From a virus: a DNA stretch of 64,000 nucleotides. Positions 1-64,000 of the stretch are shown one piece after another. Numbering within the stretch: position 1 is the stretch's first letter; each line of letters begins with the position of its first letter. Both the position numbers and the translations under genes were made by a program. The DNA lies in IMG/VR virus record IMGVR_UViG_3300045988_092861, positions 14,226-78,225 of that record; one strand, written 5' to 3'. A model generated the notes under the pieces. The model searched no databases, was not told the origin of the DNA, and was given only the letters and a program-made list of their open reading frames with translations.

Positions 1-1
1 A

Positions 2-382
2 GCAGCAGAGGACGAACTGTTCGCAAAGGATTACGCCAAGCCGAACAAGAATATCGATGACTGCTGCGACTTTATCATCTCAAAGGTCAAGAAATCCGGA
101 AGACAAGGATTTGATGATGATGAGATTTATGGTCTTGCGGTTCATTATTATAATGAAGAAGAGGTTTCATTCAGCAAGAACATAAATTGCACCATCGTTA
201 CAAACCTCTCAGACCAAACCAAGGAGAGTTTGGAGAAGAAGGCAGAGGAGGAGTTCAAGCAAGCTAAGATTATGGAGCTCAAAAAGAAGGAGTCTGCAGA
301 GAAGGAGCGCTTGAAGAAGAAAGCCGAGGCCAAGAGAAAGAAGGATGCCGAGGTTGGGCAGTTGAGTTTGTTTGATTTTTAA
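2..382 (+). CDS. PcfK-like protein (family that includes Cas9 inhibitor AcrIIA9), 5'-truncated by window edge
   Basis: Frame 2 is open from the window start to TAA 380-382. Translation AAEDELFAKDYAKPNKNIDDCCDFIISKVKKSGRQGFDDDEIYGLAVHYYNEE, then a K/E-rich tail, matches PcfK-like proteins from memory. A PcfJ-like gene follows directly. Confidence 0.55.
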   Translation, partial: AAEDELFAKDYAKPNKNIDDCCDFIISKVKKSGRQGFDDDEIYGLAVHYYNEEEVSFSKNINCTIVTNLSDQTKESLEKKAEEEFKQAKIMELKKKESAEKERLKKKAEAKRKKDAEVGQLSLFDF

Positions 383-393
383 TTATGTGAGTT

Positions 394-1665
394 ATGAAAC
401 CAAGAAATAAGATAGAGCGTGAAGTCGTCAAACTATCCGTTAGAATACCAGAGTTATCTGACAAACAACGTCAGTGGGCCATCAAAACTTGTATTTCAGA
501 AGACGTCGCTTATAAGTATAGAGACAGATTTTCAAGAGGGTGTTTTTATCTTGTATGTACTTTCAAAGGATGGCAAGTTCTCAGATATTTTCAGATAAGA
601 GCAAAGTTTCGGTTTTATAAGATTGTTAAAGAAAAAATCTACTTCAAGGAGTGTATGCAACAATGGATGAAAGACGGGAAATACGTCTTCCTTGCCAGAC
701 AGAGGATTAACGGATATTTCACAGACGCTTTTACTTCAAGCGGGAATTTGGAAGTGAGAACACATACTGTATGGGGCTACCTTGGCGACCCACGCGAACT
801 TGGATTTGATGGAGTATATTATGCCTCGGTTCAAGACAAGTATAAGTATGCTCTCAGAGACTTCAAGAAAAAAATTTCATGTGATGAAATCTTTCGTTCT
901 GTTAATGCTAACACGTACAATGAAACCCTCATGAGACGAGATGTTGATATGTGGAAAATGTGCAAGTATCACGAAGCAGTCTTTGACAAAGGAAAAATGT
1001 CAGCTATTAAGATTGTAGTCAGACACGGAAAGGCAGAATATCTTTATGACAGCTTATGGTGGGATATGCTCGACAGTATCATATATCTTAAGAAAGATGT
1101 ACGCAACCCTTCAATAGTTTGCCCGCAGAATCTTCACGATGCACACGACAAGTGGCTTAAGGCTGCTGACAACAAGAAAAAGAAGATGGAGGACAGAATG
1201 ACTAAACTGCGCTTGATTGCTGAAGAAAAAATGCAACTCAGGTACCTGGAGCAAGCAGCTAAAGCCGAAGAGGAGAATAAGAAAAAGGCAGAAGCAATGG
1301 CTAATGTTTATATTGCCAGAAGAAAGCAGTTCTTTGACATTGACATAAAGGATGGCGCCATAGACATACAGGTTCTTAAGTCCGTCCAGGAGTTCTTTGA
1401 AGAAGGAAAAGAGATGGGGCACTGTGTATTTAGAAACGGCTATTACGATGTGAACAGAAAGCCGAACTGTCTCATACTTTCTGCCAAGGTAAACGGACAG
1501 CGTATGGAGACAATCGAGGTAAACTTAGCCGATGTTACCGTTGTTCAATGCCAGGGCCACAGAAACATAAACTCAGCTTTCCACGATACTATCCTAAAAC
1601 TCATCAACGACAATCTATGGCAGATAGAATCTAGGCTTCCGAACAGAGCAAGCAGAACGGCGTAA
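394..1665 (+). CDS. PcfJ-like protein
   Basis: 423 aa with ATG start. The C-terminal EEGKEMGHCVFRNGYYD...LILSAKVNGQRMETIEVNL...VVQCQGHRN resembles the PcfJ-like domain. It is paired with a PcfK-like gene, as in Bacteroidales mobile elements. Confidence 0.55.
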   Translation: MKPRNKIEREVVKLSVRIPELSDKQRQWAIKTCISEDVAYKYRDRFSRGCFYLVCTFKGWQVLRYFQIRAKFRFYKIVKEKIYFKECMQQWMKDGKYVFLARQRINGYFTDAFTSSGNLEVRTHTVWGYLGDPRELGFDGVYYASVQDKYKYALRDFKKKISCDEIFRSVNANTYNETLMRRDVDMWKMCKYHEAVFDKGKMSAIKIVVRHGKAEYLYDSLWWDMLDSIIYLKKDVRNPSIVCPQNLHDAHDKWLKAADNKKKKMEDRMTKLRLIAEEKMQLRYLEQAAKAEEENKKKAEAMANVYIARRKQFFDIDIKDGAIDIQVLKSVQEFFEEGKEMGHCVFRNGYYDVNRKPNCLILSAKVNGQRMETIEVNLADVTVVQCQGHRNINSAFHDTILKLINDNLWQIESRLPNRASRTA

Positions 1666-1670
1666 TTTTT

Positions 1671-1772
1671 TAGTATTTTTGACTAAAATTTCCGTTTGAT
1701 ATATTTGCATATATCAAATAATTTTCGTACCTTTGCGTATAAGAAGAGCCTATTTTATGGTGTTTTAGGCTA
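1671..1772 (+). promoter_or_regulatory. Family-1 promoter cassette, copy 1 (-33 TTTG / -7 TAnnTTTG) with palindromic operator and leader hairpin
   Basis: -33 TTTG 1704-1707, a 20-nt spacer, then -7 TACCTTTG 1728-1735. 9-bp inverted arms TTGATATAT/ATATATCAA (1696-1717) straddle the -33 box. Hairpin AGCCTA/TAGGCT at 1747-1771. The upstream TAGTATTTTT.ACTAAAAT block is shared with the other copies. Confidence 0.6.
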
Positions 1773-1840
1773 TCAAGCCTGCATATATTCATGTTTTTAT
1801 GTTAAAATATAGTTAATTTTAGATTTTAAGTATTTAATCA

Positions 1841-1861
1841 TCAAATATTTTATTTAAATTT
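1841..1861 (+). promoter_or_regulatory. Family-2 operator 17-mer TATTTAATCATCAAATA plus -7 box TAAATTTG
   Basis: The 17-mer at 1841-1857 recurs in inverted pairs at 55134/55177 and as related copies at 30590/30633/41212. TAAATTTGCAGC at 1854-1865 lies just 5' of ATG 1868. Confidence 0.5.
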
Positions 1862-1867
1862 GCAGCA

Positions 1868-2713
1868 ATGGAATACGATTACAGTAAGCTCAGAGAGTAC
1901 ATCAAGCGTTGTAAGTGGCAATGGGCTACTTCTATGATAGACGTTCCTCACGAGTATATCCACAGAGACAAATGCGCTTTGACACGTGATGAATTCTATT
2001 ACTTCGTCAGCGCACAAAGAGACAATGGAGTCCACGAAAGATGGGGAAAGTATAATTTCCCTTACCTTTACATTGACGGTTATAAGTATTGGACGATGGG
2101 TGACCCATTCGAGACTACTTGGATTTTGAACAGACAGAAGGTTTTCAACGAGTTCGATTTCCTTGAGTGGCCAATACCGCGAATCTATTCGAACCAGGAG
2201 ATGGACGTGATGGCAAGATCTATCATGTTCACGTTCAAGAACAGAAGATTTTTCGAGGCAGGCATCGGAAACGGAGACTTCGTCGCCTACACCAAGATAA
2301 AACCGGAAATGTATTATGGAGTTGATCCTAGCAAGAAAGCAATCAAGCAGTTCAGGGATAAGACCTCTGGTTTTTTCCGAAGATGTTCTACTATTTCTTT
2401 TGAGGAGGCGATAAAGAAATGGATGTCGGCAGACAGCGTTGTGGTTGCTCTTTTCGGTACAGCTTCCTACTTCATGCCTCAGTATCTCCGTAAACTGGGC
2501 GAGAGTGGTCTGGATTATTGCCTTATGTTCTACAAGGATGACTACACCCCTGCAGAGTTCGAGGAAATGCACCATTTCACCTACGACAGAATGCAGCTGA
2601 AATCAATGTTCCCGAATTGTAACATATACAATCACAAGAATTTCATAACCATTTCAAGTAAAAAAATCATCTGGCAACAGACGACATTAGAAAATGAAAT
2701 ATTCCCAGTATGA
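1868..2713 (+). CDS. SAM-dependent methyltransferase with N-terminal phage-type domain
   Basis: The C-terminal half carries FFEAGIGNGDF (motif I-like), YYGVDPS and VVALFGTASY. It is visibly paralogous to the next ORF. The N-terminal WQWATSM..PHEYIHR..YKYWTMG domain is common in phage proteins. Confidence 0.6.
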   Translation: MEYDYSKLREYIKRCKWQWATSMIDVPHEYIHRDKCALTRDEFYYFVSAQRDNGVHERWGKYNFPYLYIDGYKYWTMGDPFETTWILNRQKVFNEFDFLEWPIPRIYSNQEMDVMARSIMFTFKNRRFFEAGIGNGDFVAYTKIKPEMYYGVDPSKKAIKQFRDKTSGFFRRCSTISFEEAIKKWMSADSVVVALFGTASYFMPQYLRKLGESGLDYCLMFYKDDYTPAEFEEMHHFTYDRMQLKSMFPNCNIYNHKNFITISSKKIIWQQTTLENEIFPV

Positions 2714-3236
2714 TAAAATAGCAAGTAAGTACGACACTTTGTTTCGTGATGAAATGAGTCTCGTTGAGAACCACGAGGTGGGGGAAAATCTCCCACCTCT
2801 CAGTGGTTCAATTCTAGACATCGGATGCGGAACCGGCTTACTTACAGAGATTGCAGAAATCGACCCGCAGGAATACTTAGGAGTTGATCCTAGTAAAGGA
2901 ATGTTGGAGCAGTTCATTAACAAACACCCTGAATATAAGGAAAGGGTAGTCTGCGAGCCTTTCGACGGTAAAAACCTGGACTGCAAGAATTTTGATAACA
3001 TTGTAGCTTTGTTCGGCTCTCCATCTTATCTTTCGCGGTATGCTGTTCTTTCAATATCACGGTGTAAAGCCCGAAAGTTCTTGATGTTTTACAAGGAGAC
3101 GTATCACCCCGTCACTTACGAGAAATGCGATGTAGAATTTAGGCATTTCTTCTATTCCAAGAAGGTCTTGTGCAGTCTTTTCGGTGAAGAAAACGTATCA
3201 GAGTATCACAATTATTTAATAGTAAATTGCGTATGA
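2694..3236 (+). CDS. Class I SAM-dependent methyltransferase
   Basis: ILDIGCGTGLLTE (motif I), YLGVDPSKGMLEQF and IVALFGSPSYL. Paralogous to the C-terminal half of 1868-2713. Confidence 0.75.
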   Translation: MKYSQYDKIASKYDTLFRDEMSLVENHEVGENLPPLSGSILDIGCGTGLLTEIAEIDPQEYLGVDPSKGMLEQFINKHPEYKERVVCEPFDGKNLDCKNFDNIVALFGSPSYLSRYAVLSISRCKARKFLMFYKETYHPVTYEKCDVEFRHFFYSKKVLCSLFGEENVSEYHNYLIVNCV

Positions 3237-3892
3237 CATCACAGAAAGGTTTGCGTTATGATGGCAGTATTGATAAATACCCCATCACAGAAGGCGAGAT
3301 TTACAGTTTAGGCAATGGTAGCAAGATTACCATTGCCGATATTACTTTGGGGCTTCCAGAGTTTTCAAAGAATGCCGACTGCGTATTCATCGACCCAGCA
3401 GGAAGCAAAGGAGTCCTCAAAGCGTATTACACCAAGGCGGAGAAGCAATGCCCAGTTGACAATTTTGATGAGTTCGTTGCCCACATCAAGAGGTGCATCG
3501 AGCAGATTAATCCGGACAGACTATTCGTCGAGTGCTTCTACAGAAATAAGAAGCAGTTGGTTCCTATGGTAGAATCGTTATTCCCTCATGTAAAAATCTA
3601 CGAGAACACCTATTATCATAAGCCAGATTGCAAGTGTTGGATTATCCAAGGCTCCAAGCAGGCAGAAGACTGGGGACTCCAGGGAATGGATGAATGGGAT
3701 GCGGTGTTCAAGATTTGTAAGGATGTTCCGTTCAGCTCTATCACAGACTTCTTCATGGGTCAAGGACTTGTTGCCCAAGCAGCCTATGCTGCTGGCAAGG
3801 TTTTCTATGGTAGCGATATGAACAGAAATCGTTTGGCTGTAGCCATCAGCAAGGTTGCCAAGCGAGGTGGAGAATGGACAGTAACTAAATAA
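3233..3892 (+). CDS. Beta-class (N6A/N4C-type) DNA methyltransferase-like protein with non-canonical motif IV (DPAG)
   Basis: ATG 3233 overlaps the upstream stop (ATGA). N-terminal ...LPEFSKNADCVFIDPAG sits where DPPY is expected. C-terminal ITDFFMGQGLVAQAAYAAGKVFYGSDMN matches the FxGxG SAM-binding motif in the permuted beta-class order. Confidence 0.5.
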   Translation: MTSQKGLRYDGSIDKYPITEGEIYSLGNGSKITIADITLGLPEFSKNADCVFIDPAGSKGVLKAYYTKAEKQCPVDNFDEFVAHIKRCIEQINPDRLFVECFYRNKKQLVPMVESLFPHVKIYENTYYHKPDCKCWIIQGSKQAEDWGLQGMDEWDAVFKICKDVPFSSITDFFMGQGLVAQAAYAAGKVFYGSDMNRNRLAVAISKVAKRGGEWTVTK

Positions 3893-3900
3893 TTACGCAT

Positions 3901-4635
3901 ATGATTAAACTCTCTCAGATTATCATCCTCAATGTTCCGAAGCGAGAACGTGAGGGTAACTACCTTAAGAAGTTGATAGAGACCAGCACGAAGCCCTATG
4001 GCATTCCTGTCAGTATCTCTATGGACCGAGGTAAGGGTCTTTGGGATAATTATTCCCAAGCGTTGACGCAAGAGGTAGCGGAAGGAACCCATCGTATGAT
4101 TATCCATGATGACATTACCTTCGACCGTAACATTCTTGCCAAGATTTTACATATTCTCTCTTTTGCTCCAGAAAACAACGTTATCAGTTTCTACAATCCA
4201 ACAAATGGTGACTATACTGATTGTTACGCAAAGGGCAAGCACGTTATCTCTACAAAGACAAACTTCTGGCTGCAGGCAAGCGTATATCCAAACGACCTTG
4301 CCAAGGATTTTGTTGAAACATCAAACAAGATGACGGATGATCAGACACGTTATGATGATTCGCGTCTTAAGGCATACCTTCAGGCAAAGGGTATCGACCT
4401 TTACGCCATCGTTCCCGGTCTGGTTCAGCATTTCGGTGCATACAGAAGCACGTTCAACAATCCAGGCGCAGTAGGTGGCATTCCTCGAAACAGCAAGACC
4501 TACGACAACCAGTTTGATGTAGAGTCTGTAGATTGGGAGAGTGAGTTCAAGAATCCTTATTTGGCTAAGTCAAGCAAGGATTGGGTTAAGGAAATAGTAA
4601 ACAAGGAATTTCTCGATGAATACAAAAAACTCTAA
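3901..4635 (+). CDS. Possible GT-A/GT25-like glycosyltransferase (weak)
   Basis: N-terminal IIILNVPKREREGNYLKKL and MIIHDDITFD resemble the GT25 'INL.R..eR' and 'EDD' motifs. This is weak pattern-level evidence only. Confidence 0.3.
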   Translation: MIKLSQIIILNVPKREREGNYLKKLIETSTKPYGIPVSISMDRGKGLWDNYSQALTQEVAEGTHRMIIHDDITFDRNILAKILHILSFAPENNVISFYNPTNGDYTDCYAKGKHVISTKTNFWLQASVYPNDLAKDFVETSNKMTDDQTRYDDSRLKAYLQAKGIDLYAIVPGLVQHFGAYRSTFNNPGAVGGIPRNSKTYDNQFDVESVDWESEFKNPYLAKSSKDWVKEIVNKEFLDEYKKL

Positions 4636-5074
4636 GGAAAATCTAGCCTTGAAATTGGCGAAGGACAATATCGAGGTTGAGCAGGTGAAGCCGCTGCATA
4701 TAGAATACGTTAAGGTTGACGACATTTATCCGAATGACTATAACCCTAATACGCATGATGCAGACAGTTTTGACCTTCTCATCAAATCGTTGCTCTATTT
4801 CGGATTTACTCAGCCTATCGTTGTAAACCGCTCGACGATGCAGATCGTGGACGGAGAGAACAGATACCGTGCCGCCTGCGTCATTGGATATGAGATGGTT
4901 CCTGTATGCTTTGTTGATTTTGACGAAGAGAAGTTGAGATATGCAACAATCATGCACAATGCCGCTCGCGGTCACAACAACAATGAAATGATGGGCAGAC
5001 TTAAGGATTACCTTGACACCCATTTCAGCAATTCCAGCGACAAGGTATTATTAAACAATAGAAATAAGAAATGA
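4616..5074 (+). CDS. ParB/Srx-fold protein, IbrB-like (copy 1)
   Basis: YPNDYNPN...IVDGENRYRA...HNAARGHNNNEMM shares its NYNPN, DG.-R and HN.ARG.H motifs with 6230-6892. Confidence 0.65.
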   Translation: MNTKNSKENLALKLAKDNIEVEQVKPLHIEYVKVDDIYPNDYNPNTHDADSFDLLIKSLLYFGFTQPIVVNRSTMQIVDGENRYRAACVIGYEMVPVCFVDFDEEKLRYATIMHNAARGHNNNEMMGRLKDYLDTHFSNSSDKVLLNNRNKK

Positions 5075-6264
5075 TATTTTACAGTGACAAAAACGTTTAT
5101 GAGGCAGCTCTTGAAAGATTCAGATACATCTTTCGGGAGTTTTATGGTAAGCGTAAGATTGTCGTGACGATGTCGGGAGGAAAGGACTCTACCGTGGTTC
5201 TCAACCTTGCTCACGAGGTTATGAAGGAGATGGGAATTGAAAAGATTCCCGTCCTCTTCCTAGACCAAGAGGCAGAGACTCCAATGACTATCGAGTATAT
5301 ACGATACATCATGCACTTGCCGTGGGTTGAGCCATATTGGATTCAGTCATACTTCCAGGAATGGAATGCCTCAAAGGGAGAATGGTTCAATGTATGGGGG
5401 CCTGGAGAAAAATGGATTCGTGAGAAGGAACCAGATTCTTATGGAGATTTGGAAATCCCTCACAATCAGTATTTCTCCAAGACCCTCGATCAGGTACACA
5501 GAATGCTCTTTGGCAAAGACTACCTAACTTTGGGCGGTGTCCGTATCGAGGAATCGCCGGCACGTTTGTCTGGTCTTACCAGAGGCGAATGTCTTCCTGG
5601 CATAACATGGGGAGGTGGTGGCGGATATTATAAAGACGGCACACCGAGAAGTCTGGTGCTCTACCCTATTTGGGATTGGAAGGTTCATGATGTATGGTAT
5701 TACATCTTTAGCAACAAGCTTCCGTACTGCAAGCTCTATAACTATCAGTTCACGCAGAAGCCACTCAGAGCATGCCGAGTTAGTTCCCTCATCCATGAGC
5801 AGGCTATCCACGACTTAGGTTTCATCAAGGAGGTTGATCCATGGTTCTACGACAAGCTGGTGCGAAGAGTGGCAAACGTCAATACATCTGTACACGTCTT
5901 TAACGAAGTGGCAACATACTGCTACAACTTGCCACCTTATTTCAAGGATTGGGATGAATACGTTGATTATCTCGCAGACAATCTTTGTGAAGACAAGAAG
6001 AATGCGGAGACTATCAAGAAAGGCTACCGTTCCGCCAAGAAGAGAAATGTAGCTAAAGCCGGTCATTGCCAGGAGTGTATTGATTATGTCATACATCAGA
6101 TTGGCTATACAAGTGCCGTCTGCGTCATTGCGGAAGATTTCGGCATGAAGCGCATTCAGAGTGTAGAGCGTTCTTTGCGTCAGTATTTGAGCGACAATTA
6201 TGTTAAAATAGAAAAAGCTAATAAGGAATATGAATCTTCAAGAGAACATCAAGAAGGAGTTTGA
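5071..6264 (+). CDS. PAPS-reductase/PP-loop ATPase family protein, IbrA-like
   Basis: PP-loop VVTMSGGKDSTVV, about 400 aa with a long C-terminal extension. Flanked on both sides by IbrB-like ParB genes. ATGA-type overlap with the upstream gene. Confidence 0.8.
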   Translation: MIFYSDKNVYEAALERFRYIFREFYGKRKIVVTMSGGKDSTVVLNLAHEVMKEMGIEKIPVLFLDQEAETPMTIEYIRYIMHLPWVEPYWIQSYFQEWNASKGEWFNVWGPGEKWIREKEPDSYGDLEIPHNQYFSKTLDQVHRMLFGKDYLTLGGVRIEESPARLSGLTRGECLPGITWGGGGGYYKDGTPRSLVLYPIWDWKVHDVWYYIFSNKLPYCKLYNYQFTQKPLRACRVSSLIHEQAIHDLGFIKEVDPWFYDKLVRRVANVNTSVHVFNEVATYCYNLPPYFKDWDEYVDYLADNLCEDKKNAETIKKGYRSAKKRNVAKAGHCQECIDYVIHQIGYTSAVCVIAEDFGMKRIQSVERSLRQYLSDNYVKIEKANKEYESSREHQEGV

Positions 6265-6892
6265 TGCTGCCAAGGATAAGGTGCAGTTTTTGAACGACCT
6301 CAGAAAGTATATCAGTTCCTTATCTCCGGAGAAAGTCAACCCAGTAGATTGCGTGCTTTGGGTTGACAAGGATATGGTTGTAGCCAACAACTACAACCCT
6401 AACCACGTAGCAGATAAGGAAATGCGTCTTCTCTATACATCCGTGAGGGAAGACGGTTACACAATGCCTATCGTTACCATTTGGGACGAGAAGCTGCAGA
6501 AGTATGTAATCATCGACGGTTTCCACAGAAACCTCGTTATTCGCAAGTTTGCGGACATCAATGAGCGATGTGGCGGAAAGCTGCCGATTGTAGTCCTAGA
6601 CAAGGACATTGACCAGCGTATGGCATCAACCGTAAGACACAATCGTGCCCGTGGAAGTCACTCTGTCGATGGAATGGTAAACATCGTTTTCAATATGCTC
6701 AGAGATGGTGTGTCTGAGCGTGAGATTTGCGAAAAGGTAGGTCTGGAGCAGAAAGAGCTTGTAAAGCTTAAGTTTGTTACCGGTTTCGCCAAGATTTTCA
6801 AGAACTATAAGTACAATGCGGCTATCGAAAAGGTTGTCGACGAGAGACGCGTAGCAAGAGAGACAGCCAAGAAGAAGGAGGATAAGAAATGA
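6230..6892 (+). CDS. ParB/Srx-fold protein, IbrB-like (copy 2)
   Basis: ANNYNPNHV...IIDGFHRNLV...VRHNRARGSHSVDGM. Overlaps the IbrA-like stop by 35 nt. Confidence 0.7.
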   Translation: MNLQENIKKEFDAAKDKVQFLNDLRKYISSLSPEKVNPVDCVLWVDKDMVVANNYNPNHVADKEMRLLYTSVREDGYTMPIVTIWDEKLQKYVIIDGFHRNLVIRKFADINERCGGKLPIVVLDKDIDQRMASTVRHNRARGSHSVDGMVNIVFNMLRDGVSEREICEKVGLEQKELVKLKFVTGFAKIFKNYKYNAAIEKVVDERRVARETAKKKEDKK

Positions 6893-7521
6893 AAGTAAAG
6901 GTAGTTAAACTCAGTGAAATCTTTCCTTACTATGACAACCCTCGTGACAATACGAATGCGGTTGAGCCTACGAAGGAGAGTATCAAGCGTTTTGGATACG
7001 TTAAGCCTATCCTCGTTGATAAGGCAGGTGTAATCATTGCCGGTCACACAAGATATGTGGCTGCTTACCAGTTGGGAATGGAGTTCGTTCCTGTCGTTTA
7101 CTCGGATATGGACGACGAAATGGCAAAGAAGTACCGCATCCTCGATAACAAGCTGGCAGAGAAATCTTCCTTTGATGAAGACCAGCTTTTGGAGGAATTG
7201 CGCAACATGGAGGTTCCTACAGATATGCAGGCATTCTTCTTTGAGGACATCAATCAGATGCTCAACTTCTCTCTCGACAGCATCAACCAGCAGGCAGAAG
7301 AGTATGGTGGCTTCCAGAATGACTATTCTCAGGTTGATGATGAGAACTTCGAGACTCCATCAAATGAAGAGGCTGGCGAAAGCGAGGAAGCTCCTTCGGA
7401 TGAGGAGGAAGACCCTGCCAAGGATTTGTTCGTTCTCAAAGAGCGCGAGGACGGTTCACATTATATGAAGGTCGTTTGCCCATATTGTGGAAATATGGAA
7501 ACAATAGAAATTGAGGATTAA
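6889..7521 (+). CDS. ParB-like nuclease-domain protein with acidic linker and C-terminal CxxC
   Basis: KPILVDKAGVIIAGHTRYVAAYQLGMEFVPVV is typical of the ParB N-terminal domain. It has an E/D-rich linker and ends VVCPYCGNMETIEIED. Confidence 0.7.
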   Translation: MKVKVVKLSEIFPYYDNPRDNTNAVEPTKESIKRFGYVKPILVDKAGVIIAGHTRYVAAYQLGMEFVPVVYSDMDDEMAKKYRILDNKLAEKSSFDEDQLLEELRNMEVPTDMQAFFFEDINQMLNFSLDSINQQAEEYGGFQNDYSQVDDENFETPSNEEAGESEEAPSDEEEDPAKDLFVLKEREDGSHYMKVVCPYCGNMETIEIED

Positions 7522-7526
7522 CAGGT

Positions 7527-8144
7527 ATGGAAGAGATTAAGATTAATGACAAGGTAATTGAGTTACCTATTGACAGTATCGTGCCTCATGACGGTTCGCA
7601 CAAGACCGACGAGACGGCAGTACAGGCAATCATGCAGTCCATCAAGGATTTCGGCATCACTCAGCCTATTTCCGTTGACAAGAACAACGTAATTGTAACA
7701 GGTAACGGTGTGTATAAGGCAGCTAAGGCATTGGGAATGGATAAGGTTCCCTGCATTCGTCTTGACTATCTGACTGATGAGCAGATTAAGCAGTATAGAA
7801 TCGCTGATGACAAGACGTCCGAGTTCGCCACTTGGAACGAGAAGAAGCTTCGCAAGGAGCTCTCCTATCTCGGTGATCCTAACAGCATTCAGTTTGCTTT
7901 CGATGAGAGCATTGCCGGTATGCTTGGACTCAATGCTAAGCCAAAGGAACAGAAACCTGCGGCCGCACCTTCCAAGGCTGAGACTAACCATACGGCTAAG
8001 AAGGTCGTAACCGAAGCCCAGAAGGACCAGAAGTTCAAGGAGGAAATGAAGGGCGTTGAGGAGAATATCCAGGTCAAGCCTTCAGAGTATTATGAGTATA
8101 ATTGTTCCGCTTGCGGTAAACTGGTAAAAGTTAAGAAGCCATGA
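7527..8144 (+). CDS. ParB-like domain protein (degenerate catalytic motif) with C-terminal CxxC
   Basis: QPISVDKNNVIVTGNGVYKAAKALGMDKVPCI has GNGVY in place of GHTR. It ends YEYNCSACGKLVKVKKP. Confidence 0.6.
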   Translation: MEEIKINDKVIELPIDSIVPHDGSHKTDETAVQAIMQSIKDFGITQPISVDKNNVIVTGNGVYKAAKALGMDKVPCIRLDYLTDEQIKQYRIADDKTSEFATWNEKKLRKELSYLGDPNSIQFAFDESIAGMLGLNAKPKEQKPAAAPSKAETNHTAKKVVTEAQKDQKFKEEMKGVEENIQVKPSEYYEYNCSACGKLVKVKKP

Positions 8145-8677
8145 CAGATGAATCATCACAGCCGAAAGTAAAGTCTTTCGTACATAGAATTCCCAATCCT
8201 GTTGGAAGACCATACAAGATTAAGTCTTCTCAGGAATTATGGGATAAGTTTGTAGCTTACTGTGATGATGTTGAAAACGACCCTTGGCAGCAAAAGACTG
8301 GTAGCAATTCCATTGCAGGTGGCAGCGGCAAATCCACAAATTCCATGAGACAAGAGGTAAGGGTTTTCAGAAGAGCCTATACCCTTGTCGGATTTTGTGC
8401 TTTCTGTGGCATCGTTCAGAAATGGGCGGATTTCAAGAGAGGTAATCTTAAGAGACCAGGCTTTGAGCAGGTGATAACACAGATTGAGAATGTCGTGATG
8501 GCCCAGCAGATTGATGGCGCCATGCTTCATCAGTTTGATTCCAGCATTGTTGCAAGGCTCAACGGATTGGCAGACAAGCATATTCAAGAAGTAACAGGCA
8601 AGGATGGTGAGGACTTCAAGTTCCCTAAACTATCCTTGGATGATATTAAAGAATTACAGAAGATAAATGGACTTTGA
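8141..8677 (+). CDS. Terminase small subunit (putative)
   Basis: 178 aa, directly upstream of and overlapping TerL. The N-terminal GRPYKIKSSQELWDKFVAYCD resembles a TerS HTH region. Confidence 0.5.
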   Translation: MTDESSQPKVKSFVHRIPNPVGRPYKIKSSQELWDKFVAYCDDVENDPWQQKTGSNSIAGGSGKSTNSMRQEVRVFRRAYTLVGFCAFCGIVQKWADFKRGNLKRPGFEQVITQIENVVMAQQIDGAMLHQFDSSIVARLNGLADKHIQEVTGKDGEDFKFPKLSLDDIKELQKINGL

Positions 8678-10145
8678 GAAACAACGTTTTCTCCATAAGC
8701 AGTTAGTGGCTTCATCCCTACTGCAATTCACTACCAAGATGTTCGCCTATACTGCCCGACGTGAGTATGTTATAGGCGAACATCATAGGATTATATGTGA
8801 TGCGCTCATGGATGTTATAAGAGGAAAGACGAATAAGCTGATTATCAACATCAGCCCACGTTATGGAAAGACCCTCTTGTGCTCACAGATGTTCATCGCA
8901 TATGGTCTTGCGCTGAACCCTGCTTCAAAGTTTCTACATATATCTTATTCCGGAAGTCTCGTCCAAGACAACTCAATGGCGGTCAAGGACACGATAACTT
9001 CCGCATATTTCCAAACATTATTTCCGAATGTCAAAATCCGAAAGAACGATAACACAAGATCAAAATGGAGCACAACGGCAGGTGGTGGTGAGTATGCTAC
9101 ATCTACCTTGGGTCAGATCACAGGTTTTGGTGCAGGTCAGCCAGACTGGACCGAAGAAGACATAAAGAACATGGATAAGTTCATGGCTACGTTCAACCCT
9201 GGTCACTTTTCGGGAGCCATAGTTATCGATGACCCTTTACGACCAGATGATGCCTTGTCTGATAATGTAAGAGAGTCTATCAACAGACGCTTCGAGACAA
9301 CCATCCGTAACCGTGTAAACTCGCGTCACACGCCAATTATCATCGTCATGCAAAGATTGCACGAGCACGATTTGTGCGGTTACCTTCAAGAGATTGAGCC
9401 AAATGAGTGGAAGGTTGTTTCCCTCCCGGTAATACAGACAGACGAGGACGGAAAGGAGCGAGCATTGTGGCCATGGAAGCATACACTGGAAGAGCTGTAT
9501 AAAATCAAGCATGCCAGCGAGTTCGTATTTGAGACACAGTACATGCAGAACCCTACCCCTATGGAAGGTCTTATGTACCATGCCTTCAGAACATACGACG
9601 AGCTGCCGGACAGAAGGTATGCAAGAATGATTGGCAACTACACCGACTCGGCAGATACTGGTTTCGACTTCCTTTGCTCTATATGCTTCGATGCACATGA
9701 TGACGGTTACTATGTTACCGATGTTCTATACACTAAGCGACCGATGGAATACACGGAGCCAGCGCAAGCCAATATGGTTAAGCGTAATCAGACAGACGTG
9801 TGCTTCGTCGAGAGTAACAACGGTGGACGCTCTTATGCCCGCAATGTTGAGCGCATAACAAGGGAACACGGAAACAGAATCACCCAGTTCGTAACGTTCA
9901 CGCAATCGAAGAACAAACAGATTAGAATTTTCACTCGCTCCAGCGAGGTAAATAATAAATTAGTATTCCCTTCTAATTGGGAGCAGTTGTGGCCGGAGTT
10001 TGCCCACGACATGAAATCCTACAGAAAGGAAGGATATAACGCCCACGATGATGCGCCGGACGCTTGTACGGGCATCATAGAGAAGTGCGAGGAGTGGCTT
10101 AACAATGCTACCGATGCACAGCTCAGGCAAGGAGGATTCTTGTAA
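8667..10145 (+). CDS. terL: Terminase large subunit
   Basis: 492 aa with Walker A-like SPRYGKT, Walker B-like AIVIDDP and a C-terminal nuclease-like region. Its size and position are typical of TerL. Confidence 0.85.
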   Translation: MDFEKQRFLHKQLVASSLLQFTTKMFAYTARREYVIGEHHRIICDALMDVIRGKTNKLIINISPRYGKTLLCSQMFIAYGLALNPASKFLHISYSGSLVQDNSMAVKDTITSAYFQTLFPNVKIRKNDNTRSKWSTTAGGGEYATSTLGQITGFGAGQPDWTEEDIKNMDKFMATFNPGHFSGAIVIDDPLRPDDALSDNVRESINRRFETTIRNRVNSRHTPIIIVMQRLHEHDLCGYLQEIEPNEWKVVSLPVIQTDEDGKERALWPWKHTLEELYKIKHASEFVFETQYMQNPTPMEGLMYHAFRTYDELPDRRYARMIGNYTDSADTGFDFLCSICFDAHDDGYYVTDVLYTKRPMEYTEPAQANMVKRNQTDVCFVESNNGGRSYARNVERITREHGNRITQFVTFTQSKNKQIRIFTRSSEVNNKLVFPSNWEQLWPEFAHDMKSYRKEGYNAHDDAPDACTGIIEKCEEWLNNATDAQLRQGGFL

Positions 10146-10229
10146 TTTCATATTTTTTAACTATGCTCGTAAGGCGTTTGCTCGTGAGAGTAAGCGCCTT
10201 AACTATTTGAATATCAATCTATTGTAATT

Positions 10230-10369
10230 TAGTATTTTTAACTAAAATAATTATTAGTATATTTGCATATATCAAATAATTTTCGTATCTTTGCATATAG
10301 ATAAAAGGTAGTACTTTTGACTATTCAGAGCCTACCTTACAAGTTGAACCAATTAAAATTATAAAGATT
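10230..10369 (+). promoter_or_regulatory. Family-1 promoter cassette, copy 2
   Basis: -33 TTTG 10262-10265, a 20-nt spacer, then -7 TATCTTTG 10286-10293. Leader hairpin AAGGTAG/CTACCTT at 10305-10338, then GAACCAATTAAAATT at 10346-10360. Differs from 18513-18652 at about 3 positions over about 143 nt. Confidence 0.65.
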
Positions 10370-10597
10370 ATGAAGACAATTAAAGTTACCAATGCTCCAA
10401 AGTCAATGATTATGGTACTCGTTGAGAATGACAATAGATTCGTTTTTAACAGCGGTGACATATTTATTATGGGAACGAGCAACGTAGAGAAGTTCAAGAA
10501 ATACATAAAAACAAAAGGCATATCTTCCTCTGAGATTGATAGCCTCTCCTACGAAGTCGTTGATATTGACGAGGTAAGTGATTTGTATAATTTCTAA
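10370..10597 (+). CDS. Hypothetical protein
   Basis: 75-aa ORF with ATG directly after the conserved leader. No recognisable motif. Confidence 0.5.
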   Translation: MKTIKVTNAPKSMIMVLVENDNRFVFNSGDIFIMGTSNVEKFKKYIKTKGISSSEIDSLSYEVVDIDEVSDLYNF

Positions 10598-10618
10598 CCA
10601 ATTGAAATTATAAAGATT

Positions 10619-10810
10619 ATGAGTACTTTATTAGTTACATTCTACAAGGAGGTGTTTCACGGTATGGATGACAAGACCTTAGAAAAGGTTGAGTTCGAAC
10701 ATAAGAAGAACGTGAACAAGAGTGATTACGAAAATATGACGGATGCTTATGACATTGCAGTAAGCAGAGGGCACAACCCTGGTAAGAACATTTCAATAAA
10801 GGAGGTTTAG
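10619..10810 (+). CDS. Hypothetical protein
   Basis: 63-aa ORF preceded by a second copy of the AACCAATTGAAATTATAAAGATT leader motif. Confidence 0.45.
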   Translation: MSTLLVTFYKEVFHGMDDKTLEKVEFEHKKNVNKSDYENMTDAYDIAVSRGHNPGKNISIKEV

Positions 10811-10812
10811 CT

Positions 10813-10974
10813 ATGGACAGTGTTTTTGAAACAAAGCTTCTCAAATACAAGAAGCACATCATCCAGGTTTTTGAGGATATGTTTGGTCAGAGATACGTCT
10901 ATATCGACGGCAAGACACAGACTTATTCTATTAATAATGCAAAGAGAATGATTAGCCTATGTTGTCAACAGTAA
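10813..10974 (+). CDS. Small hypothetical protein (53 aa)
   Basis: ATG 10813 follows AAGGAGG at 10799-10805 and lies 2 nt after the upstream stop. Below the ORF-track length cut-off. Confidence 0.3.
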   Translation: MDSVFETKLLKYKKHIIQVFEDMFGQRYVYIDGKTQTYSINNAKRMISLCCQQ

Positions 10975-11231
10975 TATTCACTGATGGTGCCAAGAAGAAT
11001 GTGGAGCCATCCAACGGAACGGATTTCTCATTGGAGGAGTTGAGAGGATTTGTAGGTGGCCACATCGAGTTGGTCAGACTCAGCAATTCGCAGGTGATGG
11101 TAGTTAATGAGGAAGGCAAGGTTTACGACCTTCCTCAGAACGAGAACGCCACGATGCTTGTGAACATCGCAGGTATCAGAGACGTAATAGTAGGTAATGT
11201 ATTAGTTTGTGACATTAATAAAATCAAGTAA
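10959..11231 (+). CDS. DUF3846-like protein
   Basis: LEELRGFVGGHIELVRL...VVNEEGKVYDLPQNENAT matches the DUF3846 pattern (VGG.IE...NEEGK..LP.N) from memory. Confidence 0.5.
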   Translation: MLSTVIFTDGAKKNVEPSNGTDFSLEELRGFVGGHIELVRLSNSQVMVVNEEGKVYDLPQNENATMLVNIAGIRDVIVGNVLVCDINKIK

Positions 11232-11232
11232 T

Positions 11233-11415
11233 ATGGATAAGAATGATTTGATGAAGTACCTCGTAGAAGAGGCAGAGTATAGTGAGAGCGAAGTAGCTGA
11301 AATGACTAACACGAAGCTGCTGGATCATTGGCTGGAGTACAACGGAATTTGCGGTTTCACAGAGGATATCAAAAATGTTGTTGAAGCTGCTTTTGATGTA
11401 GATTTGGAGGACTAG
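11233..11415 (+). CDS. Hypothetical protein
   Basis: First ATG is at 11233; the track start at 11209 is GTG inside the upstream gene. Acidic 60-aa product. Confidence 0.45.
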   Translation: MDKNDLMKYLVEEAEYSESEVAEMTNTKLLDHWLEYNGICGFTEDIKNVVEAAFDVDLED

Positions 11416-11417
11416 CT

Positions 11418-11636
11418 ATGTACAAAGAGAATATAGGAACAGACAGATATGGGCGCACGATGCGCCTATATCACTCCTGCAACACGGTCTATTGCGACCA
11501 CGTCAAGAATGACAAGGTAGTCAGGACAAACCAGATAAAGGTAGATAACTGCATCATCTTAATGTTTAGTGCTCCGCATACGAGTGGAGCATACATTTAC
11601 GATGAGATTCACAGAAGATACGGAAAACGGCTATGA
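11418..11636 (+). CDS. Hypothetical protein
   Basis: 72-aa ORF with ATG, 2 nt after the upstream stop. Confidence 0.45.
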   Translation: MYKENIGTDRYGRTMRLYHSCNTVYCDHVKNDKVVRTNQIKVDNCIILMFSAPHTSGAYIYDEIHRRYGKRL

Positions 11637-11773
11637 AAGAGATTATCACCATTGAAGTAGAAAGCTCTAGTGTAGAGTGCTATAGTAGCTTTTATACGGA
11701 CCTGTTGTCTTTCGTCGCGCACAGAGTGAATGGTACTCCATTGAGAATTAAAATAATCTCAGATATTAAGTAG
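11633..11773 (+). CDS. Small hypothetical protein (46 aa)
   Basis: ATGA overlap with the upstream stop. Ends at the TAGCGTATG junction with the ligase gene. Confidence 0.3.
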   Translation: MKEIITIEVESSSVECYSSFYTDLLSFVAHRVNGTPLRIKIISDIK

Positions 11774-11776
11774 CGT

Positions 11777-12571
11777 ATGAAACCAATGTTAGCAACAAGA
11801 TATTATCCGTCACAGACGAAGTTTCCTTGCTTCGTTCAGCCTAAATACGACGGAGTTAGATGCGTCCTTCATGAAGGAGAAGGTGGTGAGGTTCATCTCA
11901 CATCGAGAGGTGGCAAGGAATATGATGTTCCTCAGATTAAGGCGTGGGGAGAGAAGCACCGCGGTATGCTTCCTTTGGATGGTGAGATATACAACCACCA
12001 GGAATTGACCTTTCAACAGATATGTTCTGCTGTAAAGTGCCGCTCTACCATGACCGACAAGCTACGTATGGTTATCTACGATGCACAGATTCCAGGAAGC
12101 TTTGCTACCAGATGGAAAGCTCTGCAGGAGGAATTTGCTCCCATTGATCCAAACGGACCTGTGTACCTTACGCAGACTTTCGTTGCCCATTCAGAGAAGG
12201 ACATCAAGCGATGGCACAAGATATTCGTTTCCACCGGTTACGAGGGTGCCATTATCAGAAATGCAGATGGAATCTATACCGAGGGCAGAAGCAATGACCT
12301 TATGAAGCTGAAATCGTTCGATACGACGGAGTTCAAGGTGGTAGATGTTTTGGAAGCGGAGGGCAATGATGCGGGTACCGCTATATTCAAACTGAAGTGT
12401 GGAGAGCATGAGTTCTGCGCCCGCCCAGTAGGTCCAAGGTCACTCAGAGCCCAATACTTAGCCGACAAGTACGAGTTGATAGGTATGGCGGCGACTGTTC
12501 AGCACCAGGGTTATTCTGATGCTGGAGTGCCGAGATTTCCTGTATTGTTGAACATTAGGGATTACGAGTAA
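11777..12571 (+). CDS. ATP-dependent DNA ligase (minimal, about 264 aa)
   Basis: Nucleotidyltransferase motif I QPKYDGVRC (KxDG), motif IV GYEGAIIRN and motif V DLMKLK. Confidence 0.9.
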   Translation: MKPMLATRYYPSQTKFPCFVQPKYDGVRCVLHEGEGGEVHLTSRGGKEYDVPQIKAWGEKHRGMLPLDGEIYNHQELTFQQICSAVKCRSTMTDKLRMVIYDAQIPGSFATRWKALQEEFAPIDPNGPVYLTQTFVAHSEKDIKRWHKIFVSTGYEGAIIRNADGIYTEGRSNDLMKLKSFDTTEFKVVDVLEAEGNDAGTAIFKLKCGEHEFCARPVGPRSLRAQYLADKYELIGMAATVQHQGYSDAGVPRFPVLLNIRDYE

Positions 12572-12711
12572 TGACAGCATTAAATATTAACGAGTATTAC
12601 GGCTGCTTCTCTTGCGAGGCTGCTGACGAGCACGGAAATGGTTGCAGGCACGGTCTGCTGTTCCCGGTACTGCTTACAATGGAAAAACAAGAGAAGCTGC
12701 CCAAACTATAA
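12571..12711 (+). CDS. Small Cys-containing hypothetical protein (46 aa)
   Basis: ATG overlaps the ligase stop (TAATG). No other support. Confidence 0.25.
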   Translation: MTALNINEYYGCFSCEAADEHGNGCRHGLLFPVLLTMEKQEKLPKL

Positions 12712-12729
12712 ATTCGAAGAGAAATAATT

Positions 12730-13296
12730 ATGGAGTTAGAAGTTAAGTTAAAAAGAAAATATGAGTCAAAGACAGAGCCTCTTATCCTTATTAATTATAA
12801 AAGAGACTTGCGAAGATGTGTCAACATAACTTACCCAAGAGATTGGGATTGCGAAAAGCTTGATACGTTCATTCAAACGTTTCACGACATACACGTAAGA
12901 AAGCCTTTATACACGTCAGAATGGGGGGCTTTGCTTATGAAAAACAGACTTGAGGAAATCAAGGAACTTGGCTATCGTGTCATTGCAATTAAGCAAACGT
13001 ATGGCTATATCGTTCGAAAGGACGGAAAGTTTCTATATTATCAGCTTGCCAGATATACATCAGAAGGAGGAATAAGCCTAACATACAATTATAAGCCTTC
13101 AGCTAAACATGGGACAGGTGCTATACAGGGCGGAGAGAGTGGCTACAACTTTGGATTCACCGAGTTCAGCAAAGAGATGCTGGACGAGATGATGGACTAC
13201 CCTAAACTTTACGGAAAGGTAGAGCGTTATAAGGACTTTTCTGACTACTGTAAAAGAGAGTCTAAACGTTATAGCTATCTTGAAAAGTTTATTTAG
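12730..13296 (+). CDS. Hypothetical protein
   Basis: 188-aa ORF with ATG start. No recognisable motif. Confidence 0.55.
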   Translation: MELEVKLKRKYESKTEPLILINYKRDLRRCVNITYPRDWDCEKLDTFIQTFHDIHVRKPLYTSEWGALLMKNRLEEIKELGYRVIAIKQTYGYIVRKDGKFLYYQLARYTSEGGISLTYNYKPSAKHGTGAIQGGESGYNFGFTEFSKEMLDEMMDYPKLYGKVERYKDFSDYCKRESKRYSYLEKFI

Positions 13297-13322
13297 ATTT
13301 TTTGGTTCAACACAATAAAGTA

Positions 13323-13400
13323 CCATATGATGCGTTATTAATCTGATAGACGGATTATTAACTAAAGCTTAGCTACCGGCATGACGGGCGCATCATATGG
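13323..13400 (+). promoter_or_regulatory. Long-range 12-bp inverted repeat enclosing the start codon of 13397-13723
   Basis: CCATATGATGCG (13323-13334) is the exact reverse complement of CGCATCATATGG (13389-13400). ATG 13397-13399 lies in the 3' arm. An inner TAATC/GATTA stem is also present. Confidence 0.45.
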
Positions 13401-13723
13401 GAAATAGAAAATTTGTACCTCAAGTAGGCAAGCATTTAGGCAATATTGCCGATGCATTAGCTGTAATATCTATTCTTGCTCTGATAGTAACCTTTATTAT
13501 TTGGTTTGTTACTATAACCTCTTCCAATGGATATAGTAGTTATGAACGCTCTTCCTTGTCTGGATTAGAAGCCTTCGGTTTTATTATCTACTCTATGGAG
13601 GGTATAATAGCGTCTTTCGTTCTTAGAGGATTTTCTTTTGTAGTCAAAGCAGCTATCAAATATCTCGATGAGAAAGGTGAATTTGATGAGAAAGAAGAAA
13701 CTAGTACACCAAGCAATATTTAA
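13397..13723 (+). CDS. Small membrane protein
   Basis: Two hydrophobic segments (ALAVISILALIVTFIIWFV and GFIIYSMEGIIASFVL). AT-rich moron-like context. Confidence 0.55.
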   Translation: MGNRKFVPQVGKHLGNIADALAVISILALIVTFIIWFVTITSSNGYSSYERSSLSGLEAFGFIIYSMEGIIASFVLRGFSFVVKAAIKYLDEKGEFDEKEETSTPSNI

Positions 13724-13738
13724 ACAAAGATTTAAATC

Positions 13739-14167
13739 ATGAGAAAGATATTACCATTAATTTTTGTATTTTTCTTGTGTGGATGTATCAATCGTTTCCA
13801 TTCTGAAGCAGAAGAGAGATATAACTTTTTTATAGATAGCATTAAGCATGGATTTGATAGCAGTCAGTCGATTGTTGATGAAGGTATGGTATATGAAGAT
13901 GATTCTGTTTACATCAGAAGATTTGACTTAAAAGGTACTTACCCTTTGTCTTCAGAAACATATCGTGACTGGGTTGTCTATATTTATAGTCGCAATTTCC
14001 AAAATAAGCGATTTGAGTGCTTCTTTAAAAAAGAAAGATATGATAATATTATGAAGTTTTATCATAACGATACGTTTGTTACGATGGAAGAAGAAGATAA
14101 GCATAAGGCAAAAGTTCTTTGGAGCGTTGCTATAGCAATCGGAAAAGAAGTTAATATAATACACTGA
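13739..14167 (+). CDS. Lipoprotein (putative)
   Basis: Signal peptide MRKILPLIFVFFLCGC with a lipobox-like L-C-G-C. AT-rich. Confidence 0.6.
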   Translation: MRKILPLIFVFFLCGCINRFHSEAEERYNFFIDSIKHGFDSSQSIVDEGMVYEDDSVYIRRFDLKGTYPLSSETYRDWVVYIYSRNFQNKRFECFFKKERYDNIMKFYHNDTFVTMEEEDKHKAKVLWSVAIAIGKEVNIIH

Positions 14168-14200
14168 TAATCAACGATTTAAATTCGTAATTTTGGTTAA

Positions 14201-14275
14201 AAGATTTGGCAAATTGGCAAAATTTTCGTACCTTTGCATATAGAAAAAGGGTAGTAATTTTGTCTAAGAGCCTAC
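14201..14275 (+). promoter_or_regulatory. Family-1-type promoter, copy 4 (partial cassette)
   Basis: -33 TTTG 14205-14208, a 20-nt spacer, then -7 TACCTTTG 14229-14236. The ATTTTCGTACCTTTGCATATAG core is identical to the other copies. A short GTAG/CTAC hairpin follows. Confidence 0.55.
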
Positions 14276-14418
14276 TAAATAGGGCAACTGCAACGTTACG
14301 ACCTGCCAAGGAGATAAGACCGGGACGCTGGTTCTCTAAGGCTGTTTTTCGAGGGCGTGACAAGCGGCTGCCCTTCTCTATTAAAATGAGCTTGATGGTT
14401 GCTTAATACGAAAAACTT

Positions 14419-15123
14419 ATGGCAACAAACGCAGACATGAGCTTGAAAGAGTTCGCAAAGGAAATGCTGGTCGAAGTTAGAAAGGACCAGGAGTGGTTAA
14501 AAAGGCAGAAGGAAATCATGGGTGATCTCCAGGAGAGAATCGATGAGTGCTTCAAGAAAGTGCAGAAGTGCGACATGACAAAAGGCATCTACTCCACTAC
14601 GCAGATGGCGAAGGAGTTGGGCATGAGCAGCGCACAGAAGTTGTACGAAGAGCTGAAGGAGGTTGGCCTTGCGTTCAACCAGGGTTATGAGTGGATGCTG
14701 ACAAGTCCCTACTCCACCTACCAGCTAACTGAGGTGACTACACACCTTATCAAGGGCAAGTACATAAGAAGACCTCTTTGGACGGAGCGAGGCAGACGCT
14801 GGCTTCTCGCATTGAAGGAGAAGAACATCATCTGCAACCTCCCGAAGCCGAGAGTGCCGAAGGCTGTTGAGAAGTGTATTGCTTCTCAGTCCGGTGAGAA
14901 GAAGAAAGAGGTCAAGGTTGAGCCACCAACACCGCTGATGAAGAAAGCCGAGACGCTTAAGGATGAAATCAACTGCCTTTTGAGTCTCATTACAGAGGTC
15001 GGAAAGGGAGAGACGATGCTCCTTATGGGAGACATCATGACAATCTCCACAACCATCAGTGAGCACGTGAGCACATTGACTTTCGAGGCTTACAAGACAT
15101 TAAATGCACCAGCGAGGGCTTGA
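14419..15123 (+). CDS. Antirepressor-like protein (KilAC/ANT-like domain)
   Basis: YSTTQMAKELGMSSAQKLYEELKEVGLAF...PLWTERGRRWLLAL resembles the ANT/KilAC C-terminal domain. It has its own consensus promoter and a long leader. Confidence 0.5.
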   Translation: MATNADMSLKEFAKEMLVEVRKDQEWLKRQKEIMGDLQERIDECFKKVQKCDMTKGIYSTTQMAKELGMSSAQKLYEELKEVGLAFNQGYEWMLTSPYSTYQLTEVTTHLIKGKYIRRPLWTERGRRWLLALKEKNIICNLPKPRVPKAVEKCIASQSGEKKKEVKVEPPTPLMKKAETLKDEINCLLSLITEVGKGETMLLMGDIMTISTTISEHVSTLTFEAYKTLNAPARA

Positions 15124-15144
15124 ACCAATTAAAATTCGAAAAGA

Positions 15145-15176
15145 TTTGGATTTTCCAAAATAAAATATTACCTTTG
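15145..15176 (+). promoter_or_regulatory. Consensus Bacteroidetes promoter in front of candidate sRNA
   Basis: -33 TTTG 15145-15148, a 20-nt spacer, then -7 TACCTTTG 15169-15176 followed by CAGC. No ORF lies downstream. Confidence 0.5.
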
Positions 15177-15182
15177 CAGCGG

Positions 15183-15297
15183 TAAAGGAGAAAGATAAAA
15201 GCACTGAAATTCATCCGGAACCTAAGCCCAAATTGAGTCAGGCAGGGGCGCCAATTAGGCCTGTTTGACCTTGGATGGTTTCAGTGCTTCATTTTTA
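15183..15297 (+). ncRNA. Candidate ~115-nt rod-like sRNA; may also act as a bidirectional terminator
   Basis: An 11-bp closing stem (15199-15209 with 15279-15289) continues into about 8 more pairs (15211-15218 with 15271-15278). Inner CAGGC/GCCTG stem. A 3' CATTTTT run follows. It sits between convergent genes. Confidence 0.4.
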
Positions 15298-16863
15298 GAA
15301 AGAATATCTCTTTATTATCAATTTTTCGCCATCTTTTATAACGCAAACTATATTCTTGACAACTATTGGCTGTTTGTTCTGTTTAGCGACGTTAACAAAA
15401 CTTTTATAGCTCTCAACAACACTTTCGTCTTTGAACATTTTCTTATCATGGAAATAAAGACAAACGGTATTGCTATTGTCATTCTGCTGAGCATTCCAAA
15501 TACTCAGCTGTTTATTTTTGGTCTTGATTTGATTTCTGTATTTACAGGTATAACTACAAACAGATTTTATATCCATGCGCACACCATCAAAAATCATATC
15601 GAGAGATTTGTATTGGCCAGTAGTATTAGGCATTCTTTCACCCTCTTTACATAAAATAACACTATGCCCGTTATTGTAAGCTAAGTCTCTCAATTCATAT
15701 TCCAGATCATACCCAGTCATTTTACCCAGGCATGGCTCTTGGTCCTCGTCTGCCTTTTCGTGTTTGACGTGAGTAGCCTTAAGACCGCCTTTAGAGTTCA
15801 TGGCCACATCTGTATATTCCTTGTCGCCTTTCAGTGATAAGAATTGCTTTCCCCGTTCGCTTTTCAAGACTATACTAGAAGTAATATACTGTTCGTTGTT
15901 TGTGAGAAATACAGGAATGCTCTTAGATGACAGAATCTTGGACTCGTTTCTACTGATATAGTCGTTGAACTGCTTAGGAACCTCAGACACTCTTCGTTTA
16001 GGGCCTACGCTCCAATATTCTTCCTCACTCATAACAATAGGAATAGCATAGCACATACAATTTACATGCCAGCCATTCCAATCAAATGGCAACGGATAAA
16101 TACCAGCTAATTCATCGCACATATCATGCTTAGGATGGCTACCACTCGGCTTTATCTCTTTGCCTTTAATGAAGTCCATCCTAGCCCATCTTTCCTGCTC
16201 GGCAGAACGGTAGGCCATGTTTATCTCGTTACGTGCCAGTCGCACGCTTCTGTACTCGCAGTTCTGAATGGTTATGGCTTTGCCGTATTTCTTCTTATAG
16301 TCTTTGGCAAGTGATGGATAATCATTAAGGTACTTGCTGACCTTCTTGCTGAGTTTAACAGCACTCATACCCTTCTCGATGCCGACGGACAGAGCTTTCT
16401 CAAGAGCCTCCTTTACATCAGCTCTCTGGTTCCATATTCGTTCTGAAAGACTGAGACCATTTATCTTTCTTTCCACGAAAGCCTTCTTTGCCGCATTGTT
16501 GTGTTCAAAGTAAGCTTTCTGTTTTGTCTCCGCAATCTTCCTCGTAAAGGTGCCGATTACCCTTTTGGCAAGTAGATCTTGCAGAGTGTTACTGTTCTTC
16601 CATTCCTCGGATATTCCGTTATAGACCAACGCCTGCATATTGTTTGAATAGTAATCCAACAAGGCGTTCACCCTCTTTTCTGTTCTAGGGTAATCATCAA
16701 AAGAGAACTCGCCATCCCCATCGAAGTCGGTGGAGGTGGCGATTTTAGATGATTCTTTAGCAAGAGTCTCATAGATGGAAATGATTTTCCTGGTATAAGC
16801 ATTCAGTCTCTTGCCAAGGTCTTTATATGCCTTTTTCTGATTAGGCAGTTTTGGCTTTTTCAT
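15295..16863 (-). CDS. MuF/SPP1 gp7-like minor head protein with ~220-aa C-terminal toxin-like extension
   Basis: The N-terminal ~300 aa (NEINMAYRSAEQERW; HPKHDMCDELAG...WHVNCMCY) is typical of Phage_Mu_F. The C-terminal part contains SLDMIFDGVRMDIKSV, a PD-(D/E)xK-like signature. It lies downstream of the portal gene. Confidence 0.75.
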   Translation of the reverse strand: MKKPKLPNQKKAYKDLGKRLNAYTRKIISIYETLAKESSKIATSTDFDGDGEFSFDDYPRTEKRVNALLDYYSNNMQALVYNGISEEWKNSNTLQDLLAKRVIGTFTRKIAETKQKAYFEHNNAAKKAFVERKINGLSLSERIWNQRADVKEALEKALSVGIEKGMSAVKLSKKVSKYLNDYPSLAKDYKKKYGKAITIQNCEYRSVRLARNEINMAYRSAEQERWARMDFIKGKEIKPSGSHPKHDMCDELAGIYPLPFDWNGWHVNCMCYAIPIVMSEEEYWSVGPKRRVSEVPKQFNDYISRNESKILSSKSIPVFLTNNEQYITSSIVLKSERGKQFLSLKGDKEYTDVAMNSKGGLKATHVKHEKADEDQEPCLGKMTGYDLEYELRDLAYNNGHSVILCKEGERMPNTTGQYKSLDMIFDGVRMDIKSVCSYTCKYRNQIKTKNKQLSIWNAQQNDNSNTVCLYFHDKKMFKDESVVESYKSFVNVAKQNKQPIVVKNIVCVIKDGEKLIIKRYSF

Positions 16864-17035
16864 ACAATTTCATTTTAAAGTGTTTACAGCAATCCCAGTT
16901 GAGAAGAACGCTCCATTCTTGATATGGGCATTTGGCTAGGATAGGCTGACCTTTAAGGCTCATACTATGGAAGTCAGTAGCATAAGCGCATTCACGGCAG
17001 AAGTGCCGTTTCTTATCTTCTTTCTTTTTTCTCAT
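16841..17035 (-). CDS. Small zinc-ribbon-like protein
   Basis: 64 aa with CRECAY...KCPY...DCCKH cysteines. Sits between the portal and MuF genes. Confidence 0.45.
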   Translation of the reverse strand: MRKKKEDKKRHFCRECAYATDFHSMSLKGQPILAKCPYQEWSVLLNWDCCKHFKMKLYEKAKTA

Positions 17036-17037
17036 GA

Positions 17038-18453
17038 CTACTCCTCCGAGAATAAGTTAGGCATAGTAGCTGCTGTTCTGGTTGCCTCGGCTTCGTCCTC
17101 TTCGCGAATCTCTTGGTAAGTAGCGTCTGGGTCGTCGGAAATGCCAGCACGTTTGATTGACTCTTTCTGGCTGATGATTGGCTTGTTTCCGTTGCCCTTC
17201 ATCCACTTTTCAATTTGGGTCATCTCGTCCTCTTGGATGAATGGAGTGATGATGTGCTCTACCGTAATCTCATCCATTCTAGCCTCCCATTTCGTATTCA
17301 TCTTGGCAAGGAAAGCCTTTATGACGTTAGTCTCTCTCTCGAAGCCTTCAATCCAGGCACCCGTCTCCTCTCCTATCTTAAGATGGGCATCCATGAGGAG
17401 TGTCTTTCTTGAATCATAGCCGATATTGCCAAGACTCTTCAAATTCTCGAAACTGATGTCCGGCATCTGGGACTGCATGAAGAAAAGCTTGACGAGAGTG
17501 TCAACGTGATACTTAAGAGCCTCGATAGCCTGCTGCCAAGACACGTAGCTAACATCGCCGTCTTCGCTGACTCTATACACCCTCTTGCTCTCTCCCTTTC
17601 GCTCCATTCCAACGATGGCACCGGCAATCTTCAAGACAGGAGCGGAATTGTATGCCACAACATCGCTGTTTCTGGAAATGGTGTACTCGATATTCTCACG
17701 TATAGGTTTCAATCCTTCCCAGCATGGCTTGTGCCGGTACCAGAAAACGGCTGGAATCTTGTCGATAGAAATCTCATTTTCATCCACCAAATTCCATCCG
17801 GACTCTTCATCGTCTGAAGACAGGTCCCACTTGTAATGATGGTCTGCGGTATAGGTCTCGAAGAAGGTGTGCTCTGTGTCAGTAACCTTACGCTTGTACT
17901 CGAATGACAGGGCGAGCATGTCTCCATACTCATCGAAGTAAGGATAGATGTCAACTCCGTCCATTGGAGAGAATGTCTTACATTTCAGCTTATACTGGCT
18001 GTCGAAGCCGTAGAGCTTGTTAGGCTTCTTCTGCGTGTACCAAAGTGTGAACATCTGACAAGAGGCGTAATAGCACTTTGCTCTGTGCATGTTCATGGCA
18101 TCAATGTGTGCACAGGTGTAGATTTTCTCGATGGCACGCGCAATCGTCTTCAGTTCCTCGTCAGCCTGATTATACGTATATACACGCTTGACTGGTATAG
18201 CCATTGTAAATTCAGAGATTCTTCGTGTAAGAAGCTTCTCCAATCCGATAGGCAATCTAGCTGCCTTTTCTACAATTCCGTCATCAAGCGTTCTGTCCTG
18301 TCTGCCTACGTGGTCGTTTACGATTTCATGGAGCATAGGCTCATACTCAGACAACAGGGTACTCCAAAGTGGAATATCCAGCACTCGTTGTTTCAGCTCT
18401 CCTATGATGCTGCCAACGTCATTTCTTTTAAAAAGTTCATTAAAATCTATCAT
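17038..18453 (-). CDS. Portal protein (SPP1 gp6-like, inferred)
   Basis: 471 aa, immediately upstream of the MuF-like gene in the same operon. Size and synteny are typical of portals. No motif-level proof. Confidence 0.7.
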   Translation of the reverse strand: MIDFNELFKRNDVGSIIGELKQRVLDIPLWSTLLSEYEPMLHEIVNDHVGRQDRTLDDGIVEKAARLPIGLEKLLTRRISEFTMAIPVKRVYTYNQADEELKTIARAIEKIYTCAHIDAMNMHRAKCYYASCQMFTLWYTQKKPNKLYGFDSQYKLKCKTFSPMDGVDIYPYFDEYGDMLALSFEYKRKVTDTEHTFFETYTADHHYKWDLSSDDEESGWNLVDENEISIDKIPAVFWYRHKPCWEGLKPIRENIEYTISRNSDVVAYNSAPVLKIAGAIVGMERKGESKRVYRVSEDGDVSYVSWQQAIEALKYHVDTLVKLFFMQSQMPDISFENLKSLGNIGYDSRKTLLMDAHLKIGEETGAWIEGFERETNVIKAFLAKMNTKWEARMDEITVEHIITPFIQEDEMTQIEKWMKGNGNKPIISQKESIKRAGISDDPDATYQEIREEDEAEATRTAATMPNLFSEE

Positions 18454-18475
18454 AATCTTCGAAGTTTAGATATGG

Positions 18476-18483
18476 CAAAATTA
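18476..18483 (-). promoter_or_regulatory. Putative -7 box (TAATTTTG on minus strand) for portal operon
   Basis: Plus-strand CAAAATTA at 18476-18483 lies about 23 nt upstream of the portal ATG (18453). It faces away from family-1 cassette copy 3. Confidence 0.35.
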
Positions 18484-18512
18484 CAGATATATTCGCATAT
18501 ATTTAACGCATT

Positions 18513-18652
18513 TAGTATTTTTAACTAAAATATCTATTAGTATATTTGCATATATCAAATAATTTTCGTACCTTTGCATATAGATAAAAGGTAGTACTTT
18601 TGACTATTCAGAGCCTACCTTACAAGTTGAACCAATTAAAATTATAAAGATT
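18513..18652 (+). promoter_or_regulatory. Family-1 promoter cassette, copy 3
   Basis: -33 TTTG 18545-18548 and -7 TACCTTTG 18569-18576. Hairpin at 18588-18621. GAACCAATTAAAATT at 18629-18643. Near-identical to copy 2. Confidence 0.65.
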
Positions 18653-19084
18653 ATGAATAATTCAATTGAAACTAAGAAGGCAGAGGTTAGAAAGAACATC
18701 AAGAATACACTTGAGTCAGCCAAGATTAAGATTATTAACGTAATTTCAGTTTGTCCTGATTGGGAGGTAGAATATATCAACTTAGGTTTTAAGTCACTTA
18801 ACGTTCGTTTGATTTTAAAAGGAGTCGAAAGAGACAGAAGCCTGGAAATTCGTTACCAGAAAAAAGATGGCAACTTCCAGGAAGAGTCTTTTAACACCAA
18901 TGTGGCAAGCTGTGGAGAATTTGACCTTCTTGAGGCAAACGACAACCTTAAGTACTACACGGCGATTGGCGACATTCTCAACCACAAAGATATGCTTTCA
19001 CTGTTGAAAGATACTATGGTTTATTTCACAAATAAACTTGTTGAGTTGGATAAAGAATATGATAAATTAGACCAGGAGGATTAG
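18653..19084 (+). CDS. Hypothetical protein
   Basis: 143-aa ORF, the first gene after cassette copy 3. Confidence 0.55.
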   Translation: MNNSIETKKAEVRKNIKNTLESAKIKIINVISVCPDWEVEYINLGFKSLNVRLILKGVERDRSLEIRYQKKDGNFQEESFNTNVASCGEFDLLEANDNLKYYTAIGDILNHKDMLSLLKDTMVYFTNKLVELDKEYDKLDQED

Positions 19085-19086
19085 TT

Positions 19087-19467
19087 ATGACAAAGCAAGA
19101 AGAAATCGATATTCTACAGTCCTTGAAGGGTGACACTTATTTCGCTCAGTTCTTCGGAAGCAAGGACATTGATCAGATGTGTCAGAACATCAACAATGAT
19201 TTTGCCATTGAGGGCGGATGCGGATTCATCCAGAAAGCTGTAGCTTTAGAGAAAAATAACGCAGACCTCAAAAAGGAGTACAAGCAGAAAATCTATGATT
19301 TAGGGATGGAAATTATTAAAATTCTCGATAGAGGATTTGACGAAGATGCTATTTACCAGTTGGTTGAAGGCGAGGTCGGAATTAATGCTATCATTAAATT
19401 CAAATTTAAGAACAATCTGGAACTTACGGATAAGGAGATAGACTATATGGTATCTCAACTTCCATGA
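19087..19467 (+). CDS. Hypothetical protein
   Basis: 126-aa ORF at a GGAGGATTAGTTATG coupling junction. Confidence 0.55.
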   Translation: MTKQEEIDILQSLKGDTYFAQFFGSKDIDQMCQNINNDFAIEGGCGFIQKAVALEKNNADLKKEYKQKIYDLGMEIIKILDRGFDEDAIYQLVEGEVGINAIIKFKFKNNLELTDKEIDYMVSQLP

Positions 19468-19532
19468 TTATGTAGTAATCGCATAGCTTATGAGGGTATG
19501 CAGGTTATGGTTTGATAATTAAAATAAGAACA

Positions 19533-19973
19533 ATGAAAGACGATAAAGTTACGGTAGAAGATTTGAAGACAGCCATGTCGAGCAAGGGAATCAGTTCAGA
19601 TATAAATCAAGAGAAGGTAATAACACGCCTACAAGTAAATGGCTGTTTGATAGCAATGGTATCAGATATATTAGACCAGCTTATCACGGATGAGCAATCT
19701 ACGCTAAGACTCCTTGATGTTCAGTACAAGCAAGAGCAGAAGATGCACTACAATCAGATGCAAAATGCAGCGAAGAAGTACTACTTTCACTTGAAGCCAT
19801 TTACTAAGAGTTTCTTTGGTGACAATAACATCTGTGCCGATATTGAGGACAACGCAAATGACATATACGAAATCATCAAGTTACTTGCGGACCACACTAA
19901 CGACCACAAGGATATGGAAGTAATTAAGAGAAACCTCAGAAAGAGAAAGTTGAACCATCATATATTCGATTAA
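19533..19973 (+). CDS. Hypothetical protein
   Basis: First ATG is at 19533; the track start at 19512 is TTG. 146 aa. Confidence 0.5.
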   Translation: MKDDKVTVEDLKTAMSSKGISSDINQEKVITRLQVNGCLIAMVSDILDQLITDEQSTLRLLDVQYKQEQKMHYNQMQNAAKKYYFHLKPFTKSFFGDNNICADIEDNANDIYEIIKLLADHTNDHKDMEVIKRNLRKRKLNHHIFD

Positions 19974-19976
19974 GCG

Positions 19977-20315
19977 ATGAGAAGGGAATTAATCAATGAT
20001 ATAGCTAAAGGCGCATTCGAAATGGCCATTGAGGAGAATGCTTATAGCTTTATTTACACATACGAAATGGCAACAAAGATTATAGAGATAGTCGTAGGTG
20101 TAAAGAACAATGAATATTATTGCGAAAAGGTTAATGTTTACGATTACGATCAGAACGACCTTTCTTATAGATTTGAAAATATAAGTAAGTTAATCAAGAA
20201 GGAATGTGCGCCCTGCAGAAGTGTCGTCATTGACGAGATAAGGGATTCCGGAATGAATGAGACGGAACGAATATTCGGTTCAGAATCAGCTTACATCAAT
20301 TACAGATTCTGCTAA
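19977..20315 (+). CDS. Hypothetical protein
   Basis: 112-aa ORF with ATG, 3 nt after the upstream stop. Confidence 0.5.
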   Translation: MRRELINDIAKGAFEMAIEENAYSFIYTYEMATKIIEIVVGVKNNEYYCEKVNVYDYDQNDLSYRFENISKLIKKECAPCRSVVIDEIRDSGMNETERIFGSESAYINYRFC

Positions 20316-20628
20316 ATATAAAAGATTGTCGGTACAGAATATTTTGGTTAGAAGTTCCTTTTGAACCACCCGACATTAATAAAAGTGATTGAAAATGGAA
20401 ATCGGTGAGTAAACAATTTAAAATCGGTCGGCCATAAACCTTATCATGGTGGCACGATAGGAGCCTTAAACATCCTGGAGACCGACAACCCAAACAGCGG
20501 TTAGACAGAGCTGGAACGTCGATAAATACAGCCGTATGTGTAAACGTTAATAGCACAAAAGTACCGAAAGTTAAAGGACCCAGGACTACGGTATTTATCA
20601 ACAAGTTAAACTTTAAAAGAAATAACCT
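20316..20628 (+). other. 313-nt ORF-free, relatively GC-richer intergenic element (candidate structured RNA or origin-like region)
   Basis: No plus-strand ORF in an otherwise tightly packed operon. Repeated CGGT-containing motifs: AAATCGGT twice (about 20399 and 20421), and TGTCGGT at 20327 with its reverse complement at 20481. Several local stems are present. Confidence 0.3.
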
Positions 20629-20829
20629 ATGATGTCAGAAAAGCAATATCGAGTAGCCCGAAAGGGAATCATCGATCAGATTAAGTTAGCTCAGAAGCTA
20701 CACTGTACCAATTTAGCTCAGAAGCACAAAGCTGCATTGAAGAAGCTCGAATTGCGCTTTTTACAACCAGATGCAACAGGTTGTTTTGATTGGCGAGCAC
20801 GAGTATCGAGTAGTTATTATCACATATAA
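20629..20829 (+). CDS. Hypothetical protein
   Basis: 66-aa basic ORF with ATG start. Confidence 0.4.
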   Translation: MMSEKQYRVARKGIIDQIKLAQKLHCTNLAQKHKAALKKLELRFLQPDATGCFDWRARVSSSYYHI

Positions 20830-20840
20830 TTAGTAAGGTC

Positions 20841-21092
20841 ATGGTAATAGTAAATTTTGAAATTGGGAACAAAGAATTTGAGGTACGTTCTATACGTGAA
20901 TCAGGTTATCCACCAACGAATAACGAGCGTGGCTCTATGCTGGTTGAGTATGATGTAACGACTTTCATGAATGGTCAGCCAATGACAAAGAAGTTCAATC
21001 AAAAGAAACGAGTTTTCTTTGACCTTGAAGGTAATGTTTACAAAAGCAAGCAGAGCAACAAGGTATGGTTCAATCTTCACAAATCAAGTTGA
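20841..21092 (+). CDS. Hypothetical protein
   Basis: 83-aa ORF with ATG start. Confidence 0.45.
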   Translation: MVIVNFEIGNKEFEVRSIRESGYPPTNNERGSMLVEYDVTTFMNGQPMTKKFNQKKRVFFDLEGNVYKSKQSNKVWFNLHKSS

Positions 21093-21099
21093 TAAGATT

Positions 21100-21624
21100 A
21101 TGAAAACAGCAAAGTATATTATAATAGACATAGAAACGTTAGGTAGAAGAAATGATGCTGCTGTTACTCAGGTAGGAATAGTGATAGCAGACGAAAATTT
21201 CGATGTATTAGACTCATATCTGATACAGGTAACACCTGATGCTTGGAACACTTGTGATAGAACATTTACTGGAGAAACTTTATTCTGGTGGATGGAGAAA
21301 AAGAACACTCCAATAAGTAAAAAGCCTACTCATATTGTTCATAGCTACAAATATTTGGTAGATAAGTTATATCAAATCTTTGATAGATATAATACAGAAG
21401 ATACTACAATATGGACTAAAGGGGCAATGGACCTATTTAGCATTAAAGATATATGCGAGTATCTTAATATGGAAACTCCCTGGAAGTTTTGGCAACCAAG
21501 AGACATCAGAACCGCAAAGGAGTTCATAAAAGAGTGGAAGACTTTTGAGAATAATAATCATAACGCTCTCGATGATGCTTTGAACCAGTTGAGAGAGTTA
21601 AAAGCTAACTTAATTGAAAGATAG
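21100..21624 (+). CDS. DEDDh-type 3'-5' exonuclease
   Basis: ATG 21100 (MKTAKYIIIDIETLG) gives ExoI motif DIET. C-terminal HNALDDALN gives ExoIII (H-x4-D). Confidence 0.7.
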   Translation: MKTAKYIIIDIETLGRRNDAAVTQVGIVIADENFDVLDSYLIQVTPDAWNTCDRTFTGETLFWWMEKKNTPISKKPTHIVHSYKYLVDKLYQIFDRYNTEDTTIWTKGAMDLFSIKDICEYLNMETPWKFWQPRDIRTAKEFIKEWKTFENNNHNALDDALNQLRELKANLIER

Positions 21625-21626
21625 AT

Positions 21627-22601
21627 ATGGAAGCAAAGATTAATGTAGCTGAAATCCTTAAGGATAAGCCAGAAAATACGAAGTTATATTCTCCTCTATT
21701 TGGAGATGTATATTTTTCATATATAAAGGATAGTATTATAAATGTAAAACATCATGGAGGAATAACAAAATTCTTTGATAACAGCAGATACTATAACTAT
21801 CCTGAATCAGAGCCGTTATTATTTCCATCAAAAGAAATGCGTGACTGGAGCAAATTTTCTTGGAAAAGAGGTGATGTATTGGTTAGTGATGATGGTTGTA
21901 TAGAGGTTATCTTTGATAAATGGTACGATGATACCTATACAAGTTTCTATGGCAAACATTATCTAGACAGCGAGAATGAGAATGATATTGTATATATCGA
22001 AGCATTTATTTGTACAACTGAAAGATTTTCTCTCGAAGATAAGGAATCTTTCCTGTGCTACATCAACACTATAGAGGAACGCTTGGGTGGCAAACTTAAT
22101 CGTGAAACTTTGGAGATTGAGAAGACTCAGCCAGAGTTCAAGGATGGGGATATTCTCTCCAATCCTAGTACTGCTCTACCAAAAAATCATATTTTTATCT
22201 TTAGCAAATTTAATAAGTATAAAGATTTTGAACACCATGTAGCCCTTACAGCTTCAGGAGAGATTACTATCCCAACGTCTCATGGTGCTTGGTGTCGTAA
22301 AGATAGCGGTGTAAAATATGCTACAGAAGAAGAGAAGCAACAGCTCTTTGAAGCTTTAGCCAATGTAGGCAAGGCTTGGGATGCTGAGAAGAAAGCCATT
22401 GTTGATTTGAAGCCAAAGGTTGATGGGCTGAAACCATTCGATAAGATACTTGTCAAAGATAACCCTAATGGAAGTTGGGAGCCAGCTCTCTTTTGGAAGA
22501 AAGTGGATGTAATAGACCTTCATCCCTATATGGTTATAGGAGGTAAAAGATATAGATATTGTGAACCTTACGAAGGCAACGAAAGTCTTTTAGATTACTA
22601 A
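21627..22601 (+). CDS. Hypothetical protein
   Basis: 324-aa ORF with no recognisable motif. Confidence 0.55.
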   Translation: MEAKINVAEILKDKPENTKLYSPLFGDVYFSYIKDSIINVKHHGGITKFFDNSRYYNYPESEPLLFPSKEMRDWSKFSWKRGDVLVSDDGCIEVIFDKWYDDTYTSFYGKHYLDSENENDIVYIEAFICTTERFSLEDKESFLCYINTIEERLGGKLNRETLEIEKTQPEFKDGDILSNPSTALPKNHIFIFSKFNKYKDFEHHVALTASGEITIPTSHGAWCRKDSGVKYATEEEKQQLFEALANVGKAWDAEKKAIVDLKPKVDGLKPFDKILVKDNPNGSWEPALFWKKVDVIDLHPYMVIGGKRYRYCEPYEGNESLLDY

Positions 22602-22620
22602 TAACGTGGAGGATTAGATT

Positions 22621-22974
22621 ATGATAGACGATAAGAAAATGGGAAAAGCCATAGAAGACTATGTAAGATATAGTCCTGTCGAGGATGAATATCCAGGAAC
22701 GGAGGGAGATGCATTTAAAGCAGGTGCTAAATGGGCTGTTAATAAGTTCTTGAAGGACTTGTGGTATGACGCTGAGGAAGAGCCATATAGTAATCTTAGT
22801 CCAATATTATTTGATGGTAGAGATAGGGAAGGACGTCAAATTGTTAAAACTAGCTTCTTTAGAAGTGGTTATTGGAATAAAACTGTTGAATATTACGGTA
22901 TTATTCGTTGGCTCTATATTGATGATTTGTTTCCTGAGGAAGAAGAGGAAGAAGAGGAAGAAGAGGAAGAATAA
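22621..22974 (+). CDS. Hypothetical protein with C-terminal poly-Glu tail
   Basis: 117 aa ending EEEEEEEEEEEE, encoded by the 9-bp tandem repeat. Confidence 0.5.
   Translation: MIDDKKMGKAIEDYVRYSPVEDEYPGTEGDAFKAGAKWAVNKFLKDLWYDAEEEPYSNLSPILFDGRDREGRQIVKTSFFRSGYWNKTVEYYGIIRWLYIDDLFPEEEEEEEEEEEE
22936..22971 (+). repeat. Tandem 9-bp repeat (GAGGAAGAA)x4
   Basis: Read directly from the sequence. It encodes the poly-Glu tail. Confidence 0.9.
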
Positions 22975-23111
22975 TGACAGTAGGAGAATACGCAAGGCTT
23001 AATGCTAAAATAGCTGTCTTGAAAGAGATAGCTATAGACTATAGCGGTAAGACGATTGATAACGTTATTCAGCAATTAGAAGCAATCAGAGAGGAAGTAA
23101 GCAATGATTAG
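22974..23111 (+). CDS. Small hypothetical protein (45 aa)
   Basis: ATG overlaps the upstream TAA (TAATG). Coiled-coil-like. Confidence 0.3.
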   Translation: MTVGEYARLNAKIAVLKEIAIDYSGKTIDNVIQQLEAIREEVSND

Positions 23112-23238
23112 AGCATTTAGCATTAAGCACTATATTCGAGAACAAATATTCGATTTGGGTTGTTATTGTAACGAACATCCTTGGAATAAAGTCGCATATA
23201 ATATCTATTTGTTCTTATGTAGGTTATGTTTTAAATAA
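23104..23238 (+). CDS. Small hypothetical protein (44 aa)
   Basis: ATG 23104 overlaps the upstream stop region. Weak support. Confidence 0.25.
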   Translation: MIRAFSIKHYIREQIFDLGCYCNEHPWNKVAYNIYLFLCRLCFK

Positions 23239-23244
23239 GTAGAT

Positions 23245-23409
23245 ATGAAAGAGCTTAAAGTTGGAGAAAGAATAATTTTGGAGGTGGTTGAAGCAACAAG
23301 TATTTCTTGCCAAGGCTGCTTCTTCGCAAAGGAAGGGTATGCTTGCCCAGACTACTGCTATACCCGCTTAGACGGCATTAATGTAATCTTTAAAGAAGTT
23401 AAGGAGTAA
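23245..23409 (+). CDS. Small Cys-rich protein (54 aa)
   Basis: CQGC...CPDYC pattern. Ends at a TAAAGCGTATG junction. Confidence 0.35.
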   Translation: MKELKVGERIILEVVEATSISCQGCFFAKEGYACPDYCYTRLDGINVIFKEVKE

Positions 23410-23414
23410 AGCGT

Positions 23415-23645
23415 ATGAGTGGATTATTATCAATGATTGGTATGCAAACTGAACTGGAATACCAAATGGGTGATTTTCATTTTGGTCTTCCACGTGTCAG
23501 ATATAATGTTCCGAAAGGCAACATTCCATCCGACAAGCAGAAGTTTCAGCCAAAGGAGCTGCATGAGTTCACCATCAAGGGTGTCAAGATTATGGCAGCT
23601 TCTAAGAAGGATGCTATCAAAAAGTTTAATCATCGTAAAAAGTAA
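23415..23645 (+). CDS. Hypothetical protein
   Basis: 76-aa ORF between two TAAAGCGTATG junctions. Confidence 0.45.
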   Translation: MSGLLSMIGMQTELEYQMGDFHFGLPRVRYNVPKGNIPSDKQKFQPKELHEFTIKGVKIMAASKKDAIKKFNHRKK

Positions 23646-23650
23646 AGCGT

Positions 23651-24148
23651 ATGAATACAAATAGCTATTTCCGAATAGAAAAGGGATTTGATATATCTAA
23701 GATAACTGGGGGTATTCCTCAGAATATTGGAGAAGGATTTCAGTTTAATCTCCGTGGGAAAATATATACAACTACGGGTAGCTATACTAAAGACAAAAAA
23801 AGACTCATGAATATCGAAATTCGTTCTTTTCGTGGTCTTTGCGGTGGCGCAATACATTATTACGCAACATTGTATGTTAAAGTAAACAATGTGTGTGATA
23901 ACAGCTCGGTAAGTGGATATTTGGGAGGAATTGAAATTCCAAATGAATATCAAACCATCAAAGGGGAGTTTGTTAGACCACTTACTCAAAAGGAGAAAGA
24001 TAAGCAACCAGATAGATGGGACTGGTATCAAGTAGGGGATTTAGTTAATGCCTTTGAATCTCTTCAAGAGATAGAGAGTTTAATTAAAAACCTCAAAAAG
24101 AAGTTCTCTTCTAAGGAGTGGAAAGTTGAGATAAGACGCAATTATTAA
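23651..24148 (+). CDS. Hypothetical protein
   Basis: 165-aa ORF with ATG start. Confidence 0.5.
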   Translation: MNTNSYFRIEKGFDISKITGGIPQNIGEGFQFNLRGKIYTTTGSYTKDKKRLMNIEIRSFRGLCGGAIHYYATLYVKVNNVCDNSSVSGYLGGIEIPNEYQTIKGEFVRPLTQKEKDKQPDRWDWYQVGDLVNAFESLQEIESLIKNLKKKFSSKEWKVEIRRNY

Positions 24149-24176
24149 CCGCCTTCTAGCACAAATAGATAGTAAT

Positions 24177-24434
24177 ATGACAGAAGAACAATATCAAAAG
24201 GTTATTTCTCTTAATAAGAGATTAACCGAGTTGGAAGAAGTGTATAGTCTTTTAAATGATGAAGATACTCATCTTTCTTATTACCAACCAAGTTGTTTTG
24301 GTTCTCATGCTTATCTTTGTGATCTTGAAAAATTAACACCCATAAAAGATATTTTAAAAAGATATGAAGATACTATACGTTTTGAGGTTAGGACTGAAAT
24401 AGAAAGCATTAAGAGGCAAATTAATGAAATTTAA
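24177..24434 (+). CDS. Hypothetical protein
   Basis: 85-aa ORF, coiled-coil-like. Confidence 0.45.
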   Translation: MTEEQYQKVISLNKRLTELEEVYSLLNDEDTHLSYYQPSCFGSHAYLCDLEKLTPIKDILKRYEDTIRFEVRTEIESIKRQINEI

Positions 24435-24552
24435 ATATAAATAATATGATATTATTAATAATTTTAGGAATTATCTTTTTAGCAGCTATTGATAACAGAT
24501 AGTAAAAAGAAAAGTATGTTGTTTAATCGCCTTAGGGCATAAATTAAAAAAT

Positions 24553-24882
24553 ATGATAGAAATAGAATTATACAACGAATTACAGTATGCAGAAGGTTGC
24601 TTAAAGATATTGGATTCACAAATATCAGAGCTTCGCAAAAAGAAGAATGATATAATGAACGACTTTCTAAGTTTGTTACCTTTTCAGGAAGGTGACAAGG
24701 TGAAAGATAAAGATGGCAATATCTTTATCATAGAACGTCTAAAAGAAGCCATATCTCTTGGCAAGAAAGAAATTAAGGTTCGTTTTCTTATCCGAAAAAT
24801 AAAGAAAAATGGAGAACCTTATCAATACGCAAACGAAGCTTGGGGAATTGATTATTTTTCCCTTGAAAAAGTGGAAGAGTAA
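24553..24882 (+). CDS. Hypothetical protein
   Basis: 109-aa ORF with ATG start. Confidence 0.5.
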   Translation: MIEIELYNELQYAEGCLKILDSQISELRKKKNDIMNDFLSLLPFQEGDKVKDKDGNIFIIERLKEAISLGKKEIKVRFLIRKIKKNGEPYQYANEAWGIDYFSLEKVEE

Positions 24883-24894
24883 TAACCATCCCTT

Positions 24895-25614
24895 ATGGGA
24901 TATAAATATAAAGTAATTATGAAAAAGTTTATTGGTACAAAGGTCATTATGGCAGAGCCTATGACTATGACAGAAGCACAGAAAGTGCTTGGTAGAGAAC
25001 TGAAGCCAGCAACCACTGAGGAAGATGGCTACCTTGTAGAGTACAAGAACGGATATAAGTCTTGGTCTCCTAAGAGTGTGTTTGATGAGTCTTATAAGTC
25101 AGCAGAGACATTCTTGGACAGAATGAAATTGGAGTTTGAAAGTGAAGTTGATAAATTTAAAAAGGGTGATACCTTTATTCGCTCTGAGAAGTTTAACGAG
25201 CTTCCTCTTGTTGCAAGAGTTCTTCTTTATGCGCAGAACAAGACTCAGAAAATGTACTGTGCCTTGTTGGAGAACAGAATTGACGCCGCAGAGAATAATA
25301 ACCCATTGCTAAAGCTATTTGACTTCGGCACAGCCATCAAGTTCTTGGAGGCAGGTGGAGCTATCCGCCGTAGTGGTTGGTATGGAAAGGGATTGTTTGT
25401 TGTAAAGCAGGTTCCTTCTCACATTACAGGTGACATCATTCCTAAGATGCAGTCATTGCCACAGATTGCTAAGGACATCTTGATGAAGCGTGATAATCCA
25501 CACATTGATTACACAAATCAGATGTTGATTATCAATCCTGATGGCAGAGCAGACTCATGGGTTCCATCATCTTCCGATGTGTTTGCGGAAGACTGGGAAG
25601 TTGTAGTTGAGTAA
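24895..25614 (+). CDS. Two-domain protein with C-terminal DUF2829 (Tad2-like) domain
   Basis: The C-terminal FDFGTAIKFLEAGGAIRRSGWYGKG...SWVPSSSDVFAEDWEVV fits the DUF2829 pattern. The N-terminal FIGTKVIMAEPMT...GYLVEY.NGYKSWSPKSVF domain is common in phages. Confidence 0.6.
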   Translation: MGYKYKVIMKKFIGTKVIMAEPMTMTEAQKVLGRELKPATTEEDGYLVEYKNGYKSWSPKSVFDESYKSAETFLDRMKLEFESEVDKFKKGDTFIRSEKFNELPLVARVLLYAQNKTQKMYCALLENRIDAAENNNPLLKLFDFGTAIKFLEAGGAIRRSGWYGKGLFVVKQVPSHITGDIIPKMQSLPQIAKDILMKRDNPHIDYTNQMLIINPDGRADSWVPSSSDVFAEDWEVVVE

Positions 25615-25620
25615 CTAACA

Positions 25621-25646
25621 ACCCTCTCCTGCAAAAGGGAGAGGGT
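25621..25646. other. 9-bp GC-rich hairpin
   Basis: ACCCTCTCC / GGAGAGGGT with an 8-nt loop. The 3' flank on the plus strand is A-rich, so it is not a classical plus-strand terminator. Confidence 0.4.
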
Positions 25647-25660
25647 AAAAAGAAAAGAAT

Positions 25661-25837
25661 ATGGCAAAAATGAATGTAACAGAAAAGGACTTTGAAGCTT
25701 TCTTTCAAGCAACAGAATCCCTTATGGCTATGTCTGGTACTTTAGATGAAGGCTTTGATGAAGAGGCTTATGCTATAAACAGACAGTTCAAAAGTTTCAA
25801 GCGAAGATACTTAAAGGCAAAGGAGGATAAACAATGA
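25661..25837 (+). CDS. Small hypothetical protein (58 aa)
   Basis: ATG 25661. Its stop overlaps the next ATG (ATGA). Confidence 0.35.
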   Translation: MAKMNVTEKDFEAFFQATESLMAMSGTLDEGFDEEAYAINRQFKSFKRRYLKAKEDKQ

Positions 25838-25959
25838 GTAAAGAAAAAGCTATCAAATATATTAAAGCAGCCCAAACTGCTATTGATGAAGCGCCATATC
25901 CATGTACGACAAAGGCTAAGATATTGTTAGTGGTGGCACTTAAAGAGTTGGAGGATTAG
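25834..25959 (+). CDS. Small hypothetical protein (41 aa)
   Basis: AAAGGAGGATAAACAATG start context. Ends at the GGAGGATTAGTATG junction. Confidence 0.3.
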   Translation: MSKEKAIKYIKAAQTAIDEAPYPCTTKAKILLVVALKELED

Positions 25960-25960
25960 T

Positions 25961-26308
25961 ATGATACAAAAGCAGACATGGAAGGACGAAATCAGGATTT
26001 TAATAACTGATGAAGAAAATCTTGGTTCGGTTCAAATATCCATTCCGTTATATGTTAGTGATATTTTCAGCAAAGCTGATGCTCTAATATATGCACTCTT
26101 TGTTGATGATACTCATAGAAGATGTGGCGTTGCAAAACACCTATTACAACTCGCAGAGCAACAAGCTAAGTTGAATGGAGTGAAGACAATCGGATTGGAA
26201 TTTAATAAAGATGAATCTGATAGGTTTGTTCTATATTGGTATCTCCGTAGTGGTTATAAACCATTTAATAAGAAAAGTAATTTATTAATTAAAAAGTTGG
26301 AGGATTGA
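25961..26308 (+). CDS. GNAT-family N-acetyltransferase
   Basis: ALFVDDTHRRCGVAKHLLQLAEQQAK contains the acetyl-CoA motif A (R/Q-x-x-G-x-G/A). 115 aa. Confidence 0.7.
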   Translation: MIQKQTWKDEIRILITDEENLGSVQISIPLYVSDIFSKADALIYALFVDDTHRRCGVAKHLLQLAEQQAKLNGVKTIGLEFNKDESDRFVLYWYLRSGYKPFNKKSNLLIKKLED

Positions 26309-26309
26309 T

Positions 26310-26738
26310 ATGACAAAAGAAGAAGCGAAACAGCTATTGCCTATTATTCAGGCAATAGCAGAAGGGAAGGTCATTGAGTGTAGGGCCAAACTAGGCCGTC
26401 TAAAAGGTGTTGTAGACATTCCGAACAAATGGACCGAAACGAAAGAAATTTGGTGTACGAATAGTATTGAGTATCGCATCAAGCCAGAGCAAGAACCAAA
26501 GTACCGTCCATTTAAGGACGAAAAAGAGTGCTGGACTGAGATGCAAAAACATCAGCCGGTTGGGTGGGTGAAAAACAAAAGAAATGATAAAGACCCAGAA
26601 GTATTTATTCATTGTGGGGTTATAAAAGGAGATTGGATTCTTACTGATGTAGATGAAGAACCTTTTCCCTTTGATAAGATATATAATAATTACACCTTTG
26701 TCGACGGCACTCCTTTTGGAGTAAAAATAGAGGAATAG
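26310..26738 (+). CDS. Hypothetical protein
   Basis: 142-aa ORF. Confidence 0.5.
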   Translation: MTKEEAKQLLPIIQAIAEGKVIECRAKLGRLKGVVDIPNKWTETKEIWCTNSIEYRIKPEQEPKYRPFKDEKECWTEMQKHQPVGWVKNKRNDKDPEVFIHCGVIKGDWILTDVDEEPFPFDKIYNNYTFVDGTPFGVKIEE

Positions 26739-26740
26739 TT

Positions 26741-26983
26741 ATGGAAATTGATGAAAAAATAAATGAAATAATTCAACAAGCAAAAGAAGAAGGAGCTTAT
26801 ATGGAAGATCTTGACACATTTGAACAAGAGATATATGACCAAGGTTTTCGTAATGCAATATCTTTTATGCTGTGGAATCCAAGCGAGCGAAGTTGTTCTA
26901 ATTGTCAGTATCGGAGCAGTAGACAGCTATGTGGGGAAGAGTACTGCGGGCAAAAATACTGGAGTCCAAAATTGGAGGAATAG
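26741..26983 (+). CDS. Hypothetical Cys-containing protein
   Basis: 80-aa ORF with a CSNC...C..YC pattern. Confidence 0.45.
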   Translation: MEIDEKINEIIQQAKEEGAYMEDLDTFEQEIYDQGFRNAISFMLWNPSERSCSNCQYRSSRQLCGEEYCGQKYWSPKLEE

Positions 26984-26985
26984 TT

Positions 26986-27183
26986 ATGGCATGGGTAGCA
27001 GTTAACGCAGATGGTAAGGAATTTCTTTTCAGAAAGAAACCATACAGAAGTGGATATGAAGAATATGGATATTGGAATTCTACATATTCTGGTATCGGTG
27101 GTTGTATTCTTATACCTCATGGCAGCATTAAGAAGCTCATCGGAAGGGAATTGACTTGGGAGGATGAACCAATTGAACTTTAA
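26986..27183 (+). CDS. Hypothetical protein
   Basis: ATG 26986 follows a TAGTTATG junction. The track start at 26929 lies inside the upstream gene. Confidence 0.4.
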   Translation: MAWVAVNADGKEFLFRKKPYRSGYEEYGYWNSTYSGIGGCILIPHGSIKKLIGRELTWEDEPIEL

Positions 27184-27195
27184 AGAAGAATAGTT

Positions 27196-27558
27196 ATGAG
27201 AGAAATTAAATTTAAAGCAAAGCAACTCAACTCAGGAAAATGGTTTGAGGGCGATTTAGTACATCTTGGAAACAGAGTGTGTATAGGAGGAGACAATATA
27301 AAAGATGGAATAACAGATGTTGATCCTGAAACCGTCTGTCAGTTTACAGGATTGACAGATTGTAAAGGCAAAGAGATATGGGAAGGCGATATAGTGGAGC
27401 GTGAGATATGGAACAAATTATATAATGGTTTAACCAAGGTAAAAGGAGTAATCGAATATAAAGGCGCTGAATTTTTTGTTGCGATTAATAGTGAGACTTA
27501 TTCGCTATACTCTAAGGATATTAAAGTTGTTGGCAACAAATTCGATAAGGAGAAGTAG
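27196..27558 (+). CDS. YopX-family protein
   Basis: MREIKFKAK...VCQFTGLTDCKGKEIWEGDIV is a characteristic YopX pattern. Confidence 0.7.
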   Translation: MREIKFKAKQLNSGKWFEGDLVHLGNRVCIGGDNIKDGITDVDPETVCQFTGLTDCKGKEIWEGDIVEREIWNKLYNGLTKVKGVIEYKGAEFFVAINSETYSLYSKDIKVVGNKFDKEK

Positions 27559-27561
27559 CGT

Positions 27562-27792
27562 ATGAAAGAAAAGGTTTTAAATTTCTTCAAATCTGCCGTA
27601 TGGCTCGTCTTAATTTTCATTATAGGCGCAATAGGTTTTAGGGTTTCTTTCATCTTAGGAACTCCACACGAAAAAGAAGAGTTTAATATAAAAATATTCA
27701 CCAAGAAAGGGCATGAATACCTGGTTGTGAACACGAAAAACGGAGTTAGTGTTATCCATGCAGAGAGCTGCTCTTGTCATAAAAAGAAGTAG
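27562..27792 (+). CDS. Small membrane protein
   Basis: Hydrophobic segment AVWLVLIFIIGAIGF. TAGCGTATG junctions on both sides. Confidence 0.45.
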   Translation: MKEKVLNFFKSAVWLVLIFIIGAIGFRVSFILGTPHEKEEFNIKIFTKKGHEYLVVNTKNGVSVIHAESCSCHKKK

Positions 27793-27795
27793 CGT

Positions 27796-28053
27796 ATGAT
27801 AAAAATATTAGAAAAAGTATATCGAAAACTGAATGCTTTAGTTGCTAAGGTGTTTAAGAAAGAGACTTATCCTTATCCTCCTCTTACAAGAAGAGAACGA
27901 AGAAAGTTTGAACGTGACAACAAAAAAGCTAAGAAGAATATAGCGTTATGTCGTAGATGCATGAAGAACGCTCCTAATTGGTGGTGTCCAGGAGAACGTT
28001 GCTATTTCTTCCCTTATCGAAGACATGTATTATTTGGAGATAAAGAGAAATAG
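27796..28053 (+). CDS. Hypothetical basic Cys-containing protein
   Basis: 85-aa ORF with CRRC...WWCPGERC. Confidence 0.45.
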   Translation: MIKILEKVYRKLNALVAKVFKKETYPYPPLTRRERRKFERDNKKAKKNIALCRRCMKNAPNWWCPGERCYFFPYRRHVLFGDKEK

Positions 28054-28056
28054 CGT

Positions 28057-28230
28057 ATGAAGAAGATAAGTTTTAATCTCAAATATCTTGTATCCAAATA
28101 CGATTGGTGCTTTTATTTCATTCCAAGTTTAATCGTATGGAAGCCTTATAGTGGTGTTTATGAAATTAATGTAGCCTTTCTGCTTTGGGAGTTTAATATT
28201 AAATATCAATTAAAAAGAAATAAGAAATGA
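28057..28230 (+). CDS. Small hypothetical protein (57 aa)
   Basis: Begins at a TAGCGTATG junction. Its stop overlaps the next ATG (ATGA). Confidence 0.3.
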   Translation: MKKISFNLKYLVSKYDWCFYFIPSLIVWKPYSGVYEINVAFLLWEFNIKYQLKRNKK

Positions 28231-28430
28231 AGAAGGAAATATTTGACTTCTCAGAGGCTCTGAGAAGAATGAAGGAGGGAAAGAAAGTGAGAAGGGTAAT
28301 TTGGGAAGAATGTGGAGCTTATATCCATATTGTCTCTGAGACTATTGTGGCTGTATGCGATGGGCAATTCTTTCCTTGTGTTTTCAAAGATTCTGAGGAT
28401 ATACTTGCAACAGACTGGGAGGAGGTGTAA
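28227..28430 (+). CDS. DUF2829 (Tad2-like) single-domain protein
   Basis: FDFSEALRRMKEGKKVRRVIWEE...DSEDILATDWEEV fits the minimal DUF2829 pattern. 67 aa. Confidence 0.55.
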   Translation: MKKEIFDFSEALRRMKEGKKVRRVIWEECGAYIHIVSETIVAVCDGQFFPCVFKDSEDILATDWEEV

Positions 28431-28433
28431 AAG

Positions 28434-28766
28434 ATGAAGAAAAATGTATTGACCCTCACAGTCAGCAAGCAATGGTTCGACATGATTGTTGCTTGCGAAA
28501 AGACCGAGGAGTATCGGGAGATAAAACCTTATTGGATTAAACGTCTGACCACTAACTGCGAAGTAGCTTATGATGTGGCGGCAGAAACATATTGCGGAAA
28601 GGTGCTCTATCGCCCTTACACCCACGTTCTCTTCATCAACGGATACCGAAAGGATAGCCCACGTATCGAAAAGGAGATTGATAGTATCACTATCGGTAAG
28701 CCTAAGAAGGGTATGTGCCCTGACGAGTGGCTTGATACAGAGTTTTTTATTATTAAGTTTAAGTGA
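28434..28766 (+). CDS. ASCH-domain-like protein
   Basis: LTVSKQWFDMIVACEKTEEYREIK...VLFINGYRKDSP resembles phage ASCH proteins. Confidence 0.5.
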   Translation: MKKNVLTLTVSKQWFDMIVACEKTEEYREIKPYWIKRLTTNCEVAYDVAAETYCGKVLYRPYTHVLFINGYRKDSPRIEKEIDSITIGKPKKGMCPDEWLDTEFFIIKFK

Positions 28767-28767
28767 T

Positions 28768-29010
28768 ATGGTTGCAATTAAAGTATCTTCCGAGAACATC
28801 CAAGAATTATGGAAATGCCCGGACGTTTCAGAGTTAGTTAAAACTGTCAGTGGAGACTGCACAAAGCAGACGCTGATAGTTAGGTTGAGAAATCGAGAGT
28901 TCTATGTTCCATACGGATTCTATCTCGTAAAAGATGAGAATGGTCGTTGGAGCACACTCAGCCCATCGCTGTATGAGTTGATAAAAGATAAAGTTCATGG
29001 CGAGAAGTGA
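28768..29010 (+). CDS. Hypothetical protein
   Basis: ATG 28768 lies 2 nt after the upstream stop. The track start at 28570 is inside the ASCH gene. Confidence 0.45.
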   Translation: MVAIKVSSENIQELWKCPDVSELVKTVSGDCTKQTLIVRLRNREFYVPYGFYLVKDENGRWSTLSPSLYELIKDKVHGEK

Positions 29011-29185
29011 GGAGGAAATCCGAGAATACCATAGAAGGTATTATCAGGAGCATAAGGAGCATCTATTGGCAAGAATGGAAGTTTATCGTAAAGAGAATGC
29101 TGAAAGAATTACCGCAAACAGAAGATATAACAGAAAGAGAAAGAAAGCCTTGGGCGGCTTAATGAACCCAAATATAAAATTATGA
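28997..29185 (+). CDS. Hypothetical basic protein
   Basis: 62-aa ORF, R/K/E-rich. Confidence 0.4.
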   Translation: MARSEEEIREYHRRYYQEHKEHLLARMEVYRKENAERITANRRYNRKRKKALGGLMNPNIKL

Positions 29186-29481
29186 GCAGAGGAAAACATT
29201 TTAGTGCAGAAGAGATTGAGTTCATCAAGGTTAATGCTTTGGTGATGACAACAACAGAGATTGCGAAGAAGCTCAATCGTAATTATTGGGCTATACATCG
29301 AAAGATGCAGGAACTCGGAATTAGTAAGAGCCACACGTTTACAGCAAATGAGGACTTTATTATCAGACAGATGTATGGCAAGTTTCCAGCAAAGGCTATT
29401 GCGACAAAGATCGGTGTAGACGAAAATGCGATTTACAATCGTTGCAAGAAACTTAAGTTAACGAAAGGAGGTACGAAATGA
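29182..29481 (+). CDS. Putative DNA-binding protein (two HTH-like repeats)
   Basis: Repeated segments TTTEIAKKLNRNYWAIHRKMQELG and PAKAIATKIGVDENAIYNRCKKL. ATGA overlaps on both sides. Confidence 0.4.
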   Translation: MSRGKHFSAEEIEFIKVNALVMTTTEIAKKLNRNYWAIHRKMQELGISKSHTFTANEDFIIRQMYGKFPAKAIATKIGVDENAIYNRCKKLKLTKGGTK

Positions 29482-30110
29482 TAGTTATTGTGACTGCAAT
29501 GGATAAGGAATATAACCTTATCAGAGAATGGCTTGCAAAGGCGAATGTAAAAAATACAGCATTACTCAAAACAGGTGTAGGAAAGGTGAATGCCGCAAGC
29601 GGCTTAAGCGACTTTCTATCTTCTGTTACAAGTGACGTTGTTACGAGAGTTATCTCTGTAGGATGTGCCGGTGCTGCCGTTGCAGGTTTGAAACCTGGTA
29701 ATGTCATAATTGGTAATTCATACTGTTACCATGATGTATATTGTGGTGAACCGAATGCTAACGGTCAAATTCAAGGTATGCCAGCAGTCTTCCCTTCAGA
29801 TTTTGCGTGGATCGATATGGATGAACGGTTCAGATTAGGAACTATAGCAACCGGAGATAAGTTTGTTACTACAAGAGAGCAAGTGTTAGCGATTAAGGAT
29901 TTTCTTCCTAATTCGTATAACGTATGCGCCATTGATATGGAGTCTGCCGCCCTTGCTCAAGTATGCTACAAGAAAGGGATTGGTTTTACCTCCATTCGAG
30001 TTATTAGCGATAATCCTCTGGAACCAAGCCAAACCGAGCAGTATGCAGGATTTTGGGACAATTTAGCAGAAAAAGCGTTTAATGTTGTATGTAAGTTGTT
30101 AGAGAAATGA
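29478..30110 (+). CDS. mtnN: 5'-methylthioadenosine/S-adenosylhomocysteine nucleosidase (Pfs/MtnN)
   Basis: TAMDKEY (catalytic Glu position), GVGKVNAA, VGCAGA, IDMESAALAQVC and IRVISD all align with E. coli MTAN motifs from memory. Confidence 0.85.
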   Translation: MIVIVTAMDKEYNLIREWLAKANVKNTALLKTGVGKVNAASGLSDFLSSVTSDVVTRVISVGCAGAAVAGLKPGNVIIGNSYCYHDVYCGEPNANGQIQGMPAVFPSDFAWIDMDERFRLGTIATGDKFVTTREQVLAIKDFLPNSYNVCAIDMESAALAQVCYKKGIGFTSIRVISDNPLEPSQTEQYAGFWDNLAEKAFNVVCKLLEK

Positions 30111-30571
30111 TACCGAGTTTCAAAGTTGATCATACGAAACTAAAGCCAGGTCTTTATGTTTCAAGAGTAGACAAATTAGGGTTGGAAATAGTCACCACAT
30201 TTGACGTCCGTGTATGTAAGCCAAACAGAGATATGATGTCTCCAGCGATTGCTCATACTATCGAGCACTTGATGGCTGATTATATGCACAACAAGAGTTC
30301 ACTGAAAGATTATGTCTTATATTTCGGGCCTATGGGATGCTTAACTGGTTTCTATCTCATTCTTAGAGGCGTTTGGACTTCTGCGATAATAAAGGATAGT
30401 ATAGCAGTCGCCTTTAAAGAATGTTCTGTTTCAAAAGTAATTCCAGGAGCTTCAGAAAAAGAGTGTGGTAACTATAGATTAAACGATTTAAAAGGGGCCA
30501 CATTATTATGTAAAAAGTTTGCTTCATATCTTTCGAGTGTCGGAGAAGACAAACTTACTTATCCTATGTAA
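30107..30571 (+). CDS. luxS: S-ribosylhomocysteine lyase (LuxS)
   Basis: HTIEHL (HxxEH metal site), GPMGCLTGFY (catalytic Cys) and ECGNY (third metal ligand). 154 aa. ATGA overlap with mtnN. Confidence 0.9.
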   Translation: MIPSFKVDHTKLKPGLYVSRVDKLGLEIVTTFDVRVCKPNRDMMSPAIAHTIEHLMADYMHNKSSLKDYVLYFGPMGCLTGFYLILRGVWTSAIIKDSIAVAFKECSVSKVIPGASEKECGNYRLNDLKGATLLCKKFASYLSSVGEDKLTYPM

Positions 30572-30589
30572 TATTTATATGTAACTATA

Positions 30590-30658
30590 AAGTATTTAAT
30601 CATTAAGTATATTTTCTTATAATATATTTTGTGATTAAATACTTTTTATTTAATTTTG
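30590..30658 (+). promoter_or_regulatory. Family-2 operator pair plus -7 box upstream of head module
   Basis: Inverted 13-mers AAGTATTTAATCA (30590-30602) and TGATTAAATACTT (30633-30645). -7 TAATTTTG at 30651-30658 followed by CGGC. Confidence 0.5.
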
Positions 30659-30730
30659 CGGCATTACTTACTATCGCTTCGTACTGGGATATTTTCTTGA
30701 ATTTATTGTTCAATTAAATATTTAGTTAGA

Positions 30731-31429
30731 ATGAAAAAAAGAACGAAGCAAGTTTTAGTTATTCTGAAACCCAAATCAAAGGCGTTGGGGTTCAGTAGAG
30801 AGGAGTTAGAGGGTATTGCTGCCGATGTTGCCAATAACTTAGAACTCGATGAAGAAGCCTCAGACGAGGATGTAAACGCAGAGATTGAAAAGCAGGTCAA
30901 TGCGGTTCTTCCTTATCTTAAAATTGCGCAAAAGACAGCGCAGCGTACTATCCAGAGTTTCAAGGATAGTAAAGACTTGGATGACGACGAGGTCGATGAT
31001 CCTGACGATGACCCTGCCGGCAACAAGAAACCAATCCGCAAACAGAAGAAAGAAAAAGAGGAAGAGCAGGTTCCAGCATGGGCACAGGCACTCATTACTC
31101 AGAACAAAGCCTTGCAGACCGAAATTCTCGGTTTGAAGTCAGAGCGTGAGAGTGATGGCCGCCGTTCTAAGCTGAAGGCACTCCTTAAGGACAAAGGTAC
31201 GTTCGGAAAGACCGTCTTGAAGAATTTCGACAAGATGAAGTTTGAGAACGAATCTGAGTTCGACGATTTCTATGATGGTGTTGTGGAGGACTTGGCAGCT
31301 ATCGATCAAGAGCGCGCTAACGAAGGTCTCGGAAAACTTGGTGCTCCTGCGGCTCAGAGAAAGCCTAAGGAAGAAGAGGTTGAGGTTATCAAGGAAAATG
31401 AGATTGATGAGCTTGCCGAAACTATGTAA
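30731..31429 (+). CDS. Scaffolding protein (putative)
   Basis: 232 aa, acidic, coiled-coil-rich, and the first gene of the head operon upstream of the capsid gene. Confidence 0.5.
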   Translation: MKKRTKQVLVILKPKSKALGFSREELEGIAADVANNLELDEEASDEDVNAEIEKQVNAVLPYLKIAQKTAQRTIQSFKDSKDLDDDEVDDPDDDPAGNKKPIRKQKKEKEEEQVPAWAQALITQNKALQTEILGLKSERESDGRRSKLKALLKDKGTFGKTVLKNFDKMKFENESEFDDFYDGVVEDLAAIDQERANEGLGKLGAPAAQRKPKEEEVEVIKENEIDELAETM

Positions 31430-31448
31430 TCTTTAAATCCTAAAAGTT

Positions 31449-31841
31449 ATGTATGGTGTAAGCAAAACAAAAACGTTTGATTCAGGCAAAGAGTCTGTAA
31501 TCATCAGAAATTATGTGAATGGCATCATGGGTGGTGTCATTCTCGACATGACAGGGTTTACTGGAGAGTTTATCCAGTGCGGACACATTATCATTCGTGA
31601 TACCAAGTCTGGCGAATACAAGCCAATGCCGGTAACAGGTGATGCCTATGCGGCTCTTCCTGAAAACCACGAGTATATTGGTGTCTGCATGACAACTGCT
31701 CCTGTAGATACCCCTCATGTAGGTGTTATGACGGCAGGTGAGGCTAATGATAAGGCTGTCCCTTATCCTGTCGATACGATCAAGGCAGCTTTGAAAACAG
31801 CCGTTCCTACTCTTCAGTGGGGACACGATGCAATCGGTTAA
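31449..31841 (+). CDS. Head decoration protein (lambda gpD-like, tentative)
   Basis: 130 aa. ...YIGVCMTTAPVDTPHVGVMTAGEANDKAVPYP resembles gpD-like decoration proteins. It lies directly upstream of the capsid gene. Confidence 0.4.
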   Translation: MYGVSKTKTFDSGKESVIIRNYVNGIMGGVILDMTGFTGEFIQCGHIIIRDTKSGEYKPMPVTGDAYAALPENHEYIGVCMTTAPVDTPHVGVMTAGEANDKAVPYPVDTIKAALKTAVPTLQWGHDAIG

Positions 31842-31852
31842 GGAGGTGATTT

Positions 31853-33160
31853 ATGCAACAGAGTTCTTTATTTCTTAAGTATATCATGAGTTTCTTCCCA
31901 ATCTTGAAGACTTTGATTGAGAAGATTAACGGTAAGCGCAAGAACGAGATGACGTATCTCCATAAGGATACATCCATTCTCCGCCGCGTTTATTCTACCG
32001 ACAACAAATGGGAAGCCGACACGGTCGACACCTCTTACGTAGCAGCTGACTACGTAGCTGTTGATTCACCTGTTCCTTTGAAGTCTCGTGACAAGATTTC
32101 TACCGCAAACGGCAAATTGCCAAAGGTCGGTATGAAGAAATTCTTGAAGGAGTCAGATATCCTCGCTCTCAGACTCATGGAAGCACAGGGCGGTCAGACA
32201 GCAGAGATTCGTCGTAAGTTGGCTCAGGACCCGGTAGCTTGTAATGTCGGTGTTGATGAGCGTAATGAGTACGCCCTTCTGTATGGTCTTTCTAACGGCT
32301 ACGTAGCTGTTCGTGACGACGATAATCCAAAGGAGTTGCTCCGTATCAAGTATCGGTACTTGCCAGAAAATCAGCTCGGCATCAACAATGTTGATACTGG
32401 TGTTACAGTTGCAGACTTGAAGGAATGTATCGAGCAAGCATCGAATGATGGCAACACCATCTTGATCTTCTGGATTGGAAAGGCTAAGTTTGACGAATTG
32501 AAGAAGGCACAGGACGCTCGCGAGCTTGTTGCCAACTACAAGGGTCAGACTTATGACTCCAACACAAAGCTGCCGGTTCCTACTGCCAGCGTATTCCAGG
32601 AGGCATTCTTGGACGAGACCGGTGTATCATTCCGCATCATCAACCGTACTGTCCGCTTGGAGCATGATGGCGTGAAGAAGAGTGTTAAGCCTTGGAACAA
32701 CGATATGATTATCGGTGTCTGCTCACAGATGATTGGTGCCCTCGTTTACGGTCAGGTAGCAGAGGCAACCAACAGAGTGGCAGGTGTAACCTATCAGCAG
32801 ATTGATTACAAGCTTATTTCTCAGTATTCAACAACTGATCCATTGCGTGAGACTACTGCGGTGCAGGCATACTGCTTGCCTGTCATCGAGGACGTTGACA
32901 CAATCTATCAGATTGATACTAAGCTGGCAGACCCAGACGTTTCTGTTGATACCGAAAAGGAGAAAGCAGATACAGAGGACGCTAAGGTAACAATCTCTGA
33001 TGTGACCTACAAGAAGCCGGAGGCTATCACAACTCTCAACGCTCTTGGTGCTACACTTCCTAGTAACGCCAGCGACAAGGAGGTTATTGATGCCTACAAT
33101 GAGCTGCCTCCTACAAAGAAGAAGGAGTTCAAGGATAACGCAGCTAAAGCTGAGGAGTAA
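31853..33160 (+). CDS. Major capsid protein
   Basis: 435 aa with a strong SD (AAGGAGG 31840-31846). Its position after the scaffold and decoration genes supports the call. No motif-level proof. Confidence 0.65.
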   Translation: MQQSSLFLKYIMSFFPILKTLIEKINGKRKNEMTYLHKDTSILRRVYSTDNKWEADTVDTSYVAADYVAVDSPVPLKSRDKISTANGKLPKVGMKKFLKESDILALRLMEAQGGQTAEIRRKLAQDPVACNVGVDERNEYALLYGLSNGYVAVRDDDNPKELLRIKYRYLPENQLGINNVDTGVTVADLKECIEQASNDGNTILIFWIGKAKFDELKKAQDARELVANYKGQTYDSNTKLPVPTASVFQEAFLDETGVSFRIINRTVRLEHDGVKKSVKPWNNDMIIGVCSQMIGALVYGQVAEATNRVAGVTYQQIDYKLISQYSTTDPLRETTAVQAYCLPVIEDVDTIYQIDTKLADPDVSVDTEKEKADTEDAKVTISDVTYKKPEAITTLNALGATLPSNASDKEVIDAYNELPPTKKKEFKDNAAKAEE

Positions 33161-33162
33161 TC

Positions 33163-33492
33163 ATGAAGACGGTCGGACAAGCATTGGTGGATGAAATTCA
33201 CATACCAATTCCTTATGGATTCGTCGAAAACGCTTGTATCAAGCGCGAATTGGGTTTCGAGGACGAGTTTGATAGCGCTGTCGCTAAAAGCGATGCGTAT
33301 AAGGGAGCGCTTGCCGATTGTCTGCTTTCTCTCATACAAGCCGTAAGTTTCTCTGAGTCGGATAAATCCATTGGTTCTCTCTCAGAAGACCAACGAAAGG
33401 CTATATTAGTTCAAGTCAATCGTTTATACAACTCTATCGGAGAGGAGGAGGTATCACTTACTCCGAAGCCGACAGTTTACATTAATTGCTGA
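33163..33492 (+). CDS. Head-tail connector/adaptor (putative)
   Basis: 109 aa. Call based on position after the capsid gene. Confidence 0.35.
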   Translation: MKTVGQALVDEIHIPIPYGFVENACIKRELGFEDEFDSAVAKSDAYKGALADCLLSLIQAVSFSESDKSIGSLSEDQRKAILVQVNRLYNSIGEEEVSLTPKPTVYINC

Positions 33493-33821
33493 TGAGTCTA
33501 TTGAGTTTTCATGCCTCAAAGCTATATCGGCAGCAGAAGGTAGCTGGCTATACAGATGATGATGGAAATTATCACCAGGGCAAGACCGAATGGAAGTTCT
33601 GCTGCACTTGTGATGTAGTTCCTGCTGGCGAGGCTAACAAAGTAGTTACAACAGATGGGTCTATAGATTATTACTCTTACGAAGTGTATAATTTACCCGT
33701 AGCGATAGAAAAGTTCTCTTATGGGGATTTTATCAAGCTTGATATTTTAGGGGCCGAGGAGGCGATTTTAAAGGTCAAGGGATTTCATCGCTATCAACTC
33801 CAGTGCAAGATATGGGCATAA
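33492..33821 (+). CDS. Head-closure/head-tail joining protein (putative)
   Basis: ATG 33492 overlaps the upstream TGA; the track start at 33486 is TTG. Positional inference only. Confidence 0.35.
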   Translation: MSLLSFHASKLYRQQKVAGYTDDDGNYHQGKTEWKFCCTCDVVPAGEANKVVTTDGSIDYYSYEVYNLPVAIEKFSYGDFIKLDILGAEEAILKVKGFHRYQLQCKIWA

Positions 33822-34294
33822 GAATGACAACCAGCGTATCTGCTCTAAATGCCTTCATACAAAGAGCCGCAAGGAAGATACACGAGAATGTGCTTAAAGC
33901 ATTGAGCAAACTCGGAGACGAATCCGTGGTAAGAATCCGTAACAGGTCTGCCAAGGAAAGCTGGATAGACCATACGGGAAACCTAAGAAGTTCCATAGGA
34001 TTCGCCGTGTACGAGCAGGGAAGTAAATATATGGAATCAGCCTTTTCGCAGGTTCTCAGTGGCACAGACGGCTCTGCAAAGGGCAAAAAGATGATCAATG
34101 ACCTTGCAAAGGAATATTCCAGAGTTTATGCTTTGGTTGTCGTTGCCGGAATGGAGTACGCAGGAGATGTGGAAGCCTTGGAAAGCAAGGACGTACTCGC
34201 TTCAACGAAGATATGGGCCACGTCCATAGTCGAGCAGCGTGTTAAGACAGCAATAGAATCAGCTATTAATGAAATAAATAGATGGAAGATATGA
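33812..34294 (+). CDS. HK97 gp10-like tail/neck component
   Basis: WIDHTGNLRSSIGF matches the 'TGxLRxSI' hallmark of the HK97 gp10 family. The start is ambiguous (ATG 33812 or 33824; the track's 33803 is GTG). Confidence 0.55.
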   Translation: MGIRMTTSVSALNAFIQRAARKIHENVLKALSKLGDESVVRIRNRSAKESWIDHTGNLRSSIGFAVYEQGSKYMESAFSQVLSGTDGSAKGKKMINDLAKEYSRVYALVVVAGMEYAGDVEALESKDVLASTKIWATSIVEQRVKTAIESAINEINRWKI

Positions 34295-34683
34295 AGTCAG
34301 ACGGAGCAATTAAGACCGATGTTTACAGGTACATCAAAGCCAGCGGTTTCATGAACAATGTTAACGGCAAGCTGTCTAAAACGTTGAGACCACATAATTC
34401 TCGAGAAGAAGATGTTGTTATCTCCATCTTGGCCAATGAGGGAACGCAGCTTCAAACGGCAATTATAAATGTAAATATATATATACAAGACAATGATGTA
34501 GATGGGCAGTTTGAAGAGAACTGTATCAGAGTAGAAGAAATCTGTAAGTTGTCTTGGAATCTCTTGGAAACGTTCAGAACGAGCGAGTATGCAGCCCACG
34601 CTATTGAGCAGAGGGTATATGCAACAAGCACGGGAGAACATGTAATAAATAATCAAATCGAATATAAACTCATAAATGATTAA
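34282..34683 (+). CDS. Tail terminator-like protein (putative)
   Basis: 133 aa. Positional inference only. An alternative ATG at 34291 gives an ATGA overlap. Confidence 0.35.
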   Translation: MEDMKSDGAIKTDVYRYIKASGFMNNVNGKLSKTLRPHNSREEDVVISILANEGTQLQTAIINVNIYIQDNDVDGQFEENCIRVEEICKLSWNLLETFRTSEYAAHAIEQRVYATSTGEHVINNQIEYKLIND

Positions 34684-34686
34684 ATT

Positions 34687-35268
34687 ATGTCAGTAACATC
34701 ATGGGGCAAATGTACTATCTACGTTCAAGAAGTAGGTAGCAAAAAGAACGAGTGGACTAAGCTCCCAACTCCAAAGGATGGCACAACGCAGGTAACACCT
34801 ACGAAAGGTGACACAATGACCCAGGTCGAGGAAGGTGGCGGAATTGTTGATCGCAAGACCAAGAAGTCAACATATGAGGCAGCATACCAGCTCTTCATCA
34901 AGAAGAACCAGTCGCAGCCGTTCAAGACCATCGATGGTATCGTAGAAGGTAACTATCGCTTGGCTATTCAGCCTGAAGATGCCGAACTTCCAGGCGTTTA
35001 CATGGGTAATACCACAATCGGTGCAGAAGAGGCCTATACAACTGAGAGCGGTGCTCTTATCACGTACACTCACGCAGCTCTCATTCCTGAGGGTGACGTT
35101 GTGGCTAAGACTACCAACGCGAAGAGTGAGGACGTCTATTGCGCTTACCGTTGGCGTGTCATTACTGCCACAAAGGGAACAGGTGGAAAGTATGCCTTGA
35201 CTTTCAAGAAGCCGCAGGACGGCGATACCGCTCCTGCTGAAATCACGGAAACCTACGCAGAGAAATAG
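34687..35268 (+). CDS. Major tail (tube) protein (putative)
   Basis: 193 aa, located upstream of the chaperone-like gene and the tape measure. Confidence 0.5.
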   Translation: MSVTSWGKCTIYVQEVGSKKNEWTKLPTPKDGTTQVTPTKGDTMTQVEEGGGIVDRKTKKSTYEAAYQLFIKKNQSQPFKTIDGIVEGNYRLAIQPEDAELPGVYMGNTTIGAEEAYTTESGALITYTHAALIPEGDVVAKTTNAKSEDVYCAYRWRVITATKGTGGKYALTFKKPQDGDTAPAEITETYAEK

Positions 35269-35318
35269 GCATATTCTAATATCCCTTCGGCCGACTGAGG
35301 GTTATCAGCCGGCAACCT

Positions 35319-35427
35319 ACCCAAGTAGCTCAGGGGAAGAGCGAGACCAAATAGTCCGTCGCATAAAAATCCAGGGTCTTCAAAAGCTGGTTGAAAGTCG
35401 CAGGTTCGAGTCCTGCCTTGGGTGCCA
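35319..35427 (+). tRNA. Atypical 109-nt tRNA-like gene with encoded CCA
   Basis: Acceptor ACCCAAG/CTTGGGT. U8-A9. D arm GCTC-AGGGGAA-GAGC. T arm GCAGG-TTCGAGT-CCTGC. Discriminator G plus CCA. The middle 57 nt do not form a canonical anticodon arm (AGACC/GGTCT stem with a 26-nt loop, then TTCAA-AAGCTGG-TTGAA). Confidence 0.5.
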
Positions 35428-35447
35428 ACTATTTAAATTCGAGTGAT

Positions 35448-36158
35448 ATGGAAGAGTTAGGAATCATTATATCGAATACGCTCACAGATATGCCTATAGG
35501 CTTTGATACTGAGCATACTCACGTTAATATCTACCCTACTACACTGGGCATGATGTACCTAACGTCGCAGTTGGTAGATAGCTTGGAGATAGACAAAGAG
35601 TTACTTCAAGTCGATCCTTTCTTGGAAGCATTGCGAGTTGCAAACACCAAAAGGGAGACATGCTGCAGATTGATTGCATATCACTCACTCAATACAAAGA
35701 AAGAAATACTAGATTCCAAATGTGTAAGTAAGCAGGTGGAGTTAATCTTCAAAGAATGTTCCAACGAGGATATAGCCACTCTCCTCATAATCATCCTTAA
35801 GGCTAACTCATACCAGACAATAGCAAAAGAGACTGGAATGGAAGAAGAAGCGAAACGTATGGCAAAAGTCAATGCAGCAAAGAAGTCAGAGAATAGCTTT
35901 ATCTTCGGAGGCAAGACAATATGGGGAACACTCATAGATGCCGCTTGCGAAAGATACGGATGGACTTTCGATTACGTGGTATGGGGAATATCGTATAACA
36001 ACCTGACCCTCATGCTGAAAGATAAGGTTACATCCATATATCTGTCTGATGAGGAGAGGAAGAAAGCCCATATACCAGCAGCAGGGGAAGAGGTCATCGA
36101 TGGCAACAACAAGGAGGCTGTCATGAAGGCAGTGAAAGAGTCAGAGGCAGAGATTTAA
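35448..36158 (+). CDS. Tail assembly chaperone-like protein (positional)
   Basis: ATG 35448. The track's TTG start at 35391 lies inside the tRNA-like gene. Sits between the tube and tape-measure genes. Confidence 0.35.
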   Translation: MEELGIIISNTLTDMPIGFDTEHTHVNIYPTTLGMMYLTSQLVDSLEIDKELLQVDPFLEALRVANTKRETCCRLIAYHSLNTKKEILDSKCVSKQVELIFKECSNEDIATLLIIILKANSYQTIAKETGMEEEAKRMAKVNAAKKSENSFIFGGKTIWGTLIDAACERYGWTFDYVVWGISYNNLTLMLKDKVTSIYLSDEERKKAHIPAAGEEVIDGNNKEAVMKAVKESEAEI

Positions 36159-36267
36159 CCGAACCCTACGCACGCACGCGAGGAGTTCCGTTTTAGAACA
36201 TTCAAATTTGGTGTTTCATCGGGATTTCTTTATAACAAAGTATAAATTCAAGGAAAAATAGAACATT

Positions 36268-39200
36268 ATGCCAAGCATAAAATTCGATACAATAGTCGAG
36301 ACCTCTAAGGTAGTTTCTGGTTTTCGAGACATTCAGAACGCAGTTCATCAGACTGCCGAGAGGGTTGAGAAGGACGGAAAGTCCATTGACGACATAATCT
36401 CGAAAATACAAAACAGCATGAACATTGCCATTGGCGGTTGGAGCATTGGCAAGTTCGTCAATCAGATGATGCAGGTCCGCGGTCAGTTCCAGCAGACAGA
36501 AATGGCTTTCAAGACAATGTTGCAGTCTGAGGAGAAAGCTGATGCGCTTATGAAGCAGTTGATCCGCACGGCAGCCGTCACACCTTTCGGGATTGAAGAC
36601 GTTACAGAGGGAGCCAAGCAGCTCCTTGCGTTTAACGTAGCAGCCGAGGATGTCAACAAGACGCTTATCGGATTGGGAGACGTTGCTGCAGGTATGGGCC
36701 TGAACCTTAAAGACCTCGTGATGCTTTATGGCACCACCATCGCCAAGGGCAAGATGGACACGATGGACTTGTATCAGTTCCTCAACCGAGGTATTCCTAT
36801 CGCAGACGAGATTGCAAAGGTTATGGGCCTTGACGTTACCAATGCTATCAAGGAGGTCCAGAAGCAAATCAAGGCTGGCAAGGTAACCAGCGACGTTTTC
36901 ATCCAGGCAATGCAGAATATGTCTGCAGAGGGTAGTAAGTTCGGTGGATTGATGGAAGCTCAGTCTAAGACCATTACCGGCCAGATAAGCAACATCAAGG
37001 ACGCTATCGAGCAGATGTTCAACGAACTTGGTAAGTCTCAGGAGGGTGTCATCAATACCGGATTGGGAGTTGTTTCTACCCTCGTAGAGAACTGGAAGAC
37101 TGTAGGAAAAGTTCTTATGACCGTTGTCGCTGCCTATGGAGCATACAAAGCTGCTGTTTTGGCAATGATTGCAATATCAAAGGCTCAAATAGCTTGGGAA
37201 AGTGCTAAAGCATTTATTTCTTTGGCACGTTCTATAACTTCCGCAAAGGATGCGATGGCGCTGTTCAACCTTGTTGCGTCATCTAATCCTTTGGGTCTTG
37301 TCTTGGGTGTAATTGCTGCTGGTGTTACCCTATTCGGATTATTCGGCGATAGTGCTGAAGATGCAGCAACCAAGACCTCCAAGTTTACCGAGAGTGCAAA
37401 TGAAGCATCAAGTAAGGTCGAGTCGTTAGTCTCCATTCTGAAGACTGCAAAGGAAGGCTCCAAGGTTTATAAGGACACCATCAAGGAGCTGTCAAGCATA
37501 TATAGCAACTATGGTATTACCATTGACAGGATCAAAGAAGATGAGAGTAATCTCGTTAGTGTTAAGCAGCAGGAGATTGATAAGTCTAACGAGCTTATCG
37601 AGCAAATCAAGCTGGAGGCTACAGAGCGCAACAGAGCCAATGCAATCTCTAAGGCCAACGAAGAATACAACAACCGTGTTGATAGTGCTCAGCAAGCCCT
37701 TTTGGATAAGTTGAAGGATTATGGAACCTCCAGTAGTGGTATTGCGGTAGGCATACAGAACATCGTATCTGATTCGGTTATCAAGCAGTTTGATGAGTTG
37801 ACACAGAAGATGTCTGGCTTGAATGAGCACTCCAAGGAGTATCAGACATATCTGAAACAATACAATCAGCTGGAAGCTTCTTTGATTTCAGAATCAGAAA
37901 ATCTTGCTAATGCTTTTGGGTTTACAGGAGACAAGACAAGCGATGCCAGGAAGGCTTTGATAGGCTATCTCTATGAACTTCGAGCTGCAAAGAAGCTGCA
38001 TACCGAGGAGGCTGATAATATCAACAAAGCTGCAGATGCTACTGAAGATTTCGGTAATAAGGCTACCTCAACCAAGAACAGGATAAACGCTTTGCAGAAG
38101 CAGCTCCAGGGTGCCGGTGAGGATGTACACGTTCTCTACAACCGTGTCAAGGAGTTCATGCAGAACTATTCCGAGAACAACATCAACTTCCACGTCAACT
38201 TCGATGCCAAGATACCATCGTGGATGCAGAATATGAATATTCCGGAACTGGGACGTTTAGGTAAGTACTTCTCTGCTTTGGCACGTGACCTTGCAAACAA
38301 CAAGAAGTCTGGTGCGCTAGTCAATGGTAAATGGATGTCAACAAATGATATCGCTCAACGAGGATGGGATTATACCAATGCAGCGAACACCAAGCAGACA
38401 AAAGCTGACGAAGAGGAAAAGCAGAAGCGTCGCGAAAAGGAAGAGGCAGAAGCAAACGCAAAGAAGAACGCTGCCAAAGCCAAGAAAGCCGCAGCCGATG
38501 CCAAGAAGCAGGCAGAAGACCGCAAGAAGGCCCAGGAGGAACTTAATGAGGACTTGAAGCAGCTGCAGCAGGAAAACATCGACAATGATATATCTCAGAT
38601 GCAGGAAGGCACGGAAAAGAAGCTTGCTCAAATCAAGAACGACTATGCCAAGCGCAAAGCCGAGATTGATAAGCAAGAAGCAGAGTTCAAGAAGAAAAAC
38701 AAGGAAGCTGGCAAGAAAGTAACCCTTACCTCTGCTCAGTCCAATGCCCTCAATAAGGCCAGAGACCTCGCTACCCAAGAGTATAACAAGAAGCTTGATG
38801 AGGTCAACAGGGAAGCCCTCACCTCTATGCGTGACTACTTGAAGGAGTATGGCTCACTCTATCAGCAGAAGCAAGCCATTGCCGAGGAGTACGAGGAAAA
38901 GATTGCCAAGGCTCAGACGGAAGGCGAGAAGAAGACTCTCCAGCAGGAGAAGAAAAAAGCACTCGCCAACTTCGACTACGAAAGCATCTCTATGGGCATT
39001 GACTGGAAGGGTCTGATGAGTGGTGTAGGTAATATGAGCAAGGAAATGCTCAAACCAATGCTTGAAAAGTTAGATGCCTATACCAACACGGACAAATTTC
39101 AGCAAGCCGATACTCAGACACAACAGAAGGTTGTTGACCTCATGCAGGAGATTCGCACTTACCTCGGGACTGATCAGAATGCAACGTGGCAGAACCTTGC

Positions 39201-41130
39201 TGCATCCATCAGCAGTTTCAATCAGTCTGTTGCTGAGTACCAAAAGGCTGTTGAGGAAGAGAAGAGACAGAGTGAAAACTTCAAGTCCGCAAAGGCTCTC
39301 CATGACAAGGGCAGTATCTCCGACAAGGAACTTCAGCAGGCAAAGAAAGCTACTGATGATGCAAGTCAAGCGGTAGTTGATGCCAAAAACAAAATGAATA
39401 CCTTCGGTATCAAGCTCAACTCAGCTACGGAAGCCGTTACGAACTATACTTCGGGGCTTACTGCTGCACTCAACAAGCTCGGAACGTGGAAAGGCAACGA
39501 AGGGTTCTCTGAGGTACAATCATCAGTAGGCAACATAGATGCTTTGAAGGGTGTTCTTGATGAATCTCTCTCCACTATGGGCAACGGAGTAGCCAAGACG
39601 ATGGGCGCAACCATATCGAAAGGTTTAGGAAGTGCTCTCGACACTATCGGAGGTGGAATAACCAATATGATGGGTAGTGCTCTCGGCTCAATCGTAGGAG
39701 TGGTGGCACAGATACCGAAACTCATCCTCAATCTCGCAAGTTCCATAAAGAGCTTCGTGACCGGTATTCTTGATTCGTTTACTCAGCTACTTCAATTCGA
39801 ATGGCTATCAGATTTGGTTAACAGCATTCTTGCTTCCGTGGGAAATCTCATTGATGCCATCTTCGACCTTCCAGAAAACCTATTCAAGGCTCTTGAAAGC
39901 ATTGTTGTTAATGGTGTTGGCGGTCTCTTAGATAACGTGTTAGGTCGTGTAGGTAACGTTCTCTCTCTCGGTGCACTTTCTTCGAAAGGTCCATCTGATT
40001 GGTTCACCAACTCGAATGCAGCGAAGGTAAATCAACGCATATCGGAGTTAACGGATAGTAATGCGCGGTTGGATGATTCCATCAATAGGCTGAGGAACAC
40101 CATGGATAAGTCCTATGGTCAACAAACCAAGAAAGCCTATGAGGAAGCCAAAAGACAGCAACAGCAGAAGAATGACAACCTTAAAGAGATTGCCAAGCAG
40201 AAAGCAAGCTATCATAGCTCCCATAAATCTTGGAATCACTATTGGAGTGGGTTCAGTAGTGATGAGATAAAGAAAATCCAAGAAGCTATTGGCAAGGACT
40301 TCAATGGTGACATCTGGAGTTTGGATGAGAACGACATAAACACCATGTTAGGCTATGAGTGGTTCACTACTAAGATACGCAGAACAGGTAAGATATACAA
40401 GGGGCGTTCCGCTTATGGAGAGGCAGTTCTTAAAGCCATGCAGGACTGGGGAGACTCAGCAGGCACGATGGATGAAATTACTGACGAGTTCAAGGAAGCC
40501 CTCACTCAGATTTCCTTTGACAGCATGAGAGATAGTTTTATCAGCAACCTCATGGACATGACCAAGAGTGCACAGGATTTCTCTGATGATTTCGCAGAAA
40601 TGATGCAGAAAGCCCTCCTCTCCTACTCCATGGACGACCTCATTGAAGGCGACTTGAAGAAGCTTTATGATGATTGGGCAAAGGCAATCGATGATAAAGA
40701 AGGAAAGCTCACAGAAGCAGACATAGACGCATTCAACAAGCGTTACGATGATATAGTCCAGGAAGGCTTGAAGAGACGTGACGAGTGGGCAAAAGTGACA
40801 GGCTACACTGGTTCTTCATCCTCATCACAGACCGCAACAAGCGGAGGATGGGCATCTATGGGGCAAGATACCGCCGATGAGCTGAATGGTCGCTTCACCG
40901 CCCTGCAGATTGCAGGAGAGTCTATCGCTCAGAACATGACTACCACCATATCACAGATGGAGAGCATCGTTACACTCGGAATCTCAACCAATGGCGCAGT
41001 ATTAGAGATTAGAAACATGATGATCATGACAAACAGCTACCTCGAAGACATCGTGAAGTATTCAAAGCTCACCTATAATGACTTCGGAACAAAGCTGGAT
41101 GACATGATCAGAAGATTAAAGGATATTTGA
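36268..41130 (+). CDS. Tail tape measure protein
   Basis: 1620 aa. TP901-type core (AAVTPFGIEDVTEGAKQLLAFNV...LIGLGDVAAGMG), TM-like segments and long K/E/A coiled coils. Confidence 0.9.
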   Translation: MPSIKFDTIVETSKVVSGFRDIQNAVHQTAERVEKDGKSIDDIISKIQNSMNIAIGGWSIGKFVNQMMQVRGQFQQTEMAFKTMLQSEEKADALMKQLIRTAAVTPFGIEDVTEGAKQLLAFNVAAEDVNKTLIGLGDVAAGMGLNLKDLVMLYGTTIAKGKMDTMDLYQFLNRGIPIADEIAKVMGLDVTNAIKEVQKQIKAGKVTSDVFIQAMQNMSAEGSKFGGLMEAQSKTITGQISNIKDAIEQMFNELGKSQEGVINTGLGVVSTLVENWKTVGKVLMTVVAAYGAYKAAVLAMIAISKAQIAWESAKAFISLARSITSAKDAMALFNLVASSNPLGLVLGVIAAGVTLFGLFGDSAEDAATKTSKFTESANEASSKVESLVSILKTAKEGSKVYKDTIKELSSIYSNYGITIDRIKEDESNLVSVKQQEIDKSNELIEQIKLEATERNRANAISKANEEYNNRVDSAQQALLDKLKDYGTSSSGIAVGIQNIVSDSVIKQFDELTQKMSGLNEHSKEYQTYLKQYNQLEASLISESENLANAFGFTGDKTSDARKALIGYLYELRAAKKLHTEEADNINKAADATEDFGNKATSTKNRINALQKQLQGAGEDVHVLYNRVKEFMQNYSENNINFHVNFDAKIPSWMQNMNIPELGRLGKYFSALARDLANNKKSGALVNGKWMSTNDIAQRGWDYTNAANTKQTKADEEEKQKRREKEEAEANAKKNAAKAKKAAADAKKQAEDRKKAQEELNEDLKQLQQENIDNDISQMQEGTEKKLAQIKNDYAKRKAEIDKQEAEFKKKNKEAGKKVTLTSAQSNALNKARDLATQEYNKKLDEVNREALTSMRDYLKEYGSLYQQKQAIAEEYEEKIAKAQTEGEKKTLQQEKKKALANFDYESISMGIDWKGLMSGVGNMSKEMLKPMLEKLDAYTNTDKFQQADTQTQQKVVDLMQEIRTYLGTDQNATWQNLAASISSFNQSVAEYQKAVEEEKRQSENFKSAKALHDKGSISDKELQQAKKATDDASQAVVDAKNKMNTFGIKLNSATEAVTNYTSGLTAALNKLGTWKGNEGFSEVQSSVGNIDALKGVLDESLSTMGNGVAKTMGATISKGLGSALDTIGGGITNMMGSALGSIVGVVAQIPKLILNLASSIKSFVTGILDSFTQLLQFEWLSDLVNSILASVGNLIDAIFDLPENLFKALESIVVNGVGGLLDNVLGRVGNVLSLGALSSKGPSDWFTNSNAAKVNQRISELTDSNARLDDSINRLRNTMDKSYGQQTKKAYEEAKRQQQQKNDNLKEIAKQKASYHSSHKSWNHYWSGFSSDEIKKIQEAIGKDFNGDIWSLDENDINTMLGYEWFTTKIRRTGKIYKGRSAYGEAVLKAMQDWGDSAGTMDEITDEFKEALTQISFDSMRDSFISNLMDMTKSAQDFSDDFAEMMQKALLSYSMDDLIEGDLKKLYDDWAKAIDDKEGKLTEADIDAFNKRYDDIVQEGLKRRDEWAKVTGYTGSSSSSQTATSGGWASMGQDTADELNGRFTALQIAGESIAQNMTTTISQMESIVTLGISTNGAVLEIRNMMIMTNSYLEDIVKYSKLTYNDFGTKLDDMIRRLKDI

Positions 41131-41211
41131 CCTCTATAGGCTTTTCGCTTGTCAACCCTTACAACTATACCAAACAATAGCAAAAGCGGCTCACAGCGAA
41201 GCCTATGAGGT

Positions 41212-41228
41212 TATTTAATGATTAAATA
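41212..41228. promoter_or_regulatory. Family-2-type palindromic site TATTTAATGATTAAATA
   Basis: Near-perfect 17-bp palindrome sharing the TATTTAATCA core (on the minus strand). It lies 4 nt upstream of ATG 41232. Confidence 0.4.
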
Positions 41229-41231
41229 GTT

Positions 41232-41687
41232 ATGCTTAATGGTCAACTTTATATAAATGGCAAGGATGCCTACCTTACATGGGGCATAATCTTAGATGAA
41301 ACCGCCCTCAGCACGCTAATGACTCCTGCACCAAACAAGGAGTTCATCAGTAACAAGTATCGCTCAAAGGACGGCAAGTCGGTTATCAAGCACAATCCAA
41401 GACTGGATGAGAGGGAGATAACGCTGCCGTTCAATATGACCGCCAAGGACTCAGATATGTTTATGACGAACTATGCCAGTTTCTGCGAGGAGGTTCTTGC
41501 CAAGGGAGAGTTGGTTATCCGCACCCGATTCCAACCTAATGTGTGGTATAGGTGCATCTATCTCTCCTGCACACAGTTCAGTCAGTTCATTCGGGAAATG
41601 GCAAAGTTCAGTCTAAAGCTCAACGAGCCAGACCCAAGTGACAGAGGTGAAACAAGTAAATATATACAAGCTAATGATTCAGATTAA
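41232..41687 (+). CDS. Distal tail protein (Dit-like, putative)
   Basis: 151 aa directly after the tape measure. The N-terminal LNGQLYINGKDAYLTWGIIL..., together with its position, resembles siphovirus tail proteins. Confidence 0.4.
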   Translation: MLNGQLYINGKDAYLTWGIILDETALSTLMTPAPNKEFISNKYRSKDGKSVIKHNPRLDEREITLPFNMTAKDSDMFMTNYASFCEEVLAKGELVIRTRFQPNVWYRCIYLSCTQFSQFIREMAKFSLKLNEPDPSDRGETSKYIQANDSD

Positions 41688-44600
41688 GAGAAACAACAAG
41701 GTATTCTTCACATTAGAGGACTTCGGTGAGGGTTCTAAGCTGTCATATCAGCTTATGGACCACCACTACATCATCTTGAAGTTCACTACGGCTACCCCTA
41801 TCTATTTCGAGATTGGGGACTCCGTAGAGATTCCCGACTTCGGCTACTTTGAACTTACATCGTCATACTTCCCTAAGCACAACGATAGTGATGGCTACGA
41901 CTACGAAATGCAGATGGATGCCTACTATATGTCTTGGAAGAATAAGATTTGCAAGTATCGCCCTCAGCACGGAGCCAACGAGACCTCCTTCAAACTCACC
42001 ACAACGGTAGGCGTACACATGAACGTTATACTCGGCAACCTAAAGGCGATAGGTCTTACGTACAATGGCAAGGAATTCTCTGTTGACTACACTACATACA
42101 ACAACAAGGCTTTCGATGTTCAGAAGAGATTCTTGATTGAGTACGGCTCTATCAGTATTCTTGATGCTCTCAACTCCATCTGTTCCGAAGATGCGCTCAA
42201 CTGCGAGTGGTGGATAGATGGCTCTATTATATACCTTGGATATTGCGAAATGGAAGGTCAGACAACATTCGAACAGGATGTTAATGTTCTGTCTATGTCC
42301 TATTCGGAATCTAAGTCAACTTATATTACGAGACTGTACGCATTCGGCTCAGATAGAAATATCCCGAAAGGATATTTCACTGGTGCCGATGCGGACGTCA
42401 CAACCGATGGTGTAGCTACCGATTACCTCATGCTACCTAACAAGGAAGTAGATAGTGATGGTTTCTACGTTAAGGATGGCTACATAGAGAACGTGAATGT
42501 CGTGAAGAATGATAAGCAGGCTATCGAAGGTGTCGTGATGTTTGAGGACGAATATCCAAAGGTGGAAAGTGCTGTCAGCAGTATCAAGACCTATGATAGC
42601 ACCGTTGATAACGAAGACGGAACGAAGACTACACAGACATTTTGGCAGGTCACTTCTACAGACTCTTTCACTAATAGTTTCAAGGAGAGTTGGATAAAGA
42701 GTAACCTCACTTTAGGCATCAAGTTCACTAGCGGTGCTCTCATGGGCATGGTGTTCGATGTTAGCTTCAAAGTCATTGACAAGGTTAACTACTTTGAGAT
42801 TGTTGCTAATGACACTTACGGAAGAACTCTCCCCGATGGTGTCATGTGTCCGAAGGTTGGTGATAAGTACTTTCTGTTCAACTGGGATGCAACCAAGATT
42901 ACAGATACGGACCTAATTCCTGCAGCTCAGTTGTCTCTGTTCGATAGAGCGAAGCAGTACTATCTGAAGACTATGATCAGCAACGCAAACTTCACCTGCA
43001 CGATGGATGGCGATAAGTTCTATAATAATGGGACATACGATTATCATCCTCTCGGTGAACAAGTAAAGCTGATTAATGATATGTTTGCGCAGGTTGATGC
43101 TAAAGGCAAGCACTACCGAAACTCTCGTATCATCGGCATGGAGATACCTTTGGATATACCTTATGACCATCCTCAATACATAGTTGGTGAAAAAGCAGCA
43201 ACAAGTCGATTGGGTAAGTTGGAAGATAAGGTAGACTCTATCACGGTAAACGGAACGCAGATAGGAGGTATAGGGAGTGGTAATGGCAGAGGTGTCTATG
43301 TCATTGGTATGAATGACTCAACACCTCCTACAGACAGTAATGTTCTATCAGCAAGAAAGTCCATTAGTTATTTCGTTTCCAAGCTGTTTGATGATGTAGT
43401 AAAAGGACTGATTACTTTTAAACAGGGTATTAAGTTAGGTGCAGGAACCTTGTGGAAGATTACTTCGGACGGAGTAGCTTATCTTAAGAAACTGATAATA
43501 GACGGTGATGTAGAAGTTAATGGTAGCACAAAACTCGGCTTAAACGGCACAAATACCGAGTTCGGAGATTACGCTACAGACTCGACAGGCGCACGAATTC
43601 AAGTAAAAGAAGATGGAACTTCAATAGCTGAGTTTGATTATATCACTATACGCCGTGCTGCTCAATTCCGAGATATTACAATCCGTGAGCTTCGCCATAT
43701 AGGTGGCGAGTTGGCGATAACTCCTGCTGCAATGGTATGTTCAAAGGTAGAAAGACTTAACTCTAACGGAGATGTAATAGCAGACGGAGATAATACAGAG
43801 CCATCCTCATTTAAATGCTATTTTGAAACTAAAGATAGCGATGAAGGAAGCAAAAAGGTGTTTAATTATTTTCGTCCGCTCGACCAGGCGAGATGTCAGC
43901 AGTTTGATATAGTGGCAGAAGGAAGCAAGAAAACGAGATATTATTGGCGACTTGTCACTTCTGTTGGTGAGGATTATATTGTACTTTCTAATTTAGCTAA
44001 TGGAGGTATGGATTCCCTAACTACCTCAGAGCCTTTAGTTGGAGATAATATCGTTCAGCTCGGTTATCAAGGTAGCGATGACCCAAACAGACAGTCAGCT
44101 ATTATACTCTCATCTACATCAGATGATGCGCCAAGTCAGAAGATGTATCAGGGAATATCATCATTCTCCCTTGATGGTTGTCTGGTTAAAGATGAGGGGT
44201 ATGATGCGGCAACTGGGGTATTTCATTGCAATATCTATGGCGACAGCTTTATAGGTGGCAAGGAAGGCTATTTCACCTACGATTCAAAGCAAAAAAAAGC
44301 AACATTCAAAGGTACAGTGAATTTCGAGAGTGATTCTACTTTGCCTGATGGCTCGTCAGTCAACGATATTGCGAAGAAGGATGATTTGCAGGATTTGAAT
44401 ATCAAGAGCGGTAATCTCTTGCGCAATACGTCATTCTGCGGCGACTATGAAAGTATTGATATATCCGAAGATACTGAAATCTCTGAGGATAAGGAAACGT
44501 TTTCAGAGAAACTGAAATATTGGACGATGGAGAATGCCCGTGTGATTGATACCGACGACTCTACAAGCGGAAAAGCAGTATGGATAGGTCACAAATTATC

Positions 44601-46134
44601 TCAGCAACTTGCCCAACCGTTATTGTCAGGTAAGGCATACGTGCTTTCCTTCAAGGGCAAGGGCACGACCGTAAAGGTAAGTGTCGGTGGCGAAACGTAT
44701 GATGTAACCATGACTTCATCTTTCGAGCGATATGAGTTGCATATTACTTGCTCTGATGCAAAAGACGCTGTATTTGATATGGTTAGTACGAATTGTACTA
44801 TCTGCGAAATCATGCTTTCGTATGGCACGATTGCCCCTGCTTGGTCTCCGTCCTATTCTGATAATGATAAGGCGATGGCTGAGTTTCAGAATATAAAGTT
44901 CCTGACTGATGCCATTTCGCAAGGTTCTACAACCATCGATGGCGGCTTGGTTATGTCTCAGCAGTTTAAGGTAGGCAATTACCGAGACAAGAAGATGATT
45001 AAGGAAACTGGCGGTATGAGCGGCTACTACAACGATGACGATTCTCCTTTCCTTTGGGGTGGCGGAACGCTCGAACAGGCTATCTACACTATTCAAAAGT
45101 ACAAGGATAACCCAAATTACGAGCCTACTGCCGAGGAACTCAATAATCTCGCTAAATTCGTAGTCACACATGGCGGTAGAGCCATTCTTACCGACATCAT
45201 ACTGAGAGGTATTATCTACGCAGAAGGTGGAGTTATGAAGTCTATCAAGTCGCCTAATGGCAACTTTGAGATTGATAATGAAGGAAATGCTAAGCTTAAA
45301 AAAGCAGTAGTGGAAAGTTTATCTTCTGTCGGCGGTTATTTTAAGGATGTGTCTGTCAGCGGAAATATCTATACACCGTACACCGTCATCAACGACTCTA
45401 ATAAGATGAAGTATGGCGAGTATGGATTGGATTGGATTGCATTGTACTTCAGGTTAAACTTGGAAGCAAGTGGTTTTAATGTTCAAGTCGAATTAAAAGA
45501 GGAGAAAAGAGATATTTTGATTGAGCTCCCTGAAGATGAAAAATATCTTGGAGCTGAGATTAATATACTGTGTACTTATGGTTACTTAGGTGTAAAAAAC
45601 GCGAGTTATCTTAGCAGTTACAACATTAATTCTGATATACAATTCGAGATTAAATATCCTATATTGTTTCAAGGTCAGACAATGAATTTAAAGTGTATCA
45701 AGGTAGCAGATAAAATTAGATGGATAGTCTTGCAGAATACCGACCTGATGTATAGCCGGTCTGTTCAGCCGAAATTGATAGCTTTAGTTCAAACTAAGTA
45801 TGACGCGTCTAAAAACGTCTATGAGTTCTTTAATTATTCAAGAGGATATGGTTTTTGGTATTCAGATTCTTTTGCCCGAATACTTTATGTAAGTACTGGT
45901 GTTCACGTTGTCAAATATGATAATATCCAACCTTCTGATATGGTAATCGAGCCTAATGTTGTAAATGGATTTATAAACTACACGGTTGATTCAGACAAAA
46001 AAGAAATTAAGTTTACCGTTTACGACTATAACCACAAACTCAGCGATAACGTAAAATTTGGCTTTAAGATTTACAACATTTCAAGGATTGGCAACTATAT
46101 CCCTTCTGCTGATGGGCAAAGCATTAACAATTAA
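41674..46134 (+). CDS. Large tail-tip/baseplate protein (Tal-like, putative)
   Basis: About 1486 aa from the first ATG (the track start at 41638 is GTG). Positional inference after Dit. Confidence 0.5.
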   Translation: MIQIKRNNKVFFTLEDFGEGSKLSYQLMDHHYIILKFTTATPIYFEIGDSVEIPDFGYFELTSSYFPKHNDSDGYDYEMQMDAYYMSWKNKICKYRPQHGANETSFKLTTTVGVHMNVILGNLKAIGLTYNGKEFSVDYTTYNNKAFDVQKRFLIEYGSISILDALNSICSEDALNCEWWIDGSIIYLGYCEMEGQTTFEQDVNVLSMSYSESKSTYITRLYAFGSDRNIPKGYFTGADADVTTDGVATDYLMLPNKEVDSDGFYVKDGYIENVNVVKNDKQAIEGVVMFEDEYPKVESAVSSIKTYDSTVDNEDGTKTTQTFWQVTSTDSFTNSFKESWIKSNLTLGIKFTSGALMGMVFDVSFKVIDKVNYFEIVANDTYGRTLPDGVMCPKVGDKYFLFNWDATKITDTDLIPAAQLSLFDRAKQYYLKTMISNANFTCTMDGDKFYNNGTYDYHPLGEQVKLINDMFAQVDAKGKHYRNSRIIGMEIPLDIPYDHPQYIVGEKAATSRLGKLEDKVDSITVNGTQIGGIGSGNGRGVYVIGMNDSTPPTDSNVLSARKSISYFVSKLFDDVVKGLITFKQGIKLGAGTLWKITSDGVAYLKKLIIDGDVEVNGSTKLGLNGTNTEFGDYATDSTGARIQVKEDGTSIAEFDYITIRRAAQFRDITIRELRHIGGELAITPAAMVCSKVERLNSNGDVIADGDNTEPSSFKCYFETKDSDEGSKKVFNYFRPLDQARCQQFDIVAEGSKKTRYYWRLVTSVGEDYIVLSNLANGGMDSLTTSEPLVGDNIVQLGYQGSDDPNRQSAIILSSTSDDAPSQKMYQGISSFSLDGCLVKDEGYDAATGVFHCNIYGDSFIGGKEGYFTYDSKQKKATFKGTVNFESDSTLPDGSSVNDIAKKDDLQDLNIKSGNLLRNTSFCGDYESIDISEDTEISEDKETFSEKLKYWTMENARVIDTDDSTSGKAVWIGHKLSQQLAQPLLSGKAYVLSFKGKGTTVKVSVGGETYDVTMTSSFERYELHITCSDAKDAVFDMVSTNCTICEIMLSYGTIAPAWSPSYSDNDKAMAEFQNIKFLTDAISQGSTTIDGGLVMSQQFKVGNYRDKKMIKETGGMSGYYNDDDSPFLWGGGTLEQAIYTIQKYKDNPNYEPTAEELNNLAKFVVTHGGRAILTDIILRGIIYAEGGVMKSIKSPNGNFEIDNEGNAKLKKAVVESLSSVGGYFKDVSVSGNIYTPYTVINDSNKMKYGEYGLDWIALYFRLNLEASGFNVQVELKEEKRDILIELPEDEKYLGAEINILCTYGYLGVKNASYLSSYNINSDIQFEIKYPILFQGQTMNLKCIKVADKIRWIVLQNTDLMYSRSVQPKLIALVQTKYDASKNVYEFFNYSRGYGFWYSDSFARILYVSTGVHVVKYDNIQPSDMVIEPNVVNGFINYTVDSDKKEIKFTVYDYNHKLSDNVKFGFKIYNISRIGNYIPSADGQSINN

Positions 46135-46146
46135 TAATAATTCAAT

Positions 46147-46956
46147 ATGGAACAATTAAACAAAACCCCAACTACGGGTAAATTTGGCGACGTAGCAAAA
46201 GTGCTCGATACCAACTTTGGCTTGATTGTCACGAAGCTCATGGAACTGAGTGAGGCGAGCAAGGAGATGAACTGCGGTTTTTATTCATCAGTAACTGAGT
46301 TGAAAACGGCTTATCCTAACCCAGATAAGGGTATGATGGCTTATGTAGGCAGCGGTACTGACTATACCGTCTATCGTTGCAAGACTGATGGCACGTGGAC
46401 TGCTACCAGCGAGACCTTCAAAGTGAATATCTCGGTAGATTTATCCACTTATGCCACTAAGGATGCACTGGCACAAGTCAAGGGTTCGGTAGATAGTCTG
46501 CTGCTGGGTGCGGTATATGGCGGTATCGCTGCAAGAACCACCAATCCTGGCACTCCAAAAACCAAGGTGTTCTATCTGCCTACCGAGGTAGGTGAATATC
46601 CTAATTTTGGCAATCTCTCTGTAGCAGAGAATGAAATCGCCTTCCTCTATTACGATGGCACGAACTGGGCAAAGCAATCCGTCGATTTCTCATCCACTAT
46701 CACTGAAATCAAGGAGAAAGCAACCAATGCTGCTATTGATGCAAGCAATGCGTTAAACAAGGCAGAGGCGGCAAATAAAACGGCAGAGGCCAACAAAACG
46801 GCTTTGACTACTGCTACATCTGATATTTCTACGTTGAAGAAAAAAGTAGATGACATCCCTGCTACTATCACGAAGTTCGTGAGCATGTCGGAAGCAGCTT
46901 ACGAAGCTTTGGAAAAAAAGGAAGCCGATACTTACTATATGCTTACGGAGGAATAG
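46147..46956 (+). CDS. Tail fibre-associated protein (putative)
   Basis: 269 aa with a C-terminal A/N/K-rich coiled coil. Lies within the tail-fibre block. Confidence 0.35.
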   Translation: MEQLNKTPTTGKFGDVAKVLDTNFGLIVTKLMELSEASKEMNCGFYSSVTELKTAYPNPDKGMMAYVGSGTDYTVYRCKTDGTWTATSETFKVNISVDLSTYATKDALAQVKGSVDSLLLGAVYGGIAARTTNPGTPKTKVFYLPTEVGEYPNFGNLSVAENEIAFLYYDGTNWAKQSVDFSSTITEIKEKATNAAIDASNALNKAEAANKTAEANKTALTTATSDISTLKKKVDDIPATITKFVSMSEAAYEALEKKEADTYYMLTEE

Positions 46957-46958
46957 CC

Positions 46959-47129
46959 ATGATAAAGTTAGGAACTAAAGACATCTCTGCTATCAGGTTA
47001 GGAAATAATGTGATTTCGGCAGTTTATAAGGGAAGTGTTCTTATATGGCAAGCTATCAGAAGCTGTTTCGGCAGCGGATGGTGGGTAAATGAGAAACCTT
47101 GGATTAATGATGAAACTTGGAAAAATTAA
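46959..47129 (+). CDS. Small hypothetical protein (56 aa)
   Basis: ATG 46959 lies 2 nt after the upstream stop. MIKLGTKDISAIRLGNNVISAVYKGSVLIW resembles N-terminal motifs seen in fibre-associated proteins. Confidence 0.3.
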   Translation: MIKLGTKDISAIRLGNNVISAVYKGSVLIWQAIRSCFGSGWWVNEKPWINDETWKN

Positions 47130-47136
47130 TTAAGAT

Positions 47137-50100
47137 ATGGCAACAGAAAAAATAGACAAGGAAATAACTGACCTCAAGACCGATTGGGGAGGTTACTTGG
47201 GTAAATGGGTACAGAAGCTCATCAAGGATAACTTGATTTCCTTAAAAGATGGGAAGTTCGGTTACATTGACCAAGAGGTAGTACCTGAGGGAAACAACTC
47301 TCACATCTATTGGAGGTTCTTCTCAGATGAGGATAGCTATCGTCAGTGGTATAAAGATAAGGAGACTTATGCCAATAACGTCAAACAGTCGTATGATTTT
47401 ATTACGGCGAAGGCTGAACTCCAGTATATTCTGAGAACTTCTATCACAAAGAGACCTAATGATGTTATCGTAAAGGGGACAGAGTGTGTTGTGACCATCA
47501 ATTACAATAGCTACTACGGAGAACCAAGCGAAAAGGATGATACAAGTGGAACTCTTGTAGTATCAGTAAATGGTGTTGATATTCCAGAATTGAAACAGAC
47601 ACTTGAAGCTTCTGGCACGGCAACTGGCAACAATTACAATGTTGACCTGACCAACTATCTTGTGTCAGAAACGAATACTGTAAAGATTACTGTGTCTAAT
47701 ACACATGGTCAAAGCAGAACTTTCTCTCTCAGCATCAGAACGGTATCTATCAACCTCTCTTTTGATGCCAGTTATGTAGAGACTTCCGTAAGGGATGGAA
47801 AGTGGTCTTTGCGTGTGAATTGCCAAGGTGCGAATGCTACAGTCTATTGCAAGGTAAGCAATGGCAATGGTAGTGAAACCATGACCAAAACCATCAATAA
47901 CTCATCAGGCGAATTTATCATTGACTCAAAAGGTACTTATGCCGCCGGCAAGCATGAAATTGAAGTATGGGCAGTCAATTCAGAGTATGGTATTACAACA
48001 GAAAAGATAAGAACTTCCTATATCAAGAAGGGTAATGTCTCTGCTATTGCCATAGGAAAAGATGCTCCTGTATCTGCTACTCAGTATTCAACAATCCAAG
48101 TACCTTATTATTTCTACCTTCCTGACAATGAGATTGGCTCACAGGTTGCAATCGAAATTAAGGTATTGTATAATAACAATACGGAGGAGCTTGTTCTGAC
48201 AGACCAGTTATGCACCATAGATGATAATCATACATCAGGAGAGACCCCTTTGAAGGCTACTGTACCATTGGATTTAAATGACTATGCTCCAAAAATTAGT
48301 GTAGTAATATCCATTGGTGATGTGAGTGTAACCCACGATGTAACCATCAAGGGTGCAGGAGTTACCTTGCAGCCAGTCAGTGAATGCAAGGTATATTACT
48401 CCATGAAGGGTAAGACAAACTCCGATAAGGGTATTGAGAACTTGGAGAGTTATTACGAAGGAGTAAGAACTTCCTATTTGGAGCGTTCTGCCAACTTCAA
48501 GTTGAATGCCTATAATGGATTCCTGGATGGTAAGGGTATGACCATCGGAGCTGGCAAATCTGTTACACTGAAAGACTGGCAACCTTTCGCAGAGAATTTC
48601 GGTGTGAGTGGAAGTAAGAAGGGAAGAACCATTGAGATTGAGTTTGAGACAGGTATCTGTTCTGATGAGAATGCAGTTATCGTAGATTGCATGGATGATA
48701 CAACAGGTTTCCGCATATACGCAAATAGAATCGAGGTAAAATGTTCTACTGATAGTGTAATGACTTATTATCCTGAGACCAAGAGAATGAAATTCTCTTT
48801 GTCTATTGATGGAACTACTACTCATACGGTCAATAATCTTGGTGGTGGTGATGCAACAGAGAAGGACGTGAACTTGGCTTATCTGTGTATCAATGGTGTA
48901 TGTGTAAGAATGTTCGATTATTCTAACGCAAACTGGAAGCAGGGAACACCAAAGGATATAGTCATAGGTTCTGATATGGCACAGGTCATCCTCTATTCTA
49001 TAAGAGGATATGAGAAATCCATCAACCCTTATCAAGCCTTGGATAATTTTGCTTACGACACACCAGATGTTAATGATGTGTATGATAGCAACGGAATCTT
49101 TGACCACTACGGAAAGATTAACCTCGCCAAGCGCAACGATATTCTCAACAGCAGTGGCAATATCCATAACCCTGATGAAATTATATCCTATGAGAAGGTG
49201 AAAAAGGCATTACCTCAATCTCCTATCATCGTATGGAATATCGACAACTTGCCTTACAATAAGAACAATGATGATGTTCCTATCAACGGTACGACCTTTG
49301 AGAATCCACTTTGGAACAAGGCTACAGATGGTTGGGCGCAAGCTCCATTCACCGTAGGCGCGCACATGTTTAATGCCGATGGTACCTCATCAAATGGTTA
49401 CCCTCTACCATACAAGAACTTTGCTGAGATATTAGAAACTGGCAATGGCGAGTCTGTAAATATTACCGTAGGATTGGTTGGCGAAACAGAGAACCATACA
49501 CTTTACTCCATTACTGTCGGTGTGGAGACTGGTGAGAAGGAAATGGTTCACAAGGTAAACTTTGCTTCATCTGAAGGTATCTTCAATATTCATGCCATGA
49601 ATATGTACCAGCAGATACTTCTTGCTTGTGCTAAAGGTAATGATTCTCTCTATACTGCTTATCAGAAAGAACAGGCAGATTTAGGTAAGGCTGTAACATA
49701 CAGGAAGTCACTTAGTGGATTCCCTGAGATAGGATTCCGAAGAACCTCAACAAGTGGAACTGCTGCACCTACCTTCCTCAGCATCTACAATTTCATCAAT
49801 AACAAATATTCTGCGTCTTTCCTTGGATTCCCTGCAAAGGATTACATGAAGGCTCAGATATGGGAGATAGATGAGAATGTAAACATGTTCAATCAGGAGG
49901 CTGGAGACTATAGCATTGATGGTGATTCATTACAGAGTAGTGTGCTGACTGGTATTCCACTTTATTATGCGAGAGTACCAAAGAAGTCACCTGTCAATAA
50001 ATCAAATAAACTGGGTGTAGCAAAGAAAACTACGGATAATATCGATGCTACCAATCAGGAGCTTGCGGTAATCAAGCGTTTTCATAACTGGGTGGTTTCC

Positions 50101-50364
50101 ACCAATGTACTCCTTGCCGAGAGATACAAGCGTGAGCATGGTGATTATGCAACACTTGAAACTCCAGTAGTCTATAATGGAACTACCTATAAGAAGGATA
50201 ATCCTGCATACAGACGTGCGAAGTTTACGGCGGAAGCAAGTACATACCTGAGACTTGATAGTGCAATATTCTATTTCAACTACTGCCAGTGGATTATCGG
50301 TATGGATTCTATGGATAAAAACATGAGTTTGGCATTTGATTCAATAACTTGGAATGAGGAATAA
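47137..50364 (+). CDS. Giant tail-fibre-like protein ending in the N-terminal part of a CotH-like domain
   Basis: 1075 aa. The C-terminal third (VNFASSEGIFNIHAMN...PTFLSIYNFINNKYSASFLGF...LDSAIFYFNYCQWIIGMDSMDKNMSLAFD) follows the CotH pattern up to the 'D..KN..ly' block. Confidence 0.5.
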   Translation: MATEKIDKEITDLKTDWGGYLGKWVQKLIKDNLISLKDGKFGYIDQEVVPEGNNSHIYWRFFSDEDSYRQWYKDKETYANNVKQSYDFITAKAELQYILRTSITKRPNDVIVKGTECVVTINYNSYYGEPSEKDDTSGTLVVSVNGVDIPELKQTLEASGTATGNNYNVDLTNYLVSETNTVKITVSNTHGQSRTFSLSIRTVSINLSFDASYVETSVRDGKWSLRVNCQGANATVYCKVSNGNGSETMTKTINNSSGEFIIDSKGTYAAGKHEIEVWAVNSEYGITTEKIRTSYIKKGNVSAIAIGKDAPVSATQYSTIQVPYYFYLPDNEIGSQVAIEIKVLYNNNTEELVLTDQLCTIDDNHTSGETPLKATVPLDLNDYAPKISVVISIGDVSVTHDVTIKGAGVTLQPVSECKVYYSMKGKTNSDKGIENLESYYEGVRTSYLERSANFKLNAYNGFLDGKGMTIGAGKSVTLKDWQPFAENFGVSGSKKGRTIEIEFETGICSDENAVIVDCMDDTTGFRIYANRIEVKCSTDSVMTYYPETKRMKFSLSIDGTTTHTVNNLGGGDATEKDVNLAYLCINGVCVRMFDYSNANWKQGTPKDIVIGSDMAQVILYSIRGYEKSINPYQALDNFAYDTPDVNDVYDSNGIFDHYGKINLAKRNDILNSSGNIHNPDEIISYEKVKKALPQSPIIVWNIDNLPYNKNNDDVPINGTTFENPLWNKATDGWAQAPFTVGAHMFNADGTSSNGYPLPYKNFAEILETGNGESVNITVGLVGETENHTLYSITVGVETGEKEMVHKVNFASSEGIFNIHAMNMYQQILLACAKGNDSLYTAYQKEQADLGKAVTYRKSLSGFPEIGFRRTSTSGTAAPTFLSIYNFINNKYSASFLGFPAKDYMKAQIWEIDENVNMFNQEAGDYSIDGDSLQSSVLTGIPLYYARVPKKSPVNKSNKLGVAKKTTDNIDATNQELAVIKRFHNWVVSTNVLLAERYKREHGDYATLETPVVYNGTTYKKDNPAYRRAKFTAEASTYLRLDSAIFYFNYCQWIIGMDSMDKNMSLAFDSITWNEE

Positions 50365-50366
50365 TT

Positions 50367-53096
50367 ATGGTAAAGACGGTAAAAGAAGCTAAGGCTGATA
50401 TATTTCTGAGGGACACAGACAGCCAGTCCCTTTTTAATAACTCTGGTGTGTTATCATTCAAATACTACCATGAGTGGAATGACTGTTACAATCAGGTAAC
50501 AGGTGAGACAGCACAGATTGCTGGCGAGGTTTATGATGAGACAACGAACTCATACAAACCTAATTGCCCAGAAGGTTTCTCTCCTGTATTCAACGGCCGA
50601 CTGTCTGCCTTGTGGGATAATATTGTAAATTGTTTCCCTAACGAGGTGGAAGCGATGTATGCCAAGATGAGAGGAAATGGTCTTACTTATCAAGACATGC
50701 TCACAAAGTATAAGGACTTTTGGAAGTATTGGTGCGAGAATCTGTATAATGCAGATGCCTTCGGCTATGCCAACACCAACAACTTTACGAAGGCTTATGG
50801 TGACAAAGTGCAAGTGATAGACTACTTCTTTGGCAAGCGTCAGAGATACCTTGATAGTAAGTATCATTGCGGCTCGTCTGTTAGCAATAACCTTCGCTTG
50901 CGTTTATATGAAGTTGGTAGGGGCTTTGCTATCAAGCACTACCAGGCTATCTATTGTACCTTGCAGTGGGGTGTAGGCAACTTTGATGACCACCGTAATA
51001 TCAAGCCAGGCACTTATTCTTATATGCCGTTCAAGTTCTCTAACCCACAGGATGCAACCTTCGATATTGATGATGCAGACCTTATCACAGAGTTATCAAC
51101 CTATGCCAAGGGTAGCAATGGAAATTACACCATCTACGGCTTGGAAGGTCTTGGTGATTTTAAGTTCGACCTCAATATGGGCTTATTAAAAAGGCTCACA
51201 AAGTTCGTCATGAACTATACCGCATCCAAGCCAAACACGAGGGAGACAGGAACGAGTTTTGACCTCAGTAACATGGGTATGCTAAGACAGGTGATTGTCA
51301 GGAACGTGAAGAATCTGAAAAAGAGTATCATCTTATCTTCTGACCTCTTGGAGGAGATTGACTTCACAAATACACCTATAATAGGAGTAACGACACCTCC
51401 TACTGATATGCTCACAAAACTGGTGCTTCCTAATTCTATCAAGGAACTCAACCTTGTTGGATATACAAACTTGCAAGCTCGTTATCTTCAAGTGGCAGGT
51501 TACTCAAACATTGAGACCTTGCATATTGAGGATTGTCCTAACTTGGATAGCTATGAGATTGTTAAGACTTGTTATGATGCAGGAGCAAAACTGAATAATG
51601 TAACCTTGACAGGTATAGATTGGAATATAGACAACGTTGATGTGTTGATGTTCCTGGCAGAAAAGAAGGCAACCTTACGTGGAAAGATAACCATTGACAG
51701 CAGCGTCAGCTTGACAGCAGCGCAAGTCAGTGCCTTGAAGCAAGCCTTTGGTAATATAACATTGGAAAATAACAGTCTTTACATTTCCTTTAAACAGAAC
51801 GTTATTAAGGCTGTTTCCATTACAGGAAAGAAGAATTTACCTAAGGTTGGAAACTATGAGTATGGTATAGTTACAACTCCTGTGACTGGTAACAATATAG
51901 ACAATGTGCAGTGGTATATCTCTGAAAATGAATTTGCGGAGATAGATCGAAATACAGGTATTGTTAAGGTAAACAAAGTAGGGTCAGTAAGTAACAATGA
52001 CAAAGCTACAATCTCTGTAGATGTAACTTTATTGGATAATACTGTATTAACGGCAGAGAAAGAGGTCTTTCTCTATCCTCATCAGTTATCCTTGGGAGAT
52101 TTTCTTTTCTCTGATGGTTCTGTCTCTGATGAGTTGCAAGCTAATCTTACTCCTGTAGCTAATTGTTTCTATATCAACCCAAAGAACAGAAATCAGGGAT
52201 TGTTTGTTGCAACACAAAACTTGAATGTTCCTTATACAGCTTGGGGATTGTATGGGAGTAATAAAGAACCAAATAATAGCATCACTTCTGTAGAACTTAA
52301 AGATAATCCGAATATAAATGTTTATGACATTAATCTAATTCCTAATGTTGATTCCTGGGGAATTATAATCTCAGACGTAAATATTCGAGATGAAAGTAAT
52401 GCTGATAACGATGGGTTTAAAGAATATAAGGATACACAATGGGGAGGTTGTATAGGATTTACAACAGTTACTTCCACTATGTATAGTAACATTGGCTTAT
52501 ATTTGAGCAATATAGGACTTTCTGTAGGAGATACAGTATCTAAGGGACTTGTACAATCTTTGTATATTATTGCTTTAAGAGATATGGTTCTAACAGATTC
52601 AGGTATTAATCTTCCTGTGCCTGAAGCATCTAATGAGGAATCTCTGTATGATAATATAACAAAGTGTATTAACGATTTTGTTGCAAGAAATGACAATCAG
52701 AAAAAGTATGCCCAATACTACTTCCCTGCTGCATCTTATAGTAATGCCTATGAGCCTACTATAAAGAGCAAAGAGACACTTGTGAAAGGACTGAATGCTG
52801 GAAACTGGTATCTACCAAGTCACGGTGAAATAGCAAGATTATGCTGGTTTGCTTTAAAGGGCTACGATGGAGCAGAGTGGGCTATTTTTAGTAATGCTTT
52901 CCTACAAAATGCTTTTACTAAACTGAACGAATATCTATATAGTTCAGCAGAGGTACCAATTTCGACTCATATTTGTAGCTTTAATGCAAATACAGGTTTA
53001 AGTTCTTATGCTTCTGGAAAAAATGATATTAATAAGGCAAACCTTCCTTTGACTGCATCTATTAGACCTGTAGTTGCTTTTGAAATTAAGTATTAA
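50367..53096 (+). CDS. Giant tail-fibre-like protein: C-terminal part of CotH-like domain, LRR-like and Ig-like regions, DUF1566-like C-terminus
   Basis: It starts ...ADIFLRDTDSQSLF, the counterpart of the CotH 'WDxD..fG' motif. LRR-like LVLPNSIKELNLVGYTNLQ... C-terminal AGNWYLPSHGEIARL fits DUF1566 'W.LPs..EL'. Confidence 0.5.
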   Translation: MVKTVKEAKADIFLRDTDSQSLFNNSGVLSFKYYHEWNDCYNQVTGETAQIAGEVYDETTNSYKPNCPEGFSPVFNGRLSALWDNIVNCFPNEVEAMYAKMRGNGLTYQDMLTKYKDFWKYWCENLYNADAFGYANTNNFTKAYGDKVQVIDYFFGKRQRYLDSKYHCGSSVSNNLRLRLYEVGRGFAIKHYQAIYCTLQWGVGNFDDHRNIKPGTYSYMPFKFSNPQDATFDIDDADLITELSTYAKGSNGNYTIYGLEGLGDFKFDLNMGLLKRLTKFVMNYTASKPNTRETGTSFDLSNMGMLRQVIVRNVKNLKKSIILSSDLLEEIDFTNTPIIGVTTPPTDMLTKLVLPNSIKELNLVGYTNLQARYLQVAGYSNIETLHIEDCPNLDSYEIVKTCYDAGAKLNNVTLTGIDWNIDNVDVLMFLAEKKATLRGKITIDSSVSLTAAQVSALKQAFGNITLENNSLYISFKQNVIKAVSITGKKNLPKVGNYEYGIVTTPVTGNNIDNVQWYISENEFAEIDRNTGIVKVNKVGSVSNNDKATISVDVTLLDNTVLTAEKEVFLYPHQLSLGDFLFSDGSVSDELQANLTPVANCFYINPKNRNQGLFVATQNLNVPYTAWGLYGSNKEPNNSITSVELKDNPNINVYDINLIPNVDSWGIIISDVNIRDESNADNDGFKEYKDTQWGGCIGFTTVTSTMYSNIGLYLSNIGLSVGDTVSKGLVQSLYIIALRDMVLTDSGINLPVPEASNEESLYDNITKCINDFVARNDNQKKYAQYYFPAASYSNAYEPTIKSKETLVKGLNAGNWYLPSHGEIARLCWFALKGYDGAEWAIFSNAFLQNAFTKLNEYLYSSAEVPISTHICSFNANTGLSSYASGKNDINKANLPLTASIRPVVAFEIKY

Positions 53097-53116
53097 ATTA
53101 TTAAATTGATTATGAG

Positions 53117-53464
53117 ATGAATACATATATTAAAGAGATAATCATAGAATATCATTTTGGAAGACCAAAGATGACGATAGCAGTGGGCATGGGTAGTGAT
53201 AACTTCATTACCCTTCCTATCGCTGTGTGGAACTATGGGGCAATAGTCTCAGCCCTTATCAGACATAAGTATTCAGAGAGCGAGGTTGAAGCAATAGTAA
53301 GTAACTCTCTTATGCTTATGCAAAATCCTTCAAGTGTAAGTGAGGAGGAATCCAATGAGAAGCTGAATGAGTTCAATGAGTTCCAAGAATACAGAGAGAA
53401 GTGCAAGGCAAGAGCCAAAGAACTTCTCGCCATCGGTGAGACAATGGGGATAAAGGAAATGTAG
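53117..53464 (+). CDS. Hypothetical protein
   Basis: 115-aa ORF. Confidence 0.45.
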   Translation: MNTYIKEIIIEYHFGRPKMTIAVGMGSDNFITLPIAVWNYGAIVSALIRHKYSESEVEAIVSNSLMLMQNPSSVSEEESNEKLNEFNEFQEYREKCKARAKELLAIGETMGIKEM

Positions 53465-53491
53465 TCCTGAGTGTATAACAAATAATAATGT

Positions 53492-53725
53492 ATGATGAGA
53501 AATATATTAAAAGTAAACAAGCGAGACTGGATTGGTCTTGCTTGTTGGCTGCTTATCAGCATATTGATAGGTCTGCTTGCCTTGCCAGTAATGGTAGGTA
53601 GAGAGATATACCAGTACAAGCACTATCATCTCTCGCGATTTGAGTGGGAAGACGTTGTGAGGTATTCCGTAGTAATCTTACTCGGTAGTATTATTAATTA
53701 CTTTATTTTAGATTCATTATTATGA
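53492..53725 (+). CDS. Small membrane protein
   Basis: 77 aa with two hydrophobic segments (IGLACWLLISILIGLLALPV and VVILLGSIINYFIL). Confidence 0.45.
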   Translation: MMRNILKVNKRDWIGLACWLLISILIGLLALPVMVGREIYQYKHYHLSRFEWEDVVRYSVVILLGSIINYFILDSLL

Positions 53726-53932
53726 GACAGATAAAAAGATTTGGAAGAAATGGCGTCCTTGTTTCGATGCAAAATCGGAATATAAGGATGTAAAATAAAA
53801 GATGTCACCTATCTGAGTTGGCAATATCACACAACCAAGTTCATTCTCTATCAAACTAAGATGGCTCATCAAACACTGGTATACGAATAATTTGCTTACA
53901 GATTGTTACTTTATCAAAGCTTAACTTTAAAA

Positions 53933-53976
53933 TTTTGCTCAAAATGAATTGATTTGAGCAAAAAATTGTAATTTTG
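53933..53976 (+). promoter_or_regulatory. 11-bp inverted repeat operator plus -7 box TAATTTTG
   Basis: TTTTGCTCAAA (53933-53943) / TTTGAGCAAAA (53953-53963). -7 box at 53969-53976. Lies upstream of 54040. Confidence 0.45.
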
Positions 53977-54039
53977 CCACAGATTTTAATTTTATCAAGA
54001 ACGTAGAACAATTAACTATAGACAAAAGGAGGAGAATTT

Positions 54040-54591
54040 ATGACTAAAGAGGAAGAAGATGAAGTACATCGGTTAGTTCAATCAGTCGGTGTTGTACAGT
54101 TGTCAAGAGTAATGTTTAAGGACATGGACGTTAGCGAAATTATAAACGTCATTATCCTTGCAGGTAGAGGCTACAGCATAAAGCTACTCACTTGGTTTAA
54201 GTATTATTGTGAAGTGATGCCTCTGTTTATCATGCTTTTTCATATTGCATGCATGGTAACATTTGCGTCTCATGAAAAAGAAATGTGCGTATGGTTTAAG
54301 GAGAATTGGGTATCGGCAGCATTTATCTATTTTTCCGTTTACATCCATCCGCTTGTGCTTATAATTGCGAGCAGATTCTTTTGGCTCTGCTACAGATGGC
54401 GTATTCCGATGATCATCTACCTATTTGGGATAAATGCTATTCATATCGTATACTGGAATGTTTTTACAACCAACGAAATGGTGGAAGCTAATGTTGTAAT
54501 ACTTGTAATGACCATTATATTTTATGTATATGGTTTTGCCGATAAGTATTTCTCAGGCAAGGGCTGTCAAAGTTTAATCTCTAGATTATAA
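54040..54591 (+). CDS. Polytopic membrane protein (moron candidate)
   Basis: 183 aa with 4-5 hydrophobic helices. Strong SD (AAAGGAGGAG) before the ATG. AT-rich island between the fibre and lysis modules. Confidence 0.55.
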   Translation: MTKEEEDEVHRLVQSVGVVQLSRVMFKDMDVSEIINVIILAGRGYSIKLLTWFKYYCEVMPLFIMLFHIACMVTFASHEKEMCVWFKENWVSAAFIYFSVYIHPLVLIIASRFFWLCYRWRIPMIIYLFGINAIHIVYWNVFTTNEMVEANVVILVMTIIFYVYGFADKYFSGKGCQSLISRL

Positions 54592-54595
54592 TGAT

Positions 54596-54940
54596 ATGGG
54601 AAAGTTATTTGGTTATCACACCTTGGGAGTGTTATTAAAATCGTTATCGGATTCTTGTTTTCGAGCAGACGAGCAAGAGAAGAGAGGGGAGAAGGTAACT
54701 GCTTGCGGAATGAGTAGCGATGAGATAGAAGACCTTTGTGAGAACTATCTGCCGTATGCTCTCAACCCGATGATGAGCACCGAGGAAGTCAAGGAGAAAC
54801 TGCACGTTTCTGATGCTACACTCAATCGTATGGTTGCAAGGGGTGACATTCCCAACGGCGAGTGCAAGAAAAGAGGACATACGAGATATTTTAAGAAGTG
54901 GGATATACTACACTACATTAAGAGCAAGAGAGGTAAGTGA
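54596..54940 (+). CDS. Excisionase/MerR-type HTH DNA-binding protein (putative)
   Basis: STEEVKEKLHVSDATLNRMVARGDIP...RYFKKWDILHYI fits the Xis-type HTH_17 pattern. The true start may be an internal Met. Confidence 0.5.
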   Translation: MGKLFGYHTLGVLLKSLSDSCFRADEQEKRGEKVTACGMSSDEIEDLCENYLPYALNPMMSTEEVKEKLHVSDATLNRMVARGDIPNGECKKRGHTRYFKKWDILHYIKSKRGK

Positions 54941-54960
54941 TTGCCTCTCTTTTTATTTTC

Positions 54961-55000
54961 AATCCTTTCCAATCTTGCAAACATTGGAAAGGATTTTAAT
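54961..55000 (+). terminator. Rho-independent terminator-like hairpin
   Basis: Perfect 13-bp stem AATCCTTTCCAAT / ATTGGAAAGGATT with a 9-nt loop, followed by TTAATT. Confidence 0.6.
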
Positions 55001-55025
55001 TCCCCCGATTTCGTGGGTTTTAAAA

Positions 55026-55072
55026 ATACAATATTTCGATAAAATTATATACAATTATATACAATATTTCGA
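55026..55072 (+). repeat. Direct repeats ATACAATATTTCGA x2 (33-bp period) with AATTATATA copies
   Basis: Identical 14-mers at 55026-55039 and 55059-55072, upstream of the lysis promoter. Confidence 0.7.
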
Positions 55073-55133
55073 GGAAATTATATATATATGCGTTTATATG
55101 AGTGCATAAAGTTTTGCACTTTTTCGCAATAGC

Positions 55134-55193
55134 TATTTGATGATTAAATATTTTATTGTATATTTGCAGCATTATTGTTTAATCATCAAATAG
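55134..55193 (+). promoter_or_regulatory. Family-2 operator pair bracketing the lysis promoter
   Basis: TATTTGATGATTAAATA (55134-55150) is the reverse complement of the 1841 17-mer. TGTTTAATCATCAAATA (55177-55193) differs from it by one mismatch. They flank -7 TATATTTG (55159-55166) followed by CAGC. Confidence 0.55.
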
Positions 55194-55200
55194 TTATAGT

Positions 55201-55665
55201 ATGGCAGATAGAATTAAAGATATTGTTGTAGGCGTAGTTCTTGCACTCCTCGCCTATCTTAAACCGATTGAAGGCGAGTTGTCTTCGCTTATGATCGTCT
55301 TCACCCTCAACTTTATTTTCGGTTATCTTAGTGGCATGATTGCAAAAGGAGAGAACTTCGAGTTGAAGAAAGCAGTTGTGTGCATCGGTCACGCTACCGT
55401 GTTTTTCGTCCTTTGCGCAGCCGTGTATGCTATTGGGAGGTTTAAAGGACAGATGGAAGGCTCGGTTCAATGCGTTTCCTTTATCTCGTATTTAGTTCTG
55501 TGGTTTTATGGATGCAATATTCTTAAGAACTTGAAGCTGATATTCAAAAAAGAAACTCCACCCTGGTACGTAGTCAGCTTCCTGTATTATCTTATGCGAT
55601 TTAGGTTTATTGATAAGATTCCCTATCTATCAGAATATCTTAATTACGCAGAAAAGGAGGAATGA
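55201..55665 (+). CDS. Holin (putative)
   Basis: 154 aa with 3-4 TM segments. Immediately upstream of the endolysin, with an ATGA overlap. Confidence 0.5.
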   Translation: MADRIKDIVVGVVLALLAYLKPIEGELSSLMIVFTLNFIFGYLSGMIAKGENFELKKAVVCIGHATVFFVLCAAVYAIGRFKGQMEGSVQCVSFISYLVLWFYGCNILKNLKLIFKKETPPWYVVSFLYYLMRFRFIDKIPYLSEYLNYAEKEE

Positions 55666-56204
55666 TTATGGCAGATTCAGCTAAACTTGTTCCGTTTATT
55701 CTTAGCTGGGAAACGGATAAATACACGAACAGAAAAAACGATAATGGGGGACCGACAAAGTACGGAATTACCCTTGCTACCTGGAGAAAAGTCGGGTACG
55801 ACAAGAATGGCGATGGTGTTCTCAACGAAGAAGACGTGAAACTCCTTACTGAGGAAGACTTCCATCGTGTCTTTAAGGAGAACTATTGGAATGCCTGCAA
55901 AGCAGACAAAATTCAAGATCAGAGTGTAGCCAACATGCTGGTAGACTTTGCTTATAATAGCGGAGTTAATAAAGCTGTAAAACATCTACAACTTGTATTA
56001 GGTATCACAGCAGATGGTATTATCGGTAATAAGACCCTGCATTCCATTAATAAATCAAACGGAGAAAGGCTATTCGAAGCCTTCAAGAAAGATAGAAAAG
56101 CTTATCTAAAGAGAAATGCAGTCGGTAACCAGAGATGTTTTCTTAAAGGATGGCTTCGCAGACTTAGCTACATTACGTATGGTAATCTAAAATTGAATAA
56201 ATGA
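55662..56204 (+). CDS. Endolysin, GH108 lysozyme-like with PG_binding_3-like C-terminus
   Basis: ILSWETDKYTNRKNDNGGPTKYGIT..., ...YWNACKADKI...DFAYNSG...ADGIIGNKT...GWLRRL follows the GH108 pattern. Confidence 0.85.
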   Translation: MIMADSAKLVPFILSWETDKYTNRKNDNGGPTKYGITLATWRKVGYDKNGDGVLNEEDVKLLTEEDFHRVFKENYWNACKADKIQDQSVANMLVDFAYNSGVNKAVKHLQLVLGITADGIIGNKTLHSINKSNGERLFEAFKKDRKAYLKRNAVGNQRCFLKGWLRRLSYITYGNLKLNK

Positions 56205-56800
56205 TGAAATGGCATGATATAAGATTTTGGAAATGGGCAACCACTACCTTAGTGGTAGGTCTTGCGCTTGTTTCTGTCTTAGGGTGCAGCACTCATAGAG
56301 CAGTAACTACACAAACCTTCATCACAGACAAGCAGAGTGAAAAGAAATTCGATTCCCTCTTCAACACCCGATTGTCTTATGCCTTCGAGCAATGGCAACA
56401 TATCCAAAAGCGAGAAACAGAAAAAGCTACCAAAGATAGCAGCTATGTAAAAGATAGCACAGCAACCCGATATGATGCTCAAGGGAATAAGATTGGTGAA
56501 GATCGTTTTCATTACGAGAGTCACTATTTATTTGAAAAGGAACGAAGAATGCTCCTCGATACCATCAGTACATATAAAGCATACAAAGATAGCTTTATAT
56601 ATTACAGAGAAAGATGTGACTCCTTATCAAAGATTGGTACCTCTCAGTTCTATAAGATTAACGCTCCTTCTATAAAAGAGAAATCTCTGTCAAGTATGCA
56701 GAAGATATTCTTAAAAACGGGGCAGATGTTTTGGTTCTGCTTTATACTCATAGTTATGTACTTATTATATATATCAAGGAAGAAAAAGAAAGAATCTTAG
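56201..56800 (+). CDS. Unimolecular spanin-like protein (lipoprotein signal plus C-terminal TM)
   Basis: N-terminal LVVGLALVSVLGC lipobox and C-terminal TM MFWFCFILIVMYLLYI followed by KKKK. ATGA overlap with the endolysin. Confidence 0.4.
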   Translation: MMKWHDIRFWKWATTTLVVGLALVSVLGCSTHRAVTTQTFITDKQSEKKFDSLFNTRLSYAFEQWQHIQKRETEKATKDSSYVKDSTATRYDAQGNKIGEDRFHYESHYLFEKERRMLLDTISTYKAYKDSFIYYRERCDSLSKIGTSQFYKINAPSIKEKSLSSMQKIFLKTGQMFWFCFILIVMYLLYISRKKKKES

Positions 56801-56843
56801 AAAAGTTGTTTAATTAAGGTTTTGAGATTTATTTAGGATAACT

Positions 56844-56880
56844 AGGGCGACTACTCGTGATGAGCGGTCGCCCTTTTTGT
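56844..56880 (+). terminator. Rho-independent terminator
   Basis: AGGGCGAC / GTCGCCCT stem followed by TTTTTGTTTG. It closes the lysis operon. Confidence 0.75.
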
Positions 56881-57007
56881 TTGCAATGTAAATTCTTCTG
56901 TTCTAAGAGGATAAAAAATGAGTCTACCTACTATCACACCAAACTGCTGATTTAGAGCCACTAACAGAAACTATGATAGAGTTATAGCCTATTTGCATAC
57001 TATTTTC

Positions 57008-57034
57008 TAACTTTGCATTTGTAACGTTACAAAT
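57008..57034 (+). promoter_or_regulatory. -7 box TAACTTTG followed by perfect 18-bp palindrome ATTTGTAACGTTACAAAT
   Basis: -7 box at 57008-57015. The palindrome at 57017-57034 covers the expected TSS, 40 nt upstream of ATG 57075. Confidence 0.55.
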
Positions 57035-57074
57035 AGTGTTAGAAAATATTAAGGTTAAATTAAAAATTCGGGAT

Positions 57075-58058
57075 ATGGAAAGTAAAACTTACGTGTTCAA
57101 TCCAGAGAGCGGCACAAGCGGCACAGGCTCTAATGGAATCTTGGCTATGCTTCCTGCACTCATGCAGAGACAGGGTGTTGACCCAGGTCTTATTGCACTC
57201 TTGAACAACCGTGGAAACGGAAATGGTTGGGGTGAAGACATCTTTGCTATCCTTTTGTTGTTCATACTTATGGGCAATAATGGTATGGGACTCTTCGGAG
57301 GTAATCGCTGCATGGGCTCTAACGGACAGGGCGGTGTTATGCCAATGCTTAACAATGATGCCAATACTGCCGTTATCATGCAGGCAGTTCAGCGCAATGG
57401 CTTTGATGTTCAGAGCTTGGCTACAGCCCTCAACACATCAAGTGACGCAGTCATGGCTGCAATCAATGGCTTAGGTCAGCAGATTTGCAACCTCGGCAAT
57501 CAGATGGGCATGAATGCTAATCAGATTTTGACAGCTATCATGCAGGGCAACAACGCTATCGCTACCCAGTTGGCAGAATGCTGCTGCAAGACCAATAACG
57601 CCATCACTGCAATGGACGGCAACATCAAGTTGTCTATCTGTCAGCAGACTCACGCCATCAATGATACGGCAAACGCCAATGCTTTGATGCTCCGTGACAA
57701 GGCTGATGCTAACAATCAGTCCGTCTTGGCTAAGTTGGATCAGATGCAGACACAGGCTATGCAGGACAAGCTCGATGCTTTGAGAGAGAAGAATAGTGCT
57801 CTGCTTGCTCAGATTTCCAATGAGCATCAGACACAGGCTTTGCAGGCTTATCAGGCGCAGGTTATCACCCCAGTAAATGCTGCTTTGGCTGCGCTGCAGG
57901 CAGAGGTAGCTGGCATCAAGTGCAAGTTGCCTAATACCATCAGCGTTCAGTACCCTCAGTACGGAGTATTTAACAAGGACGTTTATACTGCTGCTGCCAT
58001 GGGAGCTTATGCAGGTGATGTAGCGGCTTCTCGTTCTACTGTAGGATGTGGTTGTTAG
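57075..58058 (+). CDS. G/N/Q/A-rich Cys-containing protein with one hydrophobic segment (unknown function)
   Basis: ATG 57075 (the track start at 57036 is GTG). Features are GNGNGWGEDIFAILLLFILMGNNG, ECCCK, a long Q/A-rich coiled coil, and a GCGC end. Confidence 0.5.
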   Translation: MESKTYVFNPESGTSGTGSNGILAMLPALMQRQGVDPGLIALLNNRGNGNGWGEDIFAILLLFILMGNNGMGLFGGNRCMGSNGQGGVMPMLNNDANTAVIMQAVQRNGFDVQSLATALNTSSDAVMAAINGLGQQICNLGNQMGMNANQILTAIMQGNNAIATQLAECCCKTNNAITAMDGNIKLSICQQTHAINDTANANALMLRDKADANNQSVLAKLDQMQTQAMQDKLDALREKNSALLAQISNEHQTQALQAYQAQVITPVNAALAALQAEVAGIKCKLPNTISVQYPQYGVFNKDVYTAAAMGAYAGDVAASRSTVGCGC

Positions 58059-58072
58059 GAAAGGAGGTAACT

Positions 58073-58513
58073 ATGTTCCCTTTGTATCCATTCAATCCAT
58101 TCAACCCAATGTATTTCGGTCAGCGCAATGGTCTCAGACGAGTTGACATCGGTGGCATCTATGAGCTTAGAACGAATGCACAACAGGTAACAGAGGCAAG
58201 TGTGGACTTCGGTATCAATCCTAACTGTTACAATGCCCTGCCTTGTGAAAGTGTTGTCTTGCTTAAGATACACCAAGGTGTGCCTACCGCTAGTGCTGAC
58301 CTTCCTGTAAAGGTCGTAGTTCCTAGTGGCTCTACCACCGTGAACGGAACCACTAGCACGACTTCGGGAACTACAAAGTCTCCCGTGGTTGACCACAACG
58401 GAACGGCAGTAACAGGTGCAGGACTGGCTAACGTTACGGAAGCTTTGGCTTACATCAACAAGAAGAGCGGTACCATCCGATTGCTTGGGTTTCAGCAGCC
58501 AACAGGCGGCTAA
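58073..58513 (+). CDS. Hypothetical T/S/G-rich beta-type protein
   Basis: ATG 58073 lies 6 nt after AAGGAGG (58061-58067). N-terminal FPLYPFNPFNPMYFG. The upstream ATG at 58046 lies inside the previous gene. Confidence 0.5.
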   Translation: MFPLYPFNPFNPMYFGQRNGLRRVDIGGIYELRTNAQQVTEASVDFGINPNCYNALPCESVVLLKIHQGVPTASADLPVKVVVPSGSTTVNGTTSTTSGTTKSPVVDHNGTAVTGAGLANVTEALAYINKKSGTIRLLGFQQPTGG

Positions 58514-58569
58514 CGGAGTATTAACTACGGAGCAGGTGGCAACATCTGCTCCATTAAAAGAGAAAGAAA

Positions 58570-59094
58570 ATGTTTCAAGGACTAAGACAGTCTTCTCTCT
58601 TCTACATCTTAGACAAGGGAGGAGAAAAGCCGACACTAAGAATCGGTCAAGTAATATCGGTTAGCAATCCTCAACAGAAATACCCAAGTTACGTGCCTGG
58701 TCAAACACCGACATTAGAAACTACGGTAGATGTTAAGGTGCAAGTAGAAGACCAGCAAGTAAACTTTGAAAAGTTGCCTTCAACGGCACAGATAGTAAAC
58801 TTCGGCAATGAAGGTGTTGTTGTCAGTGACAACAGGGAAGCTATGTGCGCTGAGATTGATGCTATGTTGCGGCATTCCAAGGGAGTCGTGGAAAGTGTAG
58901 ATTACCACAATGGAGTCATAAGCTCCTGCGAGGAAATGCTTACTAGAATCAACCCACAGATTGCCAAGGAGAAGCAACAGGAGCAGGACATCAATAACCT
59001 CAAATCAGAGGTTAGTGGCATGAAGGGTACGCTTTCCAATATTGAATCCATGCTGTCTAAGGCTTTGAGCAGTGGTAACAATTTTAAAAAGTAA
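58570..59094 (+). CDS. Hypothetical protein with C-terminal coiled coil
   Basis: 174-aa ORF. Confidence 0.5.
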   Translation: MFQGLRQSSLFYILDKGGEKPTLRIGQVISVSNPQQKYPSYVPGQTPTLETTVDVKVQVEDQQVNFEKLPSTAQIVNFGNEGVVVSDNREAMCAEIDAMLRHSKGVVESVDYHNGVISSCEEMLTRINPQIAKEKQQEQDINNLKSEVSGMKGTLSNIESMLSKALSSGNNFKK

Positions 59095-59099
59095 TTGCT

Positions 59100-59339
59100 A
59101 TGGGATATATGGTAGAAATTACGGAAAACAAGTTCGATGAGCTTGTTGACAACTGCGAGGATATGATTCGTGCAGGTGGTAAGGTTATGAAGTGCTTGGA
59201 TAGTTTGAAGCGCGAGCGTATGGGAAACCGTATGCCGATGCCAGACTATCGTGACAAGTGGGACGATGATGATTGGCGCGACGAAGACCGCTATGGAGAG
59301 CGACGCTACTATGGTCGCCGTGGCGGTGGACGTTACTAA
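59100..59339 (+). CDS. Small protein with D/W/R/Y/G-rich tail
   Basis: 79 aa ending DDDDWRDEDRYGERRYYGRRGGGRY. Confidence 0.45.
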   Translation: MGYMVEITENKFDELVDNCEDMIRAGGKVMKCLDSLKRERMGNRMPMPDYRDKWDDDDWRDEDRYGERRYYGRRGGGRY

Positions 59340-59390
59340 TGTTTAATTCGGTGGTGGGGATTTTCCCTGCCACCCTTAAAAGAAAGAGCT

Positions 59391-59819
59391 ATGGGAAGAT
59401 GTAGAATACCTTTGGATGCTTACGATATGAAGCCAGAAGGAATGATAGCATATCTGAGATATAATGGCTGGCACTTCAACAAAAAGGCTTGTGAGTGGGC
59501 AGTTGCGCAGATGAGAAAATACAACCCAGTCACCAAAAAGGATGAGGAGGTTGAATACATGGATAAGGATAAGGTTGAATCCATCCTTACCAAGCAGGGA
59601 GTGACGCTTGAAAATAATGTAGGCTATGATCATGTCTATGTGGCAAACATGGTTAAGGCTGATTTCTATAAGTCTTCCATCGAGGACGAAGCTCACATGG
59701 CTTTGTTTGTGAAAGACATGGTTGATGATTCCGACCAGAAGGATGGTTTCATCTTCAACCGATTCTATGCCGACTGCAACCATAATGGCATCGGTATTCC
59801 ATGGGATGATATTTTATGA
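59391..59819 (+). CDS. Hypothetical phage-associated protein
   Basis: 142 aa. YLRYNGWHFNKKACEWAVAQM...YVANMVKADFY resembles an uncharacterised family I recall from other phages; I cannot name it. Confidence 0.5.
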   Translation: MGRCRIPLDAYDMKPEGMIAYLRYNGWHFNKKACEWAVAQMRKYNPVTKKDEEVEYMDKDKVESILTKQGVTLENNVGYDHVYVANMVKADFYKSSIEDEAHMALFVKDMVDDSDQKDGFIFNRFYADCNHNGIGIPWDDIL

Positions 59820-60196
59820 TTAGTCAAGAGATATATCTAGAGAAGTACGATTGGAGGATTCTTGTGTTCTACGGTTTGAAAGAAGAAGATACCGATGAGG
59901 TATGCAACTCCCTTGTGCAGATAGGCTGCACAGAAAAGGCGGTCGAAAGCGCAAGGGAGCATTGCTTGCGTGGAATGCCCAATACAGGTCTAACCTACTC
60001 CAACCTTGCCGGAAGAAAGAGCGTGGTTGCTGTCAGTAGGACCACATCGGAATACGAGTTTGTGAATACTGTCACACACGAAATGTTCCACGTTGTCACT
60101 CACATCTGCGAATCACTAGGTGTTGACTTGAAAGACGAAGAGCCTTGCTATATGATGGGATGGCTCTGCCAGGCAGTTAGTAGGATATTCATTTAA
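59816..60196 (+). CDS. Putative zinc metallopeptidase (HExxH)
   Basis: The VTHEMFHVVTH motif. 126 aa. ATGA overlap with the upstream gene. Confidence 0.4.
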   Translation: MISQEIYLEKYDWRILVFYGLKEEDTDEVCNSLVQIGCTEKAVESAREHCLRGMPNTGLTYSNLAGRKSVVAVSRTTSEYEFVNTVTHEMFHVVTHICESLGVDLKDEEPCYMMGWLCQAVSRIFI

Positions 60197-60206
60197 AACT
60201 TAAAAT

Positions 60207-60422
60207 ATGACGGACATTAAATTAATGGTGGATGCTGCAAGGCAGCTAAACCAGACTTGGAAAACGTGTAGTAATGGTTTGGAAATGGATAATGTTCCAA
60301 ACGATGTGTATAATGCTTTGTGCGAAGTGGATGAAGCCGTCACCAATCTGATAGACAAGATTGGTGACGCCACAAAAATTATTACATTAAGCTGTATATA
60401 TAAAAAACTCTTAACTTCTTGA
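60207..60422 (+). CDS. Hypothetical protein
   Basis: 71-aa ORF. Confidence 0.4.
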   Translation: MTDIKLMVDAARQLNQTWKTCSNGLEMDNVPNDVYNALCEVDEAVTNLIDKIGDATKIITLSCIYKKLLTS

Positions 60423-60440
60423 TACTCAGCGAGTTAAATT

Positions 60441-60570
60441 TAGTATTTTTAACTAAAATAAAGTGTGGTATATTTGTATATATCACATTTTTTTTGTACT
60501 TTTGCATATAGTAAGAGTGGTTATTTTGATTAACCACAGCTTATGTTGAACCAATTAAAATTTTATAAAG
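60441..60570 (+). promoter_or_regulatory. Family-1 promoter cassette, copy 5 (diverged)
   Basis: TAGTATTTTTAACTAAAAT. -33 TTTG 60473-60476, a 20-nt spacer, then -7 TACTTTTG 60497-60504. Hairpin GTGGTTA/TAACCAC at 60517-60537. GAACCAATTAAAATT at 60548-60562. Confidence 0.6.
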
Positions 60571-60795
60571 ATGGAAGAAATTAAGATTATCAAAAAGCAT
60601 TATGAAATGGGATTCATTTCATCACATGAATTTCTTTGTGAATATGCAGGTGTTTTAATTAAACTTGGAGCACATGGCGAACTGATTGATGCAATGAATA
60701 TGGTATTAGCTCCTCTTGCAGATTTCATCGTAAAGGACATTTTGAATGCCAAAGATAGCGAGAAGAAACAGATTAAGGACTTTAATTTTAAGTAG
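60571..60795 (+). CDS. Hypothetical protein
   Basis: 74-aa ORF directly after the conserved leader. Confidence 0.45.
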   Translation: MEEIKIIKKHYEMGFISSHEFLCEYAGVLIKLGAHGELIDAMNMVLAPLADFIVKDILNAKDSEKKQIKDFNFK

Positions 60796-60896
60796 ACATG
60801 ACAACACATACTTTTCAAGAAAGTCGAGTATTAAAAGAGAGCAAGCAATATGCTCTCGATGGAGAAATAAGTATGGTATAATCAAGGAGGTCTGAT

Positions 60897-60974
60897 ATGG
60901 GAACTATATTTGTCATAGATACGTTAATATTTATCTTTATCGCAGTATTAGTTGATATAGCAAACAAACATTAA
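60897..60974 (+). CDS. 25-aa hydrophobic peptide (speculative)
   Basis: MGTIFVIDTLIFIFIAVLVDIANKH, preceded by AAGGAGG (60884-60890) at 6-nt spacing. Confidence 0.25.
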   Translation: MGTIFVIDTLIFIFIAVLVDIANKH

Positions 60975-61011
60975 GAGAATAAGCCCTCGACATCACGGTT
61001 AAGTCTTTTAT

Positions 61012-61326
61012 ATGAAAGCAATTAAAGTAGCAGTATTTTTTGATTGGATGAAGAACGTTATGGTTTCGTTTTCCGTTGATGAGCTGCAGGGTACTACATT
61101 CAGAAGTCATTTTGGTGCAGTTGGCCTTGGTGATGCACAGGAGCGAAATGGCTTCTTCCTGGCAGCTTATATAACAGATAATTCTGTAATACAGGATAGC
61201 TTTATGGAGGGAGTAAGAAAATACCTTGATGATGCAGTCGTATATAAGTACGATTCTCCTTATCAAGAGAAGGATGTTCCAGATAAAGAATTAATGTACA
61301 TAATTGAGATTAAAAATGAAGATTAG
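61012..61326 (+). CDS. Hypothetical protein
   Basis: 104-aa ORF. Confidence 0.45.
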   Translation: MKAIKVAVFFDWMKNVMVSFSVDELQGTTFRSHFGAVGLGDAQERNGFFLAAYITDNSVIQDSFMEGVRKYLDDAVVYKYDSPYQEKDVPDKELMYIIEIKNED

Positions 61327-61564
61327 CAGTTTATATGTATTCCGTGATGACTTCGAATATGATAAGAAGAGCGGATTTAAGACTTACGAGGAAGCTAATG
61401 ATTATCGTGAGAAGTGTCAAAGAAGTTGGATCAACCACGCCGATTATGTGTTCCTTATAACAAGGGATATTACCGGACGTATTGTCAAGCAGACAAACTT
61501 AACAAAAGCAACAAAAGAAGAGAGAATTAAGCTTCTTGCAGAAGCTGGCATTCCTTTGAAATAA
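61316..61564 (+). CDS. Hypothetical protein
   Basis: First ATG is at 61316; the track start at 61304 is TTG. Confidence 0.4.
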   Translation: MKISSLYVFRDDFEYDKKSGFKTYEEANDYREKCQRSWINHADYVFLITRDITGRIVKQTNLTKATKEERIKLLAEAGIPLK

Positions 61565-61592
61565 TTTATAACCAATTAAAATATTAAAGATT

Positions 61593-62540
61593 ATGACAAC
61601 AGCAACAATTTTGAGTAAGGCTGCCGAAGATATGGTAGCAGTTCCTTCATCAGTTAATGAAGACAAGTTCTTTGATTTCGAGAAAGCCAAGACTCAGGCT
61701 ATCACACTCGAACAGTTGAGTCGCACACACCGCGAGGATGATGTTTACGGAAATCCACTCCGTGGCATCTATCACTTTGACCTTTTCAATAAGGTCATTG
61801 ATGAGTGTACTGAACTCGGCTATAATGTTGAGGTTTACGATATGTTTGCCGCACAGAACAGAGACCGTCAGTCGCCTGGAGTGGTCCGCCTTCCACAAGT
61901 GGAGGCGGTCAAAGGTCAGCATGCGGTAGAAGCGCATATCCTTCGTCGAGTTTATGCCAATATTCGTATCACAGATTTTGATAATGATGAGACTACAACT
62001 AATGTAGCCGTAGCCTTCCATCAGAAGGGTATTCAGATTGGATTCGGCCCGAATGTGATGATTTGCCACAATCAGTGTATGCTCTCTCCAGAACTGTATA
62101 TGTCAAGCTATTCCGAAAAGGGTAAGAAGGGTTCCGGTATGGGCGTGGCGGCAATGCTTGATACCTTGAAGTCGTGGCTTGTCGATGCCCGGCATATCAT
62201 CGAGACTGATCGTGAGCGTATTGCAAAAATGAAGGAGACACGCATTACTGCAGAACAGATGTTCTTGCTCATTGGCTTGATGACTGCTACAAGAGTAAAA
62301 GCAGATACATCACGAAAGTCTATTCGTGAGAATATCACCTACCCTCTCAATCAGTCACAGATTACACTCTTTACGGAGGATATGCTGGAGGCCTATCATG
62401 ATAAGGAGTTTGTAACTGCCTGGGATATGTATAATTCTGCTACCAACTTGTATAAGGCTAACAGAATGGATATCCCTGCCCTTTTGCCACAGAACAGGGC
62501 AATGGTGAACTTCATGAGAGACAATGGTCTGATTATTTAA
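61593..62540 (+). CDS. DUF932-like protein
   Basis: 315 aa. ...VAVAFHQKGIQIGFGPNVMICHNQCM... resembles the DUF932 core. This family co-occurs with PcfJ/PcfK in Bacteroidales mobile elements. Preceded by an AACCAATTAAAAT leader. Confidence 0.5.
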   Translation: MTTATILSKAAEDMVAVPSSVNEDKFFDFEKAKTQAITLEQLSRTHREDDVYGNPLRGIYHFDLFNKVIDECTELGYNVEVYDMFAAQNRDRQSPGVVRLPQVEAVKGQHAVEAHILRRVYANIRITDFDNDETTTNVAVAFHQKGIQIGFGPNVMICHNQCMLSPELYMSSYSEKGKKGSGMGVAAMLDTLKSWLVDARHIIETDRERIAKMKETRITAEQMFLLIGLMTATRVKADTSRKSIRENITYPLNQSQITLFTEDMLEAYHDKEFVTAWDMYNSATNLYKANRMDIPALLPQNRAMVNFMRDNGLII

Positions 62541-62551
62541 TTGGTTCGAAA

Positions 62552-62584
62552 GGAGCTTCCAAGGGTTAGTCCTTTGGTTGCTCC
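62552..62584. terminator. Bidirectional terminator hairpin between convergent genes
   Basis: GGAGCTTCCAAGGG / CCTTTGGTTGCTCC forms 12 pairs, interrupted by a 2-nt mismatch, with a 5-nt loop. It overlaps the integrase stop codon. Confidence 0.6.
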
Positions 62585-63825
62585 TTATATAGAACGTAAT
62601 CCAATACTTTTCTATTTGCAGCGTCTATATTGGCAACACTCTTGTCAATATAGATAGCTGTTGTCCTGTTTCCATGGGAATGTCCCAATGCTTCGGCAAT
62701 GATTTCTTCGGGTATTCCTATGGAGAAGGCTATTGTTGCCCACGTATGTCTAGCCCAATACAGAGAGATATGAGTAAACAAAGGATTATGCTTCGTATGA
62801 TATTCCTTCTGAAAATCGTGAGCTTTCTTTTTCTCGTTCTTTTCTCTAGTGACAGGCCCTATTGCCTTCAGTCCCTTGTTTGCCTTGCACACAAATTGCT
62901 TGTAGTTCCTCATGTTCTCTGAGAAATTGACTAAATTCGTCTTTCCTCTATACCTATTTATTATCTGTACGGCTTCCGGTTCCAGTCTTATACTATACAA
63001 TCTTCCGGTCTTCTTTCGTCTATACAGCAATCTTCCATCTACTACATTCTCATCTGTACAATTAAGAATATCGGCAGGATTTATCCCGATCAAGAAGAAT
63101 GTAAGCTTGAAATAGTCCAAGTACTTCTGCTGCCATGGCTGAACATTATAATTAAATAAGGTGCGTAGTTCATCTACAGAAAGAGAACGTTTTTCTGTCT
63201 GTTCCGGATTTATATCGAATGTTCTCATCGGATAATGGCTGGTTATCTCATTATCGATAGCATCGTTGAAAACAGCACGTATGTTTCTGAAATGTATGTT
63301 CCTTGAGTTCTTCTTTAACCCTTGTCTTACCAACTCGGCATCCAACCTTTTCAGCCAATCCTTTGAAATATCTTCAAAAGCGTAGGTATCTACCTTGCTA
63401 TCGAAATCGCGCATCTTCTTCAAAGTGGTTGCATATATTTCCCTGGTCCTTTGTGCTGAACGACTATTCATATATTCTATATACCTATTTATAAATAAGT
63501 CTTTCTTCTTAATATCAGGGTCTAGATAGGCCACAACCTTATTCTTTATCTGCGTTGAAGTCTGTTTAGTAAGCTCTCCCTTCATCTGCAGTTCCAATAT
63601 GGCATTTTCAATCTCTACCAATTTGTTCTTGACAAATATTTCCAATCTCTGCTTGTTTGGTGCATCAACTATTCTTTGTTTCTTTACATCCCATTGTTCC
63701 TTTTTCAATTTTACACCAAGAGAAATATAAGCTGCCTGTCGCTTCTTTGTGATTGCAACTTTGAGCGGTGCAGGCTCTCCGTCCTTGACCGCTCTTGTAT
63801 CTAAGTATAGTTTCGTTGTTATCAT
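62566..63825 (-). CDS. int: Tyrosine-type site-specific integrase
   Basis: C-terminal ARHTWATIAF...LGHSHGNRTTAIYI (R, H-x-x-R, H and Y catalytic pattern). Bacteroides-type N-terminal arm-binding region MITTKLYLDTR. Start set at ATG 63825; the track's extension is encoded by the tandem repeats. Confidence 0.85.
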   Translation of the reverse strand: MITTKLYLDTRAVKDGEPAPLKVAITKKRQAAYISLGVKLKKEQWDVKKQRIVDAPNKQRLEIFVKNKLVEIENAILELQMKGELTKQTSTQIKNKVVAYLDPDIKKKDLFINRYIEYMNSRSAQRTREIYATTLKKMRDFDSKVDTYAFEDISKDWLKRLDAELVRQGLKKNSRNIHFRNIRAVFNDAIDNEITSHYPMRTFDINPEQTEKRSLSVDELRTLFNYNVQPWQQKYLDYFKLTFFLIGINPADILNCTDENVVDGRLLYRRKKTGRLYSIRLEPEAVQIINRYRGKTNLVNFSENMRNYKQFVCKANKGLKAIGPVTREKNEKKKAHDFQKEYHTKHNPLFTHISLYWARHTWATIAFSIGIPEEIIAEALGHSHGNRTTAIYIDKSVANIDAANRKVLDYVLYKEQPKD

Positions 63826-63890
63826 TTGCAAGCTATTTGCAAGCAGAATTGTGCAAAAATGTGCAAGAATGTGCAAGAATGTGCAGGATT
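63826..63890. repeat. Phased TGCAAG-type direct repeats (two at 11-bp spacing, then four 10-bp units)
   Basis: TTTGCAAG at 63826 and 63837, then GTGCAAAAAT GTGCAAGAAT GTGCAAGAAT GTGCAGGATT at 63851-63890. Lies between the integrase start and the tRNA. Confidence 0.85.
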
Positions 63891-63947
63891 CTACTTAGTT
63901 GGATAAAATACAATGTTTGGGAAATGCCTAATTTTCAGTGTTTTCTG

Positions 63948-64000
63948 CGGAAAGAGGGGGATTCGAACCCCCGATTCCCTTTAGGGGAATACACGCTTTC
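63948..64000 (-). tRNA. tRNA, 3' portion (class II with long variable arm; possibly Ser), truncated by window edge
   Basis: The minus strand reads ...ATTCCCCTAAAGGGAAT (variable-arm hairpin) C GGGGG-TTCGAAT-CCCCC TCTTTCC G. T arm, 3' acceptor strand and discriminator G are present. The anticodon lies outside the window. Confidence 0.6.

What the first reader, a model, noticed from the sequence alone, without database searches (positions are those of the whole stretch)
35289..35427. Atypical 109-nt tRNA-like gene embedded between tail tube and chaperone genes
The acceptor stem (7 bp), U8, a 4-bp D arm, a canonical T arm (GCAGG-TTCGAGT-CCTGC), discriminator G and a genomically encoded CCA are all present. 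The central 57 nt are non-canonical. Two models fit.
- A 5-bp stem (AGACC/GGTCT) with a 26-nt loop, followed by a long variable-arm-like hairpin.
- A class-I layout with a 35-nt hairpin inserted at position 26/27 and an anticodon loop AAGCUGG that lacks U33.

A GC-rich hairpin at 35289-35313 precedes the gene. Possible explanations are an intron- or insertion-containing tRNA, a decoy or anticodon-nuclease-resistant tRNA (anti-defence), or a decayed tRNA. No stop-codon recoding is visible in the late genes, so a suppressor role is not required.
Basis: seen in the sequence. Interest (0 to 1): 0.62.

Follow-up and report, generated by a model that had tools for sequence, protein, structure and literature searches.

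The report
Anticodon-less tRNA mimic in phage operon
A family of human-gut Segatella (Prevotella) copri prophages always carries, between the tail-tube and tail-chaperone genes, a conserved tRNA-shaped RNA that has no working anticodon loop and most likely serves as a cutting signal that splits the late messenger RNA, not as a tRNA that decodes.

Summary
Window 35319-35424 folds into a cloverleaf with a 7-bp acceptor stem, U8, a 4-bp D arm with GG, a canonical T arm and discriminator G. A stable hairpin lies at 35290-35313.

It is not a decoding tRNA:
- Default ARAGORN and Rfam do not call it (tRNA model 13.8 bits, threshold 29).
- 449 related loci all keep an element at this exact site.
- The 'anticodon' region is either a pseudoknot or, in one clade, a plain hairpin with an A-rich loop.
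- In the pseudoknot, helix S1 (AGACC/GGTCT) covaries. The last four loop bases (CCAG) pair with CUGG downstream, covarying as CCAC/GUGG, CCAU/AUGG and CCGC/GCGG.
- The 'CCA anticodon with a 21-nt intron' that ARAGORN -i reports is therefore one strand of a helix.

Other conserved features:
- The encoded CCA is not conserved. Only C74 is (449/449), as in host tRNA genes.
- The upstream hairpin ends 1-6 nt before nucleotide +1 in 441/449 loci.
- In 48 loci the chaperone AUG follows C74 directly.

Best reading (about 0.5): a tRNA-like processing signal cut by host RNase P and RNase Z, like plant-mitochondrial t-elements. A trans-acting decoy role is not excluded. No RNA data could be obtained.

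The parts
34687..35268 (+). Upstream gene, 193 aa: putative major tail (tube) protein
   Evidence: It sits after the head-tail connector genes and two genes before the tape-measure gene. PHROG 17745 has no named function. The AlphaFold model (pLDDT 69) gives fold hits that are almost all phage tail-tube proteins, with low TM scores of 0.3-0.4.
35283..35288 (+). Conserved CCCTTC just 5' of the hairpin
   Evidence: It is kept in most clades, while the sequence between the stop codon and this motif diverges. Role unknown.
35290..35313 (+). Stable hairpin (GCCG-A-CTGA / loop GGGTTA / TCAG-C-CGGC) ending 5 nt before the tRNA-like 5' end
   Evidence: Predicted dG is -12.4 kcal/mol. In 441 of 449 loci a hairpin with dG of -6 or lower ends 1-6 nt before nucleotide +1. 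The fifth stem pair varies as A.C, A-U, G-C and G.U. The loop is reverse-complemented in some clades (TAACC(C) instead of GGGTTA). L276 follows the hairpin with T6.
35319..35343 (+). tRNA-like 5' part: acceptor strand ACCCAAG, U8 A9, D arm GCTC-AGGGGAA-GAGC, G26
   Evidence: Read. Pair 1-72 covaries as A-U, G.U and G-C. The D stem is invariant, and the D loop always keeps GG.
35344..35348 (+). S1 5' strand (AGACC), the anticodon-stem equivalent
   Evidence: Pairs with 35375-35379. Observed types are AGACC/GGTCT, AGGCC/GGCCT, AGGTC/GACCT and TGGTC/GACCA.
35349..35370 (+). L1, variable loop (22 nt here; 14-29 nt in relatives; contains an A run of variable length)
   Evidence: Length spread is. 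Identity to other clades is 55-82%, against 79-90% for the rest of the RNA.
35371..35374 (+). S2 5' strand (CCAG); ARAGORN -i read its CCA as a Trp anticodon
   Evidence: Pairs with 35387-35390. 98.2% of cells are paired over 69 distinct sequences. Four pair combinations occur.
35375..35379 (+). S1 3' strand (GGTCT)
35380..35386 (+). L3, A-rich linker (UCAAAAG)
   Evidence: It is A-rich in all clades (UUAAAAG, UAAA, UAAAACA and others). This fits a strand crossing the minor groove of S1 in an H-type pseudoknot (inference).
35387..35390 (+). S2 3' strand (CTGG)
   Evidence: It always lies 9 nt before the T stem. Slid controls give 7-55% pairing. Shuffles reach the observed value 0/2000 times, and 0/5000 after collapsing to 16 combinations.
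35391..35399 (+). Conserved 9-nt connector UUGAAAGUC; its last bases take the place of the variable loop (C48 opposite G15)
   Evidence: The consensus is UUGARAGNC across clades. The tertiary role is inferred.
35400..35424 (+). T arm GCAGG-TTCGAGT-CCTGC, acceptor 3' strand CTTGGGT, discriminator G
   Evidence: Read. T-stem pair 49-65 covaries as G-C, G.U and A-U. T arm, acceptor stem and (in two clades) A73 match host tRNA-Leu(CAG).
35425..35427 (+). C74 (invariant), then C75 A76 (this clade only)
   Evidence: Position 74 is C in 449/449 loci. Positions 75-76 are CA 224, TA 145, AT 48, AA 19, TT 7, GA 4 and CC 2. Host tRNA genes have C74 in 20 of 21 and CCA in 0 of 21.
35448..36158 (+). Downstream gene, 236 aa: putative tail assembly chaperone; the start is 23 nt after the discriminator here
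   Evidence: PHROG 11996 has no named function. It lies directly before the tape-measure gene at 36268-41130 (PF20155). In 48 loci its ATG follows C74 directly.

Best explanation
The element is a non-decoding tRNA mimic used in cis as a processing signal in the phage late transcript. It resembles the 't-elements' of plant mitochondria and the mascRNA of MALAT1.

Proposed mechanism, all inferred:
1. The late operon is transcribed through the tail-tube gene, the hairpin, the tRNA-like RNA and the chaperone and tape-measure genes.
2. Host RNase P cuts at nucleotide +1 (35319). The tail-tube mRNA then ends in a stable hairpin with a 1-6 nt tail, which should resist 3' exonucleases and favour high tube-protein output.
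3. Host RNase Z cuts at the discriminator or C74. This frees the chaperone and tape-measure mRNA with a short A/U-rich leader. In five or more clades the mRNA would start at, or one base before, its AUG.

The anticodon arm is replaced by a pseudoknot (S1 plus S2), or by a plain hairpin in one clade. This keeps the L shape but prevents the RNA from decoding.

Shown: the structure, its conservation, its fixed position, and the host-like 3' end.
Inferred: co-transcription, both cleavages, and the effect on expression.
For: 1. Every relative with readable DNA keeps the element at the same junction: 449 loci from IMG/VR, metagenomes, a Segatella copri prophage and a MAG.
2. Tail-tube proteins diverge to about 60% identity and the chaperone DNA to 62-71%. 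The RNA body stays 79-90% identical.
3. Acceptor pair 1-72, S1, S2 and the T stem all show compensatory change.
4. The parts that RNase P and RNase Z read are the most conserved: acceptor, T arm, and the D-loop GG. The anticodon region is free to vary in form.
5. C74 is invariant and positions 75-76 are free. The host's own tRNA genes follow the same rule, and the host has RNase Z at 307 bits, over the cut-off.
6. A stable hairpin ends 1-6 nt before +1 in 441/449 loci. Its loop can be inverted, so the stem is what matters. In L276 it carries a T6 terminator tail.
7. In 48 loci the chaperone AUG abuts C74. Initiation on an uncut transcript would have to melt the acceptor and T helices.
8. No sigma-70-like or TAnnTTTG promoter motif lies between the two genes, and all are on the + strand.
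9. Precedents: t-elements direct RNase P/Z cuts that make mRNA ends (PMC1920247). RNase P also cuts phage and operon RNAs (PMC11143913).
Against: - No transcript data exist.
- RNase P and RNase Z need only the acceptor/T minihelix and the elbow. Keeping a stable anticodon-arm substitute, with a covarying pseudoknot, is not required by this model and hints at an extra function.
- The acceptor stem CCCAAG is nearly invariant although S1 covaries freely. That suggests sequence-specific recognition which the model does not predict.
- A hairpin only 1-6 nt upstream may hinder binding of the RNase P protein to the leader.
- One small clade (L415-L417) lacks the hairpin.
- It is not established that leaderless or near-leaderless mRNAs are translated well in Bacteroidota.
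Confidence: 0.5

Rival explanations
1. Trans-acting tRNA decoy or inhibitor. The RNA is excised, gets CCA and accumulates late in infection. It then soaks up or inhibits a host factor that recognises the tRNA elbow or acceptor end. Candidates include defence toxins that modify or cut tRNA 3' ends, or RNase P, the CCA-adding enzyme or EF-Tu. Lacking an anticodon, it would not disturb decoding. This may coexist with the cis role.
For: - The full L shape is kept although processing would need less. This includes a stable anticodon-arm substitute with a covarying pseudoknot.
- The acceptor stem is nearly invariant. Together with the T arm it matches host tRNA-Leu(CAG).
Against: - A trans-acting RNA need not be locked to one junction, flanked by a hairpin, and abutting the next start codon.
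- No partner gene was seen in the phage: only a generic methyltransferase and a DNA ligase.
- Anticodon nucleases cannot be the target, since there is no anticodon loop.
- No defence system was linked to it.
Confidence: 0.2
2. Purely structural cis regulator without cleavage. The folded RNA and the hairpin pause or terminate transcription, or block ribosome access to the chaperone start. This lowers chaperone and tape-measure output relative to tube protein.
For: - The start codon abuts the structure in 48 loci.
- L276 has a hairpin plus T6.
- Differential expression at this junction is expected for siphophages (established knowledge).
Against: - A simple hairpin would do the job. Nothing in this model needs a T loop, D-loop GG, U8, a 7-bp acceptor stem or an invariant C74 shared with host tRNA genes.
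- No U tract follows the hairpin in nearly all loci, and no terminator-like site was scored.
Confidence: 0.15
3. Decoding tRNA after removal of a short intron or insertion, such as the tRNA-Trp(CCA) that ARAGORN -i reports, or a Leu(CAG) derivative.
For: - ARAGORN with the intron option calls tRNA-Trp(cca) with a 21-nt intron.
- A1-U72 plus G73 recall bacterial tRNA-Trp identity (own knowledge).
Against: - The CCA is part of CCAN, which covaries with NUGG: CCAC, CCAU and CCGC in other clades.
- ARAGORN -i calls Phe(aaa) or Leu(aag) in the compact clade.
- After 'splicing', the loop would be closed by a C-G pair.
- Neither host nor phage has a splicing endonuclease, while the archaeal controls were positive.
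- 14-29 nt cannot be a self-splicing intron (established knowledge).
- The Rfam tRNA score is 13.8, below the threshold of 29.
Confidence: 0.02
4. Decaying tRNA pseudogene with no function.
For: Standard tRNA finders fail on it.
Against: - It is present in 449/449 loci.
- It is more conserved than the flanking coding DNA.
- Four helices show compensatory change.
Confidence: 0.03

Closest known systems
Plant-mitochondrial t-elements (tRNA-like processing signals; Forner et al. 2007, PMC1920247)
   Same: - A non-canonical cloverleaf with a well-kept T arm (GGTTCRANYCC) lies inside a longer transcript beside protein-coding genes.
- It is proposed to be cut by RNase P at its 5' end and RNase Z at its 3' end, which makes the mRNA ends.
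- The excised RNA may be stable and may receive C/CA additions.
   Different: - This element is in a bacteriophage of a bacterium, not an organelle.
- Its anticodon arm is replaced by a covarying pseudoknot.
- It is paired with an upstream protective hairpin.
- Cleavage is unproven here.
MALAT1 / MEN-beta 3' end with mascRNA (own knowledge, not checked here)
   Same: - A tRNA-like RNA lies directly downstream of a stabilising structure.
- RNase P cutting leaves the upstream RNA with a protected 3' end.
- RNase Z and CCA addition release a small tRNA-like RNA that does not decode.
   Different: - That system is a eukaryotic nuclear lncRNA.
- Its protector is a triple helix, not a hairpin.
- No downstream coding region is released.
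Mitochondrial tRNA punctuation giving leaderless mRNAs (own knowledge; reviews listed)
   Same: Excision of a tRNA-shaped RNA would define the 5' end of the next mRNA at or next to its AUG, as predicted for 48 loci here.
   Different: There the punctuation marks are real, decoding tRNAs. Here the mimic has no anticodon loop.
Phage and bacterial non-tRNA substrates of RNase P (P1/P7 C4 RNA precursor, phi80 M3 RNA, his/tna/rbs operon mRNAs; PMC11143913)
   Same: These show bacterial RNase P acting on phage RNAs and in the intergenic regions of operons.
   Different: Those substrates are not full cloverleaves. They are not conserved as a family at a structural-gene junction.
Canonical and defence-evading phage tRNAs (own knowledge)
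   Same: Phage-encoded, with a tRNA body and host-type processing signals.
   Different: Those keep a 7-nt anticodon loop and decode. This element cannot.
tmRNA tRNA-like domain
   Same: A tRNA-like top half combined with a pseudoknot.
   Different: - There is no tag reading frame.
- A full D arm is present.
- The size is about 106 nt.
- ARAGORN's tmRNA search is negative.

Membership tests
Canonical tRNA (Rfam RF00005) | Covariance-model score at or above the gathering score (29 bits); detection by a standard tRNA finder | tested here: not met
   Score is 13.8 bits for a partial match at 35369-35424. There is no hit at gathering score. Default ARAGORN finds 0 genes.
Canonical tRNA (Rfam RF00005) | 7-bp acceptor stem, U8, D arm with G18G19, T arm with TTCRA loop | tested here: met
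   Read. All cells are paired, with covariation.
Canonical tRNA (Rfam RF00005) | 5-bp anticodon stem closing a 7-nt loop with U33, anticodon and purine 37 | tested here: not met
   The loop is 26 nt here and 18-33 nt in relatives. Its last 4 nt form helix S2. The compact clade has A-rich loops without U33.
Intron-containing tRNA | A splicing route: a self-splicing group I/II intron, or a bulge-helix-bulge motif plus splicing endonuclease | tested here: not met
   PF01974 is absent from phage and host, and present in 4 archaeal controls. A 14-29 nt insert is too short for a ribozyme intron (established knowledge).
Intron-containing tRNA | The same anticodon is kept across relatives after intron removal | tested here: not met
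   The candidate triplet changes (CCA+G, +C, +U; CCG+C) together with its pairing partner.
tmRNA | tRNA-like domain plus tag-peptide reading frame | tested here: not met
   ARAGORN -m finds none.
YrlA / Y RNA-like (RF02553) | Score at or above the gathering score (69 bits) | tested here: not met
   14.2 bits.
t-element-type tRNA-like processing signal | Non-canonical cloverleaf with a conserved T arm, lying between genes on the coding strand of an operon | tested here: met
   No promoter-like motif lies between the genes.
t-element-type tRNA-like processing signal | Transcript ends coincide with the 5' and 3' ends of the element; cleavage by RNase P and RNase Z | not testable with these tools
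Indirect support only: the host has RNase Z, and the element follows the host's C74 rule.
H-type RNA pseudoknot (in the anticodon-arm position) | Loop bases of helix 1 pair with bases 3' of helix 1, with covariation | tested here: met
   S2 is paired in 98.2% of cells. Four pair combinations occur. Slid controls give 7-55%. Shuffles reach the observed value 0/2000 and 0/5000 times. The alignment was parsed by my own script, not by a standard tool.
Phage attP / tRNA-gene fragment for integration | Lies next to the integrase and matches the repeat at the prophage ends | tested here: not met
   The 52-bp end repeat is part of a different tRNA gene. The integrase is at 62566-63825, 27 kb away.

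The most novel reading that the evidence does not exclude
The excised, CCA-tailed, anticodon-less tRNA mimic is made in large amounts from the late operon. Besides punctuating the mRNA, it acts in trans as a decoy or inhibitor of a host tRNA-directed defence or quality-control enzyme that reads the elbow or acceptor end. It cannot interfere with decoding. That would make it an RNA-based counter-defence of gut Bacteroidota phages.
Probability: 0.15. Interest if true: 0.85.

Novelty: new variant of a known kind. Interest (0 to 1): 0.64.

Why it matters
If the cis-processing model holds, this would be, as far as my searches show, the first conserved tRNA-like 'punctuation mark' inside a bacteriophage structural operon. 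It would give the tube-to-chaperone expression ratio a post-transcriptional mechanism.

It would also predict leaderless or near-leaderless mRNAs made by RNase Z in Bacteroidota, a phylum whose translation initiation is poorly understood.

The RNA itself is an unannotated, abundant family, seen in about 450 human-gut contigs. It has an unusual architecture: a tRNA top half and a pseudoknotted bottom half.

It is also a warning for annotation. With the intron option, tRNA finders call it tRNA-Trp, Phe or Leu.

Tried and rejected
- **Rfam.** There was nothing at gathering score. Only chance-level hits appeared at E up to 10.
- **Extra arm.**
  - It can form in most sequences: 5/5 pairs in 56 of 69.
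  - It shows only wobble-type changes and fails in the L392 and L401 clades.
  - It cannot stack together with S1 and S2.
  - I treat it as an alternative or minor conformer.
- **Class-I model.** The reading with anticodon loop AAGCUGG is rejected because the loop's length and sequence vary.
- **GCGAGAC...GTC..TCGC hairpin.** It appears in the minimum-energy fold but is broken in the second clade (TCAC), so it is rejected.
- **L1 pairing with the hairpin loop.** GGGUUAU/AUAGUCC pairs in this clade only, so it is rejected by eye.
- **attP or integration site.** Rejected.
- **Recent capture of a host tRNA.**
  - No host tRNA matches beyond the T arm and acceptor.
  - The best match is tRNA-Leu(CAG), which has a different D arm.
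- **Distribution.** Model R1 scores the element at 116-118 bits and ordinary tRNAs at 52 bits or less. Only 1 of 121 genus genomes carries the element.
- **Published candidate RNA list.** The supplement of the IMG/VR candidate-RNA paper (PMC10690425) is not held, so I could not check whether this RNA is already listed there.
- **Folding energies.** They are not significant.
- **Complex prediction.** Not used, because no protein partner is claimed.

Full report
**What is there**

The sequence at 35283-35450 was read.
- Acceptor stem: 35319-35325 with 35417-35423.
- U8 and A9 follow.
- D arm: GCTC-AGGGGAA-GAGC.
- T arm: GCAGG-TTCGAGT-CCTGC.
- Discriminator G at 35424, then CCA.
- AGACC/GGTCT encloses 26 nt.
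- A GC-rich hairpin lies at 35290-35313 (dG -12.4 kcal/mol).

Standard tools do not see a tRNA.
- Default ARAGORN finds none in the window or the whole 78-kb record.
- Rfam has nothing at gathering score.
- The tRNA model reaches only 13.8 bits on the 3' part.
- With the intron option, ARAGORN calls tRNA-Trp(cca) with a 21-nt 'intron' 5' of U33 and a long variable arm.

**Context**

The window is part of a 78,225-bp virus record. Its 52-bp 'terminal repeat' is the 3' part of a tRNA gene, so it is an att duplication. A Bacteroidota-type tyrosine integrase lies at 62566-63825. The record is therefore an excised prophage.

A scan of species genomes with the 3' half of the element found only two hits:
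- the same prophage in Segatella copri N016-9, 92% identical over 7.7 kb;
- a divergent copy in a MAG.

GC is 41% and Shine-Dalgarno sites are rare, which fits that host.

Gene order around the element is: major head protein (31853-33160), connector genes, a 193-aa gene, the element, a 236-aa gene, and a tape-measure gene (PF20155). The 193-aa protein has no named family. Its model (pLDDT 69) hits almost only phage tail-tube proteins, at low TM scores. 'Tail tube' and 'chaperone' are thus well-founded by synteny but not proven.

**Conservation**

Protein-guided scans of IMG/VR and of metagenomes, plus pattern scans, gave 451 loci with a tail-tube homologue.
- Every locus with readable downstream DNA carries a tRNA-like element at this junction (449 parsed).
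- Tail-tube proteins diverge to about 60% identity and chaperone DNA to 62-71%.
- The RNA body stays 79-90% identical. Its large loop L1 is 55-82% identical.
- No relative has a normal decoding tRNA here.

**Structure from covariation**

On a 23-sequence alignment all cloverleaf cells are paired. Four pairs change on both sides, and slid controls give 22-52%. The four pairs are:
- 1-72: A-U, G.U, G-C;
- two pairs of S1;
- T-stem pair 49-65: G-C, G.U, A-U.

I parsed the 69 distinct pseudoknot-type sequences with fixed anchors.
- S1 occurs as AGACC/GGTCT, AGGCC/GGCCT, AGGTC/GACCT and TGGTC/GACCA.
- The four bases just 5' of the S1 3' strand (CCAG here) pair with the four bases that lie 9 nt before the T stem (CUGG here).
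- 98.2% of these cells are paired.
- The combinations are CCAG/CUGG, CCAC/GUGG, CCAU/AUGG and CCGC/GCGG.
- Slid controls give 7-55%.
- No shuffle reaches the observed value: 0/2000, and 0/5000 after collapsing to 16 combinations.

With S2 directly abutting the S1 3' strand and an A-rich linker (UCAAAAG, UAAA and others), this is an H-type pseudoknot in the place of the anticodon arm.

The extra-arm hairpin (TTCAA/TTGAA) can form in most sequences. However, it shows only wobble-type changes, fails in two clades, and cannot coexist geometrically with S1 plus S2. It may be an alternative conformer.

One clade (L306, L307, L393-L395, L408) has a compact 76-nt version. Its anticodon arm is a 6-7-bp covarying stem with an A-rich loop such as AAAAAAA or GAAUAAGAU. 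ARAGORN -i then calls Phe or Leu. This shows that its Trp call in the window is an artefact, and that CCA is one strand of a helix.

**Why it is not a decoder, a pseudogene or an attP**
- There is no common anticodon, and no U33 or purine-37 context.
- There is no splicing route. PF01974 is absent from host and phage, and the archaeal controls were positive. The insert is too short for a ribozyme intron.
- Decay is excluded by the covariation.
- The att repeat is a different tRNA fragment, 27 kb away.
- The element is single-copy in the genome.
- In 121 genomes of the host genus, only the lysogen carries it. Ordinary tRNAs score 52 bits or less, against 116-118 for the element.

**Features that point to processing**
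1. The parts read by RNase P and RNase Z are the most conserved: acceptor stem, T arm, and the D-loop/T-loop elbow.
2. Position 74 is C in 449/449 loci, while positions 75-76 vary (CA, TA, AT, AA, TT, GA, CC). The encoded CCA is therefore not a conserved trait.
3. The host's own tRNA genes show the same rule: C74 in 20 of 21 and CCA in none. The host has a bona fide RNase Z.
4. In 441/449 loci a stable hairpin ends 1-6 nt before nucleotide +1.
   - Its stem covaries (A.C, A-U, G-C, G.U at one pair).
   - Its loop is reverse-complemented in some clades.
   - In L276 it is followed by T6, like an intrinsic terminator.
   - After an RNase P cut, the tail-tube mRNA would end in this hairpin with a tail too short for 3' exonucleases to engage. 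This step rests on established E. coli knowledge and is an inference for this host.
5. In 48 loci from several clades the chaperone AUG follows C74 directly. Elsewhere the spacer is 15-24 nt and A/U-rich. On an uncut transcript the start codon would abut a 7-bp GC-rich helix. After a cut, the mRNA would be leaderless or nearly so.
6. No promoter-like motif lies between the genes.

**Precedents**
- Plant-mitochondrial t-elements are non-canonical cloverleaves with a conserved T arm. Their ends coincide with mRNA ends, and they are cut by RNase P and RNase Z (PMC1920247).
- RNase P is known to cut phage RNAs and operon mRNAs (PMC11143913).
- MALAT1/mascRNA and mitochondrial tRNA punctuation are further analogues (own knowledge).

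**What remains unexplained**

Processing alone does not require a stable, covarying substitute for the anticodon arm. It also does not require a nearly invariant acceptor-stem sequence. That stem and the T arm (and A73 in two clades) match host tRNA-Leu(CAG), but the D arm is of another type.

This may reflect descent from a tRNA. It may instead reflect a second, trans-acting role such as a decoy. An earlier, unchecked note of this scan describes the tube/chaperone junction as a place for counter-defence cargo in other phages.

No partner gene was found in the phage. No RNA data could be obtained.

**Verdict**

It is a real, conserved and unannotated RNA family, and it is not a decoding tRNA.

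| Reading | Probability |
|---|---|
| tRNA-like punctuation signal for host RNase P/Z | about 0.5 |
| Trans-acting mimic | about 0.2 |
| Uncleaved structural regulator | about 0.15 |
| Spliced decoder or pseudogene | 0.05 or less together |

Novelty: a new variant of a known kind.

Noticed in passing
G000 ends (outside and at the edge of the window); integrase at window 62566-63825 (-): The record's 52-bp 'direct terminal repeat' is the 3' part of a tRNA gene (T arm GGGGG-TTCGAAT-CCCCC on the minus strand). It is therefore an att duplication of an excised prophage, not a packaging repeat. The neighbouring gene is a tyrosine integrase with Arm-DNA-bind_5 and Phage_int_SAM_5 domains.
   Followed up: partly
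window about 10350-10369, 18633-18652, 61573-61592 (and 60551-60570, similar): The 20-nt motif CAATTAAAATTATAAAGATT recurs directly upstream of several start codons. A fourth exact copy lies outside the window. It may be a shared promoter or 5'-UTR element.
   Followed up: no
window 4616-8144: Four ParB-like genes (4616-5074, 6230-6892, 6889-7521, 7527-8144) surround a PAPS-reductase/DUF3440 gene (5071-6264), just before the terminase genes. This is an unusual multiplication of ParB-like nuclease or partition domains.
   Followed up: no
L267:1444-1526 (Segatella copri N016-9): Host tRNA-Leu(CAG) has the same acceptor stem (GCCCAAG/CTTGGGC), A73 and T arm as some clades of the phage element. 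Its D arm is class II. This could reflect ancestry or mimicry.
   Followed up: partly
L267, L268, L269, L271, L273 (host tRNA genes): Of 21 S. copri tRNA genes inspected, 20 encode C74 after the discriminator and none encodes CCA. This hints at a 3'-processing rule in this host that I have not seen described.
   Followed up: partly
L488:4120-4242 (-) = G011:C95:6619-6741: Another species of the genus has an unrelated tRNA-like sequence with good acceptor, D and T arms. About 62 nt stand in place of the anticodon arm. It lies between a ResIII/DEAD helicase gene and a 754-aa gene, near an AAA_21 (AbiEii-like) gene. Anticodon-less tRNA mimics may therefore be more widespread.
   Followed up: partly
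L460, L402, L405 (upstream hairpin): The hairpin loop is the reverse complement (TAACC(C)) of the loop in the window (GGGTTA), while the stem is kept. This suggests inversion of the palindrome at the DNA level.
   Followed up: no
window 11777-12571: A small (264-aa) ATP-dependent DNA ligase (PF01068, PHROG 114) lies in the early region of a temperate Bacteroidota phage.
   Followed up: no
L393-L395 (compact clade): The T loop reads TCCGAAT instead of TTCGAAT, so U55 is lost. The elbow may be weakened in that clade.
   Followed up: no

What the first reader, a model, noticed from the sequence alone, without database searches (positions are those of the whole stretch)
57008..60422. Insulated seven-gene orphan cassette between the lysis module and the lysogeny end
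A strong terminator at 56844-56880 ends the lysis operon. A new unit then starts with a -7 box and a perfect 18-bp palindrome (ATTTGTAACGTTACAAAT) over the expected TSS. It runs through seven same-strand genes and ends before family-1 promoter copy 5.

I cannot assign the products to known phage functions.
- A 327-aa G/N/Q/A-rich protein with a hydrophobic segment, a CCC cluster and a GCGC terminus.
- A T/S-rich protein starting FPLYPFNPFNPMYFG.
- A coiled-coil protein.
- A small protein with a DDDDWRDEDRYGERRYYGRRGGGRY tail.
- A conserved-looking 142-aa protein.
- An HExxH protein.
- A 71-aa protein.

Two of the genes use strong AAGGAGG Shine-Dalgarno sites. The position (post-lysis, pre-integrase), the insulation and the dedicated operator are typical of lysogenic-conversion or defence/counter-defence cargo.
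Basis: partly seen in the sequence, partly recalled or inferred. Interest (0 to 1): 0.68.

Follow-up and report, generated by a model that had tools for sequence, protein, structure and literature searches.

The report
Widespread uncharacterised gut-phage gene module
The seven genes are real, but six of them are one copy of a six-gene module of unknown function that is shared, in the same order, by hundreds of gut Bacteroidales phages, including virulent crAss-like phages, so it is probably part of the infection cycle and not cargo for the lysogen.

Summary
The terminator, the -7 promoter box, the 18-bp palindrome and seven purifying-selected genes are all present. The cassette is not orphan. 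P1 (phrog_16490), P3 (phrog_28898), P5 (Pfam DUF7841) and P6 (phrog_1365, HExxH) belong to catalogued families of unknown function. The order P1-P2-P3-P4-P5-P6 recurs in all 80 viral contigs and in every sufficiently long genome locus fetched with P1. These include a plaque-isolated Bacteroides phage and crAss-like phages of three families. In two crAss-like phages P1 and P3 carry in-frame TAG codons, like the neighbouring lysis and structural genes, which implies late expression. P7 belongs to the phage backbone. Three sister phages keep the promoter, the palindrome and P7 but carry a different four-gene set with another DUF7841 protein and a P1-like protein. Only P1 has a membrane-grade hydrophobic segment. 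Its C-terminal tail type co-varies with the type of P2. P5 folds confidently into a fold with no PDB match. No defence-system model matches. My best reading is a self-regulated, exchangeable late phage module that builds a membrane-anchored complex. The function is unknown. Lysogenic conversion is unlikely; defence or counter-defence is not excluded.

The parts
54596..54940 (+). HTH_17/MerR-type small DNA-binding protein. It is a candidate regulator linked to the module in other phages, with its partner polytopic membrane protein at 54040-54591.
   Evidence: Pfam HTH_17, 1e-9. Homologues lie directly upstream of P1 in L046-L058, L086, cr116_1 and cr271_1. In this window the lysis genes lie between it and P1. 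Its role as regulator is inferred, not shown.
56844..56880 (+). Intrinsic terminator that ends the lysis operon (holin 55201-55665, GH108 endolysin 55662-56204, u-spanin-like 56201-56800).
   Evidence: -23.7 kcal/mol, z -5.1, followed by UUUUUG. Pfam Glyco_hydro_108 and PG_binding_3 on the endolysin.
57008..57015 (+). Bacteroidota-type -7 promoter box TAACTTTG.
   Evidence: One of 11 TAnnTTTGCA sites, all on the + strand and at operon starts; 0/100 shuffles reach 11. The box is conserved upstream of P1 homologues in all lineages.
57017..57044 (+). Inverted repeat at the expected transcription start: an 18-bp palindrome with core GTAACGTTAC (57021-57030), then AATAGTG and GTTAGAA.
   Evidence: The core is unique in the window. 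It is sequence-conserved in phages whose P1 is only about 57% identical, and it is kept in front of the alternative gene set in L133. Other lineages have a hairpin of different sequence at the same place: 9 lineages, summed MFE z -7.1, 0/2000 shuffles.
57075..58058 (+). P1, 327 aa. It has a conserved N-terminus (MESKTYVF), one membrane-grade hydrophobic segment (residues 56-74) flanked by Gly/Asn-rich stretches, long helices, invariant CCC169-171, C189 and C283, and a GCGC tail.
   Evidence: phrog_16490, 1.2e-48. The family has 1161 clusters at 50% identity with E<=1e-3. KD19 is 2.02. The AF2 model is all-helical but has low confidence, pLDDT 41. dN is 0 at dS 0.13 against L008.
58073..58513 (+). 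P2, 146 aa. It appears beta-rich, carries a Thr/Ser-rich loop and is the exchangeable member of the module (type a).
   Evidence: Types a and b are homologous (hhalign 96%, E 3e-9). There is no Pfam, PDB or PHROG assignment. The allele was swapped by recombination: dS 1.3-1.4 against 0.1-0.5 in the neighbours, dN/dS 0.11. The P2 type co-varies with the P1 tail type. An exact AAGGAGG lies at 58061.
58570..59094 (+). P3, 174 aa: a conserved N-terminal domain plus a C-terminal coiled coil.
   Evidence: phrog_28898, 5e-40. Alignment A2. PDB matches are coiled-coil noise only. Homologues carry 7-9 in-frame TAG codons in cr4_1 and cr109_1.
59100..59339 (+). P4, 79 aa: a helical N-terminal half and an acidic, then Arg/Gly/Tyr-rich, tail.
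   Evidence: The architecture is conserved at the same position in most loci. dN/dS is 0.07-0.2.
59350..59374 (+). Intergenic 11-bp-stem hairpin without a U-tract, between P4 and P5.
   Evidence: -19.6 kcal/mol, z -3.1. Its function was not tested.
59391..59819 (+). P5, 142 aa, a DUF7841 protein.
   Evidence: Pfam PF25223, 86.2 bits against a cut-off of 25.2. phrog_38431, 1.6e-47. The AF2 model has pLDDT 86 and pTM 0.79. No PDB fold match at E<0.9. The only BFVD matches are DUF7841 proteins of crAss-like and other phages.
59816..60196 (+). P6, 126 aa, a minimal HExxH protein (H88, E89, H92, H96 and E108 invariant). Its start overlaps the P5 stop (ATGA).
   Evidence: phrog_1365, 2.5e-11. Alignment A4. 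Zincin Pfam families match only below threshold: SprT-like, M78, Reprolysin_3.
60207..60422 (+). P7, 71 aa. It belongs to the phage backbone, not to the module.
   Evidence: It is found only in close relatives. It is retained next to the alternative gene set in L133, L137 and L151. dN/dS is 0.13-0.19.

Best explanation
P1-P6 are this phage's copy of a very widespread, uncharacterised, self-regulated phage module. P7 is a backbone gene.

Shown:
- The six genes travel together in fixed order in temperate and virulent Bacteroidales phages.
- They are under strong purifying selection.
- They carry their own -7 promoter with an inverted repeat at the start site.
- They can be replaced as a block by a distant analogue behind the same promoter.

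Inferred:
- The module works during the lytic cycle, late, together with the lysis and structural genes, and not in the lysogen.
- P1 is anchored in the cytoplasmic membrane by its single Gly-flanked hydrophobic segment. Its long helical, Cys-bearing part forms a stalk.
- The C-terminal tail of P1 docks the exchangeable beta-rich protein P2.
- P3 (coiled coil), P4 (charged tail), P5 (DUF7841, a fold with no PDB match) and P6 (putative Zn-peptidase) have no export signals. The complex would therefore sit on the cytoplasmic face of the membrane.
- Most likely it modulates a membrane-linked late event, such as the timing or course of lysis or egress, or membrane-associated assembly. The promoter-proximal repeat, possibly with the linked HTH_17 protein, would control it.
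For: Synteny:
- P1-(P2)-P3-P4-P5-P6 is collinear in 80/80 IMG/VR loci and in all 26 genome loci that are long enough.
- It is also collinear in Bacteroides phage C3_41T2LP, Dulem virus 40, cr116_1 and cr271_1.
- cr4_1 and cr109_1 carry DUF7841-P1-P2-P3.

Context:
- Every context examined is phage DNA, usually after tail-fibre and lysis genes.

Late expression:
- In cr4_1 and cr109_1, P1 has 1-2 and P3 has 7-9 in-frame TAG codons, like the endolysin, tail and virion genes beside them.
- Recoded stops mark late lysis and structural genes (PMC10136315).

Selection:
- dN/dS is 0-0.2 for all genes.

Membrane anchor:
- Only P1 has a TM-grade segment, and it is conserved even in the archaeal virus vir335.

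P1-P2 pairing:
- A Cys tail goes with P2a or P2c (28 pairs) and an aromatic tail with P2b (36 or more pairs). There are 1-2 exceptions among 73 non-redundant pairs.

Block replacement:
- L133, L137 and L151 keep the promoter, the palindrome and P7. They carry instead a Gly-zipper/coiled-coil/Cys-tail protein and a DUF7841 protein (Pfam 30.5 bits).

Regulatory repeat:
- It is conserved in place across lineages.
Against: - There is no expression, localisation or phenotype data.
- The P1 model has low confidence (pLDDT 41). Topology and oligomeric state are therefore guesses.
- The P1-tail/P2 covariation could simply reflect co-transfer of adjacent DNA.
- A recognisable lysis gene lies within 3 kb in only 67 of 113 loci. 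This is a lower bound; other lineages place the module after a giant structural ORF.
- In this phage the unit has a private promoter that differs from the late operons' shared motifs. That would also suit prophage expression.
- The archaeal virus has only P1.
- A u-spanin-like gene already completes the lysis cassette, so no known lysis step is missing.
Confidence: 0.4

Rival explanations
1. The module is prophage-expressed cargo. It would be a superinfection-exclusion or defence device at the cytoplasmic membrane, or another lysogenic-conversion function, switched by the operator at its private promoter.
For: - The unit is insulated by a strong terminator and has its own promoter and palindrome, unlike the other operons.
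- It sits at the prophage end, near the integrase.
- The slot shows block exchange among sister phages, and P2 shows allele exchange, as hotspots for accessory genes do.
- P1 is membrane-anchored, as many Sie proteins are.
Against: - The same module is present in the plaque-isolated C3_41T2LP and in crAss-like phages of three families.
- P1 and P3 are TAG-recoded together with late genes.
- In the L043 and L045 lineages the module lies between a giant phage ORF and structural or packaging genes on the opposite strand.
- There are no PADLOC or NCBIfam hits.
- Six collinear genes under strong purifying selection in more than 100 loci are unlike a typical moron.
- Every sister phage examined that lacks P1-P6 has an analogous set in the slot.
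Confidence: 0.2
2. The module encodes an accessory virion fibre or decoration. P1 would be a coiled-coil shaft, P2 an exchangeable binding head, P3 an adaptor, and P4-P6 assembly or maturation factors.
For: - Depositors annotated P1 homologues as 'outer capsid protein/viral fiber' or 'spike protein'.
- P2 allele swapping and type switching resemble receptor-binding modules.
- The module often follows tail-fibre genes.
- The C-terminus of P3 hits phrog_473, 'virion structural protein', weakly at 1.4e-3.
- The TAG recoding is shared with structural genes.
Against: - A conserved membrane-grade hydrophobic segment would be odd in a soluble fibre.
- The fibre annotations rest on coiled-coil likeness. 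My PDB profile searches gave only coiled-coil noise.
- The module occurs unchanged in podovirus-like crAss phages and in long-tailed prophages with unrelated virion modules.
- It has a separate promoter.
- No virion proteomics is available.
Confidence: 0.17
3. The module is a counter-defence or host-takeover unit. P6 would be a PolyVal/SprT-like metallopeptidase, P4 an acidic nucleic-acid mimic or binder, and P5 would act on host factors.
For: - The P6 homologue in C3_41T2LP is annotated 'PolyVal metallopeptidase superfamily'.
- The HExxH motif is invariant.
- P4 has an acidic run and an RGG-like tail.
- PolyVal domains are linked to phage-host conflict (PMC5512222, listed; not read here).
Against: - P6 reaches no Pfam gathering score; the best match is SprT-like at 15.3 bits against a cut-off of 25.6.
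- This reading does not explain membrane-anchored P1, or P2 and P3.
- The late, TAG-recoded context is the wrong time for countering restriction.
- The fixed six-gene order argues for one machine, not a collection of separate effectors.
Confidence: 0.08

Closest known systems
Catalogued families of unknown function: phrog_16490 (P1), phrog_28898 (P3), Pfam DUF7841 / phrog_38431 (P5), phrog_1365 (P6)
   Same: There are direct HMM matches. The same genes in the same order occur in crAss-like phages cr271_1, cr116_1, cr4_1 and cr109_1, and in Bacteroides phage C3_41T2LP.
   Different: These are names only. No function, structure or phenotype is attached to them. No paper in the searched library mentions DUF7841.
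Spanins (lambda Rz/Rz1 two-component; T1 gp11 unimolecular)
   Same: P1 has an N-proximal membrane segment followed by coiled coils with conserved cysteines. It often lies beside holin and endolysin genes.
   Different: - P2 has no lipobox or signal peptide, and its gene is not embedded in P1.
- A separate u-spanin-like gene exists at 56201-56800.
- P1 is twice the size of Rz.
- A P1 homologue occurs in a virus whose record names Methanomassiliicoccales as host.
- The partners of P1 lack export signals, so the bulk of the complex is probably cytoplasmic.
Morons and lysogenic-conversion units of temperate phages (for example lambda bor/lom, by position after the lysis genes)
   Same: It is an autonomous promoter-to-terminator-bounded unit after the lysis genes and near the prophage end. 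The slot content can be exchanged.
   Different: It is present in virulent phages, TAG-recoded with late genes, and made of six collinear conserved genes. Sister phages examined without P1-P6 have an analogous set in the slot; none was seen with an empty slot.
Lysis-timing accessory proteins (T4 RI/RIII antiholins, P2 LysA/LysC)
   Same: They are small membrane or cytoplasmic proteins encoded beside the lysis genes that tune a membrane event late in infection. This is the functional analogy behind my preferred reading.
   Different: There is no sequence or fold relationship. Those systems have one or two proteins, not six. Nothing here shows an interaction with the holin.
SprT-like / PolyVal / M78 minimal zincins
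   Same: P6 has an invariant HExxH plus downstream His and Glu residues, and its size is that of a minimal zincin domain.
   Different: All Pfam matches are below the gathering score and cover only the motif helix. The fold was not modelled.
BclA C-terminal domain / ExsFA-type TNF-like trimers
   Same: P2 is small, appears beta-rich, is exchangeable and pairs with a stalk-like partner.
   Different: Pfam and PDB profile searches with P2 gave nothing.

Membership tests
P1 family (phrog_16490) | Full-length HMM match | tested here: met
   1.2e-48, covering residues 32-327 of P1 and profile positions 7-281 of 286.
P1 family (phrog_16490) | Conserved hydrophobic segment, CCC motif and conserved single cysteines | tested here: met
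   C169-171, C189 and C283 are invariant in 23 sequences. The segment at 56-74 has KD19 2.02. Both features are also present in the archaeal-virus homologue.
Pfam DUF7841 (PF25223) | Score above the curated gathering cut-off | tested here: met
   P5 scores 86.2 bits against a cut-off of 25.2. The structural neighbours in BFVD are DUF7841 proteins.
Conserved P1-P6 phage module | Collinear order P1-P2-P3-(P4)-P5-P6 on one strand | tested here: met
   The order holds in 80/80 viral loci and in all genome loci that are long enough.
Conserved P1-P6 phage module | -7 promoter box followed at once by an inverted repeat upstream of P1 | tested here: met
SprT-like / PolyVal metallopeptidase | HExxH zinc-binding motif | tested here: met
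   H88, E89 and H92 are invariant.
SprT-like / PolyVal metallopeptidase | Pfam gathering score for the family domain | tested here: not met
   SprT-like scores 15.3 bits against 25.6. Three of 11 homologues match weakly. No MPTase-PolyVal hit was found.
Two-component spanin | Outer-membrane lipoprotein partner with a lipobox | tested here: not met
   P2 starts MFPLYPFNPF, with no signal peptide or lipobox Cys. Its maximum KD19 is 0.94.
Two-component spanin | N-terminal TM segment plus periplasmic coiled coil | tested here: inconclusive
   The TM-grade segment and long helices are present, but the topology is unknown and the P1 model has low confidence.
Lysogenic-conversion moron | Autonomous promoter and terminator-bounded unit | tested here: met
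   An upstream terminator and a private promoter are present. There is no terminator after P7.
Lysogenic-conversion moron | Restricted to temperate phages | tested here: not met
   The module is present in plaque-isolated and crAss-like phages.
Lysogenic-conversion moron | Sporadic presence among close relatives | tested here: not met
   44 close relatives carry P1-P6 and the other 3 examined carry an analogous set in the same slot.
Lysogenic-conversion moron | Expression from the uninduced prophage | not testable with these tools
Known anti-phage defence systems (PADLOC-DB) | HMM match to any component model | tested here: not met
   No hit better than E 0.088 for any of the 10 proteins tested.
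BclA-CTD / TNF-like jelly roll (P2) | Fold match of a confident model | not tested
Sequence-profile searches were negative.

The most novel reading that the evidence does not exclude
The P1-P6 module, and its distant analogue in sister phages, would be a previously undescribed phage machine of gut anaerobe viruses. It would be a membrane-anchored stalk (P1) with an exchangeable head (P2) and four cytoplasmic partners, including a protein with a fold that has no PDB match and a minimal zincin. It would control a late membrane step, such as lysis timing, egress or membrane-bound assembly, that is not covered by the holin-endolysin-spanin scheme. It would have its own conserved start-site hairpin or operator switch.
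Probability: 0.25. Interest if true: 0.8.

Novelty: categorically new. Interest (0 to 1): 0.6.

Why it matters
crAss-like and other Bacteroidales phages are among the most abundant viruses of the human gut, and most of their genes have no known role. Here, six genes keep the same order from Segatella prophages to three crAss-like families. They are under strong purifying selection and have a private regulatory element. Such a block is a good candidate for a missing piece of the infection cycle.

Several features make it approachable:
- One cultured phage (C3_41T2LP on B. uniformis) and prophages in strain-derived assemblies (Segatella copri N016-9, Paraprevotella xylaniphila YIT 11841, Bacteroides sp. 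ET71) carry the module.
- Natural block replacements exist for comparison.

For annotation, the finding warns against two habits. One is calling the P1 family 'viral fibre' or 'spike'. The other is calling such post-lysis units lysogenic-conversion cargo by position alone.

Tried and rejected
- **P1 structure.** The AF2 model with a 23-sequence alignment gave pLDDT 41. It was unusable for fold search.
- **P5 fold search.** The P5 model was good, but fold searches found no solved relative. The only viral matches were other DUF7841 proteins.
- **PDB profile searches.** Searches with P1, P2, P3, P5 and P6 gave only coiled-coil or chance hits.
- **Family libraries.** PADLOC and NCBIfam gave nothing. 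Pfam on ten P2 variants gave nothing.
- **Spanin reading.** Rejected, because there is no lipoprotein partner and a u-spanin candidate lies upstream.
- **Diversifying selection on P2.** Rejected. dN/dS is 0.11 and dS is about 1.3, which indicates an old allele brought in by recombination.
- **Third P2-position type.** The type-c proteins of Dulem virus 40 and cr116_1 are not detectably related to types a and b.
- **Homology of the alternative set.** The 245-aa protein of L133 is not detectably homologous to P1 (hhalign 2.6%). It shares only a 24-residue LFGGNR/Gly-rich stretch. The 165-aa protein is not detectably related to P3.
- **Consensus leader structure.** A single consensus structure for the class II leader hairpins could not be written on the MAFFT alignment, because the stems are out of register. 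I used per-sequence folding with a summed shuffle test instead.
- **Literature.** Searches for DUF7841, for the fibre annotation and for BclA-like crAss proteins found nothing relevant.

Full report
**What is there**

The lysis operon comprises a holin (55201-55665), a GH108 endolysin (55662-56204; Pfam 7e-22) and a lipobox-plus-C-terminal-TM protein (56201-56800). It ends in a strong terminator: hairpin 56844-56874 plus U-tract, -23.7 kcal/mol, z -5.1.

A Bacteroidota-type -7 box, TAACTTTG, follows at 57008-57015. TAnnTTTGCA occurs 11 times in the window, always on the + strand and at operon starts, against 3.9 expected.

Directly after the box lies the perfect 18-bp palindrome ATTTGTAACGTTACAAAT (57017-57034), within a longer imperfect repeat. 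Its core GTAACGTTAC and the following AATAGTGTTAG are unique in the window. This promoter therefore does not belong to the phage's repeated promoter families.

- P1: 57075-58058
- P2: 58073-58513
- P3: 58570-59094
- P4: 59100-59339
- P5: 59391-59819
- P6: 59816-60196
- P7: 60207-60422

- There is one exact AAGGAGG in the cassette, before P2, not two.
- An 11-bp-stem hairpin without a U-tract separates P4 from P5.
- No terminator follows P7.

All seven genes are under purifying selection against relatives, with dN/dS of 0-0.2. P1 has no amino-acid change at dS 0.13.

**Not orphan**

- P1 matches phrog_16490 (1.2e-48).
- P3 matches phrog_28898 (5e-40).
- P5 matches phrog_38431 (1.6e-47) and Pfam DUF7841 (86 bits against a cut-off of 25).
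- P6 matches phrog_1365 (2.5e-11).

All of these families have unknown function. The P1 family is large: 2503 clusters at 90% identity were found by the word-based search. The exhaustive search found 1161 clusters at 50% identity with E<=1e-3 and 577 with E<=1e-10.

**A conserved six-gene module**

The order P1-P2-P3-P4-P5-P6 is kept in every longer locus retrieved with P1:
- 80 of 80 IMG/VR loci.
- All 26 GTDB genome loci that extend far enough. These come from Segatella copri N016-9 (99% identical), Prevotella, Leyella, Paraprevotella xylaniphila YIT 11841, Bacteroides sp. ET71, Phocaeicola, Porphyromonadaceae and Paludibacteraceae. Two MAG contigs labelled Bacillota and Christensenellaceae also carry it; that binning is unverified.

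In GenBank phages the same order is found in four records:
- Bacteroides phage C3_41T2LP, isolated from plaques on B. uniformis.
- Dulem virus 40.
- The crAss-like phage cr271_1 (Intestiviridae).
- The crAss-like phage cr116_1 (Steigviridae).

The Suoliviridae phages cr4_1 and cr109_1 have DUF7841-P1-P2-P3. The gene annotated 'RNA polymerase sigma factor/ubiquitin-like' is a DUF7841 protein at E 1e-43.

The virus vir335, whose record names Methanomassiliicoccales as host, has a clear P1 homologue (E 1e-36, with the hydrophobic segment and the CCC motif). It has none of the partner genes.

Every context I examined is phage DNA:
- In Bacteroides sp. ET71 and P. xylaniphila the module follows tail-fibre genes and a holin or endolysin.
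- In L111 it lies directly upstream of a holin and an amidase.
- In the L043 and L045 lineages it follows a 2200-2500-aa ORF and faces structural genes or a terminase.

With a small BLAST query set, a lysis-gene homologue lies within 3 kb in 67 of 113 loci. This is a lower bound.

**Evidence on timing**

In cr4_1 and cr109_1, P1 carries 1-2 in-frame TAG codons and P3 carries 7-9. The adjacent endolysin (3), LysB-like gene (4), virion structural genes (3-5) and tail tubular genes (5-6) are recoded in the same way.

In crAss-like phages, TAG recoding is reported to mark structural and lysis genes, which are translated late (review PMC10136315 citing Borges et al. 2022). By inference, the module is a late function in these virulent phages.

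**Module boundaries and exchange**

I retrieved sister phages through the downstream 315-aa gene. Forty-four close relatives have P1-P6. Three (L133, L137, L151) have the same backbone: membrane protein, HTH, holin, endolysin and spanin-like gene on one side, and P7, the downstream genes and the integrase on the other. In the slot they carry a different four-gene set.

That set comprises:
- A 245-aa protein with a Gly-zipper hydrophobic segment, an LFGGNR motif, a coiled coil and a CNC/GCNCG tail. It shares the architecture of P1, but homology is not detectable (hhalign 2.6%).
- A Q-rich coiled-coil protein.
- A 145-aa protein.
- A DUF7841 protein (Pfam 30.5 bits).

The terminator, the -7 box and the GTAACGTTAC-AATAGTGTTAG leader are retained in front of this set.

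Three conclusions follow:
- P7 is a backbone gene.
- The module proper is P1-P6.
- The slot appears to require a module of this kind. That argues against dispensable cargo.

One viral contig (L039) has an internal deletion that fuses P1 residues 1-211 to P5. Part of the module can therefore be lost, at least in an assembled contig.

**Inside the module**

Only P1 has a membrane-grade hydrophobic segment (residues 56-74, KD19 2.02). P2-P7 have none, and they have no signal peptides.

AF2 predicts P1 as all-helical, with a helix of about 97 residues, but at pLDDT 41.

P2 occurs in two homologous types, a and b (hhalign 96%, E 3e-9), and in an unrelated type c.

The type of the last dozen residues of P1 tracks the P2 type:
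- A Cys-rich tail goes with P2a or P2c (28 pairs).
- An aromatic ...GFWG-type tail goes with P2b (36 pairs, plus several FW variants).
- There are one or two mixed cases among 73 non-redundant pairs.

This fits docking of P2 on the P1 tail, but co-transfer of adjacent DNA is an alternative explanation.

Among near-identical phages, P2 alone is about 75% identical, with dS 1.3-1.4 and dN/dS 0.11. That indicates an allele exchange, not positive selection.

P5 gives a confident model (pLDDT 86, pTM 0.79). No PDB match is better than E 0.9, and the only BFVD matches are DUF7841 proteins.

P6 has invariant H88, E89, H92, H96 and E108. It reaches only sub-threshold scores for zincin families. No PADLOC or NCBIfam model matches any protein of the module.

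**The start-site repeat**

Upstream of P1 homologues, every lineage has a -7 box followed within 3-7 nt by an inverted repeat.

- **Class I.** In the window's class the 10-bp core GTAACGTTAC is conserved in sequence even where P1 is about 57% identical. As RNA it folds weakly (z -1.9). A variant has a 2-nt central insertion.
- **Class II.** In nine other lineages the arms differ in sequence and include G-U pairs. The loop is often AAUAG. The summed MFE is -71.8 against -30.9 +/- 5.8 for shuffles (z -7.1, 0/2000).

I cannot decide between a DNA operator and a 5' RNA hairpin. An HTH_17 gene lies directly upstream of P1 in many lineages and, in this window, one operon further upstream (54596-54940). 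It is a candidate regulator, untested.

**Interpretation**

The data place this cassette in an undescribed but very common phage module. They make a lytic-cycle, late, membrane-associated role the best-supported reading (confidence about 0.4 for the whole chain).

| Step | Confidence |
|---|---|
| Membership of the conserved module | near certain |
| Late expression | moderately supported |
| Membrane-anchored P1-P2 complex on the cytoplasmic face | plausible |
| The actual process (lysis timing, egress or assembly) | a guess |

Three rivals remain open: prophage-expressed exclusion or defence (0.2), an accessory virion fibre (0.17) and counter-defence (0.08).

Earlier notes of this scan describe the same module in other genomes and reach similar conclusions. 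I formed my reading before seeing them and re-derived the synteny independently. Their proposal that P2 has a BclA/ExsFA-like TNF fold was not tested here.

Noticed in passing
window 56201-56800: The 199-aa protein after the endolysin has a lipobox-like N-terminus (...VSVLGC) and a C-terminal TM segment, which is the layout of a unimolecular spanin. cr116_1 (L005:3430-3810) has a protein with the same layout in its lysis region. The 188-aa protein of Dulem virus 40 (L003:5389-5955) has an N-terminal hydrophobic stretch with a Cys pair. The 151-aa protein of L086 (2979-3434) may be of this kind.
   Followed up: partly
window 54040-54940: The polytopic membrane protein and HTH_17 pair was flagged elsewhere as a separate moron. 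It recurs directly upstream of P1 in many other phages (L046-L058; analogous pairs in cr116_1 and cr271_1). It may belong functionally with the P1-P6 module.
   Followed up: partly
L133:3395-5703 (also L137, L151): This is an alternative four-gene set in the same slot, behind the same promoter and palindrome. It includes a P1-like Gly-zipper/coiled-coil/Cys-tail protein and a divergent DUF7841 protein. It has no PHROG hits at all.
   Followed up: partly
L039 (IMG/VR contig 3300045988_072839), about 8001-9200: A natural deletion joins P1 residues 1-211 to P5 and removes the P1 C-terminus, P2, P3 and P4. Matching fused proteins that carry DUF7841 appear among the P1 hits (P0031, P0067).
   Followed up: no
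L001 (cr4_1) and L004 (cr109_1): In-frame TAG codons are spread unevenly over the module. P3 has 7-9, P1 has 1-2, and P2 and the DUF7841 gene have none.
   Followed up: partly
window 59350-59374: A GC-rich 11-bp-stem hairpin without a U-tract lies between P4 and P5. It could be a processing or stability element, or a partial terminator that splits the unit into P1-P4 and P5-P7.
   Followed up: no
L112 (Vibrio olivae CECT 8064, 2272-bp contig): A short contig in a Vibrio assembly carries P1, P2a and P3 homologues. This is far outside the gut-anaerobe range of all other hits and may be contamination.
   Followed up: no
window 60440-60540 and 1690-1760, 10240-10330, 18520-18610: Tandem -7 boxes are embedded in a repeated element of about 90 bp (tagtatttttaactaaaat...TATATTTGCA...TACCTTTGCA...). 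They mark several operon starts, including the unit after P7. This promoter family is different from that of the module.
   Followed up: no
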